From Arenimonas sp. (GTDB taxonomy: Bacteria; Pseudomonadota; Gammaproteobacteria; Xanthomonadales; Xanthomonadaceae), in assembly GCF_041919775.1 (NCBI RefSeq), contig NZ_JAYRTE010000006.1:13862-77861 (forward strand): a stretch of 64,000 nt of DNA, written 5' to 3'. The notes beneath the pieces were generated by a model. It saw only the letters and a list, made by a program, of their open reading frames with translations. It was not told the origin of the DNA and ran no database searches. This document shows, in pieces, positions 1-64,000 of the stretch; positions within the stretch are counted from its first letter, which is position 1; every line of letters begins with the position of its first letter. The position numbers and the translations under genes were made by a program.

Positions 1-3
1 CAG

Positions 4-690
4 GTGACACGGCTGGAAACCTTCGTCGACGCGGCCTTCGCCTTCGCGCTGACCTTGCTCGTGATCTTCTTCGAAAGCCTGCCCACTTCCTACGACGAAC
101 TGCGCGAAGCACTGCGCCGCCTGCCGACCTTCGTCCTGGGTTTCGTGCTGCTGGCCATGTTCTGGAGTGCGCACAATCGCTGGAGCCGGCGTTTCGGGCT
201 CGACGACACGACGTCCACGGTGTGGTCGCTCGGACTGGTGCTGGTGATGCTGGTTTACGTGTATCCCCTGCGCATGGTGATCTCCAGCGGCCTGTGGCTG
301 GCGACCGGTGGCTTCGTGCCCACGGAGCTGGTGCTCACCGGACCGGACGCGGTGTACGACCTGCAATGGGCCTTCATCATCTACGGCATGGGCTTCGGTG
401 GGCTGGCGACCCTGGTCTGGCTGCTCAACCGGCACGCGCTGCGCCGCGCCGACGACCTGGGCCTGGACGCGCTCGAGCGCCATGAAGCGCGCACCGAAGC
501 TGGCGTGCAAGCCATCCTGGCGGCCAGTGCCGCGGTCAGCATCGTCGCGGCCTTCGGAATGATGGCGGTGCCGCGCGACCAGTTCACCTACCTGCTAAGT
601 GGCCTGCCCATGTTCGCCTACCCGCTGCTGGGCATCGTCATCCCGGCGTTCACCGCGCGTCGCCAGCGCCTGCGCCCGGTTGCGGCATGA
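4..690 (+). CDS. TMEM175/DUF1211-family putative K+ channel-like membrane protein
   Basis: N-terminus VTRLETFVDAAFAFALTLLV matches the RxEAFSDGVFAI-type DUF1211 signature. Several hydrophobic helices. GTG start at 4; stop overlaps the bioD ATG (ATGA). Confidence 0.65.
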   Translation: MTRLETFVDAAFAFALTLLVIFFESLPTSYDELREALRRLPTFVLGFVLLAMFWSAHNRWSRRFGLDDTTSTVWSLGLVLVMLVYVYPLRMVISSGLWLATGGFVPTELVLTGPDAVYDLQWAFIIYGMGFGGLATLVWLLNRHALRRADDLGLDALERHEARTEAGVQAILAASAAVSIVAAFGMMAVPRDQFTYLLSGLPMFAYPLLGIVIPAFTARRQRLRPVAA

Positions 691-1373
691 GCGGGGACCT
701 GTTCGCCCGCGGCTGTTTCGTCACCGGCACCGACACCGGGGCCGGAAAGACCTTCGCGTCCGCCGTGCTGCTGCACGCGATGCGCCGCGACGGCCGCCCG
801 GCCGTGGGCATGAAGCCGGTCGCCAGCGGCTGCGAGCGTACGAACGAGGGCTGGCGCAACGAAGACGCGCTGGCCCTGCAGGCGGCCAGCGATCCCCGGC
901 CCGGCTACCAGCTGGTCAACCCCTATGCCTTGCCCGAACCCACCGCGCCGCAGATCGCCGCCGCGATGGCCGGCGTGCAGGTCGAGCTGGCGACGCTGCT
1001 GGCCGCGCACGGGGTCCTGGCCGGCCAGGCTGGCGGCCGGGTGCTGGTCGAAGGCGTCGGCGGCTGGCTGGCGCCGCTGGCCGATGGCCTCGAGCAGGCC
1101 GACCTGGCCCGCGCGCTGGACCTGCCGTTGGTGCTGGTGGTCGGCCTGCGCCTGGGCTGCCTGAACCACGCGCGCCTGACCGCCCGCGCCGTGGAAGCCG
1201 ACGGCTGCCGCCTGGCCGGGTGGATCGGCAATCAGGTCGAGGCACCGGGCCCGCATGCCGCGGCCTACCTTGACCTGCTGCGCAACGCCCTGCCGGGCCC
1301 CTGCCTGGGCCTGCTGCCGTTTGCGCCCGGGGCCGCGCCCGCGGACCTGGCCGCGAAGCTGTCGCTGGCCTGA
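687..1373 (+). CDS. bioD: dethiobiotin synthase
   Basis: FVTGTDTGAGKTF P-loop followed by GMKPVASGC, typical of BioD; length 228 aa. Confidence 0.9.
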   Translation: MSGDLFARGCFVTGTDTGAGKTFASAVLLHAMRRDGRPAVGMKPVASGCERTNEGWRNEDALALQAASDPRPGYQLVNPYALPEPTAPQIAAAMAGVQVELATLLAAHGVLAGQAGGRVLVEGVGGWLAPLADGLEQADLARALDLPLVLVVGLRLGCLNHARLTARAVEADGCRLAGWIGNQVEAPGPHAAAYLDLLRNALPGPCLGLLPFAPGAAPADLAAKLSLA

Positions 1374-1425
1374 ACGAAGGCCCGAAAAACGGTCGGAAAC
1401 CCCCGGAAACAGGCCATCAGTTGGC

Positions 1426-1453
1426 TTGACAGCGGCCGATTCAAACCTAGAAT
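1426..1453 (+). promoter_or_regulatory. sigma70-like promoter of the efflux operon (-35 TTGACA, -10 TAGAAT, 16-nt spacer)
   Basis: TTGACA at 1426-1431 and TAGAAT at 1448-1453, about 78 nt upstream of the adaptor-gene ATG at 1531. Confidence 0.5.
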
Positions 1454-1466
1454 GACCGTTCATTCT
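1449..1466. promoter_or_regulatory. perfect inverted repeat AGAATGA-N4-TCATTCT, candidate TetR operator overlapping the -10
   Basis: 7-bp perfect arms read directly from the sequence. It overlaps the putative -10, and a TetR gene sits at the end of the same operon. Confidence 0.45.
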
Positions 1467-1530
1467 TTTGCGCCCGCGCCGGTTCCCCGGCCCGCGGGCG
1501 ACCCCGCATTCTTTCTCCGAGAGGCATCCC

Positions 1531-2715
1531 ATGTCCGCGTCCGCCCGTTCCCGGCGTCTTCTGGCCGTCCCCGTGGCCGTCATCGCCGCCGCCAGTTTCC
1601 TGCTGGCCGCCTGCTCCGGCGAGCCGGCGCCGATGCAGATGCCTACGCCCGAAGTCACCGTGGTCACCCTGAAGGCGCAGCCGGTGCCGCTGACCCGCGA
1701 CCTTGCCGGCCGTACCGTGCCCTTCGTGGTCGCAGAAGTGCGCCCGCAGGCCACCGGCATCGTCGAAAAGCGCCTGTTCGAGGAAGGCAGCCTGGTGAAG
1801 GAAGGGCAGGTGCTCTACCAGCTCGACGACGCCACCTACCGCGCCGCCCGCGCCGCCGCCGCCGCCAACCTTGCGCGCGCCCAGGCCTCGGCGAAGTCGG
1901 CGCGCCTGGCCGCGGAACGTTCCACCGAGCTGGTGGCGCAGAAGCTCGTGGCCCAGCAGGACCATGAGCGCACGATGGCCGCCGCCGCCGAAGCCGCCGC
2001 CGATGTTGCCGCCTACCGGGCCGCGCTGCAGTCCGCCGACGTCAGCCTGGGCTACACCCGCATCACCGCGCCGATCTCGGGCCGGGCCGGCAAGTCCGGC
2101 GTCACCCAGGGCGCGCTGGTCACCGCCAACCAGGAAACGGCGCTGGTGACGGTGCAGCAGCTCGATCCGATCTACGTGGACCTGTCACAGTCGGCCACCG
2201 AGCTGATGCAGCTGCGCAAGGACGTCGAGGCCGGTCGCGTCGAGCAGGGCACCGTCGAGGCGAAGATCCTGCTCGAGGACGGCACGCCCTACGCCCACGC
2301 CGGCACGCTGGAGTTCACCGACGTCACCGTCGACCCGGGAACCGGCAGCTACTCGCTGCGCGTGCGCGTGCCCAACCCCGACAACCTGCTGCTGCCGGGC
2401 ATGTACGTGCGCGCCGTGGTCGAGCTGGGCACCCGCCCGGACGGCATCCTGGCGCCGCAGCAGGGCATCAGCCGCGACGCCAAGGGCAACGCCACCGCGC
2501 TGGTGGTGACGCCGGAAGGCAAGGTCGAAGCCCGCGTGGTGCAGACCAGCCGCACGGTCGGCGACCAGTGGCTGGTCGACGACGGCCTGCAGGCCGGCGA
2601 CCGCGTGATCATCGAGGGCCTGCAGAAGGTCCAGCCGGGCGGCAGCGCCACGGCCGTCGAAGCCGGCGCCGCCGCCACCCCCGACGACGCGGCTCCGCCC
2701 GCGCCCGCCGAATAA
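1531..2715 (+). CDS. RND efflux periplasmic adaptor (MexA/AcrA family), lipoprotein
   Basis: Lipobox-like LLAAC signal. Also contains YQLDDATYRAA coiled-coil and ITAPISGRAG lipoyl-like motifs typical of HlyD_D23 adaptors. ATG at 1531 chosen inside ORF 1468..2715. Confidence 0.9.
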   Translation: MSASARSRRLLAVPVAVIAAASFLLAACSGEPAPMQMPTPEVTVVTLKAQPVPLTRDLAGRTVPFVVAEVRPQATGIVEKRLFEEGSLVKEGQVLYQLDDATYRAARAAAAANLARAQASAKSARLAAERSTELVAQKLVAQQDHERTMAAAAEAAADVAAYRAALQSADVSLGYTRITAPISGRAGKSGVTQGALVTANQETALVTVQQLDPIYVDLSQSATELMQLRKDVEAGRVEQGTVEAKILLEDGTPYAHAGTLEFTDVTVDPGTGSYSLRVRVPNPDNLLLPGMYVRAVVELGTRPDGILAPQQGISRDAKGNATALVVTPEGKVEARVVQTSRTVGDQWLVDDGLQAGDRVIIEGLQKVQPGGSATAVEAGAAATPDDAAPPAPAE

Positions 2716-2730
2716 GCCGAGGTCCCGACC

Positions 2731-5700
2731 ATGGCAAGGTTTTTCATCGATCGCCCGATCTTCGCCTGGGTGATCGCCATCATCATCATGCTCGCCGGCG
2801 GCCTGGCGCTGACCCAGCTGCCGATCTCGCGATATCCGACGATCGCGCCGCCGACGATCACCATCAACGCCAGCTACCCGGGCGCGTCGGCGCAGGCCGC
2901 GGAAAACTCGGTCACCCAGATCATCGAGCAGGCGATGACCGGCCTCGACGGCCTGGACTACCTGTCCTCGACCAGTGATTCCAACGGTTCGGTGTCCGTC
3001 ACGCTGACCTTCGAAACCGGCACCGATCCGGACATCGCCCAGGTGCAGGTGCAGAACAAGCTGCAGCTGGCCACCGCGCTGCTGCCGGGCATCGTGCAGC
3101 AGCAGGGCATTTCGGTGAACAAGGCCTCCAGCGGCTTCCTGCAGGTGCTGGGTTTTGTATCCGAAGACGGCTCGATGGACCGCAACGACATCTCCGACTA
3201 CGTGTCTGCGAGCATCGTCGACCCGCTCAGCCGCGTGCCGGGCGTGGGCAGCGTGCAAGTGTTCGGCGGCAAGTATGCGATGCGCATCTGGCTCGACCCG
3301 GGCAAGCTCAACAGCTACCAGCTCGCGCCCAGCGACGTGGTGGCGGCGATCCAGGCGCAGAACGCGCAGGTCGCCGTCGGCCAGCTCGGCGGCACGCCGG
3401 CCATCGACGGCCAGCAGATCAACGCCACCATCACGGCCCAGGACCGCCTGCAGACGCCGGAGCAGTTCCGCGCCATCGTCGTGCGCGCCGATGCCGATGG
3501 TTCGACGCTGCGCCTGGGCGACATCGCCCGGGTCGAGATCGGGTCGGAAAACTATTCGGTGATCAGCCGCTACAACGGCAAGCCGGCCTCCGGCGTCGCG
3601 ATCTCGCTGGCCACCAATGCCAACGCCCTGGCCACCGCCGACGGCGTGGCGGAGTTGATGGAGCAGATGAAGCCGAGCTTCCCGCCCGGCCTGAAAGTGG
3701 TGGTGCCCTTCGACACCACGCCCTTCGTGCGCGTTTCAATCAAGGAAGTCGTCAAGACCCTGGCCGAGGCCGTTGTGCTGGTGTTCCTGGTGATCTTCCT
3801 GTTCCTGCAGAACTTCCGCGCCACGCTGATCCCGACGATCGCGGTGCCGGTGGTGCTGCTGGGCACGCTGGCGATCCTGCTGGCGCTGGGTTTCTCGATC
3901 AACATGCTCACGATGTTCGCGATGGTGCTGGCGATCGGCCTGCTGGTGGACGACGCCATCGTCGTGGTCGAAAACGTCGAGCGCGTGATGAGCGAAGAGG
4001 GCCTGAGCCCCGTCGAGGCGACGCGCAAGTCGATGGACCAGATCACCGGCGCCCTCATCGGCATCGGCATGGTGCTGGCGGCGGTATTCATCCCGATGGG
4101 CTTCCTCACTGGTTCGACCGGCGTCATCTACCGCCAGTTCACCGCGACGATTGTCTCGGCGATGGGCCTGTCGGTGCTGGTGGCGATCGTCCTGACGCCG
4201 GCGCTGTGCGCGACCATGCTCAAGCCGCTCAAGAAGGGCGAACACCACGGCGAGAAGGGTTTCTTCAAGTGGTTCAACGGCCGCTTCGACGCCGGTAACA
4301 AGCGCTACCAGGGCTTCGTCGGCGGCATGCTACGCCGCGGCGGCCGTTTCCTGGTGATCTACCTGGTGCTGGCGGTGGCGATGGTCGCCGTGTTCCGCAT
4401 CGTGCCCTCGTCCTTCCTGCCCGACGAGGACCAGGGCGTCGCCTTCACCATCGTGCAGACGCCGGTGGGCGCCACCCAGCAGCGCACGCAGAAGGTGATG
4501 GAGCAGGTCGAGGCGCATTACCTGCAGAACGAGGCCGACATCATCGAGTCCACCTTCGCCGTGCAGGGTTTCAGCTTCGCCGGCAGCGGCCAGAACAACG
4601 GCATGGTGTTCGTGAAGCTCAAGGACTGGGACGAACGCAGCAGCGACGAGGCCAGCGTCACCGCGCTGGTCGGCCGCGCGATGGGCGCCTTCAGCCAGAT
4701 CAAGGACGCGATGGTGTTCGCGCTGGCGCCGCCGCCGGTGACCGAGCTCGGCACCACGGGCGGCTTCAACCTGTACCTCAAGGACAACCAGAACCAGGGC
4801 CACGAGGCGCTGATGGCCGCGCGCAACCAGCTGCTTGGCCTGGCGGCGCAAAGTCCGCTTCTGATGCAGGTGCGCCCGAACGGCCAGGAAGATTCGCCGC
4901 AGTTCCGCCTGGACGTGGACAACGACAAGGCCGCGGCGCTGGGCGTGTCGGTGGCCGAGATCAACAACACGCTGTCGGTCGCCTGGGGTGGTCGCTACAT
5001 CGACGACTTCATCGACCGCGGCCGCGTCAAGCGCGTGTACGTGCAGGCCGACGCGCCGTTCCGCATGGTGCCGGAGGACTTCAACCTCTGGTACGTGCGC
5101 AACAACCAGGGCGAGATGGTGCCGTTCTCCTCGTTCGCCACCTGGCACTGGGAATACGGCTCGCCGCGCCTGGAACGCTACAACGGCGTGCCGGCGGTGA
5201 ACGTCACCGGCATGGCGGCGCCAGGCGTGAGCTCGGGTGATGCGATGGCCGAGATGGAGCGGCTGGCCGGCGAGCTGCCGACCGGATTCGGCCTGGAATG
5301 GTCGGGCGCCTCCTACCAGGAGCGCGTGGCCGATGCGCAGGTGCCGCTGCTGTATGCGCTGTCGCTGCTGATCGTCTTCCTGTGCCTGGCGGCGCTGTAC
5401 GAAAGCTGGACGATCCCGACCTCGGTGCTGCTGGTGGTGCCGCTGGGCATCCTGGGCACGGTGCTGTTCACCTGGCTGCGCGGGCTCGAGCGCGACGTGT
5501 ACTTCCAGGTCGGTATGCTCACCACGGTTGGCCTGTCGAGCAAGAACGCGGTGCTGATCATCGAGTTCGCCAAGGCCAACCTCGAGAAGGGCATGGACCT
5601 GGTCGAAGGCACGCTGGCCGCGATTCGCGACCGCCTGCGCCCGATCCTGATGACCTCGATCGCCTTCGGCTTCGGCGTGCTGCCCCTGGCCATCGCCACT

Positions 5701-5844
5701 GGCGCCGGCTCGGGCGCGCAGCGCGCGATCGGCACCGGCGTGATCGGCGGCATGCTGGCCGGCACCTTCCTCGGCATCTTCTTCATCCCGCTGTTCTTCG
5801 TGACCGTGCGCCGGCTGTTCTACCGCAAGGAAGCCAAGCGATGA
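2731..5844 (+). CDS. RND multidrug efflux permease (AcrB/MexB family)
   Basis: [24 protein letters not shown]-terminus; 1037 aa; 12-TM ACR_tran architecture. Confidence 0.95.
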
Positions 5845-6470
5845 GCCCGATGCCGGCCGGCGGCGGCGCCAAGGCGAAGGCGCGCCAGGAAGCGCAGCGC
5901 GAACGCATCCTGGAAGCCGCCCGCACCTGCTTTTCCGAGGGCGGCTTCCACGGCACCGGCATGGCGGCGATCGCGCGCGCGGCCGGCATGAGCCAGGGCC
6001 TGATCTACCGCTACTTCACCAACAAGGCGGCGATCATCCGGGCCATCACCGACGAGCAGCGCGAAGAGCGCCGCGAGGCGCTGGCAGGCATCGCCACCTG
6101 TTCGGAGCTGGTGGACAAGCTGCTCGAGAAGATCGACGCCTGGCGCGAAAGCGGTCCGGGCGGCAGCTGCGAAGGCGGCTTCGACGCGGCGCTGTTCCTC
6201 GAAGTGTCGGCCGAGGCCACGCGCGACGCCGACATCGCCGCCGTGGTCACGGCGCAGGAGCCGCAGATCCGGGTCGACTTCGAAGACCTGGTGCGCCGAA
6301 GCGCCGCCGCCGCCGGCAAGCCGCTCGAGGCCGACGCGGTGCGCCGCCGCACGGTGGTGATGCGCTGCCTCGTGGACGGCCTGATCCTTTGTTACGTGCG
6401 CGACCCCCAGCAGGACCGCGCCGTGCTGCGCCAGAGCCTGCAGGAAGCCATCACCGCCCTCTGCCTGTAG
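5841..6470 (+). CDS. TetR-family transcriptional regulator
   Basis: [46 protein letters not shown] at 5841 overlaps the permease stop (ATGA). Confidence 0.9.
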
Positions 6471-6477
6471 CCCGCCC

Positions 6478-6500
6478 TGTGGGAGGGACTTCAGTCCCGA
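6478..6500. repeat. REP-like palindromic element (TGTGGGAGGGACTTCAGTCCCGA)
   Basis: Stem GGGAC/GTCCC around a TTCA loop, immediately after the TetR stop. A near-identical copy lies at 7489-7509. Confidence 0.5.
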
Positions 6501-6577
6501 TGCCCCCAGGTCGCGAGCTTGCCTGCCGCCCCAGCCAGGCCTAATCTGGCTCCCGCCCACCCGCAGGAGCCCGCGCC

Positions 6578-7474
6578 ATGCGTCATTCGCTGATCGGCCT
6601 GTTGTCTGCTGCCATCCTGATGCTTCCGGTGGGCACCGTCGCGCAAACGCCGGTTTCCTACGCCGGCAAGACCGTGCTCGTCACCGGCTCCACCGACGGC
6701 CTGGGCCGCGAGCTGGCCCGCGGCTTCGCCGCCGAAGGTGCCCACGTGATCATCCACGGCCGCAACGCCGAACGTGGCCAGGCGCTGGTGGAAGAAATCA
6801 CTGCCTCGGGCAAAGGCTCGGCGCGTTTCATTGCCGCCGACTTCTCCTCAATGCAGGCGGTGCGCGAGTTCGCCGACGCCGTCGCGGCATCAACCCCGAA
6901 ACTCGACCTGCTGGTCAACAACGCCGGCGTCGCCTTCAACGACGGCCAGCGCCGCACCAGCCCGGACGGCTACGAGCTGCAGTTCGCCGTGAACTACCTG
7001 GCCGGCTGGGTGCTGGTGCACAAGCTGCGGCCGGCGCTGAAGGCCGCTGCGCCCTCGCGCATCATCAATGTCTCGTCCGGCAGTTCGGCGCCGATCGATT
7101 TCAACGACGTGATGCTTGAAGCCGAAGGCGCCGCCGCGCGTGGCTATGGCCAGAGCAAGCAGGCCCAGGCAACGATGACCAAGGCACTGGCGCCGGCTTT
7201 CCTGGCCGACGGCATCACGATGGTGTCGCTGCACCCGGCGACGCTGATGGACACGACGATGGTGAAGGGCATCGGCATTCCGCCGCGCACCACCGTCCAG
7301 GAAGGCGTGGACCACGTGATGGGCCTGGCGCACGCGCCGACTCTTGAAGCCGGCGCCTTCCACCTTGAAGGCGGCGTGCCGCGCGACACCATGGACCCGC
7401 AGGGCCAGGACCCCGAAGCGCAGGCGAAGCTGCTGGCGCTCAGCGAAGAGCTCACCGGCGTACCCGCCGACTAA
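6578..7474 (+). CDS. SDR-family oxidoreductase with N-terminal signal/anchor
   Basis: TGSTDGLGRELA Rossmann motif, NNAG, and YGQSK catalytic Y-x3-K. Confidence 0.85.
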   Translation: MRHSLIGLLSAAILMLPVGTVAQTPVSYAGKTVLVTGSTDGLGRELARGFAAEGAHVIIHGRNAERGQALVEEITASGKGSARFIAADFSSMQAVREFADAVAASTPKLDLLVNNAGVAFNDGQRRTSPDGYELQFAVNYLAGWVLVHKLRPALKAAAPSRIINVSSGSSAPIDFNDVMLEAEGAAARGYGQSKQAQATMTKALAPAFLADGITMVSLHPATLMDTTMVKGIGIPPRTTVQEGVDHVMGLAHAPTLEAGAFHLEGGVPRDTMDPQGQDPEAQAKLLALSEELTGVPAD

Positions 7475-7488
7475 ACCCGCGCTTTCCT

Positions 7489-7509
7489 TGTGGGAGGGGC
7501 TTCAGCCCA
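7489..7509. repeat. REP-like palindromic element (TGTGGGAGGGGCTTCAGCCCA)
   Basis: Second copy of the motif seen at 6478-6500. It lies between the convergent SDR and queD genes. Confidence 0.5.
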
Positions 7510-7518
7510 GATGCTTCA

Positions 7519-7887
7519 TCAGCCCGGCCCGGTATACCTGCACCCCGACGTGCAGGTCTCATGCACCACCACCGCCGACAGGCCGGGCAGGGCGGGCTGC
7601 AGTTTGTCCCAGATCCAGATCGCTAGGTTCTCGCTGGTGGGGTTGTCGAGGCCTTCGATGTCGTTGAGGTAGTGGTGGTCGAGCTGGTCATAGAGCGGCA
7701 TGAAGGCCGCCTTGATGTCGCCGAAGTCCATCACCCAGCCGGTATCGGCGCCGACCTCGCCCGAGACGTGCAGTTCAACCCGGAAGCTGTGGCCATGCAC
7801 CCGCGCGCATTTATGGCCGGCCGGAACGTTGGGCAGCCGGTGCGCGGCCTCGAGCGTGAAACTCTTGAAGATGTCCATGGCCGGCAT
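7519..7887 (-). CDS. queD: 6-carboxy-5,6,7,8-tetrahydropterin synthase
   Basis: [29 protein letters not shown] closely follows the QueD signature. The start could instead be the MDIF Met at 7878. Confidence 0.9.
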
Positions 7888-7910
7888 TGTAGCCCCGGCC
7901 CCTGTCGGCT

Positions 7911-8468
7911 TCAGCGCACGGCGACCGCGTCTTCGCTGGCGGTCTGGTTGATCGCCAGCACGTCTTCGACTTCACCGCCGGTGGCCATGCCGTAGTCGAA
8001 GGCGCTGACGCTGCCGTCCACGTCCACCGACAGGCTGAAGGAGACGAAGCGGGTTTCCTGGCCGTCGAGCTGGGCCAGGCCCGAGCCGTCGAAGCGCCGG
8101 CCGCCCTGGTCGAGCCGGGTGGCTTCGGCCGAGACCAGCGAAAACGCCACGTCCTTGCCGGCCAGGTCGGCGCTCAGGTGGTCCTCGACCGTGGATTGCA
8201 CCGTCCAACCCGGCGCCACCGCCGCCTTCGACGCGCCACCGGCGAGGGATTCCGGGGCGGGCGGGGCGGCGGTGGCGCCGACGTTGGCCGACAGGGCCAG
8301 GGCCAGGCCGGCGACGGCCGCCAGGGTGCCGAGGCCCATCAGGGTCCGGCTGCGGCCACGCGCGGGGGAGGCGGGCGCGGCGGCGGTGGCGGTGGCGCGG
8401 GGGGCAAACGCCTGGGCAGCCCAGGCCAGGTCGGCGTCGGTCAGGTCTTCACGGATCAACAGGGTCAT
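7911..8468 (-). CDS. hypothetical membrane-anchored/exported protein
   Basis: Ala/Pro-rich N-region, then hydrophobic [19 protein letters not shown], then a beta-rich C-terminal part. No family recognised. Start set at MTLLIRE. Confidence 0.45.
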
Positions 8469-8703
8469 GGCCGGGTTCCGATAGGGGGAGAGTCCAGGGA
8501 AGACAGCAGCATCCGTGCCAAGGCGGTCCATGAGGCGCAAGTTATTGATCCGACATGACAGTCGTTCGAGGGCAGGCCCGGCGGGTGGGCAAATTGCCAG
8601 TCCCTGCCGGGCCGGCTTCTTGCGAAATGCAAGGGCGGTCCCGTCTCGCTCCCTGCGACGCCGGTGGGGCAGTCTGTCCGGGTCGATCGGCTAGGCTGTG
8701 CGG

Positions 8704-11700
8704 ATGCAAGCGGACTGGAAACAACGCGCCAGCGAAGGAATCACGGTGTTCCGGGCCAGCCGGCTCGAGGCGCTGCTGGTGCCGCTCGACCATTTGCTGG
8801 CCACCCAGCCGCCGGCGGCGCTGCTGGCGCCGCAGACCGTGGTCGCGGCCCACCCGGGCATGCGCCAGTGGCTGGCCGGGGCGCTGGCGGAAAAACGCGG
8901 CGTGCACGGCATCGTCGCCAACCTCGACATCCTGCTGCCCAGCGGTTTCCTCGACCGCCTGGCCGGCGAGGTCCTGGGCGAAGGGGCGACGTCCCCGGCC
9001 GCGTGGCGCCGCGAACACCTGCGCTGGCGCATCTTCGCCCTGCTTGAAACCAGAACCGATCCCACCCTGCGTGCCGCGCTCGACGGCGCCGACGCCGAAC
9101 GCCGGCGCTTCCAGCTGGCCGACCGCCTGGCGCGCATCTACACCCAGTACATGGCCTACCGGCCCCGCTGGCTGGCCGAGTGGGCGCGCGGCCGCGCGGG
9201 CTTCGACGGCGCCGGCTTCCACCCGGCGCTGTGGCAGGCGCTGCAAACCGCCATCGGCCAGACCCACCGCGGCGGCCAGCTGGCCCTGCTCGAACGCAGG
9301 CTGCGCGATGAAGGCGTGCGCGTGGCCGCCACCGATCCCCTGCATGTGTTCGGCCTGGCCCACCTGGCGCCGGCGGAACTGCGTGTGCTGCACGCGCTGG
9401 CCGTGCACCGGCCGGTGGTGCTGTACGTGCCCGACCCCTGCCGCGAATACTGGGGCGGCCTGCGCAGCGAAGCCGCGCAGTTGCGCGAACTCGCCGCCGA
9501 TCCCTTTTCGCGCGACGCCGAAGCCACCTTCCTCGACCAGCACCACCCGCTGCTCGCCGCCTGGGGTCGCCTCGGCCAGCACTTCATGCTGCAGGTGCAG
9601 TCGCTGGACGCGTCGCTGGACATGCGCCACTACCGCGACGAAGCCGACCACGACCGCCCGCCCGGCCCGCTGCTCGAGCGCCTGCAGGAAAGCCTGCGCC
9701 GACTCGCACCCTCGCTGCTGTCGGAAGATCCGCGCCCGTTGCCTGCGCGTCGCGCCGATGCCTCGCTGCGCGTGCACGCCTGCCACACCCGCCTGCGCGA
9801 ACTCGAAGCCCTGCGCGATGCGCTGCTGCAGGCGCGCCGCGACGACCCCGGCATCGCGCCTTCCGACATCGTCGTGATGGCGCCCGACATCCGCGCCTAC
9901 CTGCCGCTGCTGCCGGCGGTGTTCGGCGCACCGGGCGATGCCAGCGCGCCCTTGCCCTACCACCTGGCCGACGTGCCGGTGGCCAGCACGGTGCCGCTGT
10001 TCGCCGCCTTCCGCCAGCTGCTGGCACTGCCCGGCTCGCGCGAAACCGCGCCGGCGCTGCTCGATTTCCTGGCCCAGCCCGACGTCGCCCGCCGGCTGGG
10101 GCTGGACGCCGACGCGCTGGCCCTGCTCGAACGCGCGCTGGCCGAAGCCCGCGCCGCCTGGGGCCTGGACCCGGCCGCGCGCGCCGCACTCGGCGTGCCG
10201 TCCATCGAGGAACACACCCTCGCCTGGGCGATGGACCGCCTGCTGGCGAGCCTGGTGCATGGCAACGAAGAGGCCGACGACCTGATGTCGGTCGCCGGCC
10301 AGCGGCTGGCGCCGGTCACCGGCGTCGCCGGCGCGGCCCTGGCCCTGGGCGCGCTCGACCAGCTGCTGCAGTGGCTGGCGGTACTGCGCGAGGACGCAGC
10401 CCGCCCACGCGCCGCCAGCGCCTGGACGACGCGGCTGGAATCGGCGCTTGAACAGCTCTTCCAGGCCGACCCCGGCGACCCCGACGCGCAGGACGCGATG
10501 GACGCGCTGCGCGCTGTCGTGCGTGGCCTCGCTGCCGAACCCGCCGAGGCCGGCCTGGACCCGCTGCTGGCCTGGCCGGTGGTGCGCGCCTGGCTGGAAG
10601 AACGCCTCGCTGCCGTGCCGGGCCGGCAGCGTTTCCTCGCCGGGGGCATGACCGTCTGCGGCATGGTTCCGCAGCGCGCCATCCCCTTCCGCGTGGTCGC
10701 GGTGCTGGGTCTGAACGAAGGCGAGTACCCGCGCCAGGACCGCGACGCCGGCCTCGACCCGATCCACCGCCATGGCCTGCGCGAACTGGGCGACCGCGAC
10801 ACCCGCAGCGACGACCGCTACCTGTTCCTGGAAACGGTGATGTCGGCGCGCGACCGCCTGCACCTGAGCTGGGTTGGTTTTGATGCGCGCGACGGCAAGC
10901 CGCGCAATCCCGCGGCGCCGCTGGCCGAACTGATGGCGGCGCTGCCCTCCGGCGCCGGGGAGGCGCCCCCGTGGCGCGTGGACCACGCATTGCAGCCATT
11001 CGACGGCGCGTATTTCGGCGACGACCCGGCCCGCCGCAGCTTCTCCCCGGATTTCGCCGGCATGGTCGGCGGCGAGCGTGACGCCCCGGCGCTGCTGTCG
11101 CCGCGGCCCTCGCCGGCCAGCGAAGAACCCGCCGACGTGGAGGTTTCCCGCGTGCTGGCCTGGTGCCGCGACCCGGCGAAACTTGTCCTGGCCGACGGTC
11201 TGCGCGCGCGCCTCGACGCGCTGGGAGAACGCCGCCTGGCCAGCGACGAACCGCTGGAAGCGCGCCTGGGCGTCTTCGACCGGCAGGCCCGCACGCTATG
11301 CGAAAAAGCGCTGGCCGAACTCGGCGTGTCGCTTCCCGAATTGCCGCCCGAAGCCCTGGTGCTCGGCGGCGTGCTGCCGCCCGGTGCACTGGGCGCGCAG
11401 GCCTGGGCCCGCGAACGCGACACCGCTGAAGCGCTCGTGGCCGCGGCGCGCGCCCGCATCGAACTGGCCAGCCTGCTTGAACCCAAGCTGGCGCCCGAAA
11501 CCGTTCCCGCCATCGCCCGCCAGGTCGGACGCTTCAGCCTCACCGGCGAAATCGACCGCGTGCGCGAGCGCGACGGCGTGCTGTTCGTCTGCGACACCTT
11601 CGCCCACAAGGAGTCCGAGGCGACGCTGGGCTTCCGCGAGCGCCTGCCGCTGTTCATCCGCTGGGCGCTGTGCCGGCTGGCGCCGGAAAACGCAAAACGC

Positions 11701-12099
11701 CGCGTGCGCATCGCCGCCCTGGTGGCCAGGGCCGGCAAGATGCCCTGGCAGGCGGCCATCGCCGACTGGGATGAAAAATTCCTGCAGGCCGGCGCGGAGG
11801 AGCGCGAAGAACTACGCGCACAGCTCGAGATGCGTCTCGCCTTCGTGATCGATGCCGCCACGCGCCCGGCCACCGACCCCTGGCCCTACTTCCCGCGCAC
11901 CAGCTGGGCCCTGGCCAACGGCAAGGACGACGCCGGCGACGACTGGCGCCGCGAGCTCGACTACGCGCCGGGTTATGCGCGATTGCTCGGCCGCGGCCTG
12001 TCGCCCGACGAAAACGACGACTGGCACCTGGCCCTGGCCGATGCCGCGACGGCGCTGCTCAATGCCATCAACCCGGGCGATCCGGAGGCAGCGGCATGA
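8704..12099 (+). CDS. recC: exodeoxyribonuclease V gamma subunit
   Basis: VFRASRLEALL N-terminus like E. coli RecC (VYHSNRLDVL); about 1130 aa; directly precedes recB and recD. Confidence 0.9.
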   Translation: MQADWKQRASEGITVFRASRLEALLVPLDHLLATQPPAALLAPQTVVAAHPGMRQWLAGALAEKRGVHGIVANLDILLPSGFLDRLAGEVLGEGATSPAAWRREHLRWRIFALLETRTDPTLRAALDGADAERRRFQLADRLARIYTQYMAYRPRWLAEWARGRAGFDGAGFHPALWQALQTAIGQTHRGGQLALLERRLRDEGVRVAATDPLHVFGLAHLAPAELRVLHALAVHRPVVLYVPDPCREYWGGLRSEAAQLRELAADPFSRDAEATFLDQHHPLLAAWGRLGQHFMLQVQSLDASLDMRHYRDEADHDRPPGPLLERLQESLRRLAPSLLSEDPRPLPARRADASLRVHACHTRLRELEALRDALLQARRDDPGIAPSDIVVMAPDIRAYLPLLPAVFGAPGDASAPLPYHLADVPVASTVPLFAAFRQLLALPGSRETAPALLDFLAQPDVARRLGLDADALALLERALAEARAAWGLDPAARAALGVPSIEEHTLAWAMDRLLASLVHGNEEADDLMSVAGQRLAPVTGVAGAALALGALDQLLQWLAVLREDAARPRAASAWTTRLESALEQLFQADPGDPDAQDAMDALRAVVRGLAAEPAEAGLDPLLAWPVVRAWLEERLAAVPGRQRFLAGGMTVCGMVPQRAIPFRVVAVLGLNEGEYPRQDRDAGLDPIHRHGLRELGDRDTRSDDRYLFLETVMSARDRLHLSWVGFDARDGKPRNPAAPLAELMAALPSGAGEAPPWRVDHALQPFDGAYFGDDPARRSFSPDFAGMVGGERDAPALLSPRPSPASEEPADVEVSRVLAWCRDPAKLVLADGLRARLDALGERRLASDEPLEARLGVFDRQARTLCEKALAELGVSLPELPPEALVLGGVLPPGALGAQAWARERDTAEALVAAARARIELASLLEPKLAPETVPAIARQVGRFSLTGEIDRVRERDGVLFVCDTFAHKESEATLGFRERLPLFIRWALCRLAPENAKRRVRIAALVARAGKMPWQAAIADWDEKFLQAGAEEREELRAQLEMRLAFVIDAATRPATDPWPYFPRTSWALANGKDDAGDDWRRELDYAPGYARLLGRGLSPDENDDWHLALADAATALLNAINPGDPEAAA

Positions 12100-15000
12100 A
12101 CACGCCGGTCACCGTCGCGCACTGGCGCGAACTGCCGCTCGGCCCGGGTGGCCGCGCCCTCGTCGAAGCCAGCGCCGGCACCGGCAAGACCTGGACGATC
12201 GGCGTGCTGTGGTGGCGTCTGCTGCTGGAACCCACGCAGGCGCCGGGCGTCGAGCGCATCGTCGTCACCACCTTCACCGAAGCCGCGGCCCAGGAGCTGC
12301 GCGAACGCCTGCGCGCGCGCCTGCGGCAGGCGCTGGAGCTGGCCGACACGCGGCCCGCCATCGACGCGGAAACGCCCGGCGATACGGCCTGGCTGCTCGC
12401 TCGCTGGCAGGAAGAAGACGTTTTCATCGAGGACCGCCGCCGCCTGCGCCTGGCGCTCGCGGATTTCGACCGCGCGCCCATCGGCACCCTGCACGGCCTG
12501 TGCCGCGGCATCCTGGCCGAACACCCGCTCGAAGGCGGGCAGGGCATCGAGGTGGCCGAGGCCGCCTCCGGCCAGGCCCTGCTGGAAGAACTCGCGCACG
12601 ACGCCTGGCGCGTGCTGCGGCAGTCGGATACGGACGGCCTGGCCGACGCCGGCGTCGGCGAACTGAGCCTGTCCAGGTTCACCCGCACGCTGGCCACGCT
12701 GCTGCGCCCGGGCGTGCGGCTGCCGTCCGGGGAAACCTTCGACGAGGCGCGGGCCGAGCTGGCGCCGGTTCTCGCCGCGCCCCTGCGCGCCATCGCCGAC
12801 GAGGTGTCGTGGTTCACGCGCAAGAACGCGAAGCTGCTGGCCTGCCTGTCCGAAATGGCCGACTGGCTCGCCGGCGCCGACTGGCCCAAGGCCGACGAGC
12901 GCCTGGGCACCCTGGCGGAGTTCGAACTCGACGGCCAGGTGCGCCCCGAGCGCCAGTCCGACTTCATGATGCTGTCCGCCATCTCGCGCCTGCTCGACGA
13001 AGTGCCGCGCCTGGTGATGGCCCGCCACGGCCACGTCGCCCGCTTCTGGAGCGAACAGGTGACGCGCGTGTCGGCCTGGCGCGACCAGCGCCTCGCCGCC
13101 CGCGGCCAGCTCACCTTCGACGAAATGATCCGCCAGGCGCACACGGCGGTCAGCACCCGGCCGGCGCTGGCGGACGCGCTGTTCGAAGACTGGCCGTATG
13201 CGCTTGTGGATGAATTCCAGGACACCGACGACCAGCAGTACGGCATCCTCGACCGCATCTATCGCGATGCCGACGGCCAGCCGCGCGGCCGCCTGGTGAT
13301 GATCGGCGACCCCAAGCAGGCGATCTACGGTTTCCGCGGCGGCGACGTGCAGGCCTACCTGCGCGCGCGCGCCCACGCCGGCCATCGGCTGGCGCTCGAC
13401 ACCAACCACCGTTCGGCGCCGAATTACGTGGCGGCGGTCAATGGATTCTTCGCCGACGATGCCGCCGGCCCGGCGCTCGACGCCCGCGGCGAAGGCGCGA
13501 TCCGCTACGAACGCGTGCTGGCCAGCGACCGCCAGGCCGACACGCCCTACCGCATCGGTGGCCAGCCGGTGCAGGCGCCGCTGGTGATGCACTACCTGGG
13601 CCAGCCGCCGGCCTCGCAGCCCGAGCGCAAGCAGGCGGCGATCGAGGCCTGCGCCGACCACATCGCGGCGCTGCTGGCGGATCCGTCCCACACCATCGGC
13701 CGCAAACACGGCGACATGGTCGTGCACGAACGCCTGCGCCCCGGCGACCTGGCCGTGCTGCTGCCCACCAACCCCGACATCACCCGCCTGCGCGAAGCGC
13801 TGGGCCGCCGCGGCGTGCCCTGCGTCGGCGGCAGCCGCGCCAGCGTCTTCGATTCCGAATGGGCCTTTGAACTGCAGGTGCTGCTGCAGGCGCTGGTGCA
13901 CGCCGGGGATGAGACCGCGGTGCGCGCGGCCATGCTGACGCGGCTCTGGGGCGGCTGCCTGCAGGACGTCGCCGCGCTGGACGACTCCCCCGCCGCCTGG
14001 GAAGCCGCCAGCGACCGGCTGCAGTCACTGCGGCTGCTGTGGCGGGAGCGAGGCGTGCTGGCCACCGTGCTCGGGCTGGCCGCAAGCGCCGCGCCGCGCC
14101 TGCTGGCGCATGCCGGCGGCGAACGCGACCTCACCGACCTGCGGCACCTGGGCGAACTGCTGCAGCAGCAGGCCGACCAGGGGCTGGGCCCGCATGCGTT
14201 GCTCGACTGGCTCGGCGAACAGCGCCGGCACGACGACGGCGAGGCGCCGGACGGCGACCAGCGCCAGCTGCGCATCGAGTCCGACGCCGCCCGCGTGCAG
14301 CTGATGACGCTGCACCGCGCCAAGGGCCTCGAGTTCCCGGTGGTTTTCCTGCCGCTGATGTGGGCCCATGCCCTGAACGAGAACCAGGACAATCCGCCCT
14401 GGCTGCTGCCGGAGCCCGACACCCCGGGCCGCCTCGCGCGCTTCGACGCACCGGCCCGGCGGCAGGCCCGCCACGAAGCCCAGGACGAACGTTTCCGCGT
14501 GCTGTACGTGGCCCTGACGCGCGCCATCCACGCCTGCCACGTCTATGCGCTGCCGCCGTCGCGGCCGGCCACGGCGAAGAAGAACGCCTCGCCGAAGTCC
14601 GACCCGGAACGCGCGCCGCTGGACGCCCTGCTCGACCGCCTGGGCGTGGAAACCAGGCTGCCGGCGCTGCCGCACCTGCAGTGGCAGTCTGGCTGGCCGG
14701 GCCCCGGGCCCGCGCTCCCTTCCGGGGAAAAACAACCGGCCACCCGCGAAGCGCTGCCGATGCCAGCGCCCGCACGCCTGCGCCAGCGCCTGAGCTTCTC
14801 CACGCTGGTCCGGGGCGCACGCTTCGGTGGCGAGGAGGACAGCGCGGCCGCCGACGAGCGCGAGCCGACGCTGGCCGTCGTCGCGTCCGCGCCCGGGGAA
14901 TCGCCGCATCCGGTCCTGCAGGCCCTGTCGGCGCTGAAGGGCCGCGCCTTCGGCAATGCCGTGCACGCCAGCTTCGAGTACCGCGATACGAACAAGCCGA

Positions 15001-15659
15001 TGTCGGCGCAAACCGCCCTGGTCGCGAAACAGTTGGCGGACTTCGGCGTGCGTGCACGCGGCGAATCGCTCCCGGACCTGCTGCCGCGCCTTTGCGAGCG
15101 CCTCGACGCCGCGCTGGATGCCGAACTCCTGCCCGGCCTGCGCCTTGGCGAAGTGGCGGTCGCCGACCAGCGCGCGGAAATGGCTTTCCATTTCGCGCTC
15201 GACGGCGCACGCCTCGATGCGCTGCGGCAGGCCTGCCATGCGCACGGCGAACCCGCGCTCGTGCCGCCGCTGGGCTGGCGCGAACTGCGCGGCCTGATGA
15301 CCGGCAAGATCGATCTCGTCCTGCAGCACAAGGGCCGGGTGCACGTGCTCGACTACAAGGGCAACTGGCTGGGCGATCGCCTGGGCGACTACAGCGGCGC
15401 CGCGCTGGTGCAGGCGATGGACCACGACCACTACCGGCTGCAGGCGCTGATCTACACCGTGGCCGTGCATCGTTTCCTGAGGCAGCGCCATGCCGGCTAC
15501 GATCCCGGCCAGCACCTGGGCGAAACGATCTACCTGTTCGTGCGCGCCGCCGGCCTGGCGCCGGGCGCGGGCGTGTGGAGCCATGCCTTCCCGCCGGCGC
15601 TGCTCGAGGCCGTCGATCGGGCGCTGGCCGCCGCCAGTCCCGCGGAGGCCACCGCATGA
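12096..15659 (+). CDS. recB: exodeoxyribonuclease V beta subunit
   Basis: ASAGTGKT Walker A, VDEFQDTD and GDPKQAIYGFRGGD UvrD-type motifs. C-terminal nuclease motif GKIDLV...LDYK. ATGA overlap with recC. Confidence 0.95.
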   Translation: MNTPVTVAHWRELPLGPGGRALVEASAGTGKTWTIGVLWWRLLLEPTQAPGVERIVVTTFTEAAAQELRERLRARLRQALELADTRPAIDAETPGDTAWLLARWQEEDVFIEDRRRLRLALADFDRAPIGTLHGLCRGILAEHPLEGGQGIEVAEAASGQALLEELAHDAWRVLRQSDTDGLADAGVGELSLSRFTRTLATLLRPGVRLPSGETFDEARAELAPVLAAPLRAIADEVSWFTRKNAKLLACLSEMADWLAGADWPKADERLGTLAEFELDGQVRPERQSDFMMLSAISRLLDEVPRLVMARHGHVARFWSEQVTRVSAWRDQRLAARGQLTFDEMIRQAHTAVSTRPALADALFEDWPYALVDEFQDTDDQQYGILDRIYRDADGQPRGRLVMIGDPKQAIYGFRGGDVQAYLRARAHAGHRLALDTNHRSAPNYVAAVNGFFADDAAGPALDARGEGAIRYERVLASDRQADTPYRIGGQPVQAPLVMHYLGQPPASQPERKQAAIEACADHIAALLADPSHTIGRKHGDMVVHERLRPGDLAVLLPTNPDITRLREALGRRGVPCVGGSRASVFDSEWAFELQVLLQALVHAGDETAVRAAMLTRLWGGCLQDVAALDDSPAAWEAASDRLQSLRLLWRERGVLATVLGLAASAAPRLLAHAGGERDLTDLRHLGELLQQQADQGLGPHALLDWLGEQRRHDDGEAPDGDQRQLRIESDAARVQLMTLHRAKGLEFPVVFLPLMWAHALNENQDNPPWLLPEPDTPGRLARFDAPARRQARHEAQDERFRVLYVALTRAIHACHVYALPPSRPATAKKNASPKSDPERAPLDALLDRLGVETRLPALPHLQWQSGWPGPGPALPSGEKQPATREALPMPAPARLRQRLSFSTLVRGARFGGEEDSAAADEREPTLAVVASAPGESPHPVLQALSALKGRAFGNAVHASFEYRDTNKPMSAQTALVAKQLADFGVRARGESLPDLLPRLCERLDAALDAELLPGLRLGEVAVADQRAEMAFHFALDGARLDALRQACHAHGEPALVPPLGWRELRGLMTGKIDLVLQHKGRVHVLDYKGNWLGDRLGDYSGAALVQAMDHDHYRLQALIYTVAVHRFLRQRHAGYDPGQHLGETIYLFVRAAGLAPGAGVWSHAFPPALLEAVDRALAAASPAEATA

Positions 15660-17401
15660 GCCATCTCGACTACCGACCGCTGCCCCTGCCCGAGTTCGAC
15701 GGGCGCCCGGCCGAACGTGCGCTGGCCCGCGCCCTCACCCGCTGGGTGCTTGCCCACGGCGGCGGTCCGCGCCTGGCCGCACTGGCGGCGCAGGCCGCGG
15801 TCGCCGAACAGCGCGGCGACACCGCGCTGGCGCCGCTCGATGCCGAGGCGCGCGTCGAACTCGCCGGCGAAGCCCTGGTCGGCGACGGCAGCGAACGCAC
15901 GCCCTTCGTGCTCGACGCCGACGGCCGCTTCTACCTGTGGCGCAATTACCGCTTCGAAGGCGAGGTCGCCGCCGCGCTGCAGGTCCTGCACGCCGACGCC
16001 CGCCCGCTGCCGATGGCCGAAGACGAACTCGCCGAACTGTTCCCGGGCGGCGACCCGGCCACGGACGGCGCCCAGCGCGAGGCCGTGCGCGCGATCGGCG
16101 GCCGCCGCCTGCTGGTGCTCACCGGCGGCCCCGGCACCGGCAAGACCACGACGGTGCTGCGCATGCTGCTGCGCCTGCTTCGCGACGGCATCGCCGCACG
16201 CGACGGCATCGCGGTGGCCGCGCCCACCGGCAAGGCCGCGCAGCGCCTTGTGCAGTCGCTGCGCCAGGAAGCCGCGCGCCTGCGCGAGCAGCTTCCCGCG
16301 CACTGGGCCGACGCACTGGCCGCACTTCCCACCGACGAAGCGCGCACGGTGCACCGCCTGCTGGGCTGGTCGCCGGCGCGGCAGACGTATGCGCGCAATG
16401 CCGGCAGTCCCATCGATGCCGGCGTGGTCGTGGTGGACGAGGCCTCGATGCTGGACCTGGCCCAGCTGCGCGCGCTGCTGCATGCCCTGCGCCCGGGCGC
16501 TTGCCTGGTGCTGGTGGGCGACGCCGACCAGCTTGATTCGGTCGGCGCCGGTTCGGTGCTGATGGACCTGGTCGCCACGCTGGAGGCCACGGGCTCGCCG
16601 GCGCTGGCGCGGCTGCGCCACAGCTTCCGCGCCGTTGCGCCGCTGGTGCGCCTGAACGAAGCCGTGCGTGCCGGTGACGCCGCGGCGCTGGCCGATGCGC
16701 TGGCGGCCGCCGGCGGCGCCACCCGTCTGCATCCGCTCGAAGACGGGGGCGCCCTGGCGGCACGCCTGCGCGCCTGGGCCGATGTCCTGGCCGAACCGGG
16801 TCCGCCGCCGCCGCTGCCAGCGATGGAGGAAGCCGCCGCTGCCCGGGCCGCGCTGCAGGTGCTGCCGGCACGCCAGCTGCTGTGCGCGCTGCGCGAGGGC
16901 TCCTTCGGTGCCGATGCCGCCGCGGCTGCCATCGAGGCCCGCCTGCGCCAGCAATGGAACCTGCCGGGCGACGTCGAATGGTTTCCGGGCCGCATGGTGA
17001 TGGTCACCCGCAACGACTACGGCGCGCGACTGTTCAATGGCGACGTCGGGCTGTGCCTGGCCGGTGCCGACGGTCGCCTGCAGGTCTGGTTCGAGGCGCC
17101 GGAGGGCGGCGTCCGCGCGTTCGCTCCCGTTGCCGTGCCGTCGCCCGCCAGCGCCTTCGCCATCAGCATCCACAAGAGCCAGGGCAGCGAGTACGGCCAC
17201 GTCGCCGTGCTGCTGCCACCCGATCCCGAACACCGCATCCTGTCGCGGCAGTTGCTCTACACCGGCTTGTCGCGGGCGAAGCGGTCGGTGGAGGTATGGG
17301 GGCCGAAGGCCAGCCTCGATGCCGCGCTGGCGCGCGCGGTGCGGCGCGGCGGCGGGCTGGCGTCGCGGCTGGCGGTCGCGCTGCGCACGACAGGCGGCTG
17401 A
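15656..17401 (+). CDS. recD: exodeoxyribonuclease V alpha subunit
   Basis: GGPGTGKTT, AAPTGKAAQRL, VVDEASM, SIHKSQGSE, LLYTGLSRAK motifs. ATGA overlap with recB. Confidence 0.95.
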   Translation: MSHLDYRPLPLPEFDGRPAERALARALTRWVLAHGGGPRLAALAAQAAVAEQRGDTALAPLDAEARVELAGEALVGDGSERTPFVLDADGRFYLWRNYRFEGEVAAALQVLHADARPLPMAEDELAELFPGGDPATDGAQREAVRAIGGRRLLVLTGGPGTGKTTTVLRMLLRLLRDGIAARDGIAVAAPTGKAAQRLVQSLRQEAARLREQLPAHWADALAALPTDEARTVHRLLGWSPARQTYARNAGSPIDAGVVVVDEASMLDLAQLRALLHALRPGACLVLVGDADQLDSVGAGSVLMDLVATLEATGSPALARLRHSFRAVAPLVRLNEAVRAGDAAALADALAAAGGATRLHPLEDGGALAARLRAWADVLAEPGPPPPLPAMEEAAAARAALQVLPARQLLCALREGSFGADAAAAAIEARLRQQWNLPGDVEWFPGRMVMVTRNDYGARLFNGDVGLCLAGADGRLQVWFEAPEGGVRAFAPVAVPSPASAFAISIHKSQGSEYGHVAVLLPPDPEHRILSRQLLYTGLSRAKRSVEVWGPKASLDAALARAVRRGGGLASRLAVALRTTGG

Positions 17402-17601
17402 TCCGGCGAGGTCACCGCTGCGGCCCTCCATTGTTGCCGCGTGCGGGACGATACGTTTCCCGCCTTTCCCGCAAGCCTGCGCGTGGCAAGGCTTTCGTGC
17501 GAATGCGCGCACGCCGCCTTCACGATGTCGGGCTTCGCATCACCCACCCTTGATGCCGCTTTGTCGAAGGTCGCGGCCTTATTCAAACGGGGGCGTGCGA
17601 C

Positions 17602-18864
17602 ATGCAGGGTACTTACGATCCGATGCTGGTGGTCCTGTCCATCCTCATCGCCGCGCTGGCGAGCTACGTGGCGATCGAATTCGCCGGCCGCATCTTCGAG
17701 CGCCGCGAGCAGCGGGGCCGCTGGCTGGCCGCCGGCGCCATCGCGATGGGCAGCGGCATCTGGGCGATGCACTTCGTTGGCATGGCGGCGTTCACGCTGC
17801 CGATCCCGGTCAGCTACGACCTCGGCATCACGGTGTTTTCCTGGCTGGCGGCGGTCGCAGTATCCGCTCTGGCCCTGCACCTGGTCAGCCGCGGGCCGCT
17901 GTCGGTTCTGTCGGTGGGGCTGGGCGCGGTGGCGATGGGCGCGGGCATTTGCGCCATGCACTACGCCGGCATGGGGGCCATGCGCATGGACCCGGGCCTG
18001 GGCTACGACCTGCCCTGGCTGGTGGCGTCCGTGCTGATCGCAGTGGGTGCTTCGGCGGCGGCGCTGGTGATCGTGGCGAAGCTCCGCAGCGTGCGGGCCT
18101 GGCGCGACGTCGGCCTGCGCACCGGCGCGGCGGCGGTGATGGGCCTGGCCGTGGCCGGCATGCACTACAGCGGCATGGCCGCGGTGCAGTTCGACCCGAA
18201 CGCCTTCTGCGCGCCCGGCAACCTGCTCGCCGCCAGCACGCTCACCACGCCGACCGTGCTGGCCAGCCTGCTCGGCCTGGGCTTCGCGCTCTTCTTCACG
18301 ATCTCCGATGCCCCCGCGGTCCTGGCCGCCAGGCGTGCGGCCCGCGCCGAGGCCGAGCGACTCAATGAGCTGGCTTTCGTGGACCGCGAAACCGGCCTGG
18401 TCAATCGCGCGCGTTTCGGCCAGCAGCTCGTCGATGCCATGCGTCGCCACCGGCGCGTCTGCGTGGTCAGCGTGCGCGTGCTCGATGCGGATGGCGAGGA
18501 GAACCGCGGCCAGGTGGCCGCAGCCGCGGCCGCGCTGGCCCCGCTGCAGGGCATGGGCTACGCGCTGGGCCGGACCTCGCCGGGCCAGCTGATGGTCATG
18601 GCCGAGGGCGTGTCCCGCCAGGGCCTGGAAACCACGCTGCTTCCGGGCTGGCGCCGGATGGGCGACGTCCTGGCCGGGCAGGGCGTTCACCTTGCCTTTG
18701 GCGTGGCCGAAGGCCCGCAGGACGGCGACAACGCGCTGGCCCTGATGCTCAAGGCGGCGTCGCGCAGCACCGACGACGGCACGACGGCCGCGCCGGCACC
18801 GCGCCTGGGCGCGCTTTCGCCTTTCCAGGCAGCGACCGCGCAGGCCCGCGACAGCGCCGCCTGA
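17602..18864 (+). CDS. MHYT-domain membrane sensor with degenerate GGDEF-like C-terminal domain
   Basis: Three MHYT-type motifs (MHFVGM, MHYAGM, MHYSGM) in TM helices. C-terminal DRETGLVNRARF resembles the GGDEF N-motif, but no GG(D/E)EF is present. Confidence 0.8.
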   Translation: MQGTYDPMLVVLSILIAALASYVAIEFAGRIFERREQRGRWLAAGAIAMGSGIWAMHFVGMAAFTLPIPVSYDLGITVFSWLAAVAVSALALHLVSRGPLSVLSVGLGAVAMGAGICAMHYAGMGAMRMDPGLGYDLPWLVASVLIAVGASAAALVIVAKLRSVRAWRDVGLRTGAAAVMGLAVAGMHYSGMAAVQFDPNAFCAPGNLLAASTLTTPTVLASLLGLGFALFFTISDAPAVLAARRAARAEAERLNELAFVDRETGLVNRARFGQQLVDAMRRHRRVCVVSVRVLDADGEENRGQVAAAAAALAPLQGMGYALGRTSPGQLMVMAEGVSRQGLETTLLPGWRRMGDVLAGQGVHLAFGVAEGPQDGDNALALMLKAASRSTDDGTTAAPAPRLGALSPFQAATAQARDSAA

Positions 18865-18901
18865 TCCCGGCGGGTGGCCAGGCTGGCGATACACTGCCGC
18901 C

Positions 18902-19987
18902 ATGCCGACCACCCCGCCCGCGACCGCCCTTGCTTCCGCCACCGCGCTGCCCGCCGGCCACTACGCCGGCGAGGCCGCGTTCCAACGTGACCAGCGCGCG
19001 GTTTTCGGGCGCAGCTGGCAGCTGGTGGCGCATGCCGGCCTGCTGGCCGAAGCCGGCGACCACGTCGTCGACCAGCTCGGGCGCCTGCCGGTGATCGTGG
19101 TGCGCGGCGCCGACGGCGTGCTGCGCGCGTTCGCGAATGTCTGCCGGCACCGCGCCGGACCGCTGGCCCTGTGCAACGGCAGGGGCGCGCGGGCGCTGCA
19201 CTGCAGGTACCACGGCTGGAGCTATTCGCTCGACGGCCAACTGAAGTCCGCGCCGGAGATGCAGGAGGCCGCGGATTTCGACGTGGCCGGCATCCGGCTG
19301 CCGGCGCTGCGCGTCGCCGAGTGGCAGGGGCTGGTGTTCGTCGCGGCCGGCGAGGACGTGCCCGGCTTCGACGAGGTATACGGCGGCATCGCCGAACGTT
19401 TCGCGCCGATCGACCTGGCCGCGCTGCGTTTCGCCCGCCGCGACCACTACGACCTGGCCTGCGACTGGAAGGTGTACGTGGACAACTTCCTCGAGGGTTA
19501 CCACCTGCCGCACGTGCACCCGGGGCTGTCGAAGGTGCTCGACTACCGCGCCTACGACACCGAGCTGCAGCCCTGGAAGTCGCTGCAGTTTTCGCCGCTG
19601 CGCGACGCCGGGGGTGCCAGCGCCTACGGCGAGGGCGAAGCCTTTTACTGGTTCGTGTACCCGAACGTGATGCTCAACATCCTGCCCGGCCGGCTGCAGA
19701 CCAACCGCGTGCTGGCGCTGGACCCGGGCCGCTGCCGGGTGGAGTTCGACTATTACTACGCACCCGGGCCGGCCGGCGAGGCGCTGGCCGCCGCCGATCG
19801 CGAGTTCAGCGACGAGGTGCAGGCCGAGGACATCGCCATCTGCGAAGCCGTGCAGCGCGGGCTGGAATCGGGCAGCTACGAGGCCGGGCGGCTGTGCCCG
19901 AAGCGCGAGTCGGGCGTCTGGCATTTCCACAACCAGCTGCGTGCGGCGTATGCCGCCGACGCGCCGGCCGCCGACGAGCCCGCCTGA
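18902..19987 (+). CDS. Rieske [2Fe-2S] non-heme iron oxygenase alpha subunit
   Basis: CRHRAGPL-x17-CRYHGWSY Rieske motif. NFLEGYHLPHVH mononuclear-iron ligand region. Confidence 0.85.
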   Translation: MPTTPPATALASATALPAGHYAGEAAFQRDQRAVFGRSWQLVAHAGLLAEAGDHVVDQLGRLPVIVVRGADGVLRAFANVCRHRAGPLALCNGRGARALHCRYHGWSYSLDGQLKSAPEMQEAADFDVAGIRLPALRVAEWQGLVFVAAGEDVPGFDEVYGGIAERFAPIDLAALRFARRDHYDLACDWKVYVDNFLEGYHLPHVHPGLSKVLDYRAYDTELQPWKSLQFSPLRDAGGASAYGEGEAFYWFVYPNVMLNILPGRLQTNRVLALDPGRCRVEFDYYYAPGPAGEALAAADREFSDEVQAEDIAICEAVQRGLESGSYEAGRLCPKRESGVWHFHNQLRAAYAADAPAADEPA

Positions 19988-22047
19988 TGCGCGATCCGCG
20001 TTACGACCCGCTGTTCGAGCCGATCCGCATCGGCCCGGTGACCGCGAAAAACCGCTTTTTCCAGGTGCCGCACTGCAATGGCATGGGCCACGCGATGCCG
20101 CTCGCGCACGCGGCCATGCGCGAGGTGAAGGCCGAGGGCGGCTGGGCCGTGGTGTCCACCGAAGAGTGCGAGATCCACCCCAGCTCCGACCTCACGCCCT
20201 ACGTCGAAGCGCGGCTTTGGGACGACCGCGACATCCCGGCCCTGGCGCTGATGTGCGAGAAGGTGCACGCCTTTGGCGCACTCGCTGCCGTGGAGCTGAC
20301 CCACAACGGTCCCGCTGCCTCGAACCTGTTTTCGCGCGAAGTGCTGCTGGCGCCTTCGCACCAGCCGACCAAATACGGCTACCCGCACCAGGCACGTGCC
20401 ATGGACAAGGCCGACATCCGCGACTACCGGCGCTGGCACCGCGAGGCCGCCGTGCGCGGCATGAAAGCCGGCATGGACATCGTGTACGTGTACGCCGCCC
20501 ACGACCTGTCGCTGGCGATGCATTTCCTGCAGCGCCGCCGCAACCAGCGCGGCGATGAATACGGCGGCTCGCTGGAAAACCGCGTGCGCCTGCTGCGCGA
20601 ACTGATCGAGGACACGAAGGACGCCGTCGGCCACCGCTGCGGCGTGGCCCTGCGTTTCGCCACCGAAGAAATGCTGGGGCCGGGCGGCGTCGAGCTGGCC
20701 GAGGCACGCGACATCGTGGCCATGCTGGCCGAGCTTCCCGACCTGTGGGACGTGAACGTCAGCGCCTGGTACAACGACTCGCTGCCCTCGCGTTTCGGTA
20801 GCGAGGGCGCCCAGGAACCCTTCGTCGATTTCGTCAAGAAGACGACCAGCAAACCGGTCGTCGGCGTCGGTCGTTTCACTTCGCCGGACACCATGGTCTC
20901 GCAGCTGCGCCGCGGCGTGATCGACATCATCGGCGCCGCGCGCCCGTCTATCGCCGACCCCTTCCTGCCGCGCAAGATCGAAGAAGGCCGGCCCGAGGAC
21001 ATCCGCGAATGCATCGGCTGCAACGTCTGCGTCTCGGGCGACAACACCGTCTCGCCGATCCGCTGCACCCAGAACCCGAGCATGGGCGAGGAGTGGCGAA
21101 AGGGCTGGCACCCGGAACGCATCGCGCCCGCGCGCAAACCCGCCAGGGTGCTGGTGGTCGGTGGCGGTCCGGCCGGCCTGGAAGCGGCCCGCGCGCTGGG
21201 CCAGCGCGGCTTCGAGGTCTCGCTGGCCGAGGCCTCGAGGGAGCTGGGTGGCCGCGTCAGCCGCGAAGCCCGCCTGCCCGGCCTGGCCGAATGGGCGCGC
21301 GTGCGCGACTGGCGCCTGGGGCAGATCAACAAGCTGGCGAACGTCGCGACCTATCTTGACTCGCGTCTCGAGCCAGCCGACGTAATCGAGTTCGGCGCCG
21401 ACCACGTGGTCATCGCCACCGGCGCCCGCTGGCGCCGCGACGGTTTCGGCCGCAGCCACGCACCGGCCATCGAAGGCTTCGAGAACAATGCGCGGGTGTT
21501 CACCCCGGATGACCTGATGGGCGGCCGCCTGCCCGAAGGCCAGGTGGTGGTTTTCGACGACGACGGCGGTTACCACGCCACCGTGGCCGCCGAACTTCTG
21601 GCGAAGTCCGGATGCCGCGTGCATTTCGTGACGCCCGAGGACGTGGTCGCGCCCTGGGGCCAGTTCACGCTCGAGTACCGGCATGTGCGCAAGCGCCTCG
21701 CCGAGCTGGGCGTGCAGGTGCGTGTCTCGAAGGTGGTTGCCGGTTACGAAGGCCGCTCCCTGCGCCTCGAGGATGCCTGGTCGGGCGAAATCCGTGAGCT
21801 GCCCGCGGACGCCGTGGTGTCGGTGACCGCGCGGATTCCGGATGACGCGCTGTTCCAGTCGCTGCGCAGGGAGCTCGCGGACCAGACCGGAAGGGCCGCG
21901 TTTTCCCTGCATCGCATCGGCGACTGCGAGGCGCCCGGCCTGATCGCGCATGCGGTGTACGCCGGCCACGCACTGGCGCAGGGCCTGGGCGAACTCGCGA
22001 CCGAAGGCGTGCCCTTCCGTCGGCATTTCCACCACGACATCGGCTAG
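19987..22047 (+). CDS. FMN/4Fe-4S/NAD(P)H oxidoreductase (OYE-like, trimethylamine dehydrogenase / 2,4-dienoyl-CoA reductase family)
   Basis: N-terminal PVTAKNRFFQVPHCNGMG, CIGCNVC cluster motif, VVGGGPAGLEAA dinucleotide fold; 686 aa. The ATG shares one base with the Rieske stop (TGATG). Confidence 0.85.
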   Translation: MRDPRYDPLFEPIRIGPVTAKNRFFQVPHCNGMGHAMPLAHAAMREVKAEGGWAVVSTEECEIHPSSDLTPYVEARLWDDRDIPALALMCEKVHAFGALAAVELTHNGPAASNLFSREVLLAPSHQPTKYGYPHQARAMDKADIRDYRRWHREAAVRGMKAGMDIVYVYAAHDLSLAMHFLQRRRNQRGDEYGGSLENRVRLLRELIEDTKDAVGHRCGVALRFATEEMLGPGGVELAEARDIVAMLAELPDLWDVNVSAWYNDSLPSRFGSEGAQEPFVDFVKKTTSKPVVGVGRFTSPDTMVSQLRRGVIDIIGAARPSIADPFLPRKIEEGRPEDIRECIGCNVCVSGDNTVSPIRCTQNPSMGEEWRKGWHPERIAPARKPARVLVVGGGPAGLEAARALGQRGFEVSLAEASRELGGRVSREARLPGLAEWARVRDWRLGQINKLANVATYLDSRLEPADVIEFGADHVVIATGARWRRDGFGRSHAPAIEGFENNARVFTPDDLMGGRLPEGQVVVFDDDGGYHATVAAELLAKSGCRVHFVTPEDVVAPWGQFTLEYRHVRKRLAELGVQVRVSKVVAGYEGRSLRLEDAWSGEIRELPADAVVSVTARIPDDALFQSLRRELADQTGRAAFSLHRIGDCEAPGLIAHAVYAGHALAQGLGELATEGVPFRRHFHHDIG

Positions 22048-22078
22048 CCTTTCAGTCCCCCCGGCCCGAGTGTCCCCC

Positions 22079-23128
22079 ATGGCGAAACGTCGCTTCGTGT
22101 TATCCGTGGCAGGCCTGCTGGCCACTGCCGGCGTTCTTTTCCTTGGCTACCGCTTCACCCCTCGCGCCGACGCGCAGGCCGATGCGGAAACAGCGCCCGC
22201 GCCGTCGGCGCAGCGCGCGGGGATTGCCGCCGCGGCCCGTCCTGCAGCCCCGACTGATGAACCACTGCCCCCGCTGGACGTGCCGCTCGCCCGCGCGCTT
22301 CCGGCGCTGCAGCGCCAGGCCGCCGCCGGCGTGCCCGCCGCCGCCTGCCGGCTGGCCGCCGAATACCAGAACTGCCTGTCGCTGCCGCAGCAACGCGAGG
22401 AACTCGCGGCCTGGCTCGCCCAGCGTCGGCGGGCGTTTGAGCTGATGACGGCCGACGGCACACGGACCGGGAACGTGGACATCTTCCAGCGCAGCTTCGA
22501 ACAGGAACTGGCCCTGCGCGAGCGCAAACTAGCCCCGCGCGAACGCCGCTGCGAGGGCGTGGAGCTTCCCGCGCCTGCCGACGTGCTGCGCCAGTGGCGG
22601 CAGGCGGCGCTGCTGGGAAACACGACCGCGATGCGCTACTACGCCAGCGGCACCGCCTTCCGGTGGTCGAACGTGCTCGACTCGGCCGACATGCTGGCGG
22701 CCTACCGCAACGAGGCGCCGGCCATGGCCTGGTCGCTGGTGCGCCAGGGCGACCTGCTGATGACGCTGCGGGTCGCAAGCGCCGCGTCTTCGCTCACCCG
22801 CTTCAGTCCGGGCCTTCTCGACCAGGTCATCGAAGATGATCCGGCGCTGGCCCTGGCGCTATACCGGCGGATGCTCGATGCGTTGGACGGCCAGGACGGT
22901 CACAACGAACGCAGCTTCAGGCACGACCTCGAGCGCAAGATCGACCTGGTTGAACAGGCATCCACGCCCGAACAGGTCCAGGAGGCCACGCGCCGCTCGC
23001 TGGAACTGCAGTCCTGGGCACCGCTGTCGCTGCGCGGCCTGGGTCCCTACACGGGCGCGGACAGTTCACGCCTGCCGGCCAACGCGGCCGCCTGCCAGGG
23101 CGTCGCCCTGCCACGTCCGCCGGGCTGA
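22079..23128 (+). CDS. hypothetical N-terminally anchored protein
   Basis: MAKRRFVLSVAGLLATAGVLFLGY anchor, then a helical Ala/Leu-rich body. No family recognised. Confidence 0.5.
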   Translation: MAKRRFVLSVAGLLATAGVLFLGYRFTPRADAQADAETAPAPSAQRAGIAAAARPAAPTDEPLPPLDVPLARALPALQRQAAAGVPAAACRLAAEYQNCLSLPQQREELAAWLAQRRRAFELMTADGTRTGNVDIFQRSFEQELALRERKLAPRERRCEGVELPAPADVLRQWRQAALLGNTTAMRYYASGTAFRWSNVLDSADMLAAYRNEAPAMAWSLVRQGDLLMTLRVASAASSLTRFSPGLLDQVIEDDPALALALYRRMLDALDGQDGHNERSFRHDLERKIDLVEQASTPEQVQEATRRSLELQSWAPLSLRGLGPYTGADSSRLPANAAACQGVALPRPPG

Positions 23129-23135
23129 TGCCGGC

Positions 23136-24897
<1,762 letters not shown>

Positions 24898-24908
<11 letters not shown>

Positions 24909-25479
24909 CGACGGCTACGAGCTCACGCGCCGGATCCGCGACGGGGAAGGCCATGGCCACCACACCGCGATCGTCGCGCTGACCGCCAACGCGCTGCAGG
25001 GCGAAGCGGAGCGTTGCCTGGCCGCGGGCATGGACGGTTACCTGGCCAAGCCCCTGGTCATCGACGACCTGCGCCAGGCGCTGGAGCGCTGGCTGCCGGC
25101 GCCGGAGGAAGGCAGCGGCGCGACGGTGACGCTGGCCACGGGCCTGTCGCTGAACGTGCTGCGCGGCTTCGTGGGCGACGAGCCGGGCGCGGCCTTCGAT
25201 TTCCTCGGCAGGTTCCACGACAACGCCGCGCGCACCCATGCCCGGATCGAGGCTGCCTGGCAGGCTCAGGACGCGGTGGCCGTCGGCGAGCAGGCCCATT
25301 CGCTCAAGACCTCGGCGCGCATGGTCGGGGCCCAGGCCCTGGCCCGCCTGTGCGAACAGCTGGAGGATGCCGGCCCGCGGGGCGATGCGCAGGCCGTCGA
25401 AGCGCTGATGCCCCGCTACCGGGATGAACTCGCACGCGTGCTGGCGCACGCCACCCAGCTGCTCTCGCAGAGGGGCTGA
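24898..25479 (+). pseudogene. 5'-truncated receiver (C-terminal half) plus Hpt domain fragment
   Basis: Begins at MPGIDGYELTRRIR, the segment after the phospho-acceptor Asp, and runs to AKPL. Followed by Hpt HSLKTSARMVGAQALARLCEQLE. The N-terminal half of REC is absent. Confidence 0.7.
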
Positions 25480-25545
25480 GCCCACGGGGTGCCCCGGCCG
25501 CCGACATCCCGGATAATGGCGGGCTCCGCGTCCCCGAGTCCCGCC

Positions 25546-28155
25546 ATGAATTCCACGTTCCGCAAGCCGCTGCCCGGCACCTCCCTGGATTATTTCGACG
25601 CCCGCGAAGCGGTCGAGGCCCTGCAGCCCGGCGCCTGGGACGGCCTGCCCTACGTGTCGCGGGTGCTGGCGGAAAACCTGGTGCGGCGCTGCGAGCCGGC
25701 GGCGCTGGACGATTCGCTGCGCCAGCTCATCGAACGCAAGCGCGACCTCGATTTCCCGTGGTTCCCGGCGCGCGTGGTCTGCCACGACATCCTGGGCCAG
25801 ACCGCGCTGGTGGACCTGGCCGGATTGCGCGATGCCATCGCTGACCAGGGCGGCGACCCGGCTCAGGTGAACCCGGTGGTGCCGGTGCAGCTGATCGTCG
25901 ACCACTCGCTGGCGGTGGAATGCGGAGGCTTCGACCCGGACGCCTTCGGCAAGAACCGCGCGATCGAAGACCGCCGCAACGCCGACCGCTTCCACTTCAT
26001 CGACTGGACCAAGCTGGCCTTCAAGAACGTCGACGTCATCCCGCCGGGCAACGGGATCATGCACCAGATCAACCTGGAGAAGATGTCGCCGGTGATCGGC
26101 GTCACCGACGGCGTTGCGTATCCCGACACCTGCGTCGGTACCGACAGCCACACGCCGCATGTGGACGCGCTGGGCGTGATCGCCATCGGCGTCGGTGGCC
26201 TGGAGGCCGAGAGCGTGATGCTGGGCCGCGCGTCCTGGATGCGCCTGCCCGACATCGTCGGCGTCGAGCTCACCGGCAGGCCGGGCCCGGGCATCACCGC
26301 CACCGACGTGGTGCTGTCGCTCACCCAGTTCCTGCGCCAGCAGAAGGTCGTCGGCGCCTGGCTCGAATTCCACGGCGAAGGCGCGAAGGCGCTGGGCCTG
26401 GGTGACCGCGCCACCATTTCCAACATGGCGCCCGAATACGGCGCCACCGCGGCGATGTTCTTCATCGACGACAACACGCTCGACTACCTGCGCCTGACCG
26501 GCCGCAGCGACGAGCAGGTGGCCCTGGTCGAAACCTACGCAAAAACCGCCGGGCTCTGGGCCGACGCGCTGGCCGGCGCGCGCTACGAGCGTTCGCTGCA
26601 GTTCGATCTTTCCAGTGTCGTGCGCACCATGGCCGGGCCGTCCAACCCGCATGCGCGCGTCGCCACCAGCGAGCTGGCCGCCGAGGGCATCGCCGGCGAC
26701 CTCGCCCCGGGCCGCGCCCAGGAAGCCGAGGGCCTGATGCCCGACGGCGCGGTGATCATCGCCGCCATCACCTCGTGCACGAACACCTCGAACCCGCGCA
26801 ACGTCATCGCCGCCGGCCTGCTGGCGAAGAAGGCCAACGCGCTGGGCCTCACGCGCAAGCCCTGGGTCAAGAGCTCGCTGGCGCCGGGATCGAAGACCGT
26901 GGCGCTGTACCTGGAAGAGGCCGGCCTCAAACAGGAGCTCGAGAAGCTGGGCTTCGGCATCGTCGCCTTCGCCTGCACCACCTGCAACGGCATGTCCGGT
27001 GCGCTGGATCCGAAGATCCAGCAGGAAATCATCGACCGCGACCTCTATGCCACGGCCGTGCTCAGCGGCAACCGCAACTTCGACGGCCGCATCCACCCCT
27101 ACGCCAAGCAGGCATTCCTGGCCTCGCCGGCGCTGGTGGTGGCCTACGCCATCGCCGGCACCATCCGCTTCGACATCGAGAAGGATGCGCTGGGTTACGA
27201 CGCCAACGGCAAGCCGGTGACGCTGAAGGACCTTTGGCCCAGTGACACCGAGATCGACGCGCTGGTGAAGTCGGCGGTGAAGCCCGAGCAGTTCCGCAGC
27301 GTTTACGAGCCGATGTTCAAGATCGCCGTGGAGTCGGGCGAGAAGGTGGCGCCGCTTTACGACTGGCGCCCGCAGAGCACCTACATCCGTCGCCCGCCGT
27401 ACTGGGAGGGCGCGCTGGCCAGGCCGCGCACGCTCACCGGCATGCGCCCGCTGGCGCTGCTGGGCGACAACATCACCACCGACCATCTTTCGCCGTCGAA
27501 CGCGATCATGGCTTCGAGCGCGGCCGGCGAGTACCTGGCGAAGATGGGCGTGCCGGAGGAGGACTTCAATTCCTACGCCACGCATCGCGGCGACCACCTC
27601 ACGGCGCAGCGCGCGACCTTCGCCAACCCGAAGCTGTTCAACGAGATGGTGCTCGAGGACGGCAAGGTGAAGCAGGGTTCGCTGGCGCGCATCGAGCCCG
27701 AGGGCAAGGTGACGCGCATGTGGGAAGCGATCGAAACCTACATGGACCGCGGCCAGCCGCTGATCATCGTCGCGGGCGCCGACTACGGGCAGGGCAGCTC
27801 CCGCGACTGGGCGGCCAAGGGCGTGCGGCTTGCGGGCGTCGAGGCGATCGCCGCCGAAGGCTTCGAGCGCATCCACCGCACCAACCTGATCGGCATGGGC
27901 GTGCTGCCGCTGCAGTTCCAGGCCGGCACCACCCGCAAGACGCTCGGCCTGGACGGCACCGAAACCTATGACGTCACCGGCGAACGCACCCCGGGCGCGA
28001 TCCTCACGCTGGTGGTGAACCGCCGCGACGGCAGCCGCGTCGAGGTGCCGGTCACCTGCCGCCTGGACACAGCCGAGGAAGTGTCGATCTACGAGGCCGG
28101 CGGCGTGCTTCAGCGCTTTGCACAGGATTTCCTGGAGGCCAGCCAGGCCGCCTGA
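25546..28155 (+). CDS. acnD: Fe/S-dependent 2-methylisocitrate/2-methylcitrate dehydratase (aconitase AcnD type)
   Basis: Aconitase motifs GTDSHTP, ITSCTNTSNP and CTTCNG; about 869 aa; a prpF gene lies downstream. Confidence 0.85.
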   Translation: MNSTFRKPLPGTSLDYFDAREAVEALQPGAWDGLPYVSRVLAENLVRRCEPAALDDSLRQLIERKRDLDFPWFPARVVCHDILGQTALVDLAGLRDAIADQGGDPAQVNPVVPVQLIVDHSLAVECGGFDPDAFGKNRAIEDRRNADRFHFIDWTKLAFKNVDVIPPGNGIMHQINLEKMSPVIGVTDGVAYPDTCVGTDSHTPHVDALGVIAIGVGGLEAESVMLGRASWMRLPDIVGVELTGRPGPGITATDVVLSLTQFLRQQKVVGAWLEFHGEGAKALGLGDRATISNMAPEYGATAAMFFIDDNTLDYLRLTGRSDEQVALVETYAKTAGLWADALAGARYERSLQFDLSSVVRTMAGPSNPHARVATSELAAEGIAGDLAPGRAQEAEGLMPDGAVIIAAITSCTNTSNPRNVIAAGLLAKKANALGLTRKPWVKSSLAPGSKTVALYLEEAGLKQELEKLGFGIVAFACTTCNGMSGALDPKIQQEIIDRDLYATAVLSGNRNFDGRIHPYAKQAFLASPALVVAYAIAGTIRFDIEKDALGYDANGKPVTLKDLWPSDTEIDALVKSAVKPEQFRSVYEPMFKIAVESGEKVAPLYDWRPQSTYIRRPPYWEGALARPRTLTGMRPLALLGDNITTDHLSPSNAIMASSAAGEYLAKMGVPEEDFNSYATHRGDHLTAQRATFANPKLFNEMVLEDGKVKQGSLARIEPEGKVTRMWEAIETYMDRGQPLIIVAGADYGQGSSRDWAAKGVRLAGVEAIAAEGFERIHRTNLIGMGVLPLQFQAGTTRKTLGLDGTETYDVTGERTPGAILTLVVNRRDGSRVEVPVTCRLDTAEEVSIYEAGGVLQRFAQDFLEASQAA

Positions 28156-28215
28156 ATCGCCTGACGGCCAGGCGGGGCTGTTGGCGGATTGCCGGGGTCC
28201 GGGGAGCGGCGTAAA

Positions 28216-28242
28216 CTCCTATGGCAATCTTTGCCATAGGAG
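28216..28242. promoter_or_regulatory. perfect 12-bp inverted repeat CTCCTATGGCAA-TCT-TTGCCATAGGAG, candidate ParD operator
   Basis: Read directly from the sequence. The right arm contains the AGGAG RBS 6 nt before the parD GTG. Confidence 0.5.
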
Positions 28243-28248
28243 CCTGCC

Positions 28249-28485
28249 GTGGCCACCATGAACATCTCGCTGCCCGATGACCTCAAGGCCTTCGTCGATG
28301 CCCAGGTGGCTGAGCACGCCTACGGCTCGAGCAGCGAGTACCTGCGCGAACTGATCCGTAAGCAGCGGGACGTCGAAAAACTGCGCGGCCTGTTGATGGA
28401 TGGGCTCAATTCGGGGCCGCCGATCCCGATGGAGGCTGATTTTTTCGACAAGTTGCGTGAAAAGGCCCGGGCAAGGGCCAGGTGA
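28249..28485 (+). CDS. parD: type II antitoxin, ParD/CopG (RHH) family
   Basis: MNISLPDDLKAFVDAQV...YGSSSEYLRELIRKQ is the ParD-type ribbon-helix-helix signature; 78 aa. GTGA overlap with the toxin gene. Confidence 0.85.
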   Translation: MATMNISLPDDLKAFVDAQVAEHAYGSSSEYLRELIRKQRDVEKLRGLLMDGLNSGPPIPMEADFFDKLREKARARAR

Positions 28486-28808
28486 GGCAGGTCAGATGGC
28501 AGCCGCTTGCGCTTGGCGACGTTGCCGAGGCGGCGGCCTGGTACGGGCTGCAGGGCGACGCCGCGCTCGAAATCGCGTTCGCCGATTCGCTCGAAGTGGC
28601 CATAACGCGCATTGCACGTAACCCGGGCATCGGGTCCGGCCGCTATGGCGAGCTGCTCCGGATTGAAGGCCTGCGCCATTGGCCGCTCAGGAAGTTCCCC
28701 CACCTCGTTTTCTATTTTGATCGCGAGCCCTATCTGGATGTCTGGCGTGTCCTGCAGTCGCAGCGCGACGTCCCGGCCTGGATCGCAACTCCACAGGAAT
28801 CCCGATGA
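28482..28808 (+). CDS. parE: type II toxin, ParE/RelE family
   Basis: 108 aa. The C-terminal FPHLVFYFDREPYLDVWRVLQSQRD pattern is typical of ParE. Paired with the upstream ParD. Confidence 0.85.
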   Translation: MRQVRWQPLALGDVAEAAAWYGLQGDAALEIAFADSLEVAITRIARNPGIGSGRYGELLRIEGLRHWPLRKFPHLVFYFDREPYLDVWRVLQSQRDVPAWIATPQESR

Positions 28809-29998
28809 CCCACGCACCCCAACTCAAGATCGCCGCCACCTACCTGCGCGGCGGCACCTCGAAGGGCGTGTTCTTCCGCCTCGAAGACCTGCCCGAAGCG
28901 GCGCGGATTCCCGGCCCGGCGCGCGACGCGCTGCTGATGCGCGTCATCGGCTCGCCCGACCCCTACGGCAAGCACACCGACGGCATGGGCGGCGCCACCA
29001 GCAGCACCAGCAAGTGCGTGATCATCAGCAAGGCCAGCCAGCCGGGCCATGACGTCGATTACCTCTACGGCCAGGTGTCCATCGACACGGCCTTCGTGGA
29101 TTGGTCGGGCAACTGCGGCAACCTCAGCACCGCGGTCGGTCCGTTCGCCATCGCCAACGGTTTCATCGACAAGTCGCGCCTGCCGGAGAACGGCGTGTTC
29201 GCGGTGAAGGTGTGGCAGGCCAACATCGGCAAGACCATCGTCTGCCACGTGCCCATCACCAACGGCGAAGTGCAGGAAACCGGCGACTTCGAGCTCGACG
29301 GCGTCACCTTCCCGGCGGCGGAGATCGTGCTCGAGTTCATGGACCCGGCCGACGACGGCGAGGACGGCGGCGCGCTGTTCCCGACCGGCAAGCTGGTCGA
29401 CACGCTCGAGGTGCCCGGCGTCGGCAGCTTCGAGGCCACGATGATCAACTCCGGCATCCCGACCATCTTCGTGCGCGCGAAGGACATCGGCTACACCGGC
29501 ACCGAGCTGCAGGACGCGATCAACGGCGACCCGGCGGCGCTGGCGCGCTTCGAAGCCATCCGCGCCCACGGCGCGGTGCGCATGGGGCTGATCGGCGATG
29601 TCTCCGAAGCGCCGAAGCGCCAGCACACGCCCAAGATCGCCTTCGTCGCCCCGGCCACCGACCACGTCGCCAGCAGCGGCAAGGCGATTGCTGCTGGCGA
29701 CATCGACCTGTGCGTGCGCGCGCTGTCGATGGGCAAGCTGCACCACGCGATGATGGGCACCTGCGCGGTGGCCATCGGCACCGCTGCCGCCATCCCGGGC
29801 ACGCTGGTGAACGAAGCGGCCGGCGGCGGCGAACGCCAGGCCGTGCGCTTCGGACACCCCAGCGGCACCCTGCGCGTGGGCGCCGAAGCCACGCTGGTGG
29901 ACGGCCAGTGGCAGGTGCGCAAGGCGATCATGAGCCGCAGTGCCCGCGTGCTGATGGAGGGCGCGGTACGGGTGCCGGCCGATACGATCGCGTCCTGA
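28805..29998 (+). CDS. prpF: 2-methylaconitate cis-trans isomerase
   Basis: IAATYLRGGTSKGVFF N-terminus and GNCGN motif of the PrpF family. The ATG overlaps the parE stop (ATGA). Confidence 0.9.
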   Translation: MTHAPQLKIAATYLRGGTSKGVFFRLEDLPEAARIPGPARDALLMRVIGSPDPYGKHTDGMGGATSSTSKCVIISKASQPGHDVDYLYGQVSIDTAFVDWSGNCGNLSTAVGPFAIANGFIDKSRLPENGVFAVKVWQANIGKTIVCHVPITNGEVQETGDFELDGVTFPAAEIVLEFMDPADDGEDGGALFPTGKLVDTLEVPGVGSFEATMINSGIPTIFVRAKDIGYTGTELQDAINGDPAALARFEAIRAHGAVRMGLIGDVSEAPKRQHTPKIAFVAPATDHVASSGKAIAAGDIDLCVRALSMGKLHHAMMGTCAVAIGTAAAIPGTLVNEAAGGGERQAVRFGHPSGTLRVGAEATLVDGQWQVRKAIMSRSARVLMEGAVRVPADTIAS

Positions 29999-30055
29999 CC
30001 GGCCGCAAACACCGCGTCGGTTAACATGGCCGGCATCGGAACCAGGAGCCACGCC

Positions 30056-30745
30056 ATGTCCCTCAACGGAAAAACCATCGCCGTCACCGGCGCCTTCGGC
30101 AGCCTCGGTACCGCGGTCGTGAAGGCGCTGATCGGGCAGGGCGCCACGGTGGCCGCGATCGATCTGGCGCAAGCGCCGCGCGAGCCCGGCAGCCTGGGCG
30201 ACGCCCATCTCTACGGCGGTATCGACCTGGCCGATGCCGCGGCGACGCAGGCGGCCTTCGACGCGATTGCCAAGGCCCACGGCGGCCTGCACGGCCTGGT
30301 CAACATCGCCGGCGGCTTCGCCTGGGAGAAGGTACAGGGCGGGGCCCTCGACACCTGGGACCGCATGTACCAGATGAACGTGCGCACGGCCGTCGCCGCC
30401 AGCCAGGCGGCGCTGGCGCATCTGCCGGACGGCGGCCGCATCGTCAACATCGGCGCCAACGGCGCGGTGAAGGCCGGCGCCGGCATGGGCGCCTATGCGG
30501 CGTCGAAGGCCGGCGTGATGCGCTTCACCGAAGCGCTGGCCGAAGAGCTCAAGGGCCGCGGCATCACCGTCAATGCCCTGCTGCCCAGCATCATCGACAC
30601 GCCGGCCAACCGCGCCGACATGCCCGACGCCGATTTCAGCGCCTGGGTGCAGCCGGCGCAGCTGGCCGACGCCATCGTCTTCCTGCTGTCGGACAAGGCC
30701 AGCGCGATCACCGGCGCGCTGCTGCCGGTGACCGGCCGGGTCTGA
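30056..30745 (+). CDS. SDR-family oxidoreductase
   Basis: VTGAFGSLGTAV, NIAGG and YAASKAG motifs. AGGAG RBS 7 nt upstream of the ATG at 30056. Confidence 0.85.
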   Translation: MSLNGKTIAVTGAFGSLGTAVVKALIGQGATVAAIDLAQAPREPGSLGDAHLYGGIDLADAAATQAAFDAIAKAHGGLHGLVNIAGGFAWEKVQGGALDTWDRMYQMNVRTAVAASQAALAHLPDGGRIVNIGANGAVKAGAGMGAYAASKAGVMRFTEALAEELKGRGITVNALLPSIIDTPANRADMPDADFSAWVQPAQLADAIVFLLSDKASAITGALLPVTGRV

Positions 30746-31408
30746 TCAGTCCGCGAGTGGCTGGAACAGCCACTGCGCGTCCTCGGGCACGCCTTCGGAC
30801 ACCGTGACGCGGATGGACTTGGGGTATTGCTTCCCTGAAGGTCCCGCGCGCAGCTCGGTCACCTCGTTGCGCATCAGGTTCCAGTCCGGCTTGAACTGCG
30901 CCGCGTAAACCGTGGTCTGCTCGAAGTTGTCGTCGCCTTCGCCGGTGTACATGCCCATCTTGCATTCGGCTTCCAGCGTCGCCGCCTGCGAGACGTTGAC
31001 GTACTGGTACCAGCTGCCCTTCGTGGCGCTGCCCTGGCCATGGCTGGCCTGCCAGGCCAGCATCTCCGGCGAGCTGACCAGATGCAGGCTGCCCAGCTCT
31101 TCCATCGCGTAGTCGTCGGCCGCCACGAACAGCGAGGTCGGCGTGAACGAGGCGAAGCGCTCGCTCACTATCGGTTCGCCGCTTTCAAGACAGGACGGGA
31201 AGGTGGTGCCCAGGGTCTGCTCGGTGCTTTGCACGGCCGGCAGGCTCAGTTCGACGGTGCCGTCCGCGGCCACCGTGCCGATGCGCAGCGGGCCCGCCGG
31301 GTCGTAGCTGAAGATGTAGGCCTCGCCCTTGTCCCAGCCGGCGATGCGGTCGGCGGCGAAGGCGGGCTGCAGGGCAACGAGGGCGAGTACGAGCAGGGCC
31401 TTGCGCAT
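30746..31408 (-). CDS. hypothetical secreted protein
   Basis: MRKALLVLALVALQPAFAADR signal peptide. No family recognised. Confidence 0.55.
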   Translation of the reverse strand: MRKALLVLALVALQPAFAADRIAGWDKGEAYIFSYDPAGPLRIGTVAADGTVELSLPAVQSTEQTLGTTFPSCLESGEPIVSERFASFTPTSLFVAADDYAMEELGSLHLVSSPEMLAWQASHGQGSATKGSWYQYVNVSQAATLEAECKMGMYTGEGDDNFEQTTVYAAQFKPDWNLMRNEVTELRAGPSGKQYPKSIRVTVSEGVPEDAQWLFQPLAD

Positions 31409-31496
31409 GGCGGCATTCCTGGGCGATTGCGACCGTGAGTCGGCCAATACCCCTGCTACGCAAACCGGGCGCGCTCTCCGCCACCGGCGTGCCCGT

Positions 31497-31997
31497 TCAT
31501 CCCGCGCTGGCGTCCGGAATCACGCCCTCGGGCCAGCAGGGCTGTTCGCCGCTGCCGGCCAGCGGGTAGTCGCAGCCGGCCAGGCCGGGCCTGCCTTCGC
31601 CATCGATGCGTACCCAGGCGGCCTGGCGGAACTGCCGGGCCAAGTGGTCGAGCACGGCGTCGTCGCCGCCCAGCACCAGGAAGCCGGGCTCGTTCCAGCT
31701 GCCGTCCTCGCTGCCGCCGTCCGAGGCCACGCGGACCAGGCCGAGTTCATCGATCGCCGCGCGCAGCGCCTCGTTCGCCGCTGCGTTCCGCGCGGATGAC
31801 TGTTCTTGGCCGAAGGGGTTCTCGCCGGTGACCAGGCCGCCGTGGCGGGCGCCGTGCTTCGCCATCAGCGCCGTCATGGCCGGGTTTGGCTCGCCGATGC
31901 GCAGGGCGATCACCTCGCCGTCAGCGTGCACGCGGTAAACCGCTTCGGCAAAGGCCTGCATCATCGCGGCCGGCGGTGGGTGGCGTGGCGTGTCCAT
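31497..31997 (-). CDS. DUF3293-like hypothetical protein
   Basis: Pattern resembles DUF3293 as recalled (GENPFGQ...N..A...L...I....GSWNEPGFLVLG). Unverified. Confidence 0.5.
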   Translation of the reverse strand: MDTPRHPPPAAMMQAFAEAVYRVHADGEVIALRIGEPNPAMTALMAKHGARHGGLVTGENPFGQEQSSARNAAANEALRAAIDELGLVRVASDGGSEDGSWNEPGFLVLGGDDAVLDHLARQFRQAAWVRIDGEGRPGLAGCDYPLAGSGEQPCWPEGVIPDASAG

Positions 31998-32072
31998 GCT
32001 GGCGATTCTAGCCCTGTCGCTGGCGGGCGGACTTTGCCTATGCTGGTTCCCTCACCGGCCCGGACGAACACG

Positions 32073-34445
32073 ATGGCTTCCCCCGACACGCTGCGCGCCG
32101 CCCTGCTAAGGACAACGCTGCGGCTGCTGGTGAAGCCGGTGCTCAATCCGCGCTTCTCTCCGGCCTTCCAGCGGCGGTGGATGGGCGCCCTGTCGGGCAT
32201 CGGGCGACTGCCGCACGGACTGCGAAATACGCCGGGCACGCTGGGCGGCGTGCGCTGCGATACCTGGCTCGACCCGCGCGCCACCGCGGTGCGCGAGGGT
32301 GCCGTGCTGTTCCTGCACGGCGGCGGTTACACCACCGGCTCGCCGCGCACCCACCGCTGCCTGGCGGCGTGGCTGGCGCGGGCCAGCGGCGTGCCGGTGC
32401 ATGTGCTCGATTACCGGCTGGCGCCCGAACATCCGTTCCCGGCCGCGCTCGACGACGCGCTGGCGGCCTACGACGAACTCGCCGCGCGCGGGCCGGTGGT
32501 TCTGGCCGGCGATTCGGCCGGCGGCGGCCTGGCGCTGGCGCTGGCCCTGAAGGTCCGCGACACCGGCCGCCCGGTACCGGCGGCGCTCGCGCTGATCGCA
32601 CCGCTGGTGGACCTGCGCCCGGATTCGCCCCTGCAGCCCGTGCCCGGCGAAGCCCTGCTCAGCCCGGCCTGGGCGCAAGCGAATGCACGCAACTATGCCG
32701 GCGACGACACCACCAACCCGCTGGTCTCGCCGCTGTTGGCCGACCTGCGCGGCCTGCCGCCGACGCTGGTGCAGTTCGGCAGCGACGACCTCCTGGCGCC
32801 GCAGGCCGAAGCCTTGCTCGAAGCGTTGGCGTCCGCCGGCGTCGACGCCCGCCGCGATTTCACGCCCGGCCGCTGGCATGTCTTCCAGCTGCACGCCGGC
32901 CAGCTGCCGTCGGCGGATGCAGCGGTGGCGCGGCTGGCGCAGTTCGTCGCCGCGCGGCTCGACGCCTTGCCGGCGCGTGACACGCCGCGTCGCCACCACA
33001 CGGTCATCCTGGGCGCGGGCATGTCGGGCCTGTGCGCCGCGATCAACCTGCAGAACGAAGGCCTGCACGACTTCGTGATGCTCGAGCAGGGCGACGGCAT
33101 TGGCGGCACCTGGTGGGACAACCGCTACCCGGGCGCGCAGGTGGACGTTCCGGCGCCGGCGTATGCATTTTCGTTCGCGCCCAATCCGGACTGGCGCCAG
33201 CGATTCGCCGACGCCCCCGAGATCCAGGCCTACCAGCAGGCGCTGGCGGAAAAACACGGCCTGTCGGCGCGGCTGCGCCTGGGCACGCGCCTGGTGGAAG
33301 CGCGGTTCGACGAATCCAGCGCAAGCTGGCACTTTCGCACCGAACGCGGCGAGCGCTTCGAGTCGCGGTATTTCATCTGCAGCACCGGACCGCTGAGCCA
33401 GCCGCGCTGGCCCGACATCCCGGGCCTGGACGACTTCCGCGGCGATCGCCTGCACAGCGCGCGCTGGGACCATGGCGTGCCGCTGCAGGGAAAACGCGTC
33501 GGTGTGATCGGCACCGGTTCGACCGCCGTGCAGCTGATCCCGCCGGTGGCGGCGCAGGCGGCGCGAATGCACGTATTCCAGCGCACCGCGAACTGGGTGC
33601 TGCCGCGCATGGAGCGGCGCTACCGCTGGTTCGACCGCGGGCTGGCGCGGCTGCCGCCGGTGGCGGCCGGCGTGCGGCGCTTCTGGGTGGCCGTGCTGGA
33701 ACTGGGCCGGCGCGGATTCGATGAGGGCAGCCGCATGCGCCGGATCATGCTGTGGCAGGCGCGACGGCACCTGCAGGCGCAGGTGCCCGACCCGGCACTG
33801 CGCGCCGCGCTCACGCCCGACTACCCGTTGGGCTGCAAGCGCATCATCTATGCCAACGACTACTATCCCGCCTTCGCCCAGGGCAAGGCGGGGCTGGTGA
33901 CCGCGGGCATCGAGCGCATCACGCACACGGGCATCCGCTGCACGGACGGCAGCGAACGGGAGCTCGACGTGCTGGTCTGCGCCACCGGCTTCGAAACCGT
34001 GCACCTGCTGCAGTCCCTGCGCATCACCGGGCGCGGCGGCCAGACGCTGGAGCAGGCCTGGCGAGACGGGCCCGAGGCCTGGCACGGCGTCAGCGTCGCC
34101 GGCTTCCCGAACCTGTTCCTGATGCTGGGCCCGAACACCGCCACCGGCCACACCTCGACCCTGCTCTACATCGAACCGGCGGTGCGCCACGCCATCGCCT
34201 GCATGCGCGCGGTCGAGGCCGGAGGCCACCGCGCCATCGAGGTGCGCGGGGACGTGATGCGAGCCTACAACGCAGGCCTGCAGCAGCGCCTGTCGGGCTC
34301 GGTCTGGACCCAGTGCCGCAGCTGGTACCGGATGGAGGGTGGCAAGGTGGTGGCGATTTTCCCGGGCTTCACGGCCGAATACGCCCGGGGTATCGGCGGC
34401 CCGGTCAGCGCGGCCTACACGCTGCTCGGGGGCCCTGGCGGCTAG
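32073..34445 (+). CDS. fusion protein: family IV (HSL-type) alpha/beta esterase + type I Baeyer-Villiger flavin monooxygenase
   Basis: N-terminal half has LHGGGY oxyanion motif, GDSAGG nucleophile elbow, GSDDLL and WHVFQ. C-terminal half has ILGAGMSGL, the BVMO fingerprint FRGDRLHSARWD, and GVIGTGSTAVQ. One uninterrupted frame. Confidence 0.85.
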   Translation: MASPDTLRAALLRTTLRLLVKPVLNPRFSPAFQRRWMGALSGIGRLPHGLRNTPGTLGGVRCDTWLDPRATAVREGAVLFLHGGGYTTGSPRTHRCLAAWLARASGVPVHVLDYRLAPEHPFPAALDDALAAYDELAARGPVVLAGDSAGGGLALALALKVRDTGRPVPAALALIAPLVDLRPDSPLQPVPGEALLSPAWAQANARNYAGDDTTNPLVSPLLADLRGLPPTLVQFGSDDLLAPQAEALLEALASAGVDARRDFTPGRWHVFQLHAGQLPSADAAVARLAQFVAARLDALPARDTPRRHHTVILGAGMSGLCAAINLQNEGLHDFVMLEQGDGIGGTWWDNRYPGAQVDVPAPAYAFSFAPNPDWRQRFADAPEIQAYQQALAEKHGLSARLRLGTRLVEARFDESSASWHFRTERGERFESRYFICSTGPLSQPRWPDIPGLDDFRGDRLHSARWDHGVPLQGKRVGVIGTGSTAVQLIPPVAAQAARMHVFQRTANWVLPRMERRYRWFDRGLARLPPVAAGVRRFWVAVLELGRRGFDEGSRMRRIMLWQARRHLQAQVPDPALRAALTPDYPLGCKRIIYANDYYPAFAQGKAGLVTAGIERITHTGIRCTDGSERELDVLVCATGFETVHLLQSLRITGRGGQTLEQAWRDGPEAWHGVSVAGFPNLFLMLGPNTATGHTSTLLYIEPAVRHAIACMRAVEAGGHRAIEVRGDVMRAYNAGLQQRLSGSVWTQCRSWYRMEGGKVVAIFPGFTAEYARGIGGPVSAAYTLLGGPGG

Positions 34446-35628
34446 CGCGGGAAAGCGCGTCGGCCACGCGCGTCATGTCGCCGGTGGCCACGTGCAGGTG
34501 CGGCGCGATGCGCAGGCGTCCATGGCGGCAGGTGCAGCTGATGCCGGCCTCGCGCAGCGCGGCGTCCGCTGCGGCCAGGAGGTCGTCGGGGGGCGTCAGC
34601 GCCATCAGGTGCGGCGCATGGCCACGGCTTGTCCAAGCCGACAGGCCCGCGGCATCGAGGGCATCGTGAAGCGCGTCGGTGCGTTCGCCCAGCGCGGCGG
34701 CGATCTTCGCCGGCTCCCAGGCGAGCACCTGCGCCAGGCCGGCAATGGCAAGGGCCAGCCGCACCGGATCGTCCAGGCCACCGGCATCGAAGCGGCGTGC
34801 GCCGGCGGCGAAGGACGCGGCGGCATCCACGCCGAAACGCCAGTCCGGCCCGCCGTCGCGGGCGAGCCAGTGGTGTTCGATGGGCCGTCCGTGTTCGCGC
34901 CAGCGCGGCGCTACCCACAGGCAGGCCAGGCCGCGTGCACCCAGCAGCCATTTGTAGCCCACCGAGACGATGAAGTCGGGTTGCCAGCGTCCGACATCGG
35001 GCGGGACGACGCCCAGGCTCTGGCTGAGGTCGAGAACGAGCGCGATGCCACGCTCGCGCAGCGCCGCGCTGATGCGGTCGAGGTCGAGCACGGCGCCGTC
35101 GTCCCAGCGGACCTGCGGCAGGGCGGCGATGCGCAGGCGCGGGTCGGCGGCGATCGCGGCGAGCACCGCGTCGGTCCAGTCCTGGCCGGGCTCGCGGAAC
35201 ACGCCGCGCAGCCGCGCACCGGTGTCGGCACAGCGTTGCTGCCAGCACAGCAGGTTGGACGGGAACTGGCCGTCGAGCACCAGCACGCTGTCGCCGGGCG
35301 CCAGCGCGAGACTGTTGGCGGCCGCCGCAAGCCCGAACGCCGCGGACGGCACCAGCGCGATGGCTTCCGCATCACCATCGAACAGGCGCGAGAGCAGCGC
35401 GCGCAGGATGTCGCGCTGCTCCTGTGGTGTCGGTGAGACCCGTTGCCAGGGCCGGGCCGCGGCGTCCATCGCCGCCATCGCGGCCGCGTGCGCGCTGCGA
35501 AGGCGCGGTCCCTGGGCCGCGCAGTCCAGGTAGAGCGCATCCCCTTCCAGCACGAACGCGTCCGGCGCCTGGTCCATCGGCACGGTGACCGGATCGGGCA
35601 AACGCAGCGTCGGCAGGGCGCGTGGCAT
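34405..35628 (-). CDS. class V aminotransferase-fold PLP enzyme (cysteine desulfurase / C-S lyase-like)
   Basis: YLDCAAQGP N-terminal motif and SVGYKWLLG (PLP-Lys region) typical of the Aminotran_5 fold. Divergent from egtB. Start set at MPRALPT. Confidence 0.75.
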   Translation of the reverse strand: MPRALPTLRLPDPVTVPMDQAPDAFVLEGDALYLDCAAQGPRLRSAHAAAMAAMDAAARPWQRVSPTPQEQRDILRALLSRLFDGDAEAIALVPSAAFGLAAAANSLALAPGDSVLVLDGQFPSNLLCWQQRCADTGARLRGVFREPGQDWTDAVLAAIAADPRLRIAALPQVRWDDGAVLDLDRISAALRERGIALVLDLSQSLGVVPPDVGRWQPDFIVSVGYKWLLGARGLACLWVAPRWREHGRPIEHHWLARDGGPDWRFGVDAAASFAAGARRFDAGGLDDPVRLALAIAGLAQVLAWEPAKIAAALGERTDALHDALDAAGLSAWTSRGHAPHLMALTPPDDLLAAADAALREAGISCTCRHGRLRIAPHLHVATGDMTRVADALSRASRQGPRAACRPR

Positions 35629-35723
35629 GGCGACTACTTTACGGCAGCGTGTCGTCCCGGGCCCGCCGGCCGCACCCGCCAGGATCATGCATCGTTCACG
35701 CGGCGGCGCTATCCTCGGAAGCA

Positions 35724-37019
35724 ATGCGAGTTCCTACGTCCCAGACCGCAGGAAACCGGGAGCCCCCACCCGAGATGCAAGCGCTGGCCACGCGCTACCG
35801 TGAGGTACGCGCGTGTTCGCTGGCGCTCGCGGCGCCGCTGTCGGCCGAGGACGCGATGCTGCAGTCGATGCCCGACGCCAGCCCCGCGAAGTGGCACCTC
35901 GCGCACACGACCTGGTTCTTCGAGAAGTTCGTGCTGGGGGCGGATGCGGGTTACGAGCCGGTCGAGCCGCGCTGGGATCTGCTGTTCAACAGCTACTACA
36001 ACAGCGTCGGTCCCTTCCATGTGCGGGCGCAGCGCGGCCTGCTGTCGCGGCCGACGCTGGCCGAAGTGCTGGACTACCGGCGCGTGGTGGATGCGCGCCT
36101 GCTGGACAAGCTCCTGGCCGGCGCCTTCGACGACAGGACGCTGCGGGTGCTCGAGCTCGGCACCCACCACGAACAGCAGCACCAGGAACTTCTGCTCACC
36201 GACATCAAGCACGCGTTCTGGCGCAATCCACTGGGCCCGGCCTATCGCAATGACCTGGCCCTGGTGCACGGCGAGCCGCGGGTGGTGCACTGGAACGGCC
36301 ACGAGGCGCAGCCGGTCGAGATGGGCGCGGCCGCCTGGCCCGGTGCCGGCGACTTCGCCTACGACAACGAATCGCCGCGCCATCGCGTGCTGCTGCCGGC
36401 GCATGCGCTGGCCAGCCGGCCGGTTTCCAACGCCGAGTTCCTGGAATTTGTTGCCGAGGGCGGCTACGAGGATCCTGCCCTCTGGCTCAGCGACGGCTGG
36501 GACCGCGTGCAGGCGGAAGGATGGCAGCGCCCGCTGTACTGGCACGAGGATGGTGCCCGCGAGTTCACCCTGGCCGGCTGGCGCGAACGCGATCCGCATG
36601 CGCCGGTCTGCCACCTGAGCCTTTACGAAGCCGACGCCTTCGCGCGCTGGGCCGGCGCCCGGCTGCCTACCGAGGCCGAATGGGAGCATGCCGCAGGCGG
36701 GCAGCAAACGTCGGGAAACCTTCTCGACGCCGACGCCCTGCATCCGCAGGCATGTTCCGGCGACGGGCCCGGCCCGCACCAGCTTTTCGGCGATGTCTGG
36801 GAGTGGACGGCTTCGGCCTACACCGCCTACCCCGGCTTCAGGCCGCTGCCGGGCTCGCTGGGCGAGTACAACGGCAAGTTCATGAGTGGCCAGGTGATCC
36901 TGCGCGGCGGTAGCTGCGCAACGCCCGCGAGCCACATCCGCGCCAGCTACCGGAACTTCTTCCCGCCCCATGCCCGCTGGCAGTTCTCCGGACTGCGCCT
37001 GGCCAAGGACCTGCCATGA
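35724..37019 (+). CDS. egtB: ergothioneine biosynthesis sulfoxide synthase EgtB
   Basis: DinB-like N-domain (KWHLAHTTWFFEKF, HHEQQHQELL) plus FGE-sulfatase domain (GDVWEWT, RGGSCATP). The start may instead be 35775. Confidence 0.85.
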   Translation: MRVPTSQTAGNREPPPEMQALATRYREVRACSLALAAPLSAEDAMLQSMPDASPAKWHLAHTTWFFEKFVLGADAGYEPVEPRWDLLFNSYYNSVGPFHVRAQRGLLSRPTLAEVLDYRRVVDARLLDKLLAGAFDDRTLRVLELGTHHEQQHQELLLTDIKHAFWRNPLGPAYRNDLALVHGEPRVVHWNGHEAQPVEMGAAAWPGAGDFAYDNESPRHRVLLPAHALASRPVSNAEFLEFVAEGGYEDPALWLSDGWDRVQAEGWQRPLYWHEDGAREFTLAGWRERDPHAPVCHLSLYEADAFARWAGARLPTEAEWEHAAGGQQTSGNLLDADALHPQACSGDGPGPHQLFGDVWEWTASAYTAYPGFRPLPGSLGEYNGKFMSGQVILRGGSCATPASHIRASYRNFFPPHARWQFSGLRLAKDLP

Positions 37020-37990
37020 CCGCCGCCTCCCCCGAAACGGTTGAACTGACCGGCCTGCAGCCCAGCCGCGACGACCTGCTCGGCGACGTGCTCAAGGGCC
37101 TGGCCGCGTCGCCAAAGCGGCTGCCGTCGAAATATTTCTACGACCGGCGCGGGTCGGAGCTGTTCGAGGAAATCACCCGGCAGCCTGAGTACTACCTGAC
37201 GCGCGTCGAGCTGGCCTTGATCGGGCAGTGCGCCGCGCAGGTGGCGGCCGCCGTCGGTCCGCGGGCGCACGTCGTCGAATACGGCAGCGGCAGCGGTCGC
37301 AAGACCCGGCTGCTGCTCGATGCACTGGAGGATCCGGTGGCCTACACGCCGGTGGAAATCTCCCGCAGCGCGCTGGTCGGCAGCGTGCAGCGCTTGGACC
37401 AGGAGTTCGGGCCGGTGCAGATGCTGCCGGTGCTGGGCGACTTCACCCAACGCATTCCGCTTCCGGAACCCGAGCGGCAGGCGCGGCGGGTGCTGGTGTT
37501 CTTCCCCGGCTCGACCCTGGGCAACCTCACCGACGCCGAATCCGTGCGCCTGCTCTCGGCGATGCGCGAAACCATGGGTGCGGAGGGCGCCGCGCTGATC
37601 GGCATCGACCTGCAGAAATCGCCGGCGCTGATCGAAGCCGCCTACAACGACGCCGCCGGCGTCACCGCCGCTTTCACGCTTAATCTCCTGGCACGCCTCA
37701 ACCGTGAACTCGGCGCCGATTTCGACCTCGATGCCTTCCGCCACCGGGCCGTGTACGTGCCCGAAGCCGGCCGCATCGAAACCTTCATCGACAGCCAGCG
37801 CGCGCAGAACGTCACCGTGCAGGGCAGGGCGTTCGGATTCGCCGCCGGTGAAGCCATGCAGGTCGAATACAGCCACAAGTACACCGATGAAGGCTTCGCC
37901 GCGCTGGCGGCCCGCGCCGGTCTTCGCGTGGTGCACGGCTGGAACGATCCCAGGGACTGGTTCGGGCTGCGGCTGCTGCAGCCGGCCTGA
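37016..37990 (+). CDS. egtD: L-histidine N-alpha-methyltransferase
   Basis: KYFYDRRGSELFEEITRQPEYYLTRVE and VEYGSGSGRKT motifs. ATGA overlap with egtB. Confidence 0.9.
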   Translation: MTAASPETVELTGLQPSRDDLLGDVLKGLAASPKRLPSKYFYDRRGSELFEEITRQPEYYLTRVELALIGQCAAQVAAAVGPRAHVVEYGSGSGRKTRLLLDALEDPVAYTPVEISRSALVGSVQRLDQEFGPVQMLPVLGDFTQRIPLPEPERQARRVLVFFPGSTLGNLTDAESVRLLSAMRETMGAEGAALIGIDLQKSPALIEAAYNDAAGVTAAFTLNLLARLNRELGADFDLDAFRHRAVYVPEAGRIETFIDSQRAQNVTVQGRAFGFAAGEAMQVEYSHKYTDEGFAALAARAGLRVVHGWNDPRDWFGLRLLQPA

Positions 37991-38113
37991 GCAGCACGCG
38001 GCTGCGTGCCTGGCCAGCTGCCGCTCAGGTAGCTGCGCTGTTCCTGAAGACGCGCCCTCGCCCCGGCGATGCGCTCATCCGCGAGTCATGCCGGCGCTGG
38101 GAGTATCCCGGCC

Positions 38114-38962
38114 ATGCTCAATCCTGACACCAAGAACGAGCTCGCCGCGGAAAACTCCCTGCACCCGGATCCCGACGCAGGTAGCGGCGACTGGCACATC
38201 CTCTCCCGACCGGGGCCGGTGCTGGCGACGGCGATCCATGACGGCCACGGCATCCGGCCTTCGTTGCTTCCCTATCTCGCGATCAGCGACGCCGATCGCC
38301 GTCGCGAAGAGGATCCGCTGACCGGCGTGCTGTGCACGGTGGGCGATACCGCGGTGCAGGTGCGCAGCTCGCGGTTCGCCTACGACCTCAACCGGCCGCG
38401 CGCGAAGGCCATTTCCACGGACCCGGCGGATACCTGGGGCCTGAAGATCTGGCGCGACGACCTGCCGGCGTCCGAAGTCGACGCCTCGCTCGCGCGCTAC
38501 GACCGCTTCTACCAGGACATCACCCGCCTGATCGAACAGCGCCTCGAGCGCTGGGGCTCGCTGCTCCTGCTGGACATCCACAGCTACAACCACCGCCGCG
38601 ACGGTGCCGGCGCACCTGCGGCCGACGCCGCCGGCAACCCGGACATCGACCTCGGCGTGACCACGCTCGACCCGGCCCGCTGGGGCGACATGGTCGCGGA
38701 CTTCACCGCGGTGCTGTCGCGCAGCCAGGCCGGCAATCCCGCCCCGGACGTGCGCCGCAATATCCGCTACCCCACCGGCGGCCACTTCCCCGAGTGGGTG
38801 TATGCGCGCTACGGCAGCGACGTGTGCACGATTTCACTCGAGTACAAGAAGATCTTCATGGACGAGTGGACGTCCCAGGCCGACCTGGCGGAGCTCGAGG
38901 GGCTGCGCACCGGTCTCGAGCGCGCGGTGGCCGCGATTCGGGGACGCTGGGGGCGCGTCTGA
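38114..38962 (+). CDS. N-formylglutamate amidohydrolase (FGase) family protein
   Basis: ATAIHDGH, LNRP, LLLDIHSYNHRR and ISLEYKK pattern typical of the FGase family. Confidence 0.75.
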   Translation: MLNPDTKNELAAENSLHPDPDAGSGDWHILSRPGPVLATAIHDGHGIRPSLLPYLAISDADRRREEDPLTGVLCTVGDTAVQVRSSRFAYDLNRPRAKAISTDPADTWGLKIWRDDLPASEVDASLARYDRFYQDITRLIEQRLERWGSLLLLDIHSYNHRRDGAGAPAADAAGNPDIDLGVTTLDPARWGDMVADFTAVLSRSQAGNPAPDVRRNIRYPTGGHFPEWVYARYGSDVCTISLEYKKIFMDEWTSQADLAELEGLRTGLERAVAAIRGRWGRV

Positions 38963-40137
38963 TGGAACCTCGGGAACTGCCGCCCGTCGCGGCGGGCGTC
39001 GACCGCGAGCTTGCCCGCCTGGACGCGGAGATCGACTGGCTGCTGGCGCTTTCGCCGATCCAGAACGACGTGCTCTGGAGCGGCTTCCGTGACAGCGGCT
39101 TCCGGCACATCGGTCCGCTGCGTTACGCCCCGGTGGCCATCGACCTGCATGCCACGCGCGAGGAGCTGCTGGACCTGCCGGTGGAAGACATCGAATCGCC
39201 GGTGCTGTCGGCGCTGCTGTCCGAAAAGCAGCGCGAGCTCGACCGCCAGATCGAACTTGTCCGCCTGCGCGGCACCGAGGGCTTCCTGGAGGCCAGCATC
39301 GACCTCTTCGGCGGCGTCGAACCGCGCCTGCTCGACCTCGCCCAGCGGATCCTGGACACCGTCGACGGCGGCCACGCACTGCCGGACGACGCCGGCATCG
39401 ACGACGTGCTGGCCGCCACCGAGGCGGAAATCGCCTGGTACCGCGAACACTGCGAGGGTTTCGCGATCCGGGTCGAGATCGACGACGACCTCAACTCGTC
39501 GATGATGGTTTCCCACGGCACCTTCTACATCGACGGCGAGGTGCGGCTGCCCCGCGCGCGCATCCAGCCGCTGATACAGCACGAGATCGGCACCCACATC
39601 CTGACCCGCCACAACGGCCACAAGCAGCCGCTCAAACAGCTCGAAGTCGGGCTGGCCCACTACGACCCTTTGCAGGAAGGCCTGGGCGTACTCGGCGAGT
39701 ACCTGGCCGGATTCCTGCCCGGCGAACGCCTGCGCACGCTGGCCGCGCGCGTGGTCGCGGTGGACTTGGCGATCAACGGCGCCGACGTGCCGGCCATCTT
39801 TGGGCACCTGCACGAGGACCACGGCTTCGACGAGGACGAAGCCTTCGACACCGCCGTCCGGGCCCTGCGCGGCGGCGGGCTGACCAAGGACGCGGTCTAC
39901 CTGGCCGGCCTTCGCGACCTGGTCGAATACCTGCACAAGGACGGCGATTTCAAGCGCCTGTTCGTCGGCAAGTTCGCCCTGGCCCAATGCCGCAGCCTCG
40001 ACAAGCTGGCGGACGAGGGCTGGCTGCATGCGCCCGAGCTGATGCCGCGCTACCTGTCCGACCCCGCCGCGGTGCAGCGCCTGCAGGCCTGCCGGAACAC
40101 CCCGGTCGAAGAACTCTTCCACAAGGAGCCGTGCTGA
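38962..40137 (+). CDS. DUF1704 / 'QEGLA-motif' protein (MATCAP-like putative zinc metallocarboxypeptidase)
   Basis: HEIGTH (HExxH) followed by PLQEGLGVLGEY (QEGLA-type motif). The ATG shares one base with the upstream stop (TGATG). Confidence 0.8.
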   Translation: MEPRELPPVAAGVDRELARLDAEIDWLLALSPIQNDVLWSGFRDSGFRHIGPLRYAPVAIDLHATREELLDLPVEDIESPVLSALLSEKQRELDRQIELVRLRGTEGFLEASIDLFGGVEPRLLDLAQRILDTVDGGHALPDDAGIDDVLAATEAEIAWYREHCEGFAIRVEIDDDLNSSMMVSHGTFYIDGEVRLPRARIQPLIQHEIGTHILTRHNGHKQPLKQLEVGLAHYDPLQEGLGVLGEYLAGFLPGERLRTLAARVVAVDLAINGADVPAIFGHLHEDHGFDEDEAFDTAVRALRGGGLTKDAVYLAGLRDLVEYLHKDGDFKRLFVGKFALAQCRSLDKLADEGWLHAPELMPRYLSDPAAVQRLQACRNTPVEELFHKEPC

Positions 40138-41207
40138 TGATCGCCCCGGAAAAACCCGTGATCTCCATCGGATTCGTCATCAACGACATGGCGACCGAGA
40201 AGAACAACTACACCACCATCCGCCTGGCCCGATCGGCGATCAGTCGCGGCCACGACGTCTGCCTGATCGGGCTGGGCGACTTCATCTATTCCGCCGATGG
40301 CAGCATCCACGCCAATGCCCACCGGCCTTCGGGAACGGATTACGAGGACGACGACGCCTTGCTCGCCGACCTGCAGGGCAAGGACGCCCGCATCGAGCGG
40401 GTGAAGGTGGACGAGCTGGACGTACTGATGCTGCGCAGCGACCCGGCCGAGGAGCTCGACAAGCGGCCCTGGGCGCCGAACAGCGGCCTGCTGTTCGCCC
40501 AGCTGGCGGTGCTCAAGCACGTCATCGTGCTCAACGATCCGGTGCACCTGACCGATGCTTCCAACAAGACCTATTTCCAGCACTTCCCGGAAACCGTGCG
40601 GCCGCTCACCTGCATCACCCGGGACACCGACGAGATCAAGGAGTTCATCAAGGCCAACGACGGCAGCGCGGTGATCAAGCCGCTGCAGGGCTCCGGTGGC
40701 CAGAGCGTCTTCGTGATCACCCCCGAAAGCGGGGGCAACCTCAACCAGATGATCGAGGCGGTGACGCGCGACGGCTACGCCATTGCCCAGGAATACCTGC
40801 CCGAAGCGGCCAAGGGCGACTTCCGCCTGCTTATGCTCAACGGCCGGCCCCTGCGCGTGGACGGCACCTATGCCTGCATCCGCCGCTACAACGACTCGGG
40901 CGATGCCCGCAGCAACATCACGGCCGGCGGCAAGTACGAGATGGCCGTGCCGACCGAAAGCGCGCTGCGCCTGGCCGAGATCGTCGGCCCCAAGCTGATG
41001 CGCGACGGCATGTACCTGGCCGGCCTGGACATCGCGGGCGACAAGATGATGGAGATCAACGTCGACACGCCCGGCGGCATCACGATGGCCGACGACCTGA
41101 CCGGCATCGACTTCAGCAGCGTGATCATCGAGGACCTGCAGCGAAAGGTGCAGCTGCGCAACCACTACAACGGCACGCTGACCAATACCGAGCTGGCGAT
41201 GATGTGA
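40137..41207 (+). CDS. ATP-grasp ligase, glutathione synthetase/RimK-like
   Basis: N-terminal pre-ATP-grasp region (ISIGFVINDM...IRLA), VIKPLQGSGGQSVF and MEINV ATP-grasp motifs. The ATG shares one base with the upstream stop. Confidence 0.8.
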   Translation: MIAPEKPVISIGFVINDMATEKNNYTTIRLARSAISRGHDVCLIGLGDFIYSADGSIHANAHRPSGTDYEDDDALLADLQGKDARIERVKVDELDVLMLRSDPAEELDKRPWAPNSGLLFAQLAVLKHVIVLNDPVHLTDASNKTYFQHFPETVRPLTCITRDTDEIKEFIKANDGSAVIKPLQGSGGQSVFVITPESGGNLNQMIEAVTRDGYAIAQEYLPEAAKGDFRLLMLNGRPLRVDGTYACIRRYNDSGDARSNITAGGKYEMAVPTESALRLAEIVGPKLMRDGMYLAGLDIAGDKMMEINVDTPGGITMADDLTGIDFSSVIIEDLQRKVQLRNHYNGTLTNTELAMM

Positions 41208-41854
41208 TGCGCAGCCCGGCCTCTCCCGTCCTGGAAGGGAATTGCGAAACGCCCGTTTCGCCACCCCGGGGATTGCCGGATGCAAACCCGGCGCTGCCGC
41301 TCAAGGGTCTGCCGCCCCTGCTCGGCGACGATGCCCGGGTGCTCGTGCTCGGTTCCATGCCGGGAGCTGAATCGCTGCGCAAGCGCGAGTACTACGCGCA
41401 TCCGCGCAACCACTTCTGGCGGATCATCCAGGACTTCTACCTGATTCCGCGCGAGCTGCCCTACGGCGTTCGCGTCGAAGCGCTCCGGGGCACCGGCGTC
41501 GCGGTCTGGGACGTGCTGGCCAGCTGCCATCGCGAAGGCAGCCTCGATGCCGCGATCGACCGCGCGAGCATGCGCGTCAACGCCATCGACCGCCTCGTGC
41601 AGAGCCAGCCCCGCCTCGAGCGCATCGTGTTCAACGGCGCATTCGCCGAACAGGTGTACCGCTCGCACATCCATGCACAGGTGGAATCCGTGCGGCCGGT
41701 GTCCACCGTGCGCCTGCCCTCGACCAGCCCCGCCAACGCCACGTTCAGCTACGACCGCAAGCTGGCCGCCTGGCGTGCGGCGCTGCTGCCCGGCTGTGGC
41801 ACGGAGATTGCTACCGACTTATCGACTCCCCCCAAGCAAAGAGGCAAGCCATGA
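41204..41854 (+). CDS. DNA-deoxyinosine (hypoxanthine) glycosylase, UDG family 6-like
   Basis: ARVLVLGSMPGAESLRKREYYAHPRNHFWRI and LPSTSPAN motifs. Overlaps the upstream stop. Confidence 0.7.
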   Translation: MMRSPASPVLEGNCETPVSPPRGLPDANPALPLKGLPPLLGDDARVLVLGSMPGAESLRKREYYAHPRNHFWRIIQDFYLIPRELPYGVRVEALRGTGVAVWDVLASCHREGSLDAAIDRASMRVNAIDRLVQSQPRLERIVFNGAFAEQVYRSHIHAQVESVRPVSTVRLPSTSPANATFSYDRKLAAWRAALLPGCGTEIATDLSTPPKQRGKP

Positions 41855-42485
41855 AGCACAAGGTCGACCATCCGCAGCTCGAGGAGCTGCTGCTCCAGGC
41901 CCTGGAAACCGAACTCGGCGGCATCCAGGTCTACACCACCGCGATCGGGTGCGCCGTCAACGACGACCTGCGCAAGGAGTGGAAGTAATACCTGGAGGAA
42001 ACCCAGCGCCATCGCGACATCCTGCTCAGCGTCTTCGAATCGCTGGGCCTGGATCCGCAGGCGCAGTCGCCGGGCCGCAAGGTCGTCGCCCACCTGGGTC
42101 ACGCGCTGGTGAAGGCCATGGAGATCGCCCGCGACGAAGGCGATGCCGCCGCCGCGGAGCTGGTTGCCGGCGAGTGCGTGGTGCTGGCGAGTGCGTGGTG
42201 CTGGCGGAAACCAAGGACCACCAGAACTGGGAGCTGATCGGCCTGATCGCCGAGAAATGCTCGGGTGACCAGATCACCGTGCTGCGCCGGGCGCGCGAGG
42301 CGATCGGCAACGATGAAGACCACCACCTGCTGCACACCACGGGCTGGACCCGCGAGCTGTGGATCAAGTCGCTGGGTCTGCCGGCCGTGCTGCCGCCGCC
42401 CGAAGAGGTCAAGAACGTCGAAACCAAGATCGGTGCCTCCCGGGCCGAACAGGCCCGCAACGACATGCTGCGCGGGAAGCACTGA
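41851..42485 (+). pseudogene. disrupted helical (ferritin-like?) protein gene: in-frame TAA at 41986-41988 plus a frameshifting 17-bp tandem duplication
   Basis: The frame from the ATG at 41851 hits TAA at codon 46. The same frame continues sensibly (YLEETQRHRDILLSVFESLG...) up to the duplication at 42172-42205. Afterwards the sense continues in another frame (ETKDHQNWELIGLIAEK...GKH*). Confidence 0.75.
42172..42205 (+). repeat. exact 17-bp direct tandem duplication (GAGTGCGTGGTGCTGGC x2)
   Basis: Copies at 42172-42188 and 42189-42205 are identical. The length is not a multiple of 3. Confidence 0.95.
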
Positions 42486-42501
42486 ACGCAGCGGCCCGGC
42501 C

Positions 42502-43917
42502 TCAGTCCAGCGCCTCGGTCCCCATCGCCGGACAGTTCGCCAGGTCGCTGCGGTCGGGGCTGTCGTCGACCTGCTTGCCGGCGTCGCGCAGCGCGGTGCG
42601 CAGGCCCTCTTCGAGTACCGGGTGGTAGAAAGGCATGCGTAGCAGGTCGAAGACCGTGAGCTGCTGGTCGACGGCCAGCGCCAGAAGGTGGGCCAGGTGG
42701 TCGCCCGAAGGCGCGCACAGTTCGGCGCCGAGCAGGCAGCCAGTGTCGCGGGCGGCGTAGACGCGCAGCAGGCCTTCGTTCTTCTGCGCCGCGCGGGCGC
42801 GGCCCTGGCGGCGGAAGTCCACCTCGCCGACGACGGTGTCGTCCGGCAGTTCCGACCGGCGCTGGCCCACGTGCGCGGACACCGGGTCGGAGAACACCAC
42901 GCCCAGCGGCGTGCGCCGCTGGTAGCAGATCGGTTCGTCGGCCATCGCGTTGCGGCCGGCGATGAAACCCTCGTCCGCGGCCTCGTGCAGGATCGGCGCA
43001 TGCGTGTTGACGTCGCCGGCAATGAAGACCGGGGTGTCGCCGATGCGCAGCAGGCCGGGCTCGAAGGGGGGCAGGCCCTTGTCGCTCAGTTCCACGCCCA
43101 GCGTATCCAGGCCGACATCGTCCAGGTTCGGGCGGCGGCCGATGGCGGCCAGCACCGCGTCCACTTCGACGTGGGTTCCACCGGCCTGCACGCGCACGCC
43201 GTCGCCCGCCGCTTCAAGCCCGACCTCGTGGCCGGTGTGGATGGTGAATTCCTGGTCAAGCAGGGCGCGAAGCGTCGCGTTCACCTTTTCGTCGTGCAGG
43301 CCGGCCAGGCGGTCGCTGCTGCTGAAGGCGGTCACCTCGATGCCCAGCCGCGACAGCGCCTGCGCCATTTCGACGCCGATCGCGCCCAAACCGATCACCG
43401 CGATGCGTCGGGGCAGGTCGGCGCGTTCGAACAGCGAGTCGGTGGTGAAGACGCGCTCGCCCAGCTTTGCCCAGGGGCCCGGCAGCACCGGCCGCGAGCC
43501 GGTGGCAAGGATGATCCGACGGGCACGAAACTCCCGGTCGCCCACGGCAACGCAGTCGGGACCCAGCAGCCGGCCGCGACCGGCGATATTGCGATCGCCG
43601 AGGTCTTCGGTGGCCTTGAGCACGCCCGACACGTAGAAGTCGCGCAGCTTGCGCACGCGCGCCAGCACCGCCGGGATGTCGACCGCCAGCCGGTCGGCCC
43701 CGCTGACGCCGAATTCGCCCAGCTTCTTCCGGGCATGAAAGGCATTGGCGGCCTCGATGAAGACTTTCGACGGCATGCAGCCCACGCGCGCGCAGGTGGT
43801 GCCGTAGGGGCCGTCGTTGACCAGCAGAAAGTCGTCGGTGCGCTTTCGCACTTCGCGCAGGGCCGCCAGGCCGGCCGTGCCGGCGCCGAGGATGATGGTG
43901 TCGCAGGTCGAGGGCAT
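42502..43917 (-). CDS. pyridine nucleotide-disulfide oxidoreductase, dihydrolipoyl dehydrogenase family
   Basis: ILGAGTAGLAA FAD fold, redox CxxxxC TCARVGCMPSK, IGLGAIGVE NAD fold, C-terminal HPVLEEG. Start set at MPSTCD. Confidence 0.85.
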   Translation of the reverse strand: MPSTCDTIILGAGTAGLAALREVRKRTDDFLLVNDGPYGTTCARVGCMPSKVFIEAANAFHARKKLGEFGVSGADRLAVDIPAVLARVRKLRDFYVSGVLKATEDLGDRNIAGRGRLLGPDCVAVGDREFRARRIILATGSRPVLPGPWAKLGERVFTTDSLFERADLPRRIAVIGLGAIGVEMAQALSRLGIEVTAFSSSDRLAGLHDEKVNATLRALLDQEFTIHTGHEVGLEAAGDGVRVQAGGTHVEVDAVLAAIGRRPNLDDVGLDTLGVELSDKGLPPFEPGLLRIGDTPVFIAGDVNTHAPILHEAADEGFIAGRNAMADEPICYQRRTPLGVVFSDPVSAHVGQRRSELPDDTVVGEVDFRRQGRARAAQKNEGLLRVYAARDTGCLLGAELCAPSGDHLAHLLALAVDQQLTVFDLLRMPFYHPVLEEGLRTALRDAGKQVDDSPDRSDLANCPAMGTEALD

Positions 43918-44067
43918 GCGCTGCTCTCCTTGGGCGTTGGCACCATCGTGAACGATTCGCGCCCCGGTGCGCAAAAACGGGGTGGCGATGCGCAGGCGCG
44001 CGTTCATGGAAGTGAATCCGGCATTTTTGTCTCATGCTTTGCGACCCGTCCCGCCGACCCTGTTGCC

Positions 44068-45285
44068 ATGGAACTCAACCGCAAGCTGGCCATCCTGGCC
44101 GACGCCGCCAAATACGACGCGTCCTGCGCGTCCAGCGGCGCCAACAAGCGCGATTCGCGCAACTCCGGTGGCATCGGCAGCACGGGCGGCATGGGCATCT
44201 GCCACAGCTACACGCCGGACGGCCGCTGCGTGTCGCTGCTGAAGATCCTGCTCACCAACTTCTGCATCTACGACTGCGCGTACTGCGTCAACCGCGTCTC
44301 AAGCAACGTGCCGCGCGCCCGCTTCACGCCCGAAGAGGTGGTGCGGCTGACGCTGGACTTCTACAAGCGCAACCTCATCGAGGGCCTGTTCCTGTCCAGC
44401 GGCATCATCCGCAACGGCGACTACACGATGGAACAGCTGGTGGCCGTGGCCCGCAGCCTGCGCAAGGAGCACCGCTTCCGCGGCTACATCCACCTCAAGA
44501 CCATTCCCGAGGCCTCGCCCGAGCTGTTGGCCGAAGCGGGCCGTTACGCCGACCGCCTGAGCATCAACGTCGAACTGCCCACCGAAGAAGGCCTGGCCGC
44601 GCTGGCGCCGGAAAAGCGCATGCCGGGCATCCACCAGGCCATGGGTGCGCTGAAGCTGAAGATCGACGAGGCCAAGGCGGAGAAGAAGGCGCCGCGGTTC
44701 TCGCCGGCGGGACAAAGCACGCAGATGATCGTCGGCGCCGACGGCGCCGACGACCGCCGCATCCTGCAGGCCAGCGACCAGCTTTACGGGGACTACCGGC
44801 TGCGTCGCGTCTACTACTCGGCCTTCAGCCCGATTCCCGACGCGTCGGCGGCGCTGCCGGCCCGCTCGCCGCCGCTGCTGCGCGAACACCGGCTCTACCA
44901 GGCCGACTGGCTGCTGCGCTTCTACGGTTTCGGCGTGGATGAAATCGCGCCGCCCGACGCCGGCATGCTCGACCTGCAGGTCGACCCCAAGCTGGCCTGG
45001 GCGCTGCGACATCCCGAAGGTTTTCCGGTGGACCTCAACAAGGCGCCGAAGGAATGGCTGCTGCGCGTGCCGGGCCTGGGTACGCGCAACGTCGCCCGGG
45101 TGCTGAAGGCGCGCCGGCACCGGCGGCTGCGGGTGGACGACCTCGCCCGGCTGCGGGCGCCGCTGGCCAAGCTGCTGCCCTTCGTGCAGCTGGCCGACCA
45201 CGTGCCCGGCCATGCGCTCGATCGGCCCGACCGCCTGCGGGCGCAGCTGGCGCCGCCGCCGCGGCAGGCTGACCTGTTCGGATGA
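44068..45285 (+). CDS. putative DNA modification/repair radical SAM protein (TIGR03916-like)
   Basis: LAILADAAKYDASCASSG N-terminus, CIYDCAYCVNR radical-SAM CxxxCxxC, C-terminal helix-hairpin-helix-like LLRVPGLGTRNVARVL. Confidence 0.85.
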   Translation: MELNRKLAILADAAKYDASCASSGANKRDSRNSGGIGSTGGMGICHSYTPDGRCVSLLKILLTNFCIYDCAYCVNRVSSNVPRARFTPEEVVRLTLDFYKRNLIEGLFLSSGIIRNGDYTMEQLVAVARSLRKEHRFRGYIHLKTIPEASPELLAEAGRYADRLSINVELPTEEGLAALAPEKRMPGIHQAMGALKLKIDEAKAEKKAPRFSPAGQSTQMIVGADGADDRRILQASDQLYGDYRLRRVYYSAFSPIPDASAALPARSPPLLREHRLYQADWLLRFYGFGVDEIAPPDAGMLDLQVDPKLAWALRHPEGFPVDLNKAPKEWLLRVPGLGTRNVARVLKARRHRRLRVDDLARLRAPLAKLLPFVQLADHVPGHALDRPDRLRAQLAPPPRQADLFG

Positions 45286-46220
45286 AGGGCTGGTTTCCGC
45301 GCTGGTCGGCCCGGGTCGAGCCGGGCTGGGACGGGGACGCCTGGCGTGCGGCGCTGGGCGCGGCGCTGCGGGCGGGCGTACCGCCTTGCGACGTCGACTG
45401 GGGCGAGGACGGCCCGGCGCTGTTCCTTGCGCCGGATGTGCGCGAGGCGCCGCCCAAGCGCGGCGAGCTGCGCCTGCCCCGCGCATTCGTGGACCGTGCC
45501 ACCACCGCCCTGTGCCACGCCGATCCGGCCCGCCTGCCGCTGCTGCACCAGGTCGCCTGGCGCCTGCTGCACGGCGAACGCGGCGCCATCGACGACCCCA
45601 GCGACCCGGACAACCTGGCGCTGGACCGGCTTGAGCGCGAGGTCCGGCGCGACAGCCACAAGATGAAGGCCTTCGTGCGCTTCCGCGAGCTGCGCCCCGG
45701 CAGCGACGACTTCATCGCCTGGTTCGAACCCGGCCACCACATCGTCGACCGGGTTGCGCCGTTTTTCGCAAAACGTTTCGCCGGCATGCGCTGGGCGATC
45801 TTCACGCCCTACCGCAGCGTGGCCTGGGACGGCGCGCAGCTGGCCTTCGGCGAAGGCACGCAGCAAGCCGCCTTGCCGGCCGCGGAAGACTCCGACGGCC
45901 AGGCGCTGTGGCGCACCTATTACGCGAACATCTTCAATCCGGCGCGGGTGAAGGTGCAGGCGATGCAGAGGGAAATGCCGAAGAAGTACTGGAAGCACCT
46001 GCCCGAGGCGCGGCTGATCCCGGGCCTGCTGGCCGAAGCGCCGGCCCGCGCGCGGGCGATGCAGCTGGCGGCGCCGACCCTGCCGCACGCCGCCACCCTG
46101 GCCCGCGGCCGCAAGGCGGCGCTGGCCGCGCTGCCGGCGCTTCCAGGTGCGGGCCCGACAACCGGCGACCCTGCGCCGGTTGATCCGCCGGATGATCGGC
46201 CGGACGATCGGCCGGCCTGA
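45282..46220 (+). CDS. DUF4130 / TIGR03915-like putative DNA metabolism protein
   Basis: [10 protein letters not shown]...[12 protein letters not shown]...[15 protein letters not shown]...[13 protein letters not shown] pattern. ATGA overlap with the radical SAM gene. C-terminal PDDRPDDRP low-complexity tail. Confidence 0.7.
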
Positions 46221-46275
46221 GCCCGCCGCCGCTTCGTGCGAAAATGGCCGCCCTGCCCTGGAGCCCGCGGCCATC

Positions 46276-47310
46276 ATGACTTCACTCACGCTCACCCGCC
46301 CCGACGACTGGCACCTGCACCTGCGCGACGGCGGGATGCTGGCGCGCGTGCTGCCCGACACCGCCCGCCAGTTCGCGCGCGCCATCGTGATGCCCAACCT
46401 GGTGCCGCCGGTGACCACCGTCGCGCTGGCCGGCGCCTACCGCGAGCGCATCCTGGCCGCGCTGCCGGCGGGCATGCAGTTCGAGCCGCTGATGACGCTG
46501 TACCTGACCGAGCGCACCTCGCCACAGGACATCGCCGAGGCGAAGGCCAGCGGCTTCGTGCACGCGGTGAAGTGGTACCCGGCCGGCGCCACCACCAATT
46601 CCGACGCCGGCGTATCGAACATCGAGCGCTGCGCCGCGACCCTGCAGGCCATGCAGGACCACGACCTGCCGCTGCTGGTGCACGGCGAAGTCACCGGCGC
46701 CGACGTGGACGTGTTCGACCGCGAGGCGGTGTTCATCGAAACCCTGCTCAAACCGCTGCTGCAGCGTTTCCCGGCGCTGCGCGTCGTGCTCGAGCACATC
46801 ACCACCCGCCAGGCCGCGGAGTTCATCGCCGGCGCGCCGGCGAACGTCGCCGCGACGATCACGCCGCACCACCTGCTGATGAACCGCAACGCGCTGTTCA
46901 CCGGCGGCCTGCGCCCGCACCACTACTGCCTGCCGGTGCTCAAGCGCGAAGAACACCGCCTGGCCCTGGTTGCCGCGGCCACCGGCGGCAGCCCGAAGTT
47001 CTTCCTCGGCACCGACAGCGCGCCGCACACCCGCGGAGCCAAGGAGTCGGCCTGCGGCTGCGCCGGCATGTACAGCGCGCACGCGGCGCTGGAGTTGTAC
47101 GCCGAAGTGTTCGAAGCCGAAGGCGCGCTGGACAAGCTGGAAGCCTTCGCCAGCTTCCACGGCCCGGACTTCTACCGCCTGCCGCGCAACACCGACCGCA
47201 TCACCCTGGTGCGCGAGGCGTGGACGCTGCCGGCCGAGCTGGGCGAGGGCGCCACGGCGCTGGTGCCGCTGCGCGCTGGCACTGAACTGGCCTGGCGGCT
47301 GCAAGGCTGA
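46276..47310 (+). CDS. pyrC: dihydroorotase (homodimeric type)
   Basis: [12 protein letters not shown] and AIVMPNL motifs, later [10 protein letters not shown]. Confidence 0.9.
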
Positions 47311-47322
47311 GTGACGCAGGCC

Positions 47323-48126
47323 ATGGCCACCCTGTCGGCGATCCACGTCTATCCGGTGAAGTCCTGTGCCGGGCAGTCGCTGGAAAGTGCCACCGTGCAG
47401 CCGCGCGGCCTGGAGCACGACCGCCGCTGGATGCTGGTCGATCCCGACGGCAAGTTCATCACCGCTCGCCAGGAACCGCGCCTGCTGCAGGCCTACGCTG
47501 TCCCCACCGATGAAGGCCTGACGCTGGACGCCCCCGGCATGCCGACGCTCGCCGTCGCCGCGCCGCAAACCGGCGCCACGCTCACGGTGAAAGTCTGGAA
47601 GGACCACGTTGACGCGCTGGCCGCCGATGCCGCGGCCGACGACTGGTTCAGCCGCTATCTCGGCCGCCCCGTGCGCCTGGTCCACATGGGCGAAGACGTG
47701 ACCCGCCGCAATGGCTCGTCGCGCGCCCAGCCCGGCGACGAAGTCAGCTTCGCCGACTCGATGCCGCTGCTGCTCGTGTCGCTGGGCTCGCTCGACGCAT
47801 TGAACCGGCGCCTTGACCACCCCGTGCCCATGGGCCGCTTCCGGCCCAACCTGGTGGTCGACGGCGTCGACGCACACGCCGAGGACACCTGGAAGCAGGT
47901 CACCATCGGCGACGTGGTTTTCGATGTGGCCAAACCCTGCACCCGCTGCGTGCTGGTGACCATCGATGCCGACACGGGCCAGCGCGACGAGGGCGGCGAG
48001 CCCCTGCGCACACTCACCCGCTATCGCCGCACGGACGACGGCGTCGCCTTCGGGCAGCTGCTGATTCCCCGCTCGGGCGGCAGCGTCCGGCTGGGCGACG
48101 ACGTGATGGTGCGCACCCAGGGCTGA
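47323..48126 (+). CDS. MOSC domain protein (YcbX-like)
   Basis: IHVYPVKSCAG N-terminal beta-barrel motif and C-terminal KPCTRC MOSC cysteine motif. An alternative GTG start lies at 47311. Confidence 0.85.
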   Translation: MATLSAIHVYPVKSCAGQSLESATVQPRGLEHDRRWMLVDPDGKFITARQEPRLLQAYAVPTDEGLTLDAPGMPTLAVAAPQTGATLTVKVWKDHVDALAADAAADDWFSRYLGRPVRLVHMGEDVTRRNGSSRAQPGDEVSFADSMPLLLVSLGSLDALNRRLDHPVPMGRFRPNLVVDGVDAHAEDTWKQVTIGDVVFDVAKPCTRCVLVTIDADTGQRDEGGEPLRTLTRYRRTDDGVAFGQLLIPRSGGSVRLGDDVMVRTQG

Positions 48127-48135
48127 GCCAAAAAA

Positions 48136-48159
48136 GAACCCCGGCCGAAGCCGGGGTTC
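48136..48159 (-). terminator. rho-independent terminator of the S8 peptidase gene (possibly bidirectional)
   Basis: Stem GAACCCCGG / CCGGGGTTC. On the minus strand it is followed by a T-run (complement of AAAAAA at 48130-48135). It lies between convergent genes. Confidence 0.6.
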
Positions 48160-48183
48160 TGACTGCTGCACTGGAGCGATGGA

Positions 48184-50340
<2,157 letters not shown>

Positions 50341-50823
50341 GTTGGTGGATCCCCGAAAAAGGAAAACAGCGATTGCCGCAAAGCGGCCGTGTTTTGCATC
50401 CCTGCCCCGGGTCCCCTGGGCGTTGCACCCTGCCACGCGAGCCTTCAAGGCTTCTCGTGTCAGCAGGAGATTCCACGCCACCCGGACGTGTGACGCAGAT
50501 CACATCTGCATGACACCCGGCCGACGCTAGCTTTACGGTTTTCGGTCGTCAAGCCGCAGTGCCGCATGAACGGCCTGGGCCGGTCCGGCCGGCGGTTGGT
50601 CAAGAAATGACCGCGGAAAACAAGCTGTTTTTTTGAAGGAGGTCGTCGGCGCGGCAGCCGGTGCCCGGGGCCCCCGGGACGGCCGCCGGGGCAAACTGCG
50701 CGAACGGCGGCCGACGAACGGTCGTGCGGGGGCCGCCCAAGGACGGGCGCCCCCCTGCTTGCGACACCCCGGGGGCCGAACTAGCCTCCGGAGACCGGGG
50801 GACGGGTCGGACAAGGGGTGGCG

Positions 50824-50925
50824 GTGATCATTTATAGCGGCACGAAAGCGCAGTTCCTTGGCCATGCCGATGGCCGGATCGAAGAGCGCATCGCCGACGC
50901 CTTCCTCAGGTCCACCGGCCGCTAC
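50824..50925 (+). pseudogene. N-terminal stub (~34 codons) of a DUF2075-type (Schlafen-like ATPase) gene
   Basis: VIIYSGTKAQFLGHADGRIEERIADAFLRSTGRY resembles the conserved DUF2075 N-terminus as I recall it. The similarity stops abruptly and no ATPase domain follows. Confidence 0.4.
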
Positions 50926-51026
50926 GCCGGGCCGGGCGGGTCGTGCGCAACGTCGACGCGCAGCGCGTGGCCTACCTGGCTGGCGAGCTGGAAGCCATGG
51001 GCGTCAAGGCGGGAACGGCGGTGACG

Positions 51027-52079
51027 ATGGCCAAGGGCATGAACGCCGGGGCCGCGCATCCGCCGGCGCAGGTGAGCCACCCGCCGCGCGCGCGACGCGG
51101 GTTCGTCTTCCTGGTGATTGCCGTCGCCGTGGTCGCAGGCAATGCCTGGCTGGTGCGTAACTATCCGTCCTTCGCCGAGGGGCCGGCGCCGGAATGGCCG
51201 GTGATGTTCGACCTGCTGCTGTTCCTGCCTGCACTCTATTTCGCGCTGAACTGGCGGCAGGGAAAGACCGCCGCGCTGAAGGCGCTGGGCATCCTTGGCC
51301 TGGGCGCCCTGGCGGGCAGCCTGATCCTGCCGCCCGAAAGCAAGGTAGCGTGGAGACTGGTCGAAGACCTGCGCTTCGTCGCCATCGCGCTGGTGCTGGC
51401 CTTCCAGCTTGGCGTGCTCGTCCTCTTGCTGCGGGAAGCCGCGCGCAGCCAGCACGACCAGAACCTCGAGCTCGCGCTGGCGCAGGCCATCGGCAAGCGC
51501 TTCGGCCAGGACGGGTTTGCGCGCCTGCTGATGCTCGAGAGCCGCATCTGGCTGTACGGCCTGTTCCGGCGACCGGTGCGCCACGCCTTCCCGGGCCTGC
51601 GCCATTTCCATGTCGGCAAACAAGGGTTGAATGCGGACAACCAGAAGGCCTTCCTGTTCCTTATCGGCGCGGAAATCCCGATCGCGCACTTTTTGATCCA
51701 CCTGTTCAGCCCGACGGCGGCGCTGGTGGTCACCGCTCTGTCGGCCTATGGCTTCGTGTTCATGCTGGCCGAGTACCGGGCGACCTTGTTTCGGCCGGTC
51801 AGCGTCACGGAGCGCGGCCTGCACCTTCGGTATGGCGTGGCCAGTGATTTCGTCCTGCCCTGGGAAAATATCGCGTCGGTCGCGCCCACCCGGGGTCCGG
51901 TGCGCCGTGCCAAGGGGCTGGTTCGCCTGGTCGGCATGGGGGAGGCGAACGTGGCCATCGAGCTGGTGCCCGGGACCGTGGTCGACGGTCTGTTCGGGCC
52001 GCGGGAGGTCGGGCGGGTGCTGCTGGGCGTGGATGAACCTGCGGCCTTGATCGAGGAGATTCGCGCGAGGCTGTGCTAG
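51027..52079 (+). CDS. hypothetical polytopic membrane protein with soluble C-terminal domain
   Basis: Several hydrophobic helices (FVFLVIAVAVVAG, LLLFLPALYFAL, ALVLAFQLGVLVLLL, ...). C-terminal GLHLRYGVASDFVLPWENIASV region. Start uncertain. Confidence 0.55.
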   Translation: MAKGMNAGAAHPPAQVSHPPRARRGFVFLVIAVAVVAGNAWLVRNYPSFAEGPAPEWPVMFDLLLFLPALYFALNWRQGKTAALKALGILGLGALAGSLILPPESKVAWRLVEDLRFVAIALVLAFQLGVLVLLLREAARSQHDQNLELALAQAIGKRFGQDGFARLLMLESRIWLYGLFRRPVRHAFPGLRHFHVGKQGLNADNQKAFLFLIGAEIPIAHFLIHLFSPTAALVVTALSAYGFVFMLAEYRATLFRPVSVTERGLHLRYGVASDFVLPWENIASVAPTRGPVRRAKGLVRLVGMGEANVAIELVPGTVVDGLFGPREVGRVLLGVDEPAALIEEIRARLC

Positions 52080-52112
52080 TTTCGCCGGCATTGATCAGGG
52101 CAGGGGATACCC

Positions 52113-52838
52113 ATGGAACAGGAAAACGCGCCGGCCGCGGCGGAAGCACGCCGGCCGGGTCTGATTGCGCGGGCGGTGACGCGGGTGCGCAACTTCCGGA
52201 ACGACACCATCGAGCTGTTCCGCAAGATCCGCAAGGCGCCGACCCAAAGCCTCACCGTCTCCCTGATCCTGGTCTTCGCGGGCTGGGTCGGCGAGGACGG
52301 CTACCACTGGGCCAAGGCCAAGGTGATCAACCAGGAGACGGCGATCGACCGGATCGCGTCCCAGCAGAAGGAAGAGTTCGAGGCGCTGCGGGCCTCGCTC
52401 GACGCGCTGCGCGGGGATATCCGCGGCTCAGGCCTGGGCGACGCCAAGGACGCCGTCCGCGCCCTCGAGCGCCTGGCCAACTCCAACCTCGACAAACTGC
52501 GCCTCGCCCAACAGGAAAACGACAAACTCCGCGCCGCCCTTGCCGGCGCCGGCAAGGTGTCCGACGGCTACGACGCGCTGCTGTCCGAACAGGAATCGAT
52601 GCAGCTGGATCCGGGCACGGTGCTGGGGGTGAACAGCATCACGGACACCCATGTCTGGCTGACCTTCTCCACGCCGGAGACTTCGGAGAAGCCGAAGTAC
52701 GGCAACTACCGGCCCGGGGAATCCATCCCCTTTGTCCGTCGGACGGGGGAGAAGTGCCTGGTGTCGGTGCTTTCGCTGCGCGAGGGGGTTAATGCGGCTT
52801 CGTTTGCGGTTAGTTGCGAGGATGGGGCCAAGGTCTAA
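52113..52838 (+). CDS. hypothetical single-pass membrane coiled-coil protein
   Basis: TM segment SLTVSLILVFAGWVG, then a heptad-like helical stretch (EEFEALRASLDALRGD...LDKLRLAQQENDKLRAAL), then a beta-rich C-terminus. Confidence 0.55.
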   Translation: MEQENAPAAAEARRPGLIARAVTRVRNFRNDTIELFRKIRKAPTQSLTVSLILVFAGWVGEDGYHWAKAKVINQETAIDRIASQQKEEFEALRASLDALRGDIRGSGLGDAKDAVRALERLANSNLDKLRLAQQENDKLRAALAGAGKVSDGYDALLSEQESMQLDPGTVLGVNSITDTHVWLTFSTPETSEKPKYGNYRPGESIPFVRRTGEKCLVSVLSLREGVNAASFAVSCEDGAKV

Positions 52839-53010
52839 GCACTTAGCCGAGGAGCCTAGGGCTGACTCGCGAATAGAAGTAGATGGAGCATTGGATCAGG
52901 CTGCGGCGAGGAATTGCGCTGAAGCTGGATCGGCCCATTTCTGAGTTGCAAAGATGCAGTGCAGTACTGAGTTCGAGGCGCGAAAAAGCGCTCTCCACAG
53001 GGGGGGTAAC

Positions 53011-53907
53011 ATGGTTTCAAGTAAAGGGCGAGGCGAATCAGCGGAGGCAACACATTTCGCTGAATCCAAGTCGCGGGTTATTGCTAGTGCTGCTGCACTT
53101 TACAGCGCGCTGGCACCCCAGGCGGACTTGAGCTCAAGGGCAACCTTTTCACTGCTATCCTCGATCACGCTAATCGGCGTATCGCTGGCGGAAACCAAAC
53201 CCCAAACTGTACAACTTCTAGGGTTCACTTTTCAGAACCAGAGCTGGCTTGTTCTTGCAGGGACTTTGGCTCTTGTAGTTGCCTATTCAGTCGCCCTGTT
53301 GCTGCTTGCGTGGAGAGTGGAGTTGCGGCGACGCAGGTACGTAGCTGGTCCGGCTGCATTGAACTTGTCAATCGAGCTGAATTCACTGTCTGAGACAATC
53401 CCGGAGAAGATTCGAACTAAGTTGGATCTGGTGTTAGCTGACATAGAGCGGATCCAAGGTGATGCCAAGGAGTTCCAATCGACATACGAGGCGAAACTGG
53501 CCAATCTTGATTCGGAGGAGGCTGAACTCAAAGAGCGCCTACAGCGCAATGAGGCTGATCTGGCACTCGCGTACCGGGAGGGAAGGATTTCGATGCAAGC
53601 CATGCTCCAAGGTTTTTCGGACGGATACGAGGAGCAAAAAGAACTGCGGGAAAAGAGATTCAGGTTGAGATCAGAACAGGTAAGCAGAGGCGTATCTATT
53701 GGGCGTCAGTTGTCTGAATTGACCGAAGAGCATGGACGGTTCCATGAACTCCGGAGCGCCGAAATGAATTATGTGAAGGAGATGGCCAGAGAAATCGTGC
53801 TTGCGGGGGAGCTGAGTCTATATATGACTCGGTTAGGGCTCACCTTCCCAATTTTAGTTGCTGTGGCCGGATGGGCGACGTTTGCGTACAACGCTTTTCT
53901 CGGTTGA
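53011..53907 (+). CDS. hypothetical membrane coiled-coil protein (low-GC patch)
   Basis: Two central TM segments, a long charged coiled-coil (EAKLANLDSEEAELKERLQRNEADL...) and a C-terminal TM pair. G-rich RBS before the ATG at 53011; the ORF opens at 52954. Confidence 0.5.
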   Translation: MVSSKGRGESAEATHFAESKSRVIASAAALYSALAPQADLSSRATFSLLSSITLIGVSLAETKPQTVQLLGFTFQNQSWLVLAGTLALVVAYSVALLLLAWRVELRRRRYVAGPAALNLSIELNSLSETIPEKIRTKLDLVLADIERIQGDAKEFQSTYEAKLANLDSEEAELKERLQRNEADLALAYREGRISMQAMLQGFSDGYEEQKELREKRFRLRSEQVSRGVSIGRQLSELTEEHGRFHELRSAEMNYVKEMAREIVLAGELSLYMTRLGLTFPILVAVAGWATFAYNAFLG

Positions 53908-54071
53908 CTTTATGCGGCTTAAAGATGGTGCCTTTCCTGAATCCGAGCTGCGTTAAACACTCATCGATATCTTTCTCATGGCAAGGCCTGATATATCCCG
54001 GTTTGCGCTCTTGGAGTTGGTGGGAGCGACTGTGTGTTTGCACGGTTTGGCGCGCCGCTCCCTCTCTCGCT

Positions 54072-55973
54072 TCAACCCGCGCCGGCCTTGGAACCAGCCC
54101 GCAGCGTCATCCGAACCTCCACCGACCCAACAAAGTCCTCGCGGGTCATCGGACTCCACGACCAGGGATTGAGCGTCTCGACCGCCTCATCGCCCGAGAT
54201 CGGTCTCACTGACCCCAACCGCAGGTACTTGTAGCCTTTCCAGCCAGTGCCGGTGTTCTGGATGAAGGCGTAGACATCCGAGTCGTTCCTCTCCATGAAA
54301 AATACCTGCGGCCCTACCGGCGGGATGGGAACATTGAGGCCCCGCTTCGCCTGCGCCCGTGCCTTTACCTGCGCCGAGACGGCCTCGAGAAGCTTCTCGG
54401 CGAAGGCAACTTCTTCCGCGTCGGGTGCCCGGTTCAACGATCGCGCGAGTTCAGCCAGCCTTACGCCTTCGCGCCCGAGTTGGATGGCCACCGAGGCGCG
54501 CCTCCTGTCGGTGGCGACATCCCGGAGGCTGAAGATGAGCAGCTCGCCGTCCGCGCAGCGCCTGGCGTAGCGGTCGGCGCAGTGGCGCATGGCGATGGCC
54601 TCTTCAGCCAGTTCCCGGCCATTGGCCAGGGCTAGGGCGTACAGGCCACCGTCTTCAAGCTTGGGAACGAGCACGGGCCAGGACAGGCTCTCGCTCCGCG
54701 CCCTGATGCGACGTTCGTCGTCGGCAGCCTCGCGCTTCGCCGTGCCCCAGTAGCGCACGGGAGTAGTCTCGTTGGCTTGGGCATAGTTCGCCGCCCACCG
54801 CACGACTGGGCCCCATTCGTTCTCGATGAATTCCGCGCCTTTCCCCACCTTCGCGGCCCGGTGGTAGCGTTCGATGGCCTGGCGAGTGGCCCTCGCAGTC
54901 ACCGGCCAGACGACCGGGGGCACCACATGGCCGCGCGCCGGGTCCACGAAGGTTCTGGCCAGCGGCTCCCAGAGCGCCCGCGGGATGTGCACGCCTTCCG
55001 GCAAGCCGTCATGCAGCTTGGCCCAGTCGGTGAGGAAGGCGCAGAGGTGTTCCAGGGAACCGATCAACCCTTCCCGGTACATCTGCCACACGGGCTTGGC
55101 TGGGTCGTGCATCAGGAAGCGCCACTTGGCCGGAAGCAGGCCCTCGACGGCCACCGTTTGCCGGAACTTGGCCCAGTCCAGGCGACGCGGCTCGACTTTC
55201 CCGTGGCTGATCAGTTCGCCATAGAGCGGAACCAGGGCCGGGGCGATCCGCTGCAGTTCCAGCAGGGCCTCGCGATGCGCGAGGCAAAGGTTCCACCAGT
55301 TGGAAGGTACATCGTTGTTCCGGTGGCTTCGGGGACGGGCGCGACGGGCGACTTCCAGGAGCACTGGATCGACGCAAAGCGCCTCACGCAGACGTCGGCG
55401 CATTTGCAGGCCGTCAATGCACCGGCGGGCCAGGCACTCCATCACGCCCGCAAGCCAGTCCAGCGCCTGAGTCCTCAGATCACAGGCTTCCGGGTTGCGG
55501 CCGCCCAACTCTTTTGGCCCCTGCGTGCGGATGGCCTCCATCAGGGGTGCCACGGCCTCGGGTTCCCGCAGGGCTATCAGCCGCGCCCAGGTCCAACTGG
55601 GGAAGGGGGTGCCCACCTCGACTGGAATAGGCTCATAACCACCGACGGATCGCGGCATCTCTGCAGACACCTTCCCGTCAGCAAGGATCCGGTAGCGCAC
55701 CGTGTCGCAATGCACGATGACGCGGGCGTCAGACTCCTGCTCGATCCGCAGCCCCTGCCGAAAGCGCGCCAGCCAAGCTGACCACAAGGGCCGGACCGCC
55801 TCCCGAAGCGCGCGTTGCAGCCCTCGTCGCACGAATTTCGCGGGTACCGGGAGGCCCCGAGCCCAGGCGGTCATGTCTGCCGGCATGGGTCGCCGGGGCC
55901 TTGTCAGCAGACAGGCGTCGAGAGAGATGTGGGCGATGACGTCGCCCGGCGGGATGCGCTCAATCGATGACAT
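54072..55973 (-). CDS. PcfJ-like domain protein
   Basis: ELAEEAIAMRHCADRYARRCADGELLIFSLRD matches the PcfJ-like core (EG..M.HC...Y......G....fSlR) as recalled. GGAGAAG RBS before the ATG at 55973; 633 aa. Confidence 0.65.
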   Translation of the reverse strand: MSSIERIPPGDVIAHISLDACLLTRPRRPMPADMTAWARGLPVPAKFVRRGLQRALREAVRPLWSAWLARFRQGLRIEQESDARVIVHCDTVRYRILADGKVSAEMPRSVGGYEPIPVEVGTPFPSWTWARLIALREPEAVAPLMEAIRTQGPKELGGRNPEACDLRTQALDWLAGVMECLARRCIDGLQMRRRLREALCVDPVLLEVARRARPRSHRNNDVPSNWWNLCLAHREALLELQRIAPALVPLYGELISHGKVEPRRLDWAKFRQTVAVEGLLPAKWRFLMHDPAKPVWQMYREGLIGSLEHLCAFLTDWAKLHDGLPEGVHIPRALWEPLARTFVDPARGHVVPPVVWPVTARATRQAIERYHRAAKVGKGAEFIENEWGPVVRWAANYAQANETTPVRYWGTAKREAADDERRIRARSESLSWPVLVPKLEDGGLYALALANGRELAEEAIAMRHCADRYARRCADGELLIFSLRDVATDRRRASVAIQLGREGVRLAELARSLNRAPDAEEVAFAEKLLEAVSAQVKARAQAKRGLNVPIPPVGPQVFFMERNDSDVYAFIQNTGTGWKGYKYLRLGSVRPISGDEAVETLNPWSWSPMTREDFVGSVEVRMTLRAGSKAGAG

Positions 55974-56110
55974 CGGTCTTCTCCAGAAGTCCCGGACGCC
56001 CCGCCGGGGCGGGGCTTTAGCTGCATTTATGAGTCGCCCGCAAGTTGTCCGATAAATCGGCGACGGGGCCCGTGCCCCATGGACGCAGTGTGCGCCCGGT
56101 GTGTCTCAGA

Positions 56111-56764
56111 TCACGCGACCAAGCTGTTCTTCCGTAGCGGTACGCGAGACTTGGCGCCGGCAGCCTTGTGGATCTGCCCCACGGCGCGATCGAACTCATG
56201 GGCGAGTTCATGCAGGCGCGAGCTTTTAGCTCCTGCCCGCTTCAGAAGAACCTGGGAGATCGCTTCGTAATACTGCAACGTGCCCAGCTTCCCAGCCGTG
56301 AAACGTCGGAATACGCCCATTCCCGCCTTGCCATGGAGGTCGGCCAGGATGGCTCGGGCGTTGTGGAGCTTGTCGCAGGCCGTTACCAACAGCGACGTTC
56401 TGCTTTCGGCCTTGATGTGGGAAATGTACTTGAGCTTCCGCCTCGTCCAGTTCGTCACCTTGTCCTCCGTGGTCGCTGCCTTGCCCTCCGCAGTCCCGTC
56501 GGTGCAGTCCTTGACGATCGTGGCCACGGCGTCGCCGAACTGGGCCCGGATGGTGGCTTCGTGCGCGGCCCCGCAATCTTCCAGCACGTCGTGCAGCAGG
56601 CCCGCAATGGCCTGGTCCTCCGTGCCGCCGTACTCCAGCACCAGGCTCGAGACGCCAAGCAGGTGGTAGATGTAAGGAATCTTCGAGCCCTTGCGGAACT
56701 GGGCGGCGTGGGCGATGCGGGCGTAGTCGATCGCTTGGGTGTAGCGATGGGTCAGTGCCGTCAT
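56111..56764 (-). CDS. HD_4 (RelA/SpoT-type) metal-dependent hydrolase, small-alarmone-hydrolase-like
   Basis: AIDYARIAHAAQFRKGSKIPYIYHLLGVSSLVLEYGGTEDQAIAGLLHDVLED is the SpoT-hydrolase His...HD signature. AGGAGA RBS. Confidence 0.8.
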   Translation of the reverse strand: MTALTHRYTQAIDYARIAHAAQFRKGSKIPYIYHLLGVSSLVLEYGGTEDQAIAGLLHDVLEDCGAAHEATIRAQFGDAVATIVKDCTDGTAEGKAATTEDKVTNWTRRKLKYISHIKAESRTSLLVTACDKLHNARAILADLHGKAGMGVFRRFTAGKLGTLQYYEAISQVLLKRAGAKSSRLHELAHEFDRAVGQIHKAAGAKSRVPLRKNSLVA

Positions 56765-56782
56765 GGGTCCATTCTCCTGTCT

Positions 56783-57799
56783 TCAATGCGTGTCGGTTTC
56801 GGGGGTGCGGGCAAAGATGGTCCCTTCCAGGAAGCTGGTGGCCTCCTTCGGTGCCAAGGTCCGCACGAAGAATTCGCGGTACTTCTCCGTCGAGCTGATC
56901 CCGATGCCGCGGCCCAGCGGTCGCGTCCAAAGGGTGACATGCGGCGCCGTTGGCGCCAGGTAGGCACCAGAGGCCTCCGAAAGGCGCTGGCGGAAGGCGT
57001 TGAGCGCCGGGCACTCCACCGGCGTGACCACGCTGTACTCCAAGCCTGCAGGTTTGTTCTCGTGCAGAAGGACCGCTTCGCCCGAGGGACTGAGCGTCCA
57101 GTGCAGGGCGTCGAAGGCTTCCTTCCAGGCCTCTTCGGGCAGGTGGGCCACCAGCTCGTTGGCTTCGTCGGACGAGAGCAGGGTCAGGTGAAGCTCGCGC
57201 TTTGGCACCATGGGTAGCCAGTCCAGGACCTGGGGCGAGGGGAGCGGGCCCTTGCGGGCTTGCGGCAGCGGCAGGATGACCGAACCAGTTGAACTTCGCC
57301 CGGGCCATGCCGGCGGCCGGGTGGTGGCAAAGAGCGGGTCGGGTGGAGGGGCTGTGGCGGCTTGCAACTCAATACGAGGCGGACCCGTCGGTGCGCAGTC
57401 GGGCCAATTGCCCCGATAGATGGCCGCCACCAGGCGCAGCAGGGGCGAGGTCGGTTGCCCCTTGGCAGAGGGCGTCCAGAAGCTGAGCCCGATCGAGTCT
57501 TCCACGACGGCACCGCCACCCGGGCCCCGCAGCGTGATCTGCATGTCGGTGCCGTCGACCACCAACCCTGGCCGCTCTTGCCCTGGGTCGGGCTGGGCGA
57601 GCGTATCCCGGCACAGCGTTCGGAGTGATTGGCTCTGCTCCTCATCGAGTGCGAGCCACGGCCGCCAGTTCTCGTCGCTGGCAGAACGCATGCGACCTGG
57701 GGTGCCATCGACCGGCAGCTCGAATTCCCAGTACTTGGCAGTTCTTGACAAGAGAAAAGTGACTGAGGCGACAAGGTGAAAGGCGTGGGACGACGTCAT
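56783..57799 (-). CDS. unknown N-terminal domain fused to a LigT-like 2H phosphoesterase domain
   Basis: Two H-x-T-x motifs about 80 aa apart (ELHLTLL and APHVTLWT), with an upstream VILPLP strand as in LigT. The start ATG at 57799 overlaps the upstream stop (ATGA). The N-terminal ~180 aa are unrecognised. Confidence 0.6.
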   Translation of the reverse strand: MTSSHAFHLVASVTFLLSRTAKYWEFELPVDGTPGRMRSASDENWRPWLALDEEQSQSLRTLCRDTLAQPDPGQERPGLVVDGTDMQITLRGPGGGAVVEDSIGLSFWTPSAKGQPTSPLLRLVAAIYRGNWPDCAPTGPPRIELQAATAPPPDPLFATTRPPAWPGRSSTGSVILPLPQARKGPLPSPQVLDWLPMVPKRELHLTLLSSDEANELVAHLPEEAWKEAFDALHWTLSPSGEAVLLHENKPAGLEYSVVTPVECPALNAFRQRLSEASGAYLAPTAPHVTLWTRPLGRGIGISSTEKYREFFVRTLAPKEATSFLEGTIFARTPETDTH

Positions 57800-58317
57800 G
57801 GGGTTTGTTCCATGGCGGCAAGGGCTGCCCGCAACGTCGATCCATCGTCCGGTCGCGGCTGGGGCCCGCTGGCCTCGAATACCGTGCCGGCGAGGCACGC
57901 AGCGTTCAACATCGCAGCCACGCGCCGCAGTCCGCCGGTCGACTGTTGCCAGCGTGATTCGCAGACCGGGCAACTGAAATCCAGGCCACCCACGGACGGA
58001 TGGCCTCCCGCCGACACCAGGTAAGCGGTATTGCGGCAGGCGGGGCAGGGCTGCGTGCCGGGCGGGCCGCCGGACCAAAGCAGGCGCAGCGCCCCGATCG
58101 GCAGGGGTGACTGGCCGGGGCCGTAGCCGAGATTTCCATGCCGTTGCGGGAACGGTAGCCAGGGATCGGGCGCCAGTCCCAGGGACCACGTAGCTTGCAG
58201 GGTCCGGACGAGCGCGGCCGTCCCGGGGTCGCGTTGGCCCCCGGTCAGCGGCTGCACTGACGGGGCGATGGATGTCGAAGGGGTGTGGAGCGGGGTATTG
58301 CGGTCGAACGAAGCCAT
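57796..58317 (-). CDS. hypothetical small Zn-ribbon protein
   Basis: CPAC-x22-CPVC pair. GAGGAG RBS 7 nt before the ATG at 58317; 173 aa; Pro/Gly-rich N-terminal half. Confidence 0.5.
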   Translation of the reverse strand: MASFDRNTPLHTPSTSIAPSVQPLTGGQRDPGTAALVRTLQATWSLGLAPDPWLPFPQRHGNLGYGPGQSPLPIGALRLLWSGGPPGTQPCPACRNTAYLVSAGGHPSVGGLDFSCPVCESRWQQSTGGLRRVAAMLNAACLAGTVFEASGPQPRPDDGSTLRAALAAMEQTP

Positions 58318-58711
58318 TGGCGGTCTCCTCGGATGGGAGGGACATCGCCCCGGCGAACCGAAGGCGAACGCTTTACCAGTACTTGTAGATCGCCCTGGAA
58401 GTTGTCCCTTAAACCGGCGATATCGCTGTGGGGCGACAGGGATAGATTGGCGTACGGGAGTCTCATATGTCGAGAATGCCCAAGGCCGATGAATCGGCTG
58501 CCACCCTAGTACTCTCCCGGAAAGTGGCCGAAGAGCCTGGACTCCCGATTCCCCACGGCTTGGTTGCAGTACTTCTGCGCACGGACGAAGAATCGCTCCC
58601 AGGCTTCTCCGAGGCTCCGGTAGTCCGACATCATCTTCATGAAGGAATCCACGGCATCGCCGCGGTTGGAAGTGAATCGCCCCGGCTTCTCCGGAGGTCA
58701 TTTCGTTTGAG

Positions 58712-58906
58712 TCACGCCGCGATGGCGTGACCCGTGTTGCCGGCGTAGTACGCCGCCTCCGCTTCCGCCGGGGGTATGTTGCCGATCGGCCCCAGCAGTC
58801 GCTGGTTGTTATACCAGTCGACCCAACCCAAGGTCTCCCATTCCACCTCCTCCCGGCTGCGCCAGGAGCGGCGGTTCGTAACCTCGGTCTTGAACAGTCC
58901 GATCAC
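58712..58906 (-). mobile_element. IS3-family transposase C-terminal fragment (remnant)
   Basis: GLFKTEVTNRRSWRSREEVEWETLGWVDWYNNQRLLGPIGNIPPAEAE is the end of an rve integrase-core domain. No upstream transposase sequence is present. Confidence 0.7.
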
Positions 58907-59244
58907 CGTTTCGGCCGGTCCAGTGCCGCTGCAATCTCCCGATATGACTGGCCAATCGCGAGCCGACGAGAAATCTCCTCGCGCTCAGCCAAGCTCAGTA
59001 CGCGTAGTGACCGATGCCGCTCCCGAGGCGCTATGCCTCCCTGCGACGCCAAAACCCCGAATATCGAGCCTGGGTTCTTATCGAAGTAGCGCGCTATGTC
59101 GCTGAGTGATTGCCCGCACCGCCACCGACGCCACAATTCCCGTTTCTGAGCCTGGGACATCCCGGGCCGGCCCGTTCTAGCCATTTCAATGCGCTCCCAT
59201 CAGTGCAAATGTGAATCATGTTGCATTGACGGGTTGAACTCACC
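58903..59244 (-). mobile_element. IS30-family remnant: N-terminal HTH part of the transposase plus a probable left inverted repeat
   Basis: GRPGMSQAQKRELWRRWRCGQSLSDIARYF...LSLAEREEISRRLAIGQSYREIAAALDR matches the IS30 HTH region. It is cut off after 93 codons. Upstream GGTGAGTTCAACCCGTCAATGCAACAT resembles the IS30 IRL from memory. Confidence 0.6.
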
Positions 59245-59432
59245 GCAGCCTTTATTTGCTTTGATGAGGCAGTTGACTGGGCTTCGATAAAGAAACTTTT
59301 CTACCAATCAAACAATTGTGACGACTAAGATGGAGACTGGGATGAATAGTTATCAACCATCCAGGTCGATCCTCTTGTAAGGTGCCCACGGAGCCGGCAG
59401 TAAGCCGGGCGCGTCGAAATCTAGCTTCGCCT

Positions 59433-60407
59433 CTAGCGACTGGCTTTGCTTGTGGACGCTACGGGTGCGAGCACCTGGGCGATCCTAGATCCGATCCAGC
59501 GCGCGACCGCCGGAGTGACGCTGTTGCCGACAGCGTGATACCGCAGGCTCTCGAGTTTCGGCGAGTCATTCGACATCCCTGCTGGTAGAGTCCACCCCAA
59601 CGGGAAGCCTTGCACGCGTTCCACTTCGGACGACGTAAGTCGGCGAACTCGTCCGTCCGGATACCAGACGTAGTTCCGAGACCAATCAGTGCCCGTGTGC
59701 CGCGCCGACTCAGCGTAAATGCAATGCGCCATCGATTTGGTCATTGGGCCTTTGCGAGGATTTCCAACGATTTTCTGAAAGAGGGAGGCAGGTTTCTTCC
59801 CTGATCGTCCACTCTCCTCAGGATCCCCTTCGCTGCGTTCGGGCTCAAAAAGTATCTTTCCGGCACTGCTTGCGTCTCCAAGCACTCCAACAATGAAGAC
59901 TCGCCTACGTGATTGGGGGACTCCAAAATCTTTGCTGTTAAGCACACGCCACGCGAGACCATACCCGAGCTCGTCCAGCGCCTTGAGTACGATGGCGAAA
60001 TCACGTCCTCGGTGGCTAGTGAGCAGACCGTGGACGTTTTCGAGGACAACGGCTTTTGGAAGCCGCTCTCCCACGAGCTCAGCAAACCGATAAAACAATC
60101 CACTTTGGGCTCCTCCAAGCCCTGCTCTAGCGCCCATTCGCGCCAGTGAAAGGTCTTGGCATGGGAAGCCGCCTGTCCAGACTTCGGCTTCGGGGATTTC
60201 CTCACTTTTGACATCGTTAATATCCTCGCCGCAAGGGACGTCCGCCCAGTGCTGTTTCAGAATCGTCCGACAGAAAGTCTTCTTTTCGCATAAGTAGACG
60301 GTTTCAATCCCAGCATGCTCAAACCCGAGATCGAACCCGCCGATGCCCGAAAAGAAGGACGCGTGTCGTAATCTTTTACCCATTTTCCTAGCGCTACCAT
60401 CAGCCAT
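59433..60407 (-). CDS. DNA (cytosine-5)-methyltransferase
   Basis: Motif I FFSGIGGF, IV GFPCQDLS, VI LENV, VIII QSRRRVFIVG, X GNSVTPAV. Low-GC region. Confidence 0.9.
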   Translation of the reverse strand: MADGSARKMGKRLRHASFFSGIGGFDLGFEHAGIETVYLCEKKTFCRTILKQHWADVPCGEDINDVKSEEIPEAEVWTGGFPCQDLSLARMGARAGLGGAQSGLFYRFAELVGERLPKAVVLENVHGLLTSHRGRDFAIVLKALDELGYGLAWRVLNSKDFGVPQSRRRVFIVGVLGDASSAGKILFEPERSEGDPEESGRSGKKPASLFQKIVGNPRKGPMTKSMAHCIYAESARHTGTDWSRNYVWYPDGRVRRLTSSEVERVQGFPLGWTLPAGMSNDSPKLESLRYHAVGNSVTPAVARWIGSRIAQVLAPVASTSKASR

Positions 60408-60445
60408 AAATCAACGCCTCAAGAGCTTCCAATTTCCAATCCAAT

Positions 60446-61501
60446 ATGGTTCTCTCTCCCCTCGGCGAGAAGAGGGGAATCAATGTGCTCAGTATAAAGT
60501 GGCGCCCGAGCGGCGGTCGCGGAGAGTACGAATACAAGGCTAAGGGCGCGGACGTGCTCGAAAAGCGTATTGATGTCCAGATTCCAGTCACGTTGGTGAT
60601 CATTCCCACTGATGCGCACTTCCGAATAAAAGACGGAAAGCCGAGGCTCAGACGGGAGAATCCTAACGACCGCAGCATTCTCAATGTCCCGCCGCTCGTT
60701 GCGGCGATAGCCGGCTTGCCAGAGCCACGGAGGCAGGACCAAGGGGAGCCGGCTGATCTCCCGTTGTCCTCTAAGTCATACGTGGTGGACGAAATACTTT
60801 TCGACATCGTTAGTTCGGACCAAGCAAGAGTTGTAATTAAGCCTGTGCTTCTAAAGCCACGAAATAGTTTCGAATACGTCGATATCGAAGCACGCATTCA
60901 AGATCTAGTCTCCGCAAAGCAAACTCACCAGGCGGTTGCTGACTTGCTTGTTAAAACCGGCGCTGGCGTTAATGACGCGAAAATTCTCAGCGTTGCAGCA
61001 AACTCAGCGCATGAAGTCTATCCATACAGTGGAGGTGAGGCTTCACTGCACACTCCACCCCCGCAATCAGTTTCCGAAGAAGTGGTCGACGAAATAGTTG
61101 AAGACTACGTGGGAACCGAGGGCAAGGTGAAGGTTCGAATCCATCGGCAGAAAGAGCGTGACAAAAAGCTTGTAAGAATTGCTAAGAAAAAATTCAAGTT
61201 GCAGTTCGGTAAGATCTTTTGCGAATGCTGCGGAATCGACTTTCAAGAGTCATATTCAGAGATCGGCGTGGATTTCATTGAGGCACACCATCGAGTTCCA
61301 ATCAGCCAAGTTGACGAGGGTGCCAAGACCGCCGTCGATGACTTGGCGATGCTTTGCCCCAACTGCCACCGCATGGTTCATAAGACACCCGATTGTTCGA
61401 TCGAATTGGTTCAGGAGCTCATTCAACAGAACAACTCATTCATCAACGCATCCAACGTAGCGCTTCTTGACGAACTGAGCCCCGCAGACCAAGCAGAATA
61501 G
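60446..61501 (+). CDS. HNH nuclease with unrecognised N-terminal domain (putative restriction endonuclease)
   Basis: C-terminal CECCG...EAHHRVPIS...LCPNCHRMVH beta-beta-alpha-Me/HNH with two CxxC pairs. Divergent from the m5C methyltransferase. An alternative GTG start lies at 60485. Confidence 0.7.
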   Translation: MVLSPLGEKRGINVLSIKWRPSGGRGEYEYKAKGADVLEKRIDVQIPVTLVIIPTDAHFRIKDGKPRLRRENPNDRSILNVPPLVAAIAGLPEPRRQDQGEPADLPLSSKSYVVDEILFDIVSSDQARVVIKPVLLKPRNSFEYVDIEARIQDLVSAKQTHQAVADLLVKTGAGVNDAKILSVAANSAHEVYPYSGGEASLHTPPPQSVSEEVVDEIVEDYVGTEGKVKVRIHRQKERDKKLVRIAKKKFKLQFGKIFCECCGIDFQESYSEIGVDFIEAHHRVPISQVDEGAKTAVDDLAMLCPNCHRMVHKTPDCSIELVQELIQQNNSFINASNVALLDELSPADQAE

Positions 61502-61851
61502 AGATTGATGGTCTCATGGGGTGCGACGCTGCACGAGATCAACATCTTGTGGTTGGGATCAAATATTAGCCCCAAGGATTGAGGCTGCATAGTCAGCATT
61601 TTGCCGCGCCGCAGCTAGGGGAACCGCGCCAAGACAGCGGAGTCTATGGAGGCTTTGCGCGGCCTCAACTACCGGCTGGGTCCTATGCCAATTCCGCGGA
61701 CACTTTCAGGAAGATCAGTTCTGTGTGGAAGGAATGACCAAGTGGCGTGCAGCAGAGTTGGCATCACAGCCCTGAATCGCCCGCTCGAAGTCATAAGCAC
61801 GACGGGGCGCCGTGTTCGCAGTTCACTTGCTCTGGTCGCCAAGCGAAAATC

Positions 61852-61876
61852 AAAAAAACCCGCAAAAATGCGGGTT
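61852..61876 (-). terminator. rho-independent terminator downstream of tRNA-Met
   Basis: Stem AACCCGCA / TGCGGGTT with a 4-nt loop. It is followed on the minus strand by a T7 run. Confidence 0.7.
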
Positions 61877-61882
61877 TAGTGA

Positions 61883-61959
61883 TGGTGGCTATGGGTGGAC
61901 TCGAACCACCGACCCCGTCATTATGAGTGACGTGCTCTAACCGGCTGAGCTACATAGCC
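61883..61959 (-). tRNA. tRNA-Met (CAT anticodon, elongator-like)
   Basis: The reverse complement GGCTATGTAGCTCAGCCGGTTAGAGCACGTCACTCATAATGACGGGGTCGGTGGTTCGAGTCCACCCATAGCCACCA folds as a cloverleaf. It closely resembles E. coli metT and encodes the CCA end. Confidence 0.93.
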
Positions 61960-62098
61960 ATCGGCCGCTATCCATTGCGGATAGGGCCGCGTATTGTCCG
62001 GGGCGCGCTCCGGCTTGTCAAACCGGCCCCGCCGGGGCTGCCGGGCCGCGTCTGTCCGGCTTGACGCACGTCATTTTGCGCAAGGGCTGCCCGGCGCG

Positions 62099-62563
62099 AT
62101 GCTGGGCGGGCGCCGACCCGGCGTGTTTCCCGGTGCCCCGCCCGTGCAAGACCCCAAACTACGCGACCAGCTCGTGGCCCTGGCCGAACAGTGCCGCGAA
62201 CAGGCGCATGCGCCGTGGTCGGGCCTGCTGGTGGGCGCGGCGGTGCTGACCCGCGACGGCCGCATGCACGGCGGCTGCAACGTCGAAAGCGCCGCCTTCC
62301 CGCTGGGCGGCTGCGCCGAGCGCCATGCGATCGCCGCGGCGGTGCTGGCCGGTGGGCCCGGCATCGAAGTGGTGGCGGTGGCCATCGCGGCCCGCGACAA
62401 CCGCGGGCGCCTGCTGGCCGTGCCGCCCTGCGGCGGCTGCCGGCAGCTGATCCGCGAATTCGGCAGCCAGGCCGAGGTCGGCTGGCGCGACGCCGCCGGC
62501 ACCTGCAACTGGCACGCCATCGGCCACTTGCTGCCCGAAGCCTTCGAAATGCCCCCGGAATGA
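62099..62563 (+). CDS. cdd: cytidine deaminase
   Basis: CAERHAI and PCGGCRQ zinc-binding motifs. Start uncertain. Confidence 0.8.
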   Translation: MLGGRRPGVFPGAPPVQDPKLRDQLVALAEQCREQAHAPWSGLLVGAAVLTRDGRMHGGCNVESAAFPLGGCAERHAIAAAVLAGGPGIEVVAVAIAARDNRGRLLAVPPCGGCRQLIREFGSQAEVGWRDAAGTCNWHAIGHLLPEAFEMPPE

Positions 62564-62576
62564 GCGGCGCGCGCGC

Positions 62577-63290
62577 CTAGCCCATCGCGGCGGCGGCATC
62601 CAGGGCCAGGCGGATCATGCGGTCCAGGCCGCGCTCGCGTTGTTCCGGGCTGATGGCGGTGTGCGCCAGCAGGTGGTCGGACACCGTCAGCAGCGCGGCT
62701 GCTTCCACGCCGAGGCTCGCCGCCGCGCCGAACAGGCCGGCAGCCTCCATCTCGATACCCAGGATGCCCATGCCCTCGAGCAGGGCATTGAAGCCATCGT
62801 CCGGGTGGTAGAACAGGTCGGTCGAAAAGATGTTGCCCGCATGCAGCGGCAGGCCGGCGGCGTCGGCGGTGTCGGCCAGCGTGCGCAGCATCGGCCAGGA
62901 CGCGGTGGCGGCGAAGTCGTGGCCGCCGAAGCGCTGGCGGTTCGCGCGCGAATCGGTGCCGGCGCCGACGGCCAGGATCAGGTCGCCCAGCGCGACCTTG
63001 TGGCTGACCGCGCCGCAGGTGCCCACGCGCAGCAGCCGGCGCACGCCGTGTTCGCGCACCAGTTCGGTGGCGTAGAGCACGCAGGAAGGAATGCCCATGC
63101 CGCTGCCCATCACCGACAGGCGCTGGCCCTGCCATTGGCCGGTGTAGCCGAACATGCCGCGGGTGGCGGTGACCTCGCGGGCGTCCTGCAGGTAGGCCTG
63201 GGCGATGTGGCGGGCGCGCAGCGGGTCGCCGGGGAACAGCACGGTGGGCGCGAAGTCGCCGGGTCCGGCGTTGATGTGCAGGCTGGGCAT
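62577..63290 (-). CDS. deoD: purine-nucleoside phosphorylase, DeoD type
   Basis: LFPGDPLRA, SVMGSGMGIPS, RVGTCGA and EMEAAGL motifs. GAGGA RBS. Confidence 0.9.
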   Translation of the reverse strand: MPSLHINAGPGDFAPTVLFPGDPLRARHIAQAYLQDAREVTATRGMFGYTGQWQGQRLSVMGSGMGIPSCVLYATELVREHGVRRLLRVGTCGAVSHKVALGDLILAVGAGTDSRANRQRFGGHDFAATASWPMLRTLADTADAAGLPLHAGNIFSTDLFYHPDDGFNALLEGMGILGIEMEAAGLFGAAASLGVEAAALLTVSDHLLAHTAISPEQRERGLDRMIRLALDAAAAMG

Positions 63291-63297
63291 GGTGTCC

Positions 63298-64000
63298 TCA
63301 GAAGGCGGGCTGGCCGTGGCCGAGCGGGGGCAGGCCGAACCAGCGGGCCAGCGTCTGGCCGATGTCGGCGAAGCTGCTGCGCACGCCCGCATTGGCGCCG
63401 CGCAGCCCGGGGCCCCAGGCCAGCAGCGGAATGTGTTCGCGGGTGTGGTCGCTGCCGGGCCAGGTGGGGTCGTTGCCGTGGTCGGCGGTCAGCAGCAGCA
63501 GGTCGTCGGGCCCCAGCGCGGCCATCAGCCGGGGCAGCCAGGCATCGAAGCGTTCCAGCGCACCGGCATAACCGGCGACATCGCGGCGGTGGCCGAACTC
63601 CTGGTCGAAATCGACCAGGTTGGTGAAGACCAGGCTCTGGTCCTTCGCCGTCGCGAACGCGGCCAGCGAAGCTTCCAGCAGGCCCTCCAGCCCGTGGGCC
63701 GAAACCGATTCGCCGACGCCGCGTCCGGCGAAGATGTCGCGGATCTTGCCCACCGCGACCACGTGCCCGCCCGACGACTGCAGCTGGTCGAGCAGGGTCG
63801 GCGTCGGCGGCGGCACGGCGAAGTCGCGCCGGTGCGCGGTGCGCCGGAAGCCGGTTTCCGCCGTGCCTTCGAATGGCCGCGCGATCACCCGGCCGATGCG
63901 CCATTCATCGGCAAGCTGGCGGGCGCCGGCACAGGCTTCGAGCAGCCGCGCCAGCCCGAAGCTTTTTTCGTGGGCGGCGACCTGGATCACCGAGTCGGCG
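63298..64000 (-). CDS. deoB: phosphopentomutase (C-terminal part; gene runs off the window)
   Basis: LLLLTADHGNDPTWPGSDHTREHIPLL motif. The ORF is open at the window edge. Confidence 0.85.
   Translation of the reverse strand, partial: ADSVIQVAAHEKSFGLARLLEACAGARQLADEWRIGRVIARPFEGTAETGFRRTAHRRDFAVPPPTPTLLDQLQSSGGHVVAVGKIRDIFAGRGVGESVSAHGLEGLLEASLAAFATAKDQSLVFTNLVDFDQEFGHRRDVAGYAGALERFDAWLPRLMAALGPDDLLLLTADHGNDPTWPGSDHTREHIPLLAWGPGLRGANAGVRSSFADIGQTLARWFGLPPLGHGQPAF

Follow-up and report, generated by a model that had tools for sequence, protein, structure and literature searches.

What does a run of four genes do within the genome of an Arenimonas sp., and what controls it? The question is raised by a segment of a 64,000-nucleotide window (the whole stretch of DNA analysed here), in which four genes occupy positions 54072–58317 of the minus strand.

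Organization of the cassette

The cassette comprises g1 (57796–58317; 173 aa), encoding a CxxC...CxxC Zn-ribbon protein; g2 (56783–57799; 338 aa), encoding an N-domain followed by a C-terminal 2H phosphoesterase domain; g3 (56111–56764; 217 aa), encoding a single-domain small alarmone hydrolase of the RelA/SpoT HD type; and g4 (54072–55973; 633 aa), encoding a PcfJ-like protein. The preliminary description had reported four co-directional minus-strand genes, and both this arrangement and the junctions that it gave agree with the open reading frames and the sequence: g1 and g2 share an ATGA overlap (57799–57796), an 18-nt spacer, agacAGGAGAatggaccc, precedes the ATG of g3, and a 137-nt gap (56110–55974) separates g3 from g4. 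All four of its domain assignments hold. The genes form two transcription units, with g1-g2-g3 behind one leader (leader B) and g4 behind another (leader A).

The cassette is foreign DNA within a decayed island, as had been proposed. Its third-position GC is 0.74–0.82, against approximately 0.9 in the flanking core genes. The low-GC patch, insertion-sequence debris and restriction-modification pair noted earlier in its vicinity correspond to a patch at 53–54 kb, transposase fragments (rve_3; HTH_38), and a Dcm methylase with an HNH endonuclease. A tRNA-Met is encoded at 61883–61959.

Leader aptamers

The main new finding, absent from the preliminary description, is that both transcription units are headed by SAM-II-type aptamers. 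An unannotated pseudoknot of approximately 52 nt with a SAM-II fold is present in the 137-nt gap, and another in the g1 leader. Copy A (56015–56066, minus strand) has P1 strands GTCGCC/GGCGAC, L1 GAUUU and pseudoknot strands CUUGC and GCUAAAG, with a P0 hairpin ahead of it (56065–56078, minus strand). Copy B (58371–58423, minus strand) has P1 strands ATCGCC/GGCGAT, L1 GGUUU and pseudoknot strands CUUCC and GGUAAAG. The organization resembles that of the SAM-II riboswitch (RF00521, SAM_alpha; the metX/metA motif), with an H-type pseudoknot in which the 3' part of the P1 loop (CUUGC) pairs with the 3' tail (GC-U-AAAG) and L1 (UUU) provides the third strand; the loop and tail lengths are also similar. 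The window copies nevertheless lie under the Rfam cut-off of 36. SAM_alpha was the only relevant match in the leaders, scoring 17.9 bits for copy A (E 1.2) and 25.3 bits for the counterpart of leader A in the related locus L016, and copy B was not reported at E≤10. They differ from SAM-II further in that the inner loop, in place of the small UGA...UCA hairpin, has a single-stranded A-rich segment (AUCGGACAA / AAGGGACAA) complementary to the anti-SD that follows downstream, in that the SD is found 35–45 nt downstream behind two hairpins and not within the pseudoknot, and in that the regulated genes are island cargo and not Met/SAM genes.

The fold is supported by covariation of P1 and the pseudoknot in both copies (97.4% of cells paired, with 6 compensatory pairs), for which none of 500 shuffles was as good and slid controls gave at most 2. 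A covariance model scored copy A at 70 bits and also copy B at 70 bits, although copy B was in its training set; copy B was found independently by a regex scan. The same sequence pattern retrieves bona fide SAM-II elements, reaching the Rfam cut-off, upstream of Met genes, and A-type variants lie upstream of metK elsewhere. Related loci with at least two operons carry two to three aptamer copies, always on the sense strand and 40–155 nt upstream of start codons, and one or two copies are present in L010, L016 and L149/L150. Conservation of the leaders exceeds that of the coding sequences: copy A hardly varies between loci in which identity of the g4 proteins is only 30–65%. The leader type is also seen ahead of an unrelated gene of ~149 aa.

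The residues of SAM-II that contact SAM are U10–U12, U21, G22, U44, A45 and A46 (PMC3303485), and on this map every contacting position is conserved in copy A. Copy B carries a co-ordinated three-position swap beside the ligand pocket, in which G22-C43 becomes C-G and the preceding L1 base changes from A to G. As G22 is the base that stacks on the SAM adenine, the ligand of copy B could differ.

Expression platforms and promoter region

The expression platform of the g1 operon (58318–58370, minus strand) consists of a covarying hairpin, H3, followed by an anti-SD, GUCCCUCC, paired with the SD GGAGAC. The platform is conserved, with compensatory changes in H3 between the window, L149 and L008, and the SD-sequestering hairpin is present in the minimum-energy fold of the leader. 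The loop AGGGACA of the copy B aptamer is complementary to UGUCCCU. In the g4 platform (55974–56014, minus strand), a GC hairpin H3 (56014–55999) that covaries between loci is followed by GUCCGG and the SD GGAGAAG (55984–55978); the GUCCG segment has two complements, the aptamer loop CGGAC and a portion of the SD. Modelling of SD accessibility gave a weak OFF trend with ligand for the B leaders (0.20 versus 0.31–0.39) and no OFF trend for the A leaders.

A promoter-like region of the g1 operon (58439–58475, minus strand) contains an inverted repeat formed by TCTCGACATATGAGAC (58475–58460) and GCCAATCTATCCC (58451–58439). Both blocks are conserved in five leaders (window, L003, L018, L149 and L008), unlike the sequence beyond them on the upstream side, and the region yielded no sigma-70 consensus.

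Homologues and predicted structures of the encoded proteins

The earlier assignment of g3 as a RelA/SpoT-type HD hydrolase is borne out by its match to Pfam HD_4 (75 bits, E 6e-21; cut-off 27.2) and, in the PDB, to 7QOE (E 1e-31), 7QOC (E 1.6e-22) and, more weakly, MESH1 (5vxa). As in the small alarmone hydrolases (RelH-type 7QOE/7QOC, Mesh1 and the SAH antitoxins of toxSAS modules), a lone HD_4 domain of ~200 aa is present, and its H...HD...ED...D signature aligns with the solved structures, the HD and ED motifs with those of 7QOE and 7QOC. By comparison with these enzymes, g3 differs in having no adjacent toxSAS or other synthetase and in being island-encoded behind a SAM-II-type leader. Its identity is 65–82% throughout the related loci, and HD_4 hydrolases in 47 phage records provide a phage precedent.

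The g2 protein is predicted to comprise an alpha/beta domain (aa 1–135), a low-confidence linker and the 2H domain (aa ~164–330). The preliminary description had pointed to two HxTx motifs about 80 aa apart; these are HLTL (H204) and HVTL (H287), 83 aa apart, and the H and T of both are without variation across 15 relatives. The 2H assignment also held in profile and Foldseek searches, although the matches are weak and every Pfam score is under cut-off (2H-SAK, E 0.0019; 2_5_RNA_ligase2, E 0.022), as is the case for the several other family members with 2H-family matches. In the AF2 model (pLDDT 79), the C-domain resembles Usb1, Acb1 and LigT (E 0.04–0.5), and the N-domain resembles Mago nashi (E 0.01), which we treat as a lead only. 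The protein shares the paired HxT motifs of the 2H phosphoesterases (LigT/ThpR, Usb1, phage Acb1 and 2H-SAK, PF22547), but is distinguished by fusion to a family-specific N-domain of ~135 aa with a Mago-like predicted fold. In relatives the N-terminal position is taken by an ADP-ribosylglycohydrolase (ARH-2H; P0015) or by DUF3293 (DUF3293-2H-SAK; L018), and separate ARH and PTP-SAK genes neighbour related loci. These fusions and neighbours point to nucleotide or RNA-end chemistry.

For g4, a divergent PcfJ-like protein, the conserved core is EEAIAMRHCADRY...C...G. The PcfJ-like core recognised earlier stands, although the Pfam score of g4 itself is sub-threshold (20.3 bits; cut-off 25): a PcfJ match is obtained for 14 of the 17 relatives, and the predicted full-length fold (AF2, pLDDT 87) gives 33 matches in BFVD at E≤1e-3, mostly phage proteins named PcfJ-like. 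The core shares the H-C motif (MRHCAD) of the PcfJ-like proteins (PF14284) of conjugative elements and large phages, and a profile search links it to 2516 cluster representatives. Set against that family, g4 is a divergent branch, with no tblastn match in plasmid and phage collections; no relative was found in the PDB. To our knowledge, PF14284 has neither a known function nor a solved structure. Profile searches with g1, which has 14 relatives among 5.8 billion proteins, returned only weak matches to zinc-ribbon families.

Related loci and the island carrier

All g2 relatives on contigs of sufficient length for a judgement have the HD_4 gene as a neighbour. The related loci that were read all combine a 2H domain with HD_4, and a g4 relative joins them except in L149/L150, where a Zeta-toxin-like gene occupies its slot, and on contigs that end first. 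All three are linked in the window, L001–L003, L004/L005, L007, L008, L012 and L016/L017; in L018, HD_4 and g4 lie ~9 kb from a g1 relative, which the DUF3293-2H fusion follows. The order varies, being HD-2H-g4 in L012, 2H(190 aa)-HD-g4 in L016 and 2H...HD-DUF3293-g4-g4' in L004/L007, with DUF3293 inserted. The g1 gene is limited to the window, L003, L018 and L149/L150; in L003, L018 and L149 it lies directly upstream of the 2H-domain gene, the start of which its stop overlaps. The synteny proposed as a test in the preliminary description is upheld for 2H, HD_4 and the PcfJ-like protein, but neither for a fixed order of all four genes nor for g1 as a constant member. The synteny is not chance.

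Full-length relatives number 14–19 per protein among 5.8 billion, all within the family Lysobacteraceae. The carriers are a rare family of genomic islands in the Lysobacteraceae, tRNA-associated and of the integrase/AlpA type, in which the cassette is a conserved cargo module. L149 encodes a P4-type integrase, AlpA and an Xre antitoxin-like gene, and an integrase is also present in L001 and L004. In the Arenimonas window the cassette persists as an island remnant beside tRNA-Met. This chromosomal carrier replaces the former ICE or plasmid envisaged previously, as no plasmid matches for the cassette and no conjugation genes were found.

PADLOC returned no match for any of the four proteins, in keeping with the earlier view that this is not a named system. 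No cyclase, synthetase or known effector was found near the cassette, again as had been described, and the RelA_SpoT synthetase family is absent from the Pfam lists of all related neighbourhoods. Those neighbourhoods do include WYL regulators, a PDC-M72B candidate, the Zeta-toxin-like gene and a 216-aa protein with an Rx4H motif, which has no Pfam support and is absent from the window. The defence-like neighbours fit a defence role as well as counter-defence.

Possible functions

Since both transcription units start with a SAM-II-type switch, the mobile element appears to make the cassette, which includes an alarmone-degrading enzyme, an RNA or nucleotide phosphoesterase and a PcfJ-like protein, dependent on the SAM level of the cell. 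We tentatively favour the explanation that the cassette serves the island as a SAM-gated "eraser" or host-reset module. The ligand of the leaders would be SAM. In all SAM riboswitches known to us, ligand binding turns the genes off; here, SAM binding would keep the cassette off through the conserved SD-sequestering hairpins, and a drop in SAM, for example upon starvation or destruction of SAM by a phage, would allow expression. The g3 enzyme may hydrolyse (p)ppGpp or (p)ppApp, or strip 3'-pyrophosphate from tRNA, and g2 may open a 2',3'-cyclic phosphate or 2'-5' linkage in an RNA end or in an ADP-ribose-derived or cyclic nucleotide. With g4 and g1 as putative partners, the two enzymes would erase stress or immune nucleotide marks to the benefit of the element, either resetting the host state or countering defence. 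Counting against this explanation are the lack of any chemical connection between SAM and the cassette's enzymes, the sub-threshold Rfam results for the window aptamers, the weak or absent OFF trend in the modelled leaders, the altered G22 of copy B, the defence-like neighbours, and the inconstancy of g1 and replacement of g4 in L149/L150.

It is also conceivable, if somewhat unlikely, that the cassette is itself a second-line defence or abortive-infection module, silenced by the SAM riboswitches and de-repressed when a phage destroys SAM by means of a SAM lyase or depletes the SAM pools in some other way. The effector would then be g4, g1, the g2 N-domain or, in relatives, the Rx4H or Zeta-toxin-like protein, with the hydrolases serving as built-in antidotes or resetters. 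Such a role would suit islands whose cargo includes Dcm/Vsr or Dcm/HNH, SNF2 with a methylase, WYL and PDC-M72B genes, the presence of a Zeta-toxin-like gene in the g4 slot, and the weak OFF trend of the B leaders; alarmone hydrolases reportedly act as the antitoxins of toxSAS modules. It is at odds with the lack of PADLOC matches and of a toxSAS synthetase in the neighbourhoods, with the status of the Rx4H protein, and with a window cassette in which no toxin, nuclease, NTase or membrane effector is recognisable. Healing of RNA (tRNA) ends is a very unlikely function. In this reading, 2H would act on the 2',3'-cyclic phosphate ends that anticodon nucleases or nucleases of the HEPN type produce, opening them, and 3'-pyrophosphate that toxSAS enzymes had added to the CCA ends of tRNA would be taken off by the HD hydrolase. 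The ADP-ribosylglycohydrolase and PTP-SAK phosphatase of relatives would clear other RNA adducts, leaving host ligases to complete the repair. The best Pfam match of g2, the 2H domain of "Swiss Army Knife" RNA-repair proteins, points this way, as do the RNA-end enzymes Usb1 and LigT among its Foldseek matches, the ARH-2H fusion, and the PTP-SAK and ARH genes of the extended neighbourhoods. RNA-repair systems are, however, said usually to include an RNA ligase, a kinase and a Hen1-type methylase, and none of these, RtcB and ATP-grasp Rnl ligases included, is present in the neighbourhood listings; the 2H-family scores, moreover, are all below threshold.

A further view, which we regard as quite unlikely, is that the genes share no mechanism and are independent cargo, adjacent through recent common descent, and that they have a leader type in common simply through re-use of one regulatory cassette by the island. 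The small number of full-length relatives would agree with this, as would their origin in one bacterial family, which leaves the synteny with little phylogenetic depth. The dispensability of g1 and g4 in some loci and the leader ahead of the ~149-aa gene point in the same direction. Against it, the linkage outlasts both the rearrangements in L012, L016 and L004/L007 and the divergence of g4 to ~30% identity.

Cassette architecture and genomic setting

The cassette comprises four minus-strand genes, which gene calls and direct reading of the sequence place where the preliminary description had put them: g1 (57796–58317; 173 aa, with a CxxC...CxxC pattern), g2 (56783–57799; 338 aa), g3 (56111–56764; 217 aa) and g4 (54072–55973; 633 aa). 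The ATGA overlap of g1 and g2, the 18-nt spacer with AGGAGA ahead of g3 and the 137-nt gap ahead of g4, also reported there, are all visible directly in the sequence. Neither sigma-70 promoters nor intrinsic terminators were detected in the cassette. The G+C content of the window is ~70%, and the third-position G+C of the cassette genes is 0.74–0.82 versus ~0.9 for the flanking core genes, which marks the cassette genes as foreign to the surrounding chromosome. The surroundings, earlier taken for a decayed island, fit such an island at a tRNA gene, with tRNA-Met at 61883–61959, Dcm/HNH genes, two transposase fragments near the cassette and a low-GC patch at 53–54 kb. A search for an att repeat of the tRNA-Met 3' end found none.

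Between the IS fragments and tRNA-Met lies a low-GC gene pair (59433–61501), with a Dcm-type C5 methylase encoded on the minus strand and an HNH protein of 351 aa on the plus strand; in the related locus L003, a methylase 46% identical to that of the window adjoins the same type of cassette. Directly downstream of g4, in a patch of 52% G+C, is a 317-aa ORF (52954–53907, plus strand) with no counterpart in the related islands, and its sole Pfam match is a weak one to the UPF0242 N-terminus (E 2e-5). A 765-aa ORF at 48184–50481 (minus strand), read from its translation only, has the subtilisin-type motifs GTHVAGT and GTSMAAPHVAG and a poly-proline linker, and is ordinary core-genome content. A chromosomal DUF3293 protein (Pfam E 3e-17) is encoded in a core-like region at 31497–31997 (minus strand); this family adjoins or is fused to island HD_4 and 2H genes in loci L004, L007, L016 and L018. 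No solved relatives of DUF3293 were returned by profile and sequence searches of the PDB.

The encoded proteins

The third protein had been called a SpoT-type HD hydrolase, and it matches Pfam HD_4 with 75.2 bits against a cut-off of 27.2. The match spans residues 11–162 of the 217 in this single-domain protein, which aligns with only the N-terminal 122 positions of the RelA/SpoT model and has no synthetase domain. Among solved structures, its closest relatives are two single-domain hydrolases, 7QOE (E 1e-31) and 7QOC (E 1.6e-22), taken here as RelH enzymes from Leptospira and Corynebacterium. The catalytic H...HD...ED...D residues, within YHLL, LLHDVLED and DKLHN, are aligned with identical residues in both structures. 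By its sequence, g3 is a predicted small alarmone hydrolase with an intact active site. Its gene is the best conserved member of the cassette (65–82% identity across related loci). HD_4 hydrolases are also encoded by phages (47 records), and the matches of g3 in the plasmid collection are generic HD proteins.

In g2, the two HxT motifs previously pointed out, H204-L-T and H287-V-T, prove to be invariant in 15 sequences. The protein itself scores below the Pfam cut-off of 27 bits for both 2H-SAK (18.9 bits, E 0.0019) and 2_5_RNA_ligase2 (15.2 bits, E 0.022); at E ≤ 0.01, five members of its family match 2H-SAK, four LigT_PEase and two 2_5_RNA_ligase2. A profile search against PDB sequences gave no match. 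Short relatives of 190–242 aa match only residues ~164–330, and the N-terminal ~135 residues of g2 are therefore a separate, family-specific domain. In the AF2 model (pLDDT 79), Foldseek matched the N-terminal domain weakly to Mago nashi (E 0.01) and the C-terminal domain to Usb1, Acb1 and LigT (E 0.04–0.5). One g2 relative, P0015, is an ARH-2H fusion.

The fourth protein falls just below the Pfam PcfJ cut-off (20.3 bits against 25). Nonetheless, 14 of its 17 relatives match PcfJ at E ≤ 0.01, the profile-linked relative P0063 does so with 36.4 bits, and some of the 2516 cluster representatives linked by an exhaustive profile search are above the Pfam PcfJ cut-off. Its core (...EEAIAMRHCADRY...) bears a PcfJ-like H-C motif, of which C465 is invariant and H464 nearly so in the family. 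The AF2 model (pLDDT 87) has 33 fold matches at E ≤ 1e-3 among BFVD phage proteins, mostly named PcfJ-like. The earlier assignment of g4 to PcfJ-like proteins can be upheld in that sequence and predicted fold both point to a divergent member. Sequence and profile searches of the PDB gave no solved relatives, and Foldseek against the PDB returned sliding clamps only, dismissed as noise (TM ~0.06). A hypothetical protein of Arenimonas sp. has the same sequence (100% identity), and a literature search on DUF3293 and PcfJ-like proteins found nothing relevant. For g1, the matches to zinc-ribbon families are weak only.

Conserved linkage on integrative islands

Close relatives are very rare, amounting to 16 for g2, 19 for g4 and 14 for g1 among 5.8 billion clusters, and the species-representative genomes with the 2H domain are Lysobacteraceae MAGs and one Fimbriimonadaceae MAG. 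Synteny of the four genes holds for a core only: the 2H and HD_4 genes occur together wherever the contig allows judgement and a g4 relative usually joins them, but the order varies and g1 is not constant. The window's gene order recurs in L001, L003 and L008. Other related loci have HD-2H-g4 (L012), 2H (190 aa)-HD-g4 (L016) or 2H ... HD-DUF3293-g4-g4' (L004 and L007); in L018, HD-g4 is accompanied by g1 and, behind it, a DUF3293-2H-SAK fusion. Linkage persists through rearrangements and down to ~30% g4 identity. The g1 gene was found only in the window, L003, L018 and L149/L150, each time directly upstream of the 2H-domain gene and overlapping its start. In L149/L150 a Zeta-toxin-like gene replaces g4; in L149 (12296–12814) it encodes a 172-aa P-loop protein (Pfam E 9e-7) in the g4 slot of an otherwise intact island, with no aptamer ahead.

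The carrier had been envisaged as a former ICE or plasmid. The related loci are integrative islands instead, as seen in L149 from its P4-type integrase, AlpA, Xre/MbcA-ParS antitoxin-like and Dcm/Vsr genes, and a plasmid origin was discarded when neither g2 nor g4 matched any of 72,556 plasmids in tblastn searches. Recurrent island cargo includes an ADP-ribosylglycohydrolase, DUF3293, a PTP-SAK phosphatase, WYL regulators, a ~149-aa protein and a 216-aa Rx4H protein. The last belongs to a family of 213–216 aa with a conserved RNQLVHGG (Rx4H, HEPN-like) motif, which is absent from the window and is encoded at L001 8477–9127, L004 3940–4587 (minus strand), L008 6330–6980, L016 3131–3772, L018 5195–5845 and L149 9139–9789. 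Nothing in Pfam or PADLOC matches this family, and an assignment as HEPN RNase, for which the Rx4H motif would be the one argument, was not adopted.

The preliminary description knew of no named system of this kind, and PADLOC-DB 2.0 agrees: no component model of known anti-phage defence matches any of the four cassette proteins at E ≤ 1. Among 10 neighbour proteins of the relatives, PADLOC recognised only PDC-M72B and, weakly, PDC-S11. The cassette combines known domain families in a rare arrangement that has no name.

SAM-II-class aptamers precede both operons

The gap between g3 and g4 measures 135–137 nt in most loci (120–126 nt in L004/L007), and a core stretch hardly varies, even between loci whose g4 proteins are only 30–45% identical. 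The sole relevant Rfam similarity is to SAM_alpha (RF00521), with 17.9 bits for the element in the window (copy A) and 25 bits for the L016 and L008 leaders, against a cut-off of 36. A pattern scan located a second aptamer upstream of g1 (copy B), for which Rfam reports nothing at E ≤ 10, and 2–3 copies wherever a related locus has more than one operon. As both window aptamers are below the Rfam cut-off, standard pipelines will miss them. With a covariance model, the 64-kb window contains exactly two copies, at 56015–56066 (A) and 58371–58423 (B), both on the minus strand; the model also detects further copies, outside its training set, in L016, L001 and L149. The copies always lie on the coding strand, ahead of g1, 2H, HD_4, g4-type and ~149-aa genes. 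In L001 (14071–14123) and L008 (5700–5752; ~25 bits in Rfam), a third aptamer of canonical SAM-II type precedes the ~149-aa orphan gene downstream of g4; the window has neither this gene nor its leader, and the low-GC patch follows g4 there.

The aptamers are of two types, with the segments GAUUU, CUUGC and GCUAAAG in type A and GGUUU, CUUCC and GGUAAAG in type B. In an alignment of 31 distinct variant-type copies (22 A and 9 B) from islands, phage contigs and metagenomes, the P1 helix and a loop-to-tail pseudoknot comprise 13 pairs, with 97.4% of cells paired. Compensatory changes are found in 6 pairs, at columns left free in the retrieval pattern; none of 500 column shuffles was as good and slid controls reached at most 2.

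In SAM-II, U21 and G22 sandwich the adenine of SAM, whose pairing partner is the unpaired U44, while U10–U12 of loop strand L1 lie in the major groove and the sulfonium faces O4 of U11 and U21 (PMC3303485). On mapping the invariant alignment columns onto these contacts, UUU corresponds to U10–12, CUUGC contains U21 and G22, and GC-U-AAAG contains C43, U44 and A45–47. Copy A keeps all pocket positions. Copy B keeps every contact but G22, which is C with C43 compensating as G; this flip of G22-C43 to C-G is accompanied by A to G at the L1 base before UUU, and the swap is perfectly correlated across the 9 B and 22 A copies. All B copies come from one island family and so possibly from a single event.

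In metagenomes, the retrieval pattern matched at least 120 loci, mostly canonical SAM-II, and several of these reach the Rfam cut-off. Canonical elements precede genes for Cys/Met PLP enzymes, MetX-like proteins and MetA; the island A-variant type (GAUUUA...AACUUGC) precedes SAM synthetase genes (metK) in contigs L080 and L033, and further A-variant copies are followed by genes for orphan proteins or an AAA_5 ATPase. Given the covarying fold, the kept contacts and the canonical and metK-associated relatives from the same pattern, the window elements are best described as SAM-II-class aptamers, with SAM as the most likely ligand. They share with SAM-II the P1 hairpin and the pseudoknot of the 3' part of the loop with the 3' tail, both supported by covariation. 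They differ in scoring under the 36-bit gathering cut-off and in preceding g1-g2-g3 and g4 rather than genes of methionine or SAM metabolism, and for these two reasons we regard them as a SAM-II variant, not as ordinary members.

Expression platform

Both leader types have an upstream hairpin (P0), a covarying hairpin (H3) immediately after the aptamer and a pyrimidine-rich segment that pairs with the Shine-Dalgarno site (SD). This segment, UGUCC[C/G], is also complementary to the aptamer inner loop [G/C]GGACA, and one position co-varies between A and B leaders. Such dual complementarity suggests that a relay connects aptamer and SD. Thermodynamic folding of the leaders gave uninformative z-scores of ~-1, as expected for a pseudoknot. 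In constrained folding with SD-accessibility modelling, B leaders leaned weakly to OFF with ligand and A leaders showed no trend; OFF with SAM is therefore presumed from the behaviour of all SAM riboswitches known to us, in which the ligand turns genes off.

A TGAGAC sequence is kept ~30–40 nt upstream of both aptamers (window 58460–58475 and 56097–56102). In the g1 leader it lies within an inverted repeat, TCTCGACATATGAGAC, and in the g4 leader it comes right after the g3 stop codon. A promoter or operator common to both leaders is one possibility; no sigma-70 consensus is present.

Possible function

The island remnant carries two operons with SAM-II-fold leaders, which in conserved linkage encode an intact hydrolase site, intact 2H motifs and a PcfJ-like protein. 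By analogy, SAM would keep the cassette off and falling SAM would turn it on. The g3 enzyme might then remove (p)ppGpp or (p)ppApp, or the 3'-pyrophosphate of tRNA, and g2 might open a cyclic-phosphate or 2'-5' linkage, either at the end of an RNA or in a nucleotide that is cyclic or derived from ADP-ribose. Our tentative preference, at somewhat less than an even chance, is for a role in host reset or counter-defence on behalf of the element, because the chemistry is that of erasers, no synthetase, cyclase or recognisable effector is present, and HD_4 hydrolases occur in phages. A defence or TA-like module triggered by SAM depletion we consider unlikely; with respect to toxSAS-SAH modules, no RelA_SpoT-type synthetase domain is found among the window cassette proteins, nor is there one in the precomputed Pfam lists of all related neighbourhoods.

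Another reading is a module for healing RNA ends. RNA-repair systems are said to have been defined by Burroughs and Aravind, in 2016, by a ligase plus end-modifying enzymes, but no RNA ligase family (RtcB or ATP-grasp) appears in any neighbourhood listing, and this reading is very doubtful. That the genes are co-regulated cargo with mechanistically unrelated activities is also improbable. Beyond the host-reset or counter-defence role, the island riboswitch regulon may act as a metabolic tripwire, a speculative proposal to which we give a low probability: the aptamers would sense loss of SAM, for instance through a phage SAM lyase, or B would sense another adenosyl ligand (SAM-derived or of ADP-ribose type), turning on erasers of nucleotide or RNA marks together with PcfJ-like proteins. 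If true, this would constitute an immune or counter-immune module gated by a metabolite riboswitch and offer the first functional handle on PcfJ-like proteins. To our knowledge, this family of more than 2500 cluster representatives has no known function; an alarmone hydrolase and a 2H enzyme, paired and co-regulated with a member, provide a way into it.

The textbook role of SAM riboswitches is to regulate methionine and SAM metabolism. In the window, SAM-II-fold aptamers stand ahead of both operons of a mobile-island module with no metabolic link to SAM, and related aptamers precede metagenome orphan genes and a sliding-clamp-like gene in phage contigs. A literature search returned no description of SAM-II elements on mobile elements or with phage, and as far as checked this regulatory layer, in which SAM-II-type aptamers, including a pocket-adjacent triple variant, would govern mobile-island genes, is new. 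If confirmed, it would mean that mobile elements read the host SAM level to time accessory genes. The two window aptamers, with their co-ordinated three-position swap beside the ligand pocket, offer a ready comparison of specificity.

Related elements in phage contigs and metagenomes

The same aptamer type is present in six low-GC phage contigs (L020, 2535–2581, minus strand; also L022–L025 and L027), between a TTGACA-17-TAAGAT promoter and a gene for a 216-aa sliding-clamp-like protein (Pfam DNA_pol3_beta_2, E 2e-10). The SD abuts GCUAAAG in these copies, as in classical SAM-II, and the element has the appearance of a SAM-II-like switch for a gene of phage replication. This leader and clamp gene are absent from GenBank phages, and on comparison the clamp-like protein is unrelated to the 216-aa island protein. 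When viral contigs were scanned with a loose B-type pattern, the 120 matches were chance ones, none with a credible P1.

Tandem pairs of SAM-II-type elements were seen in the metagenome contigs L080 (1008–1164, minus strand), L086 (69–239), L054 (165–309), L033 (14208–14369) and L095 (178–344). The canonical copy comes first and the variant second in L080 and L086. In L080 the canonical copy is followed by a terminator-like stem and U-run, and the pair precedes metK; the pairs in L086 and L054 precede orphan genes.
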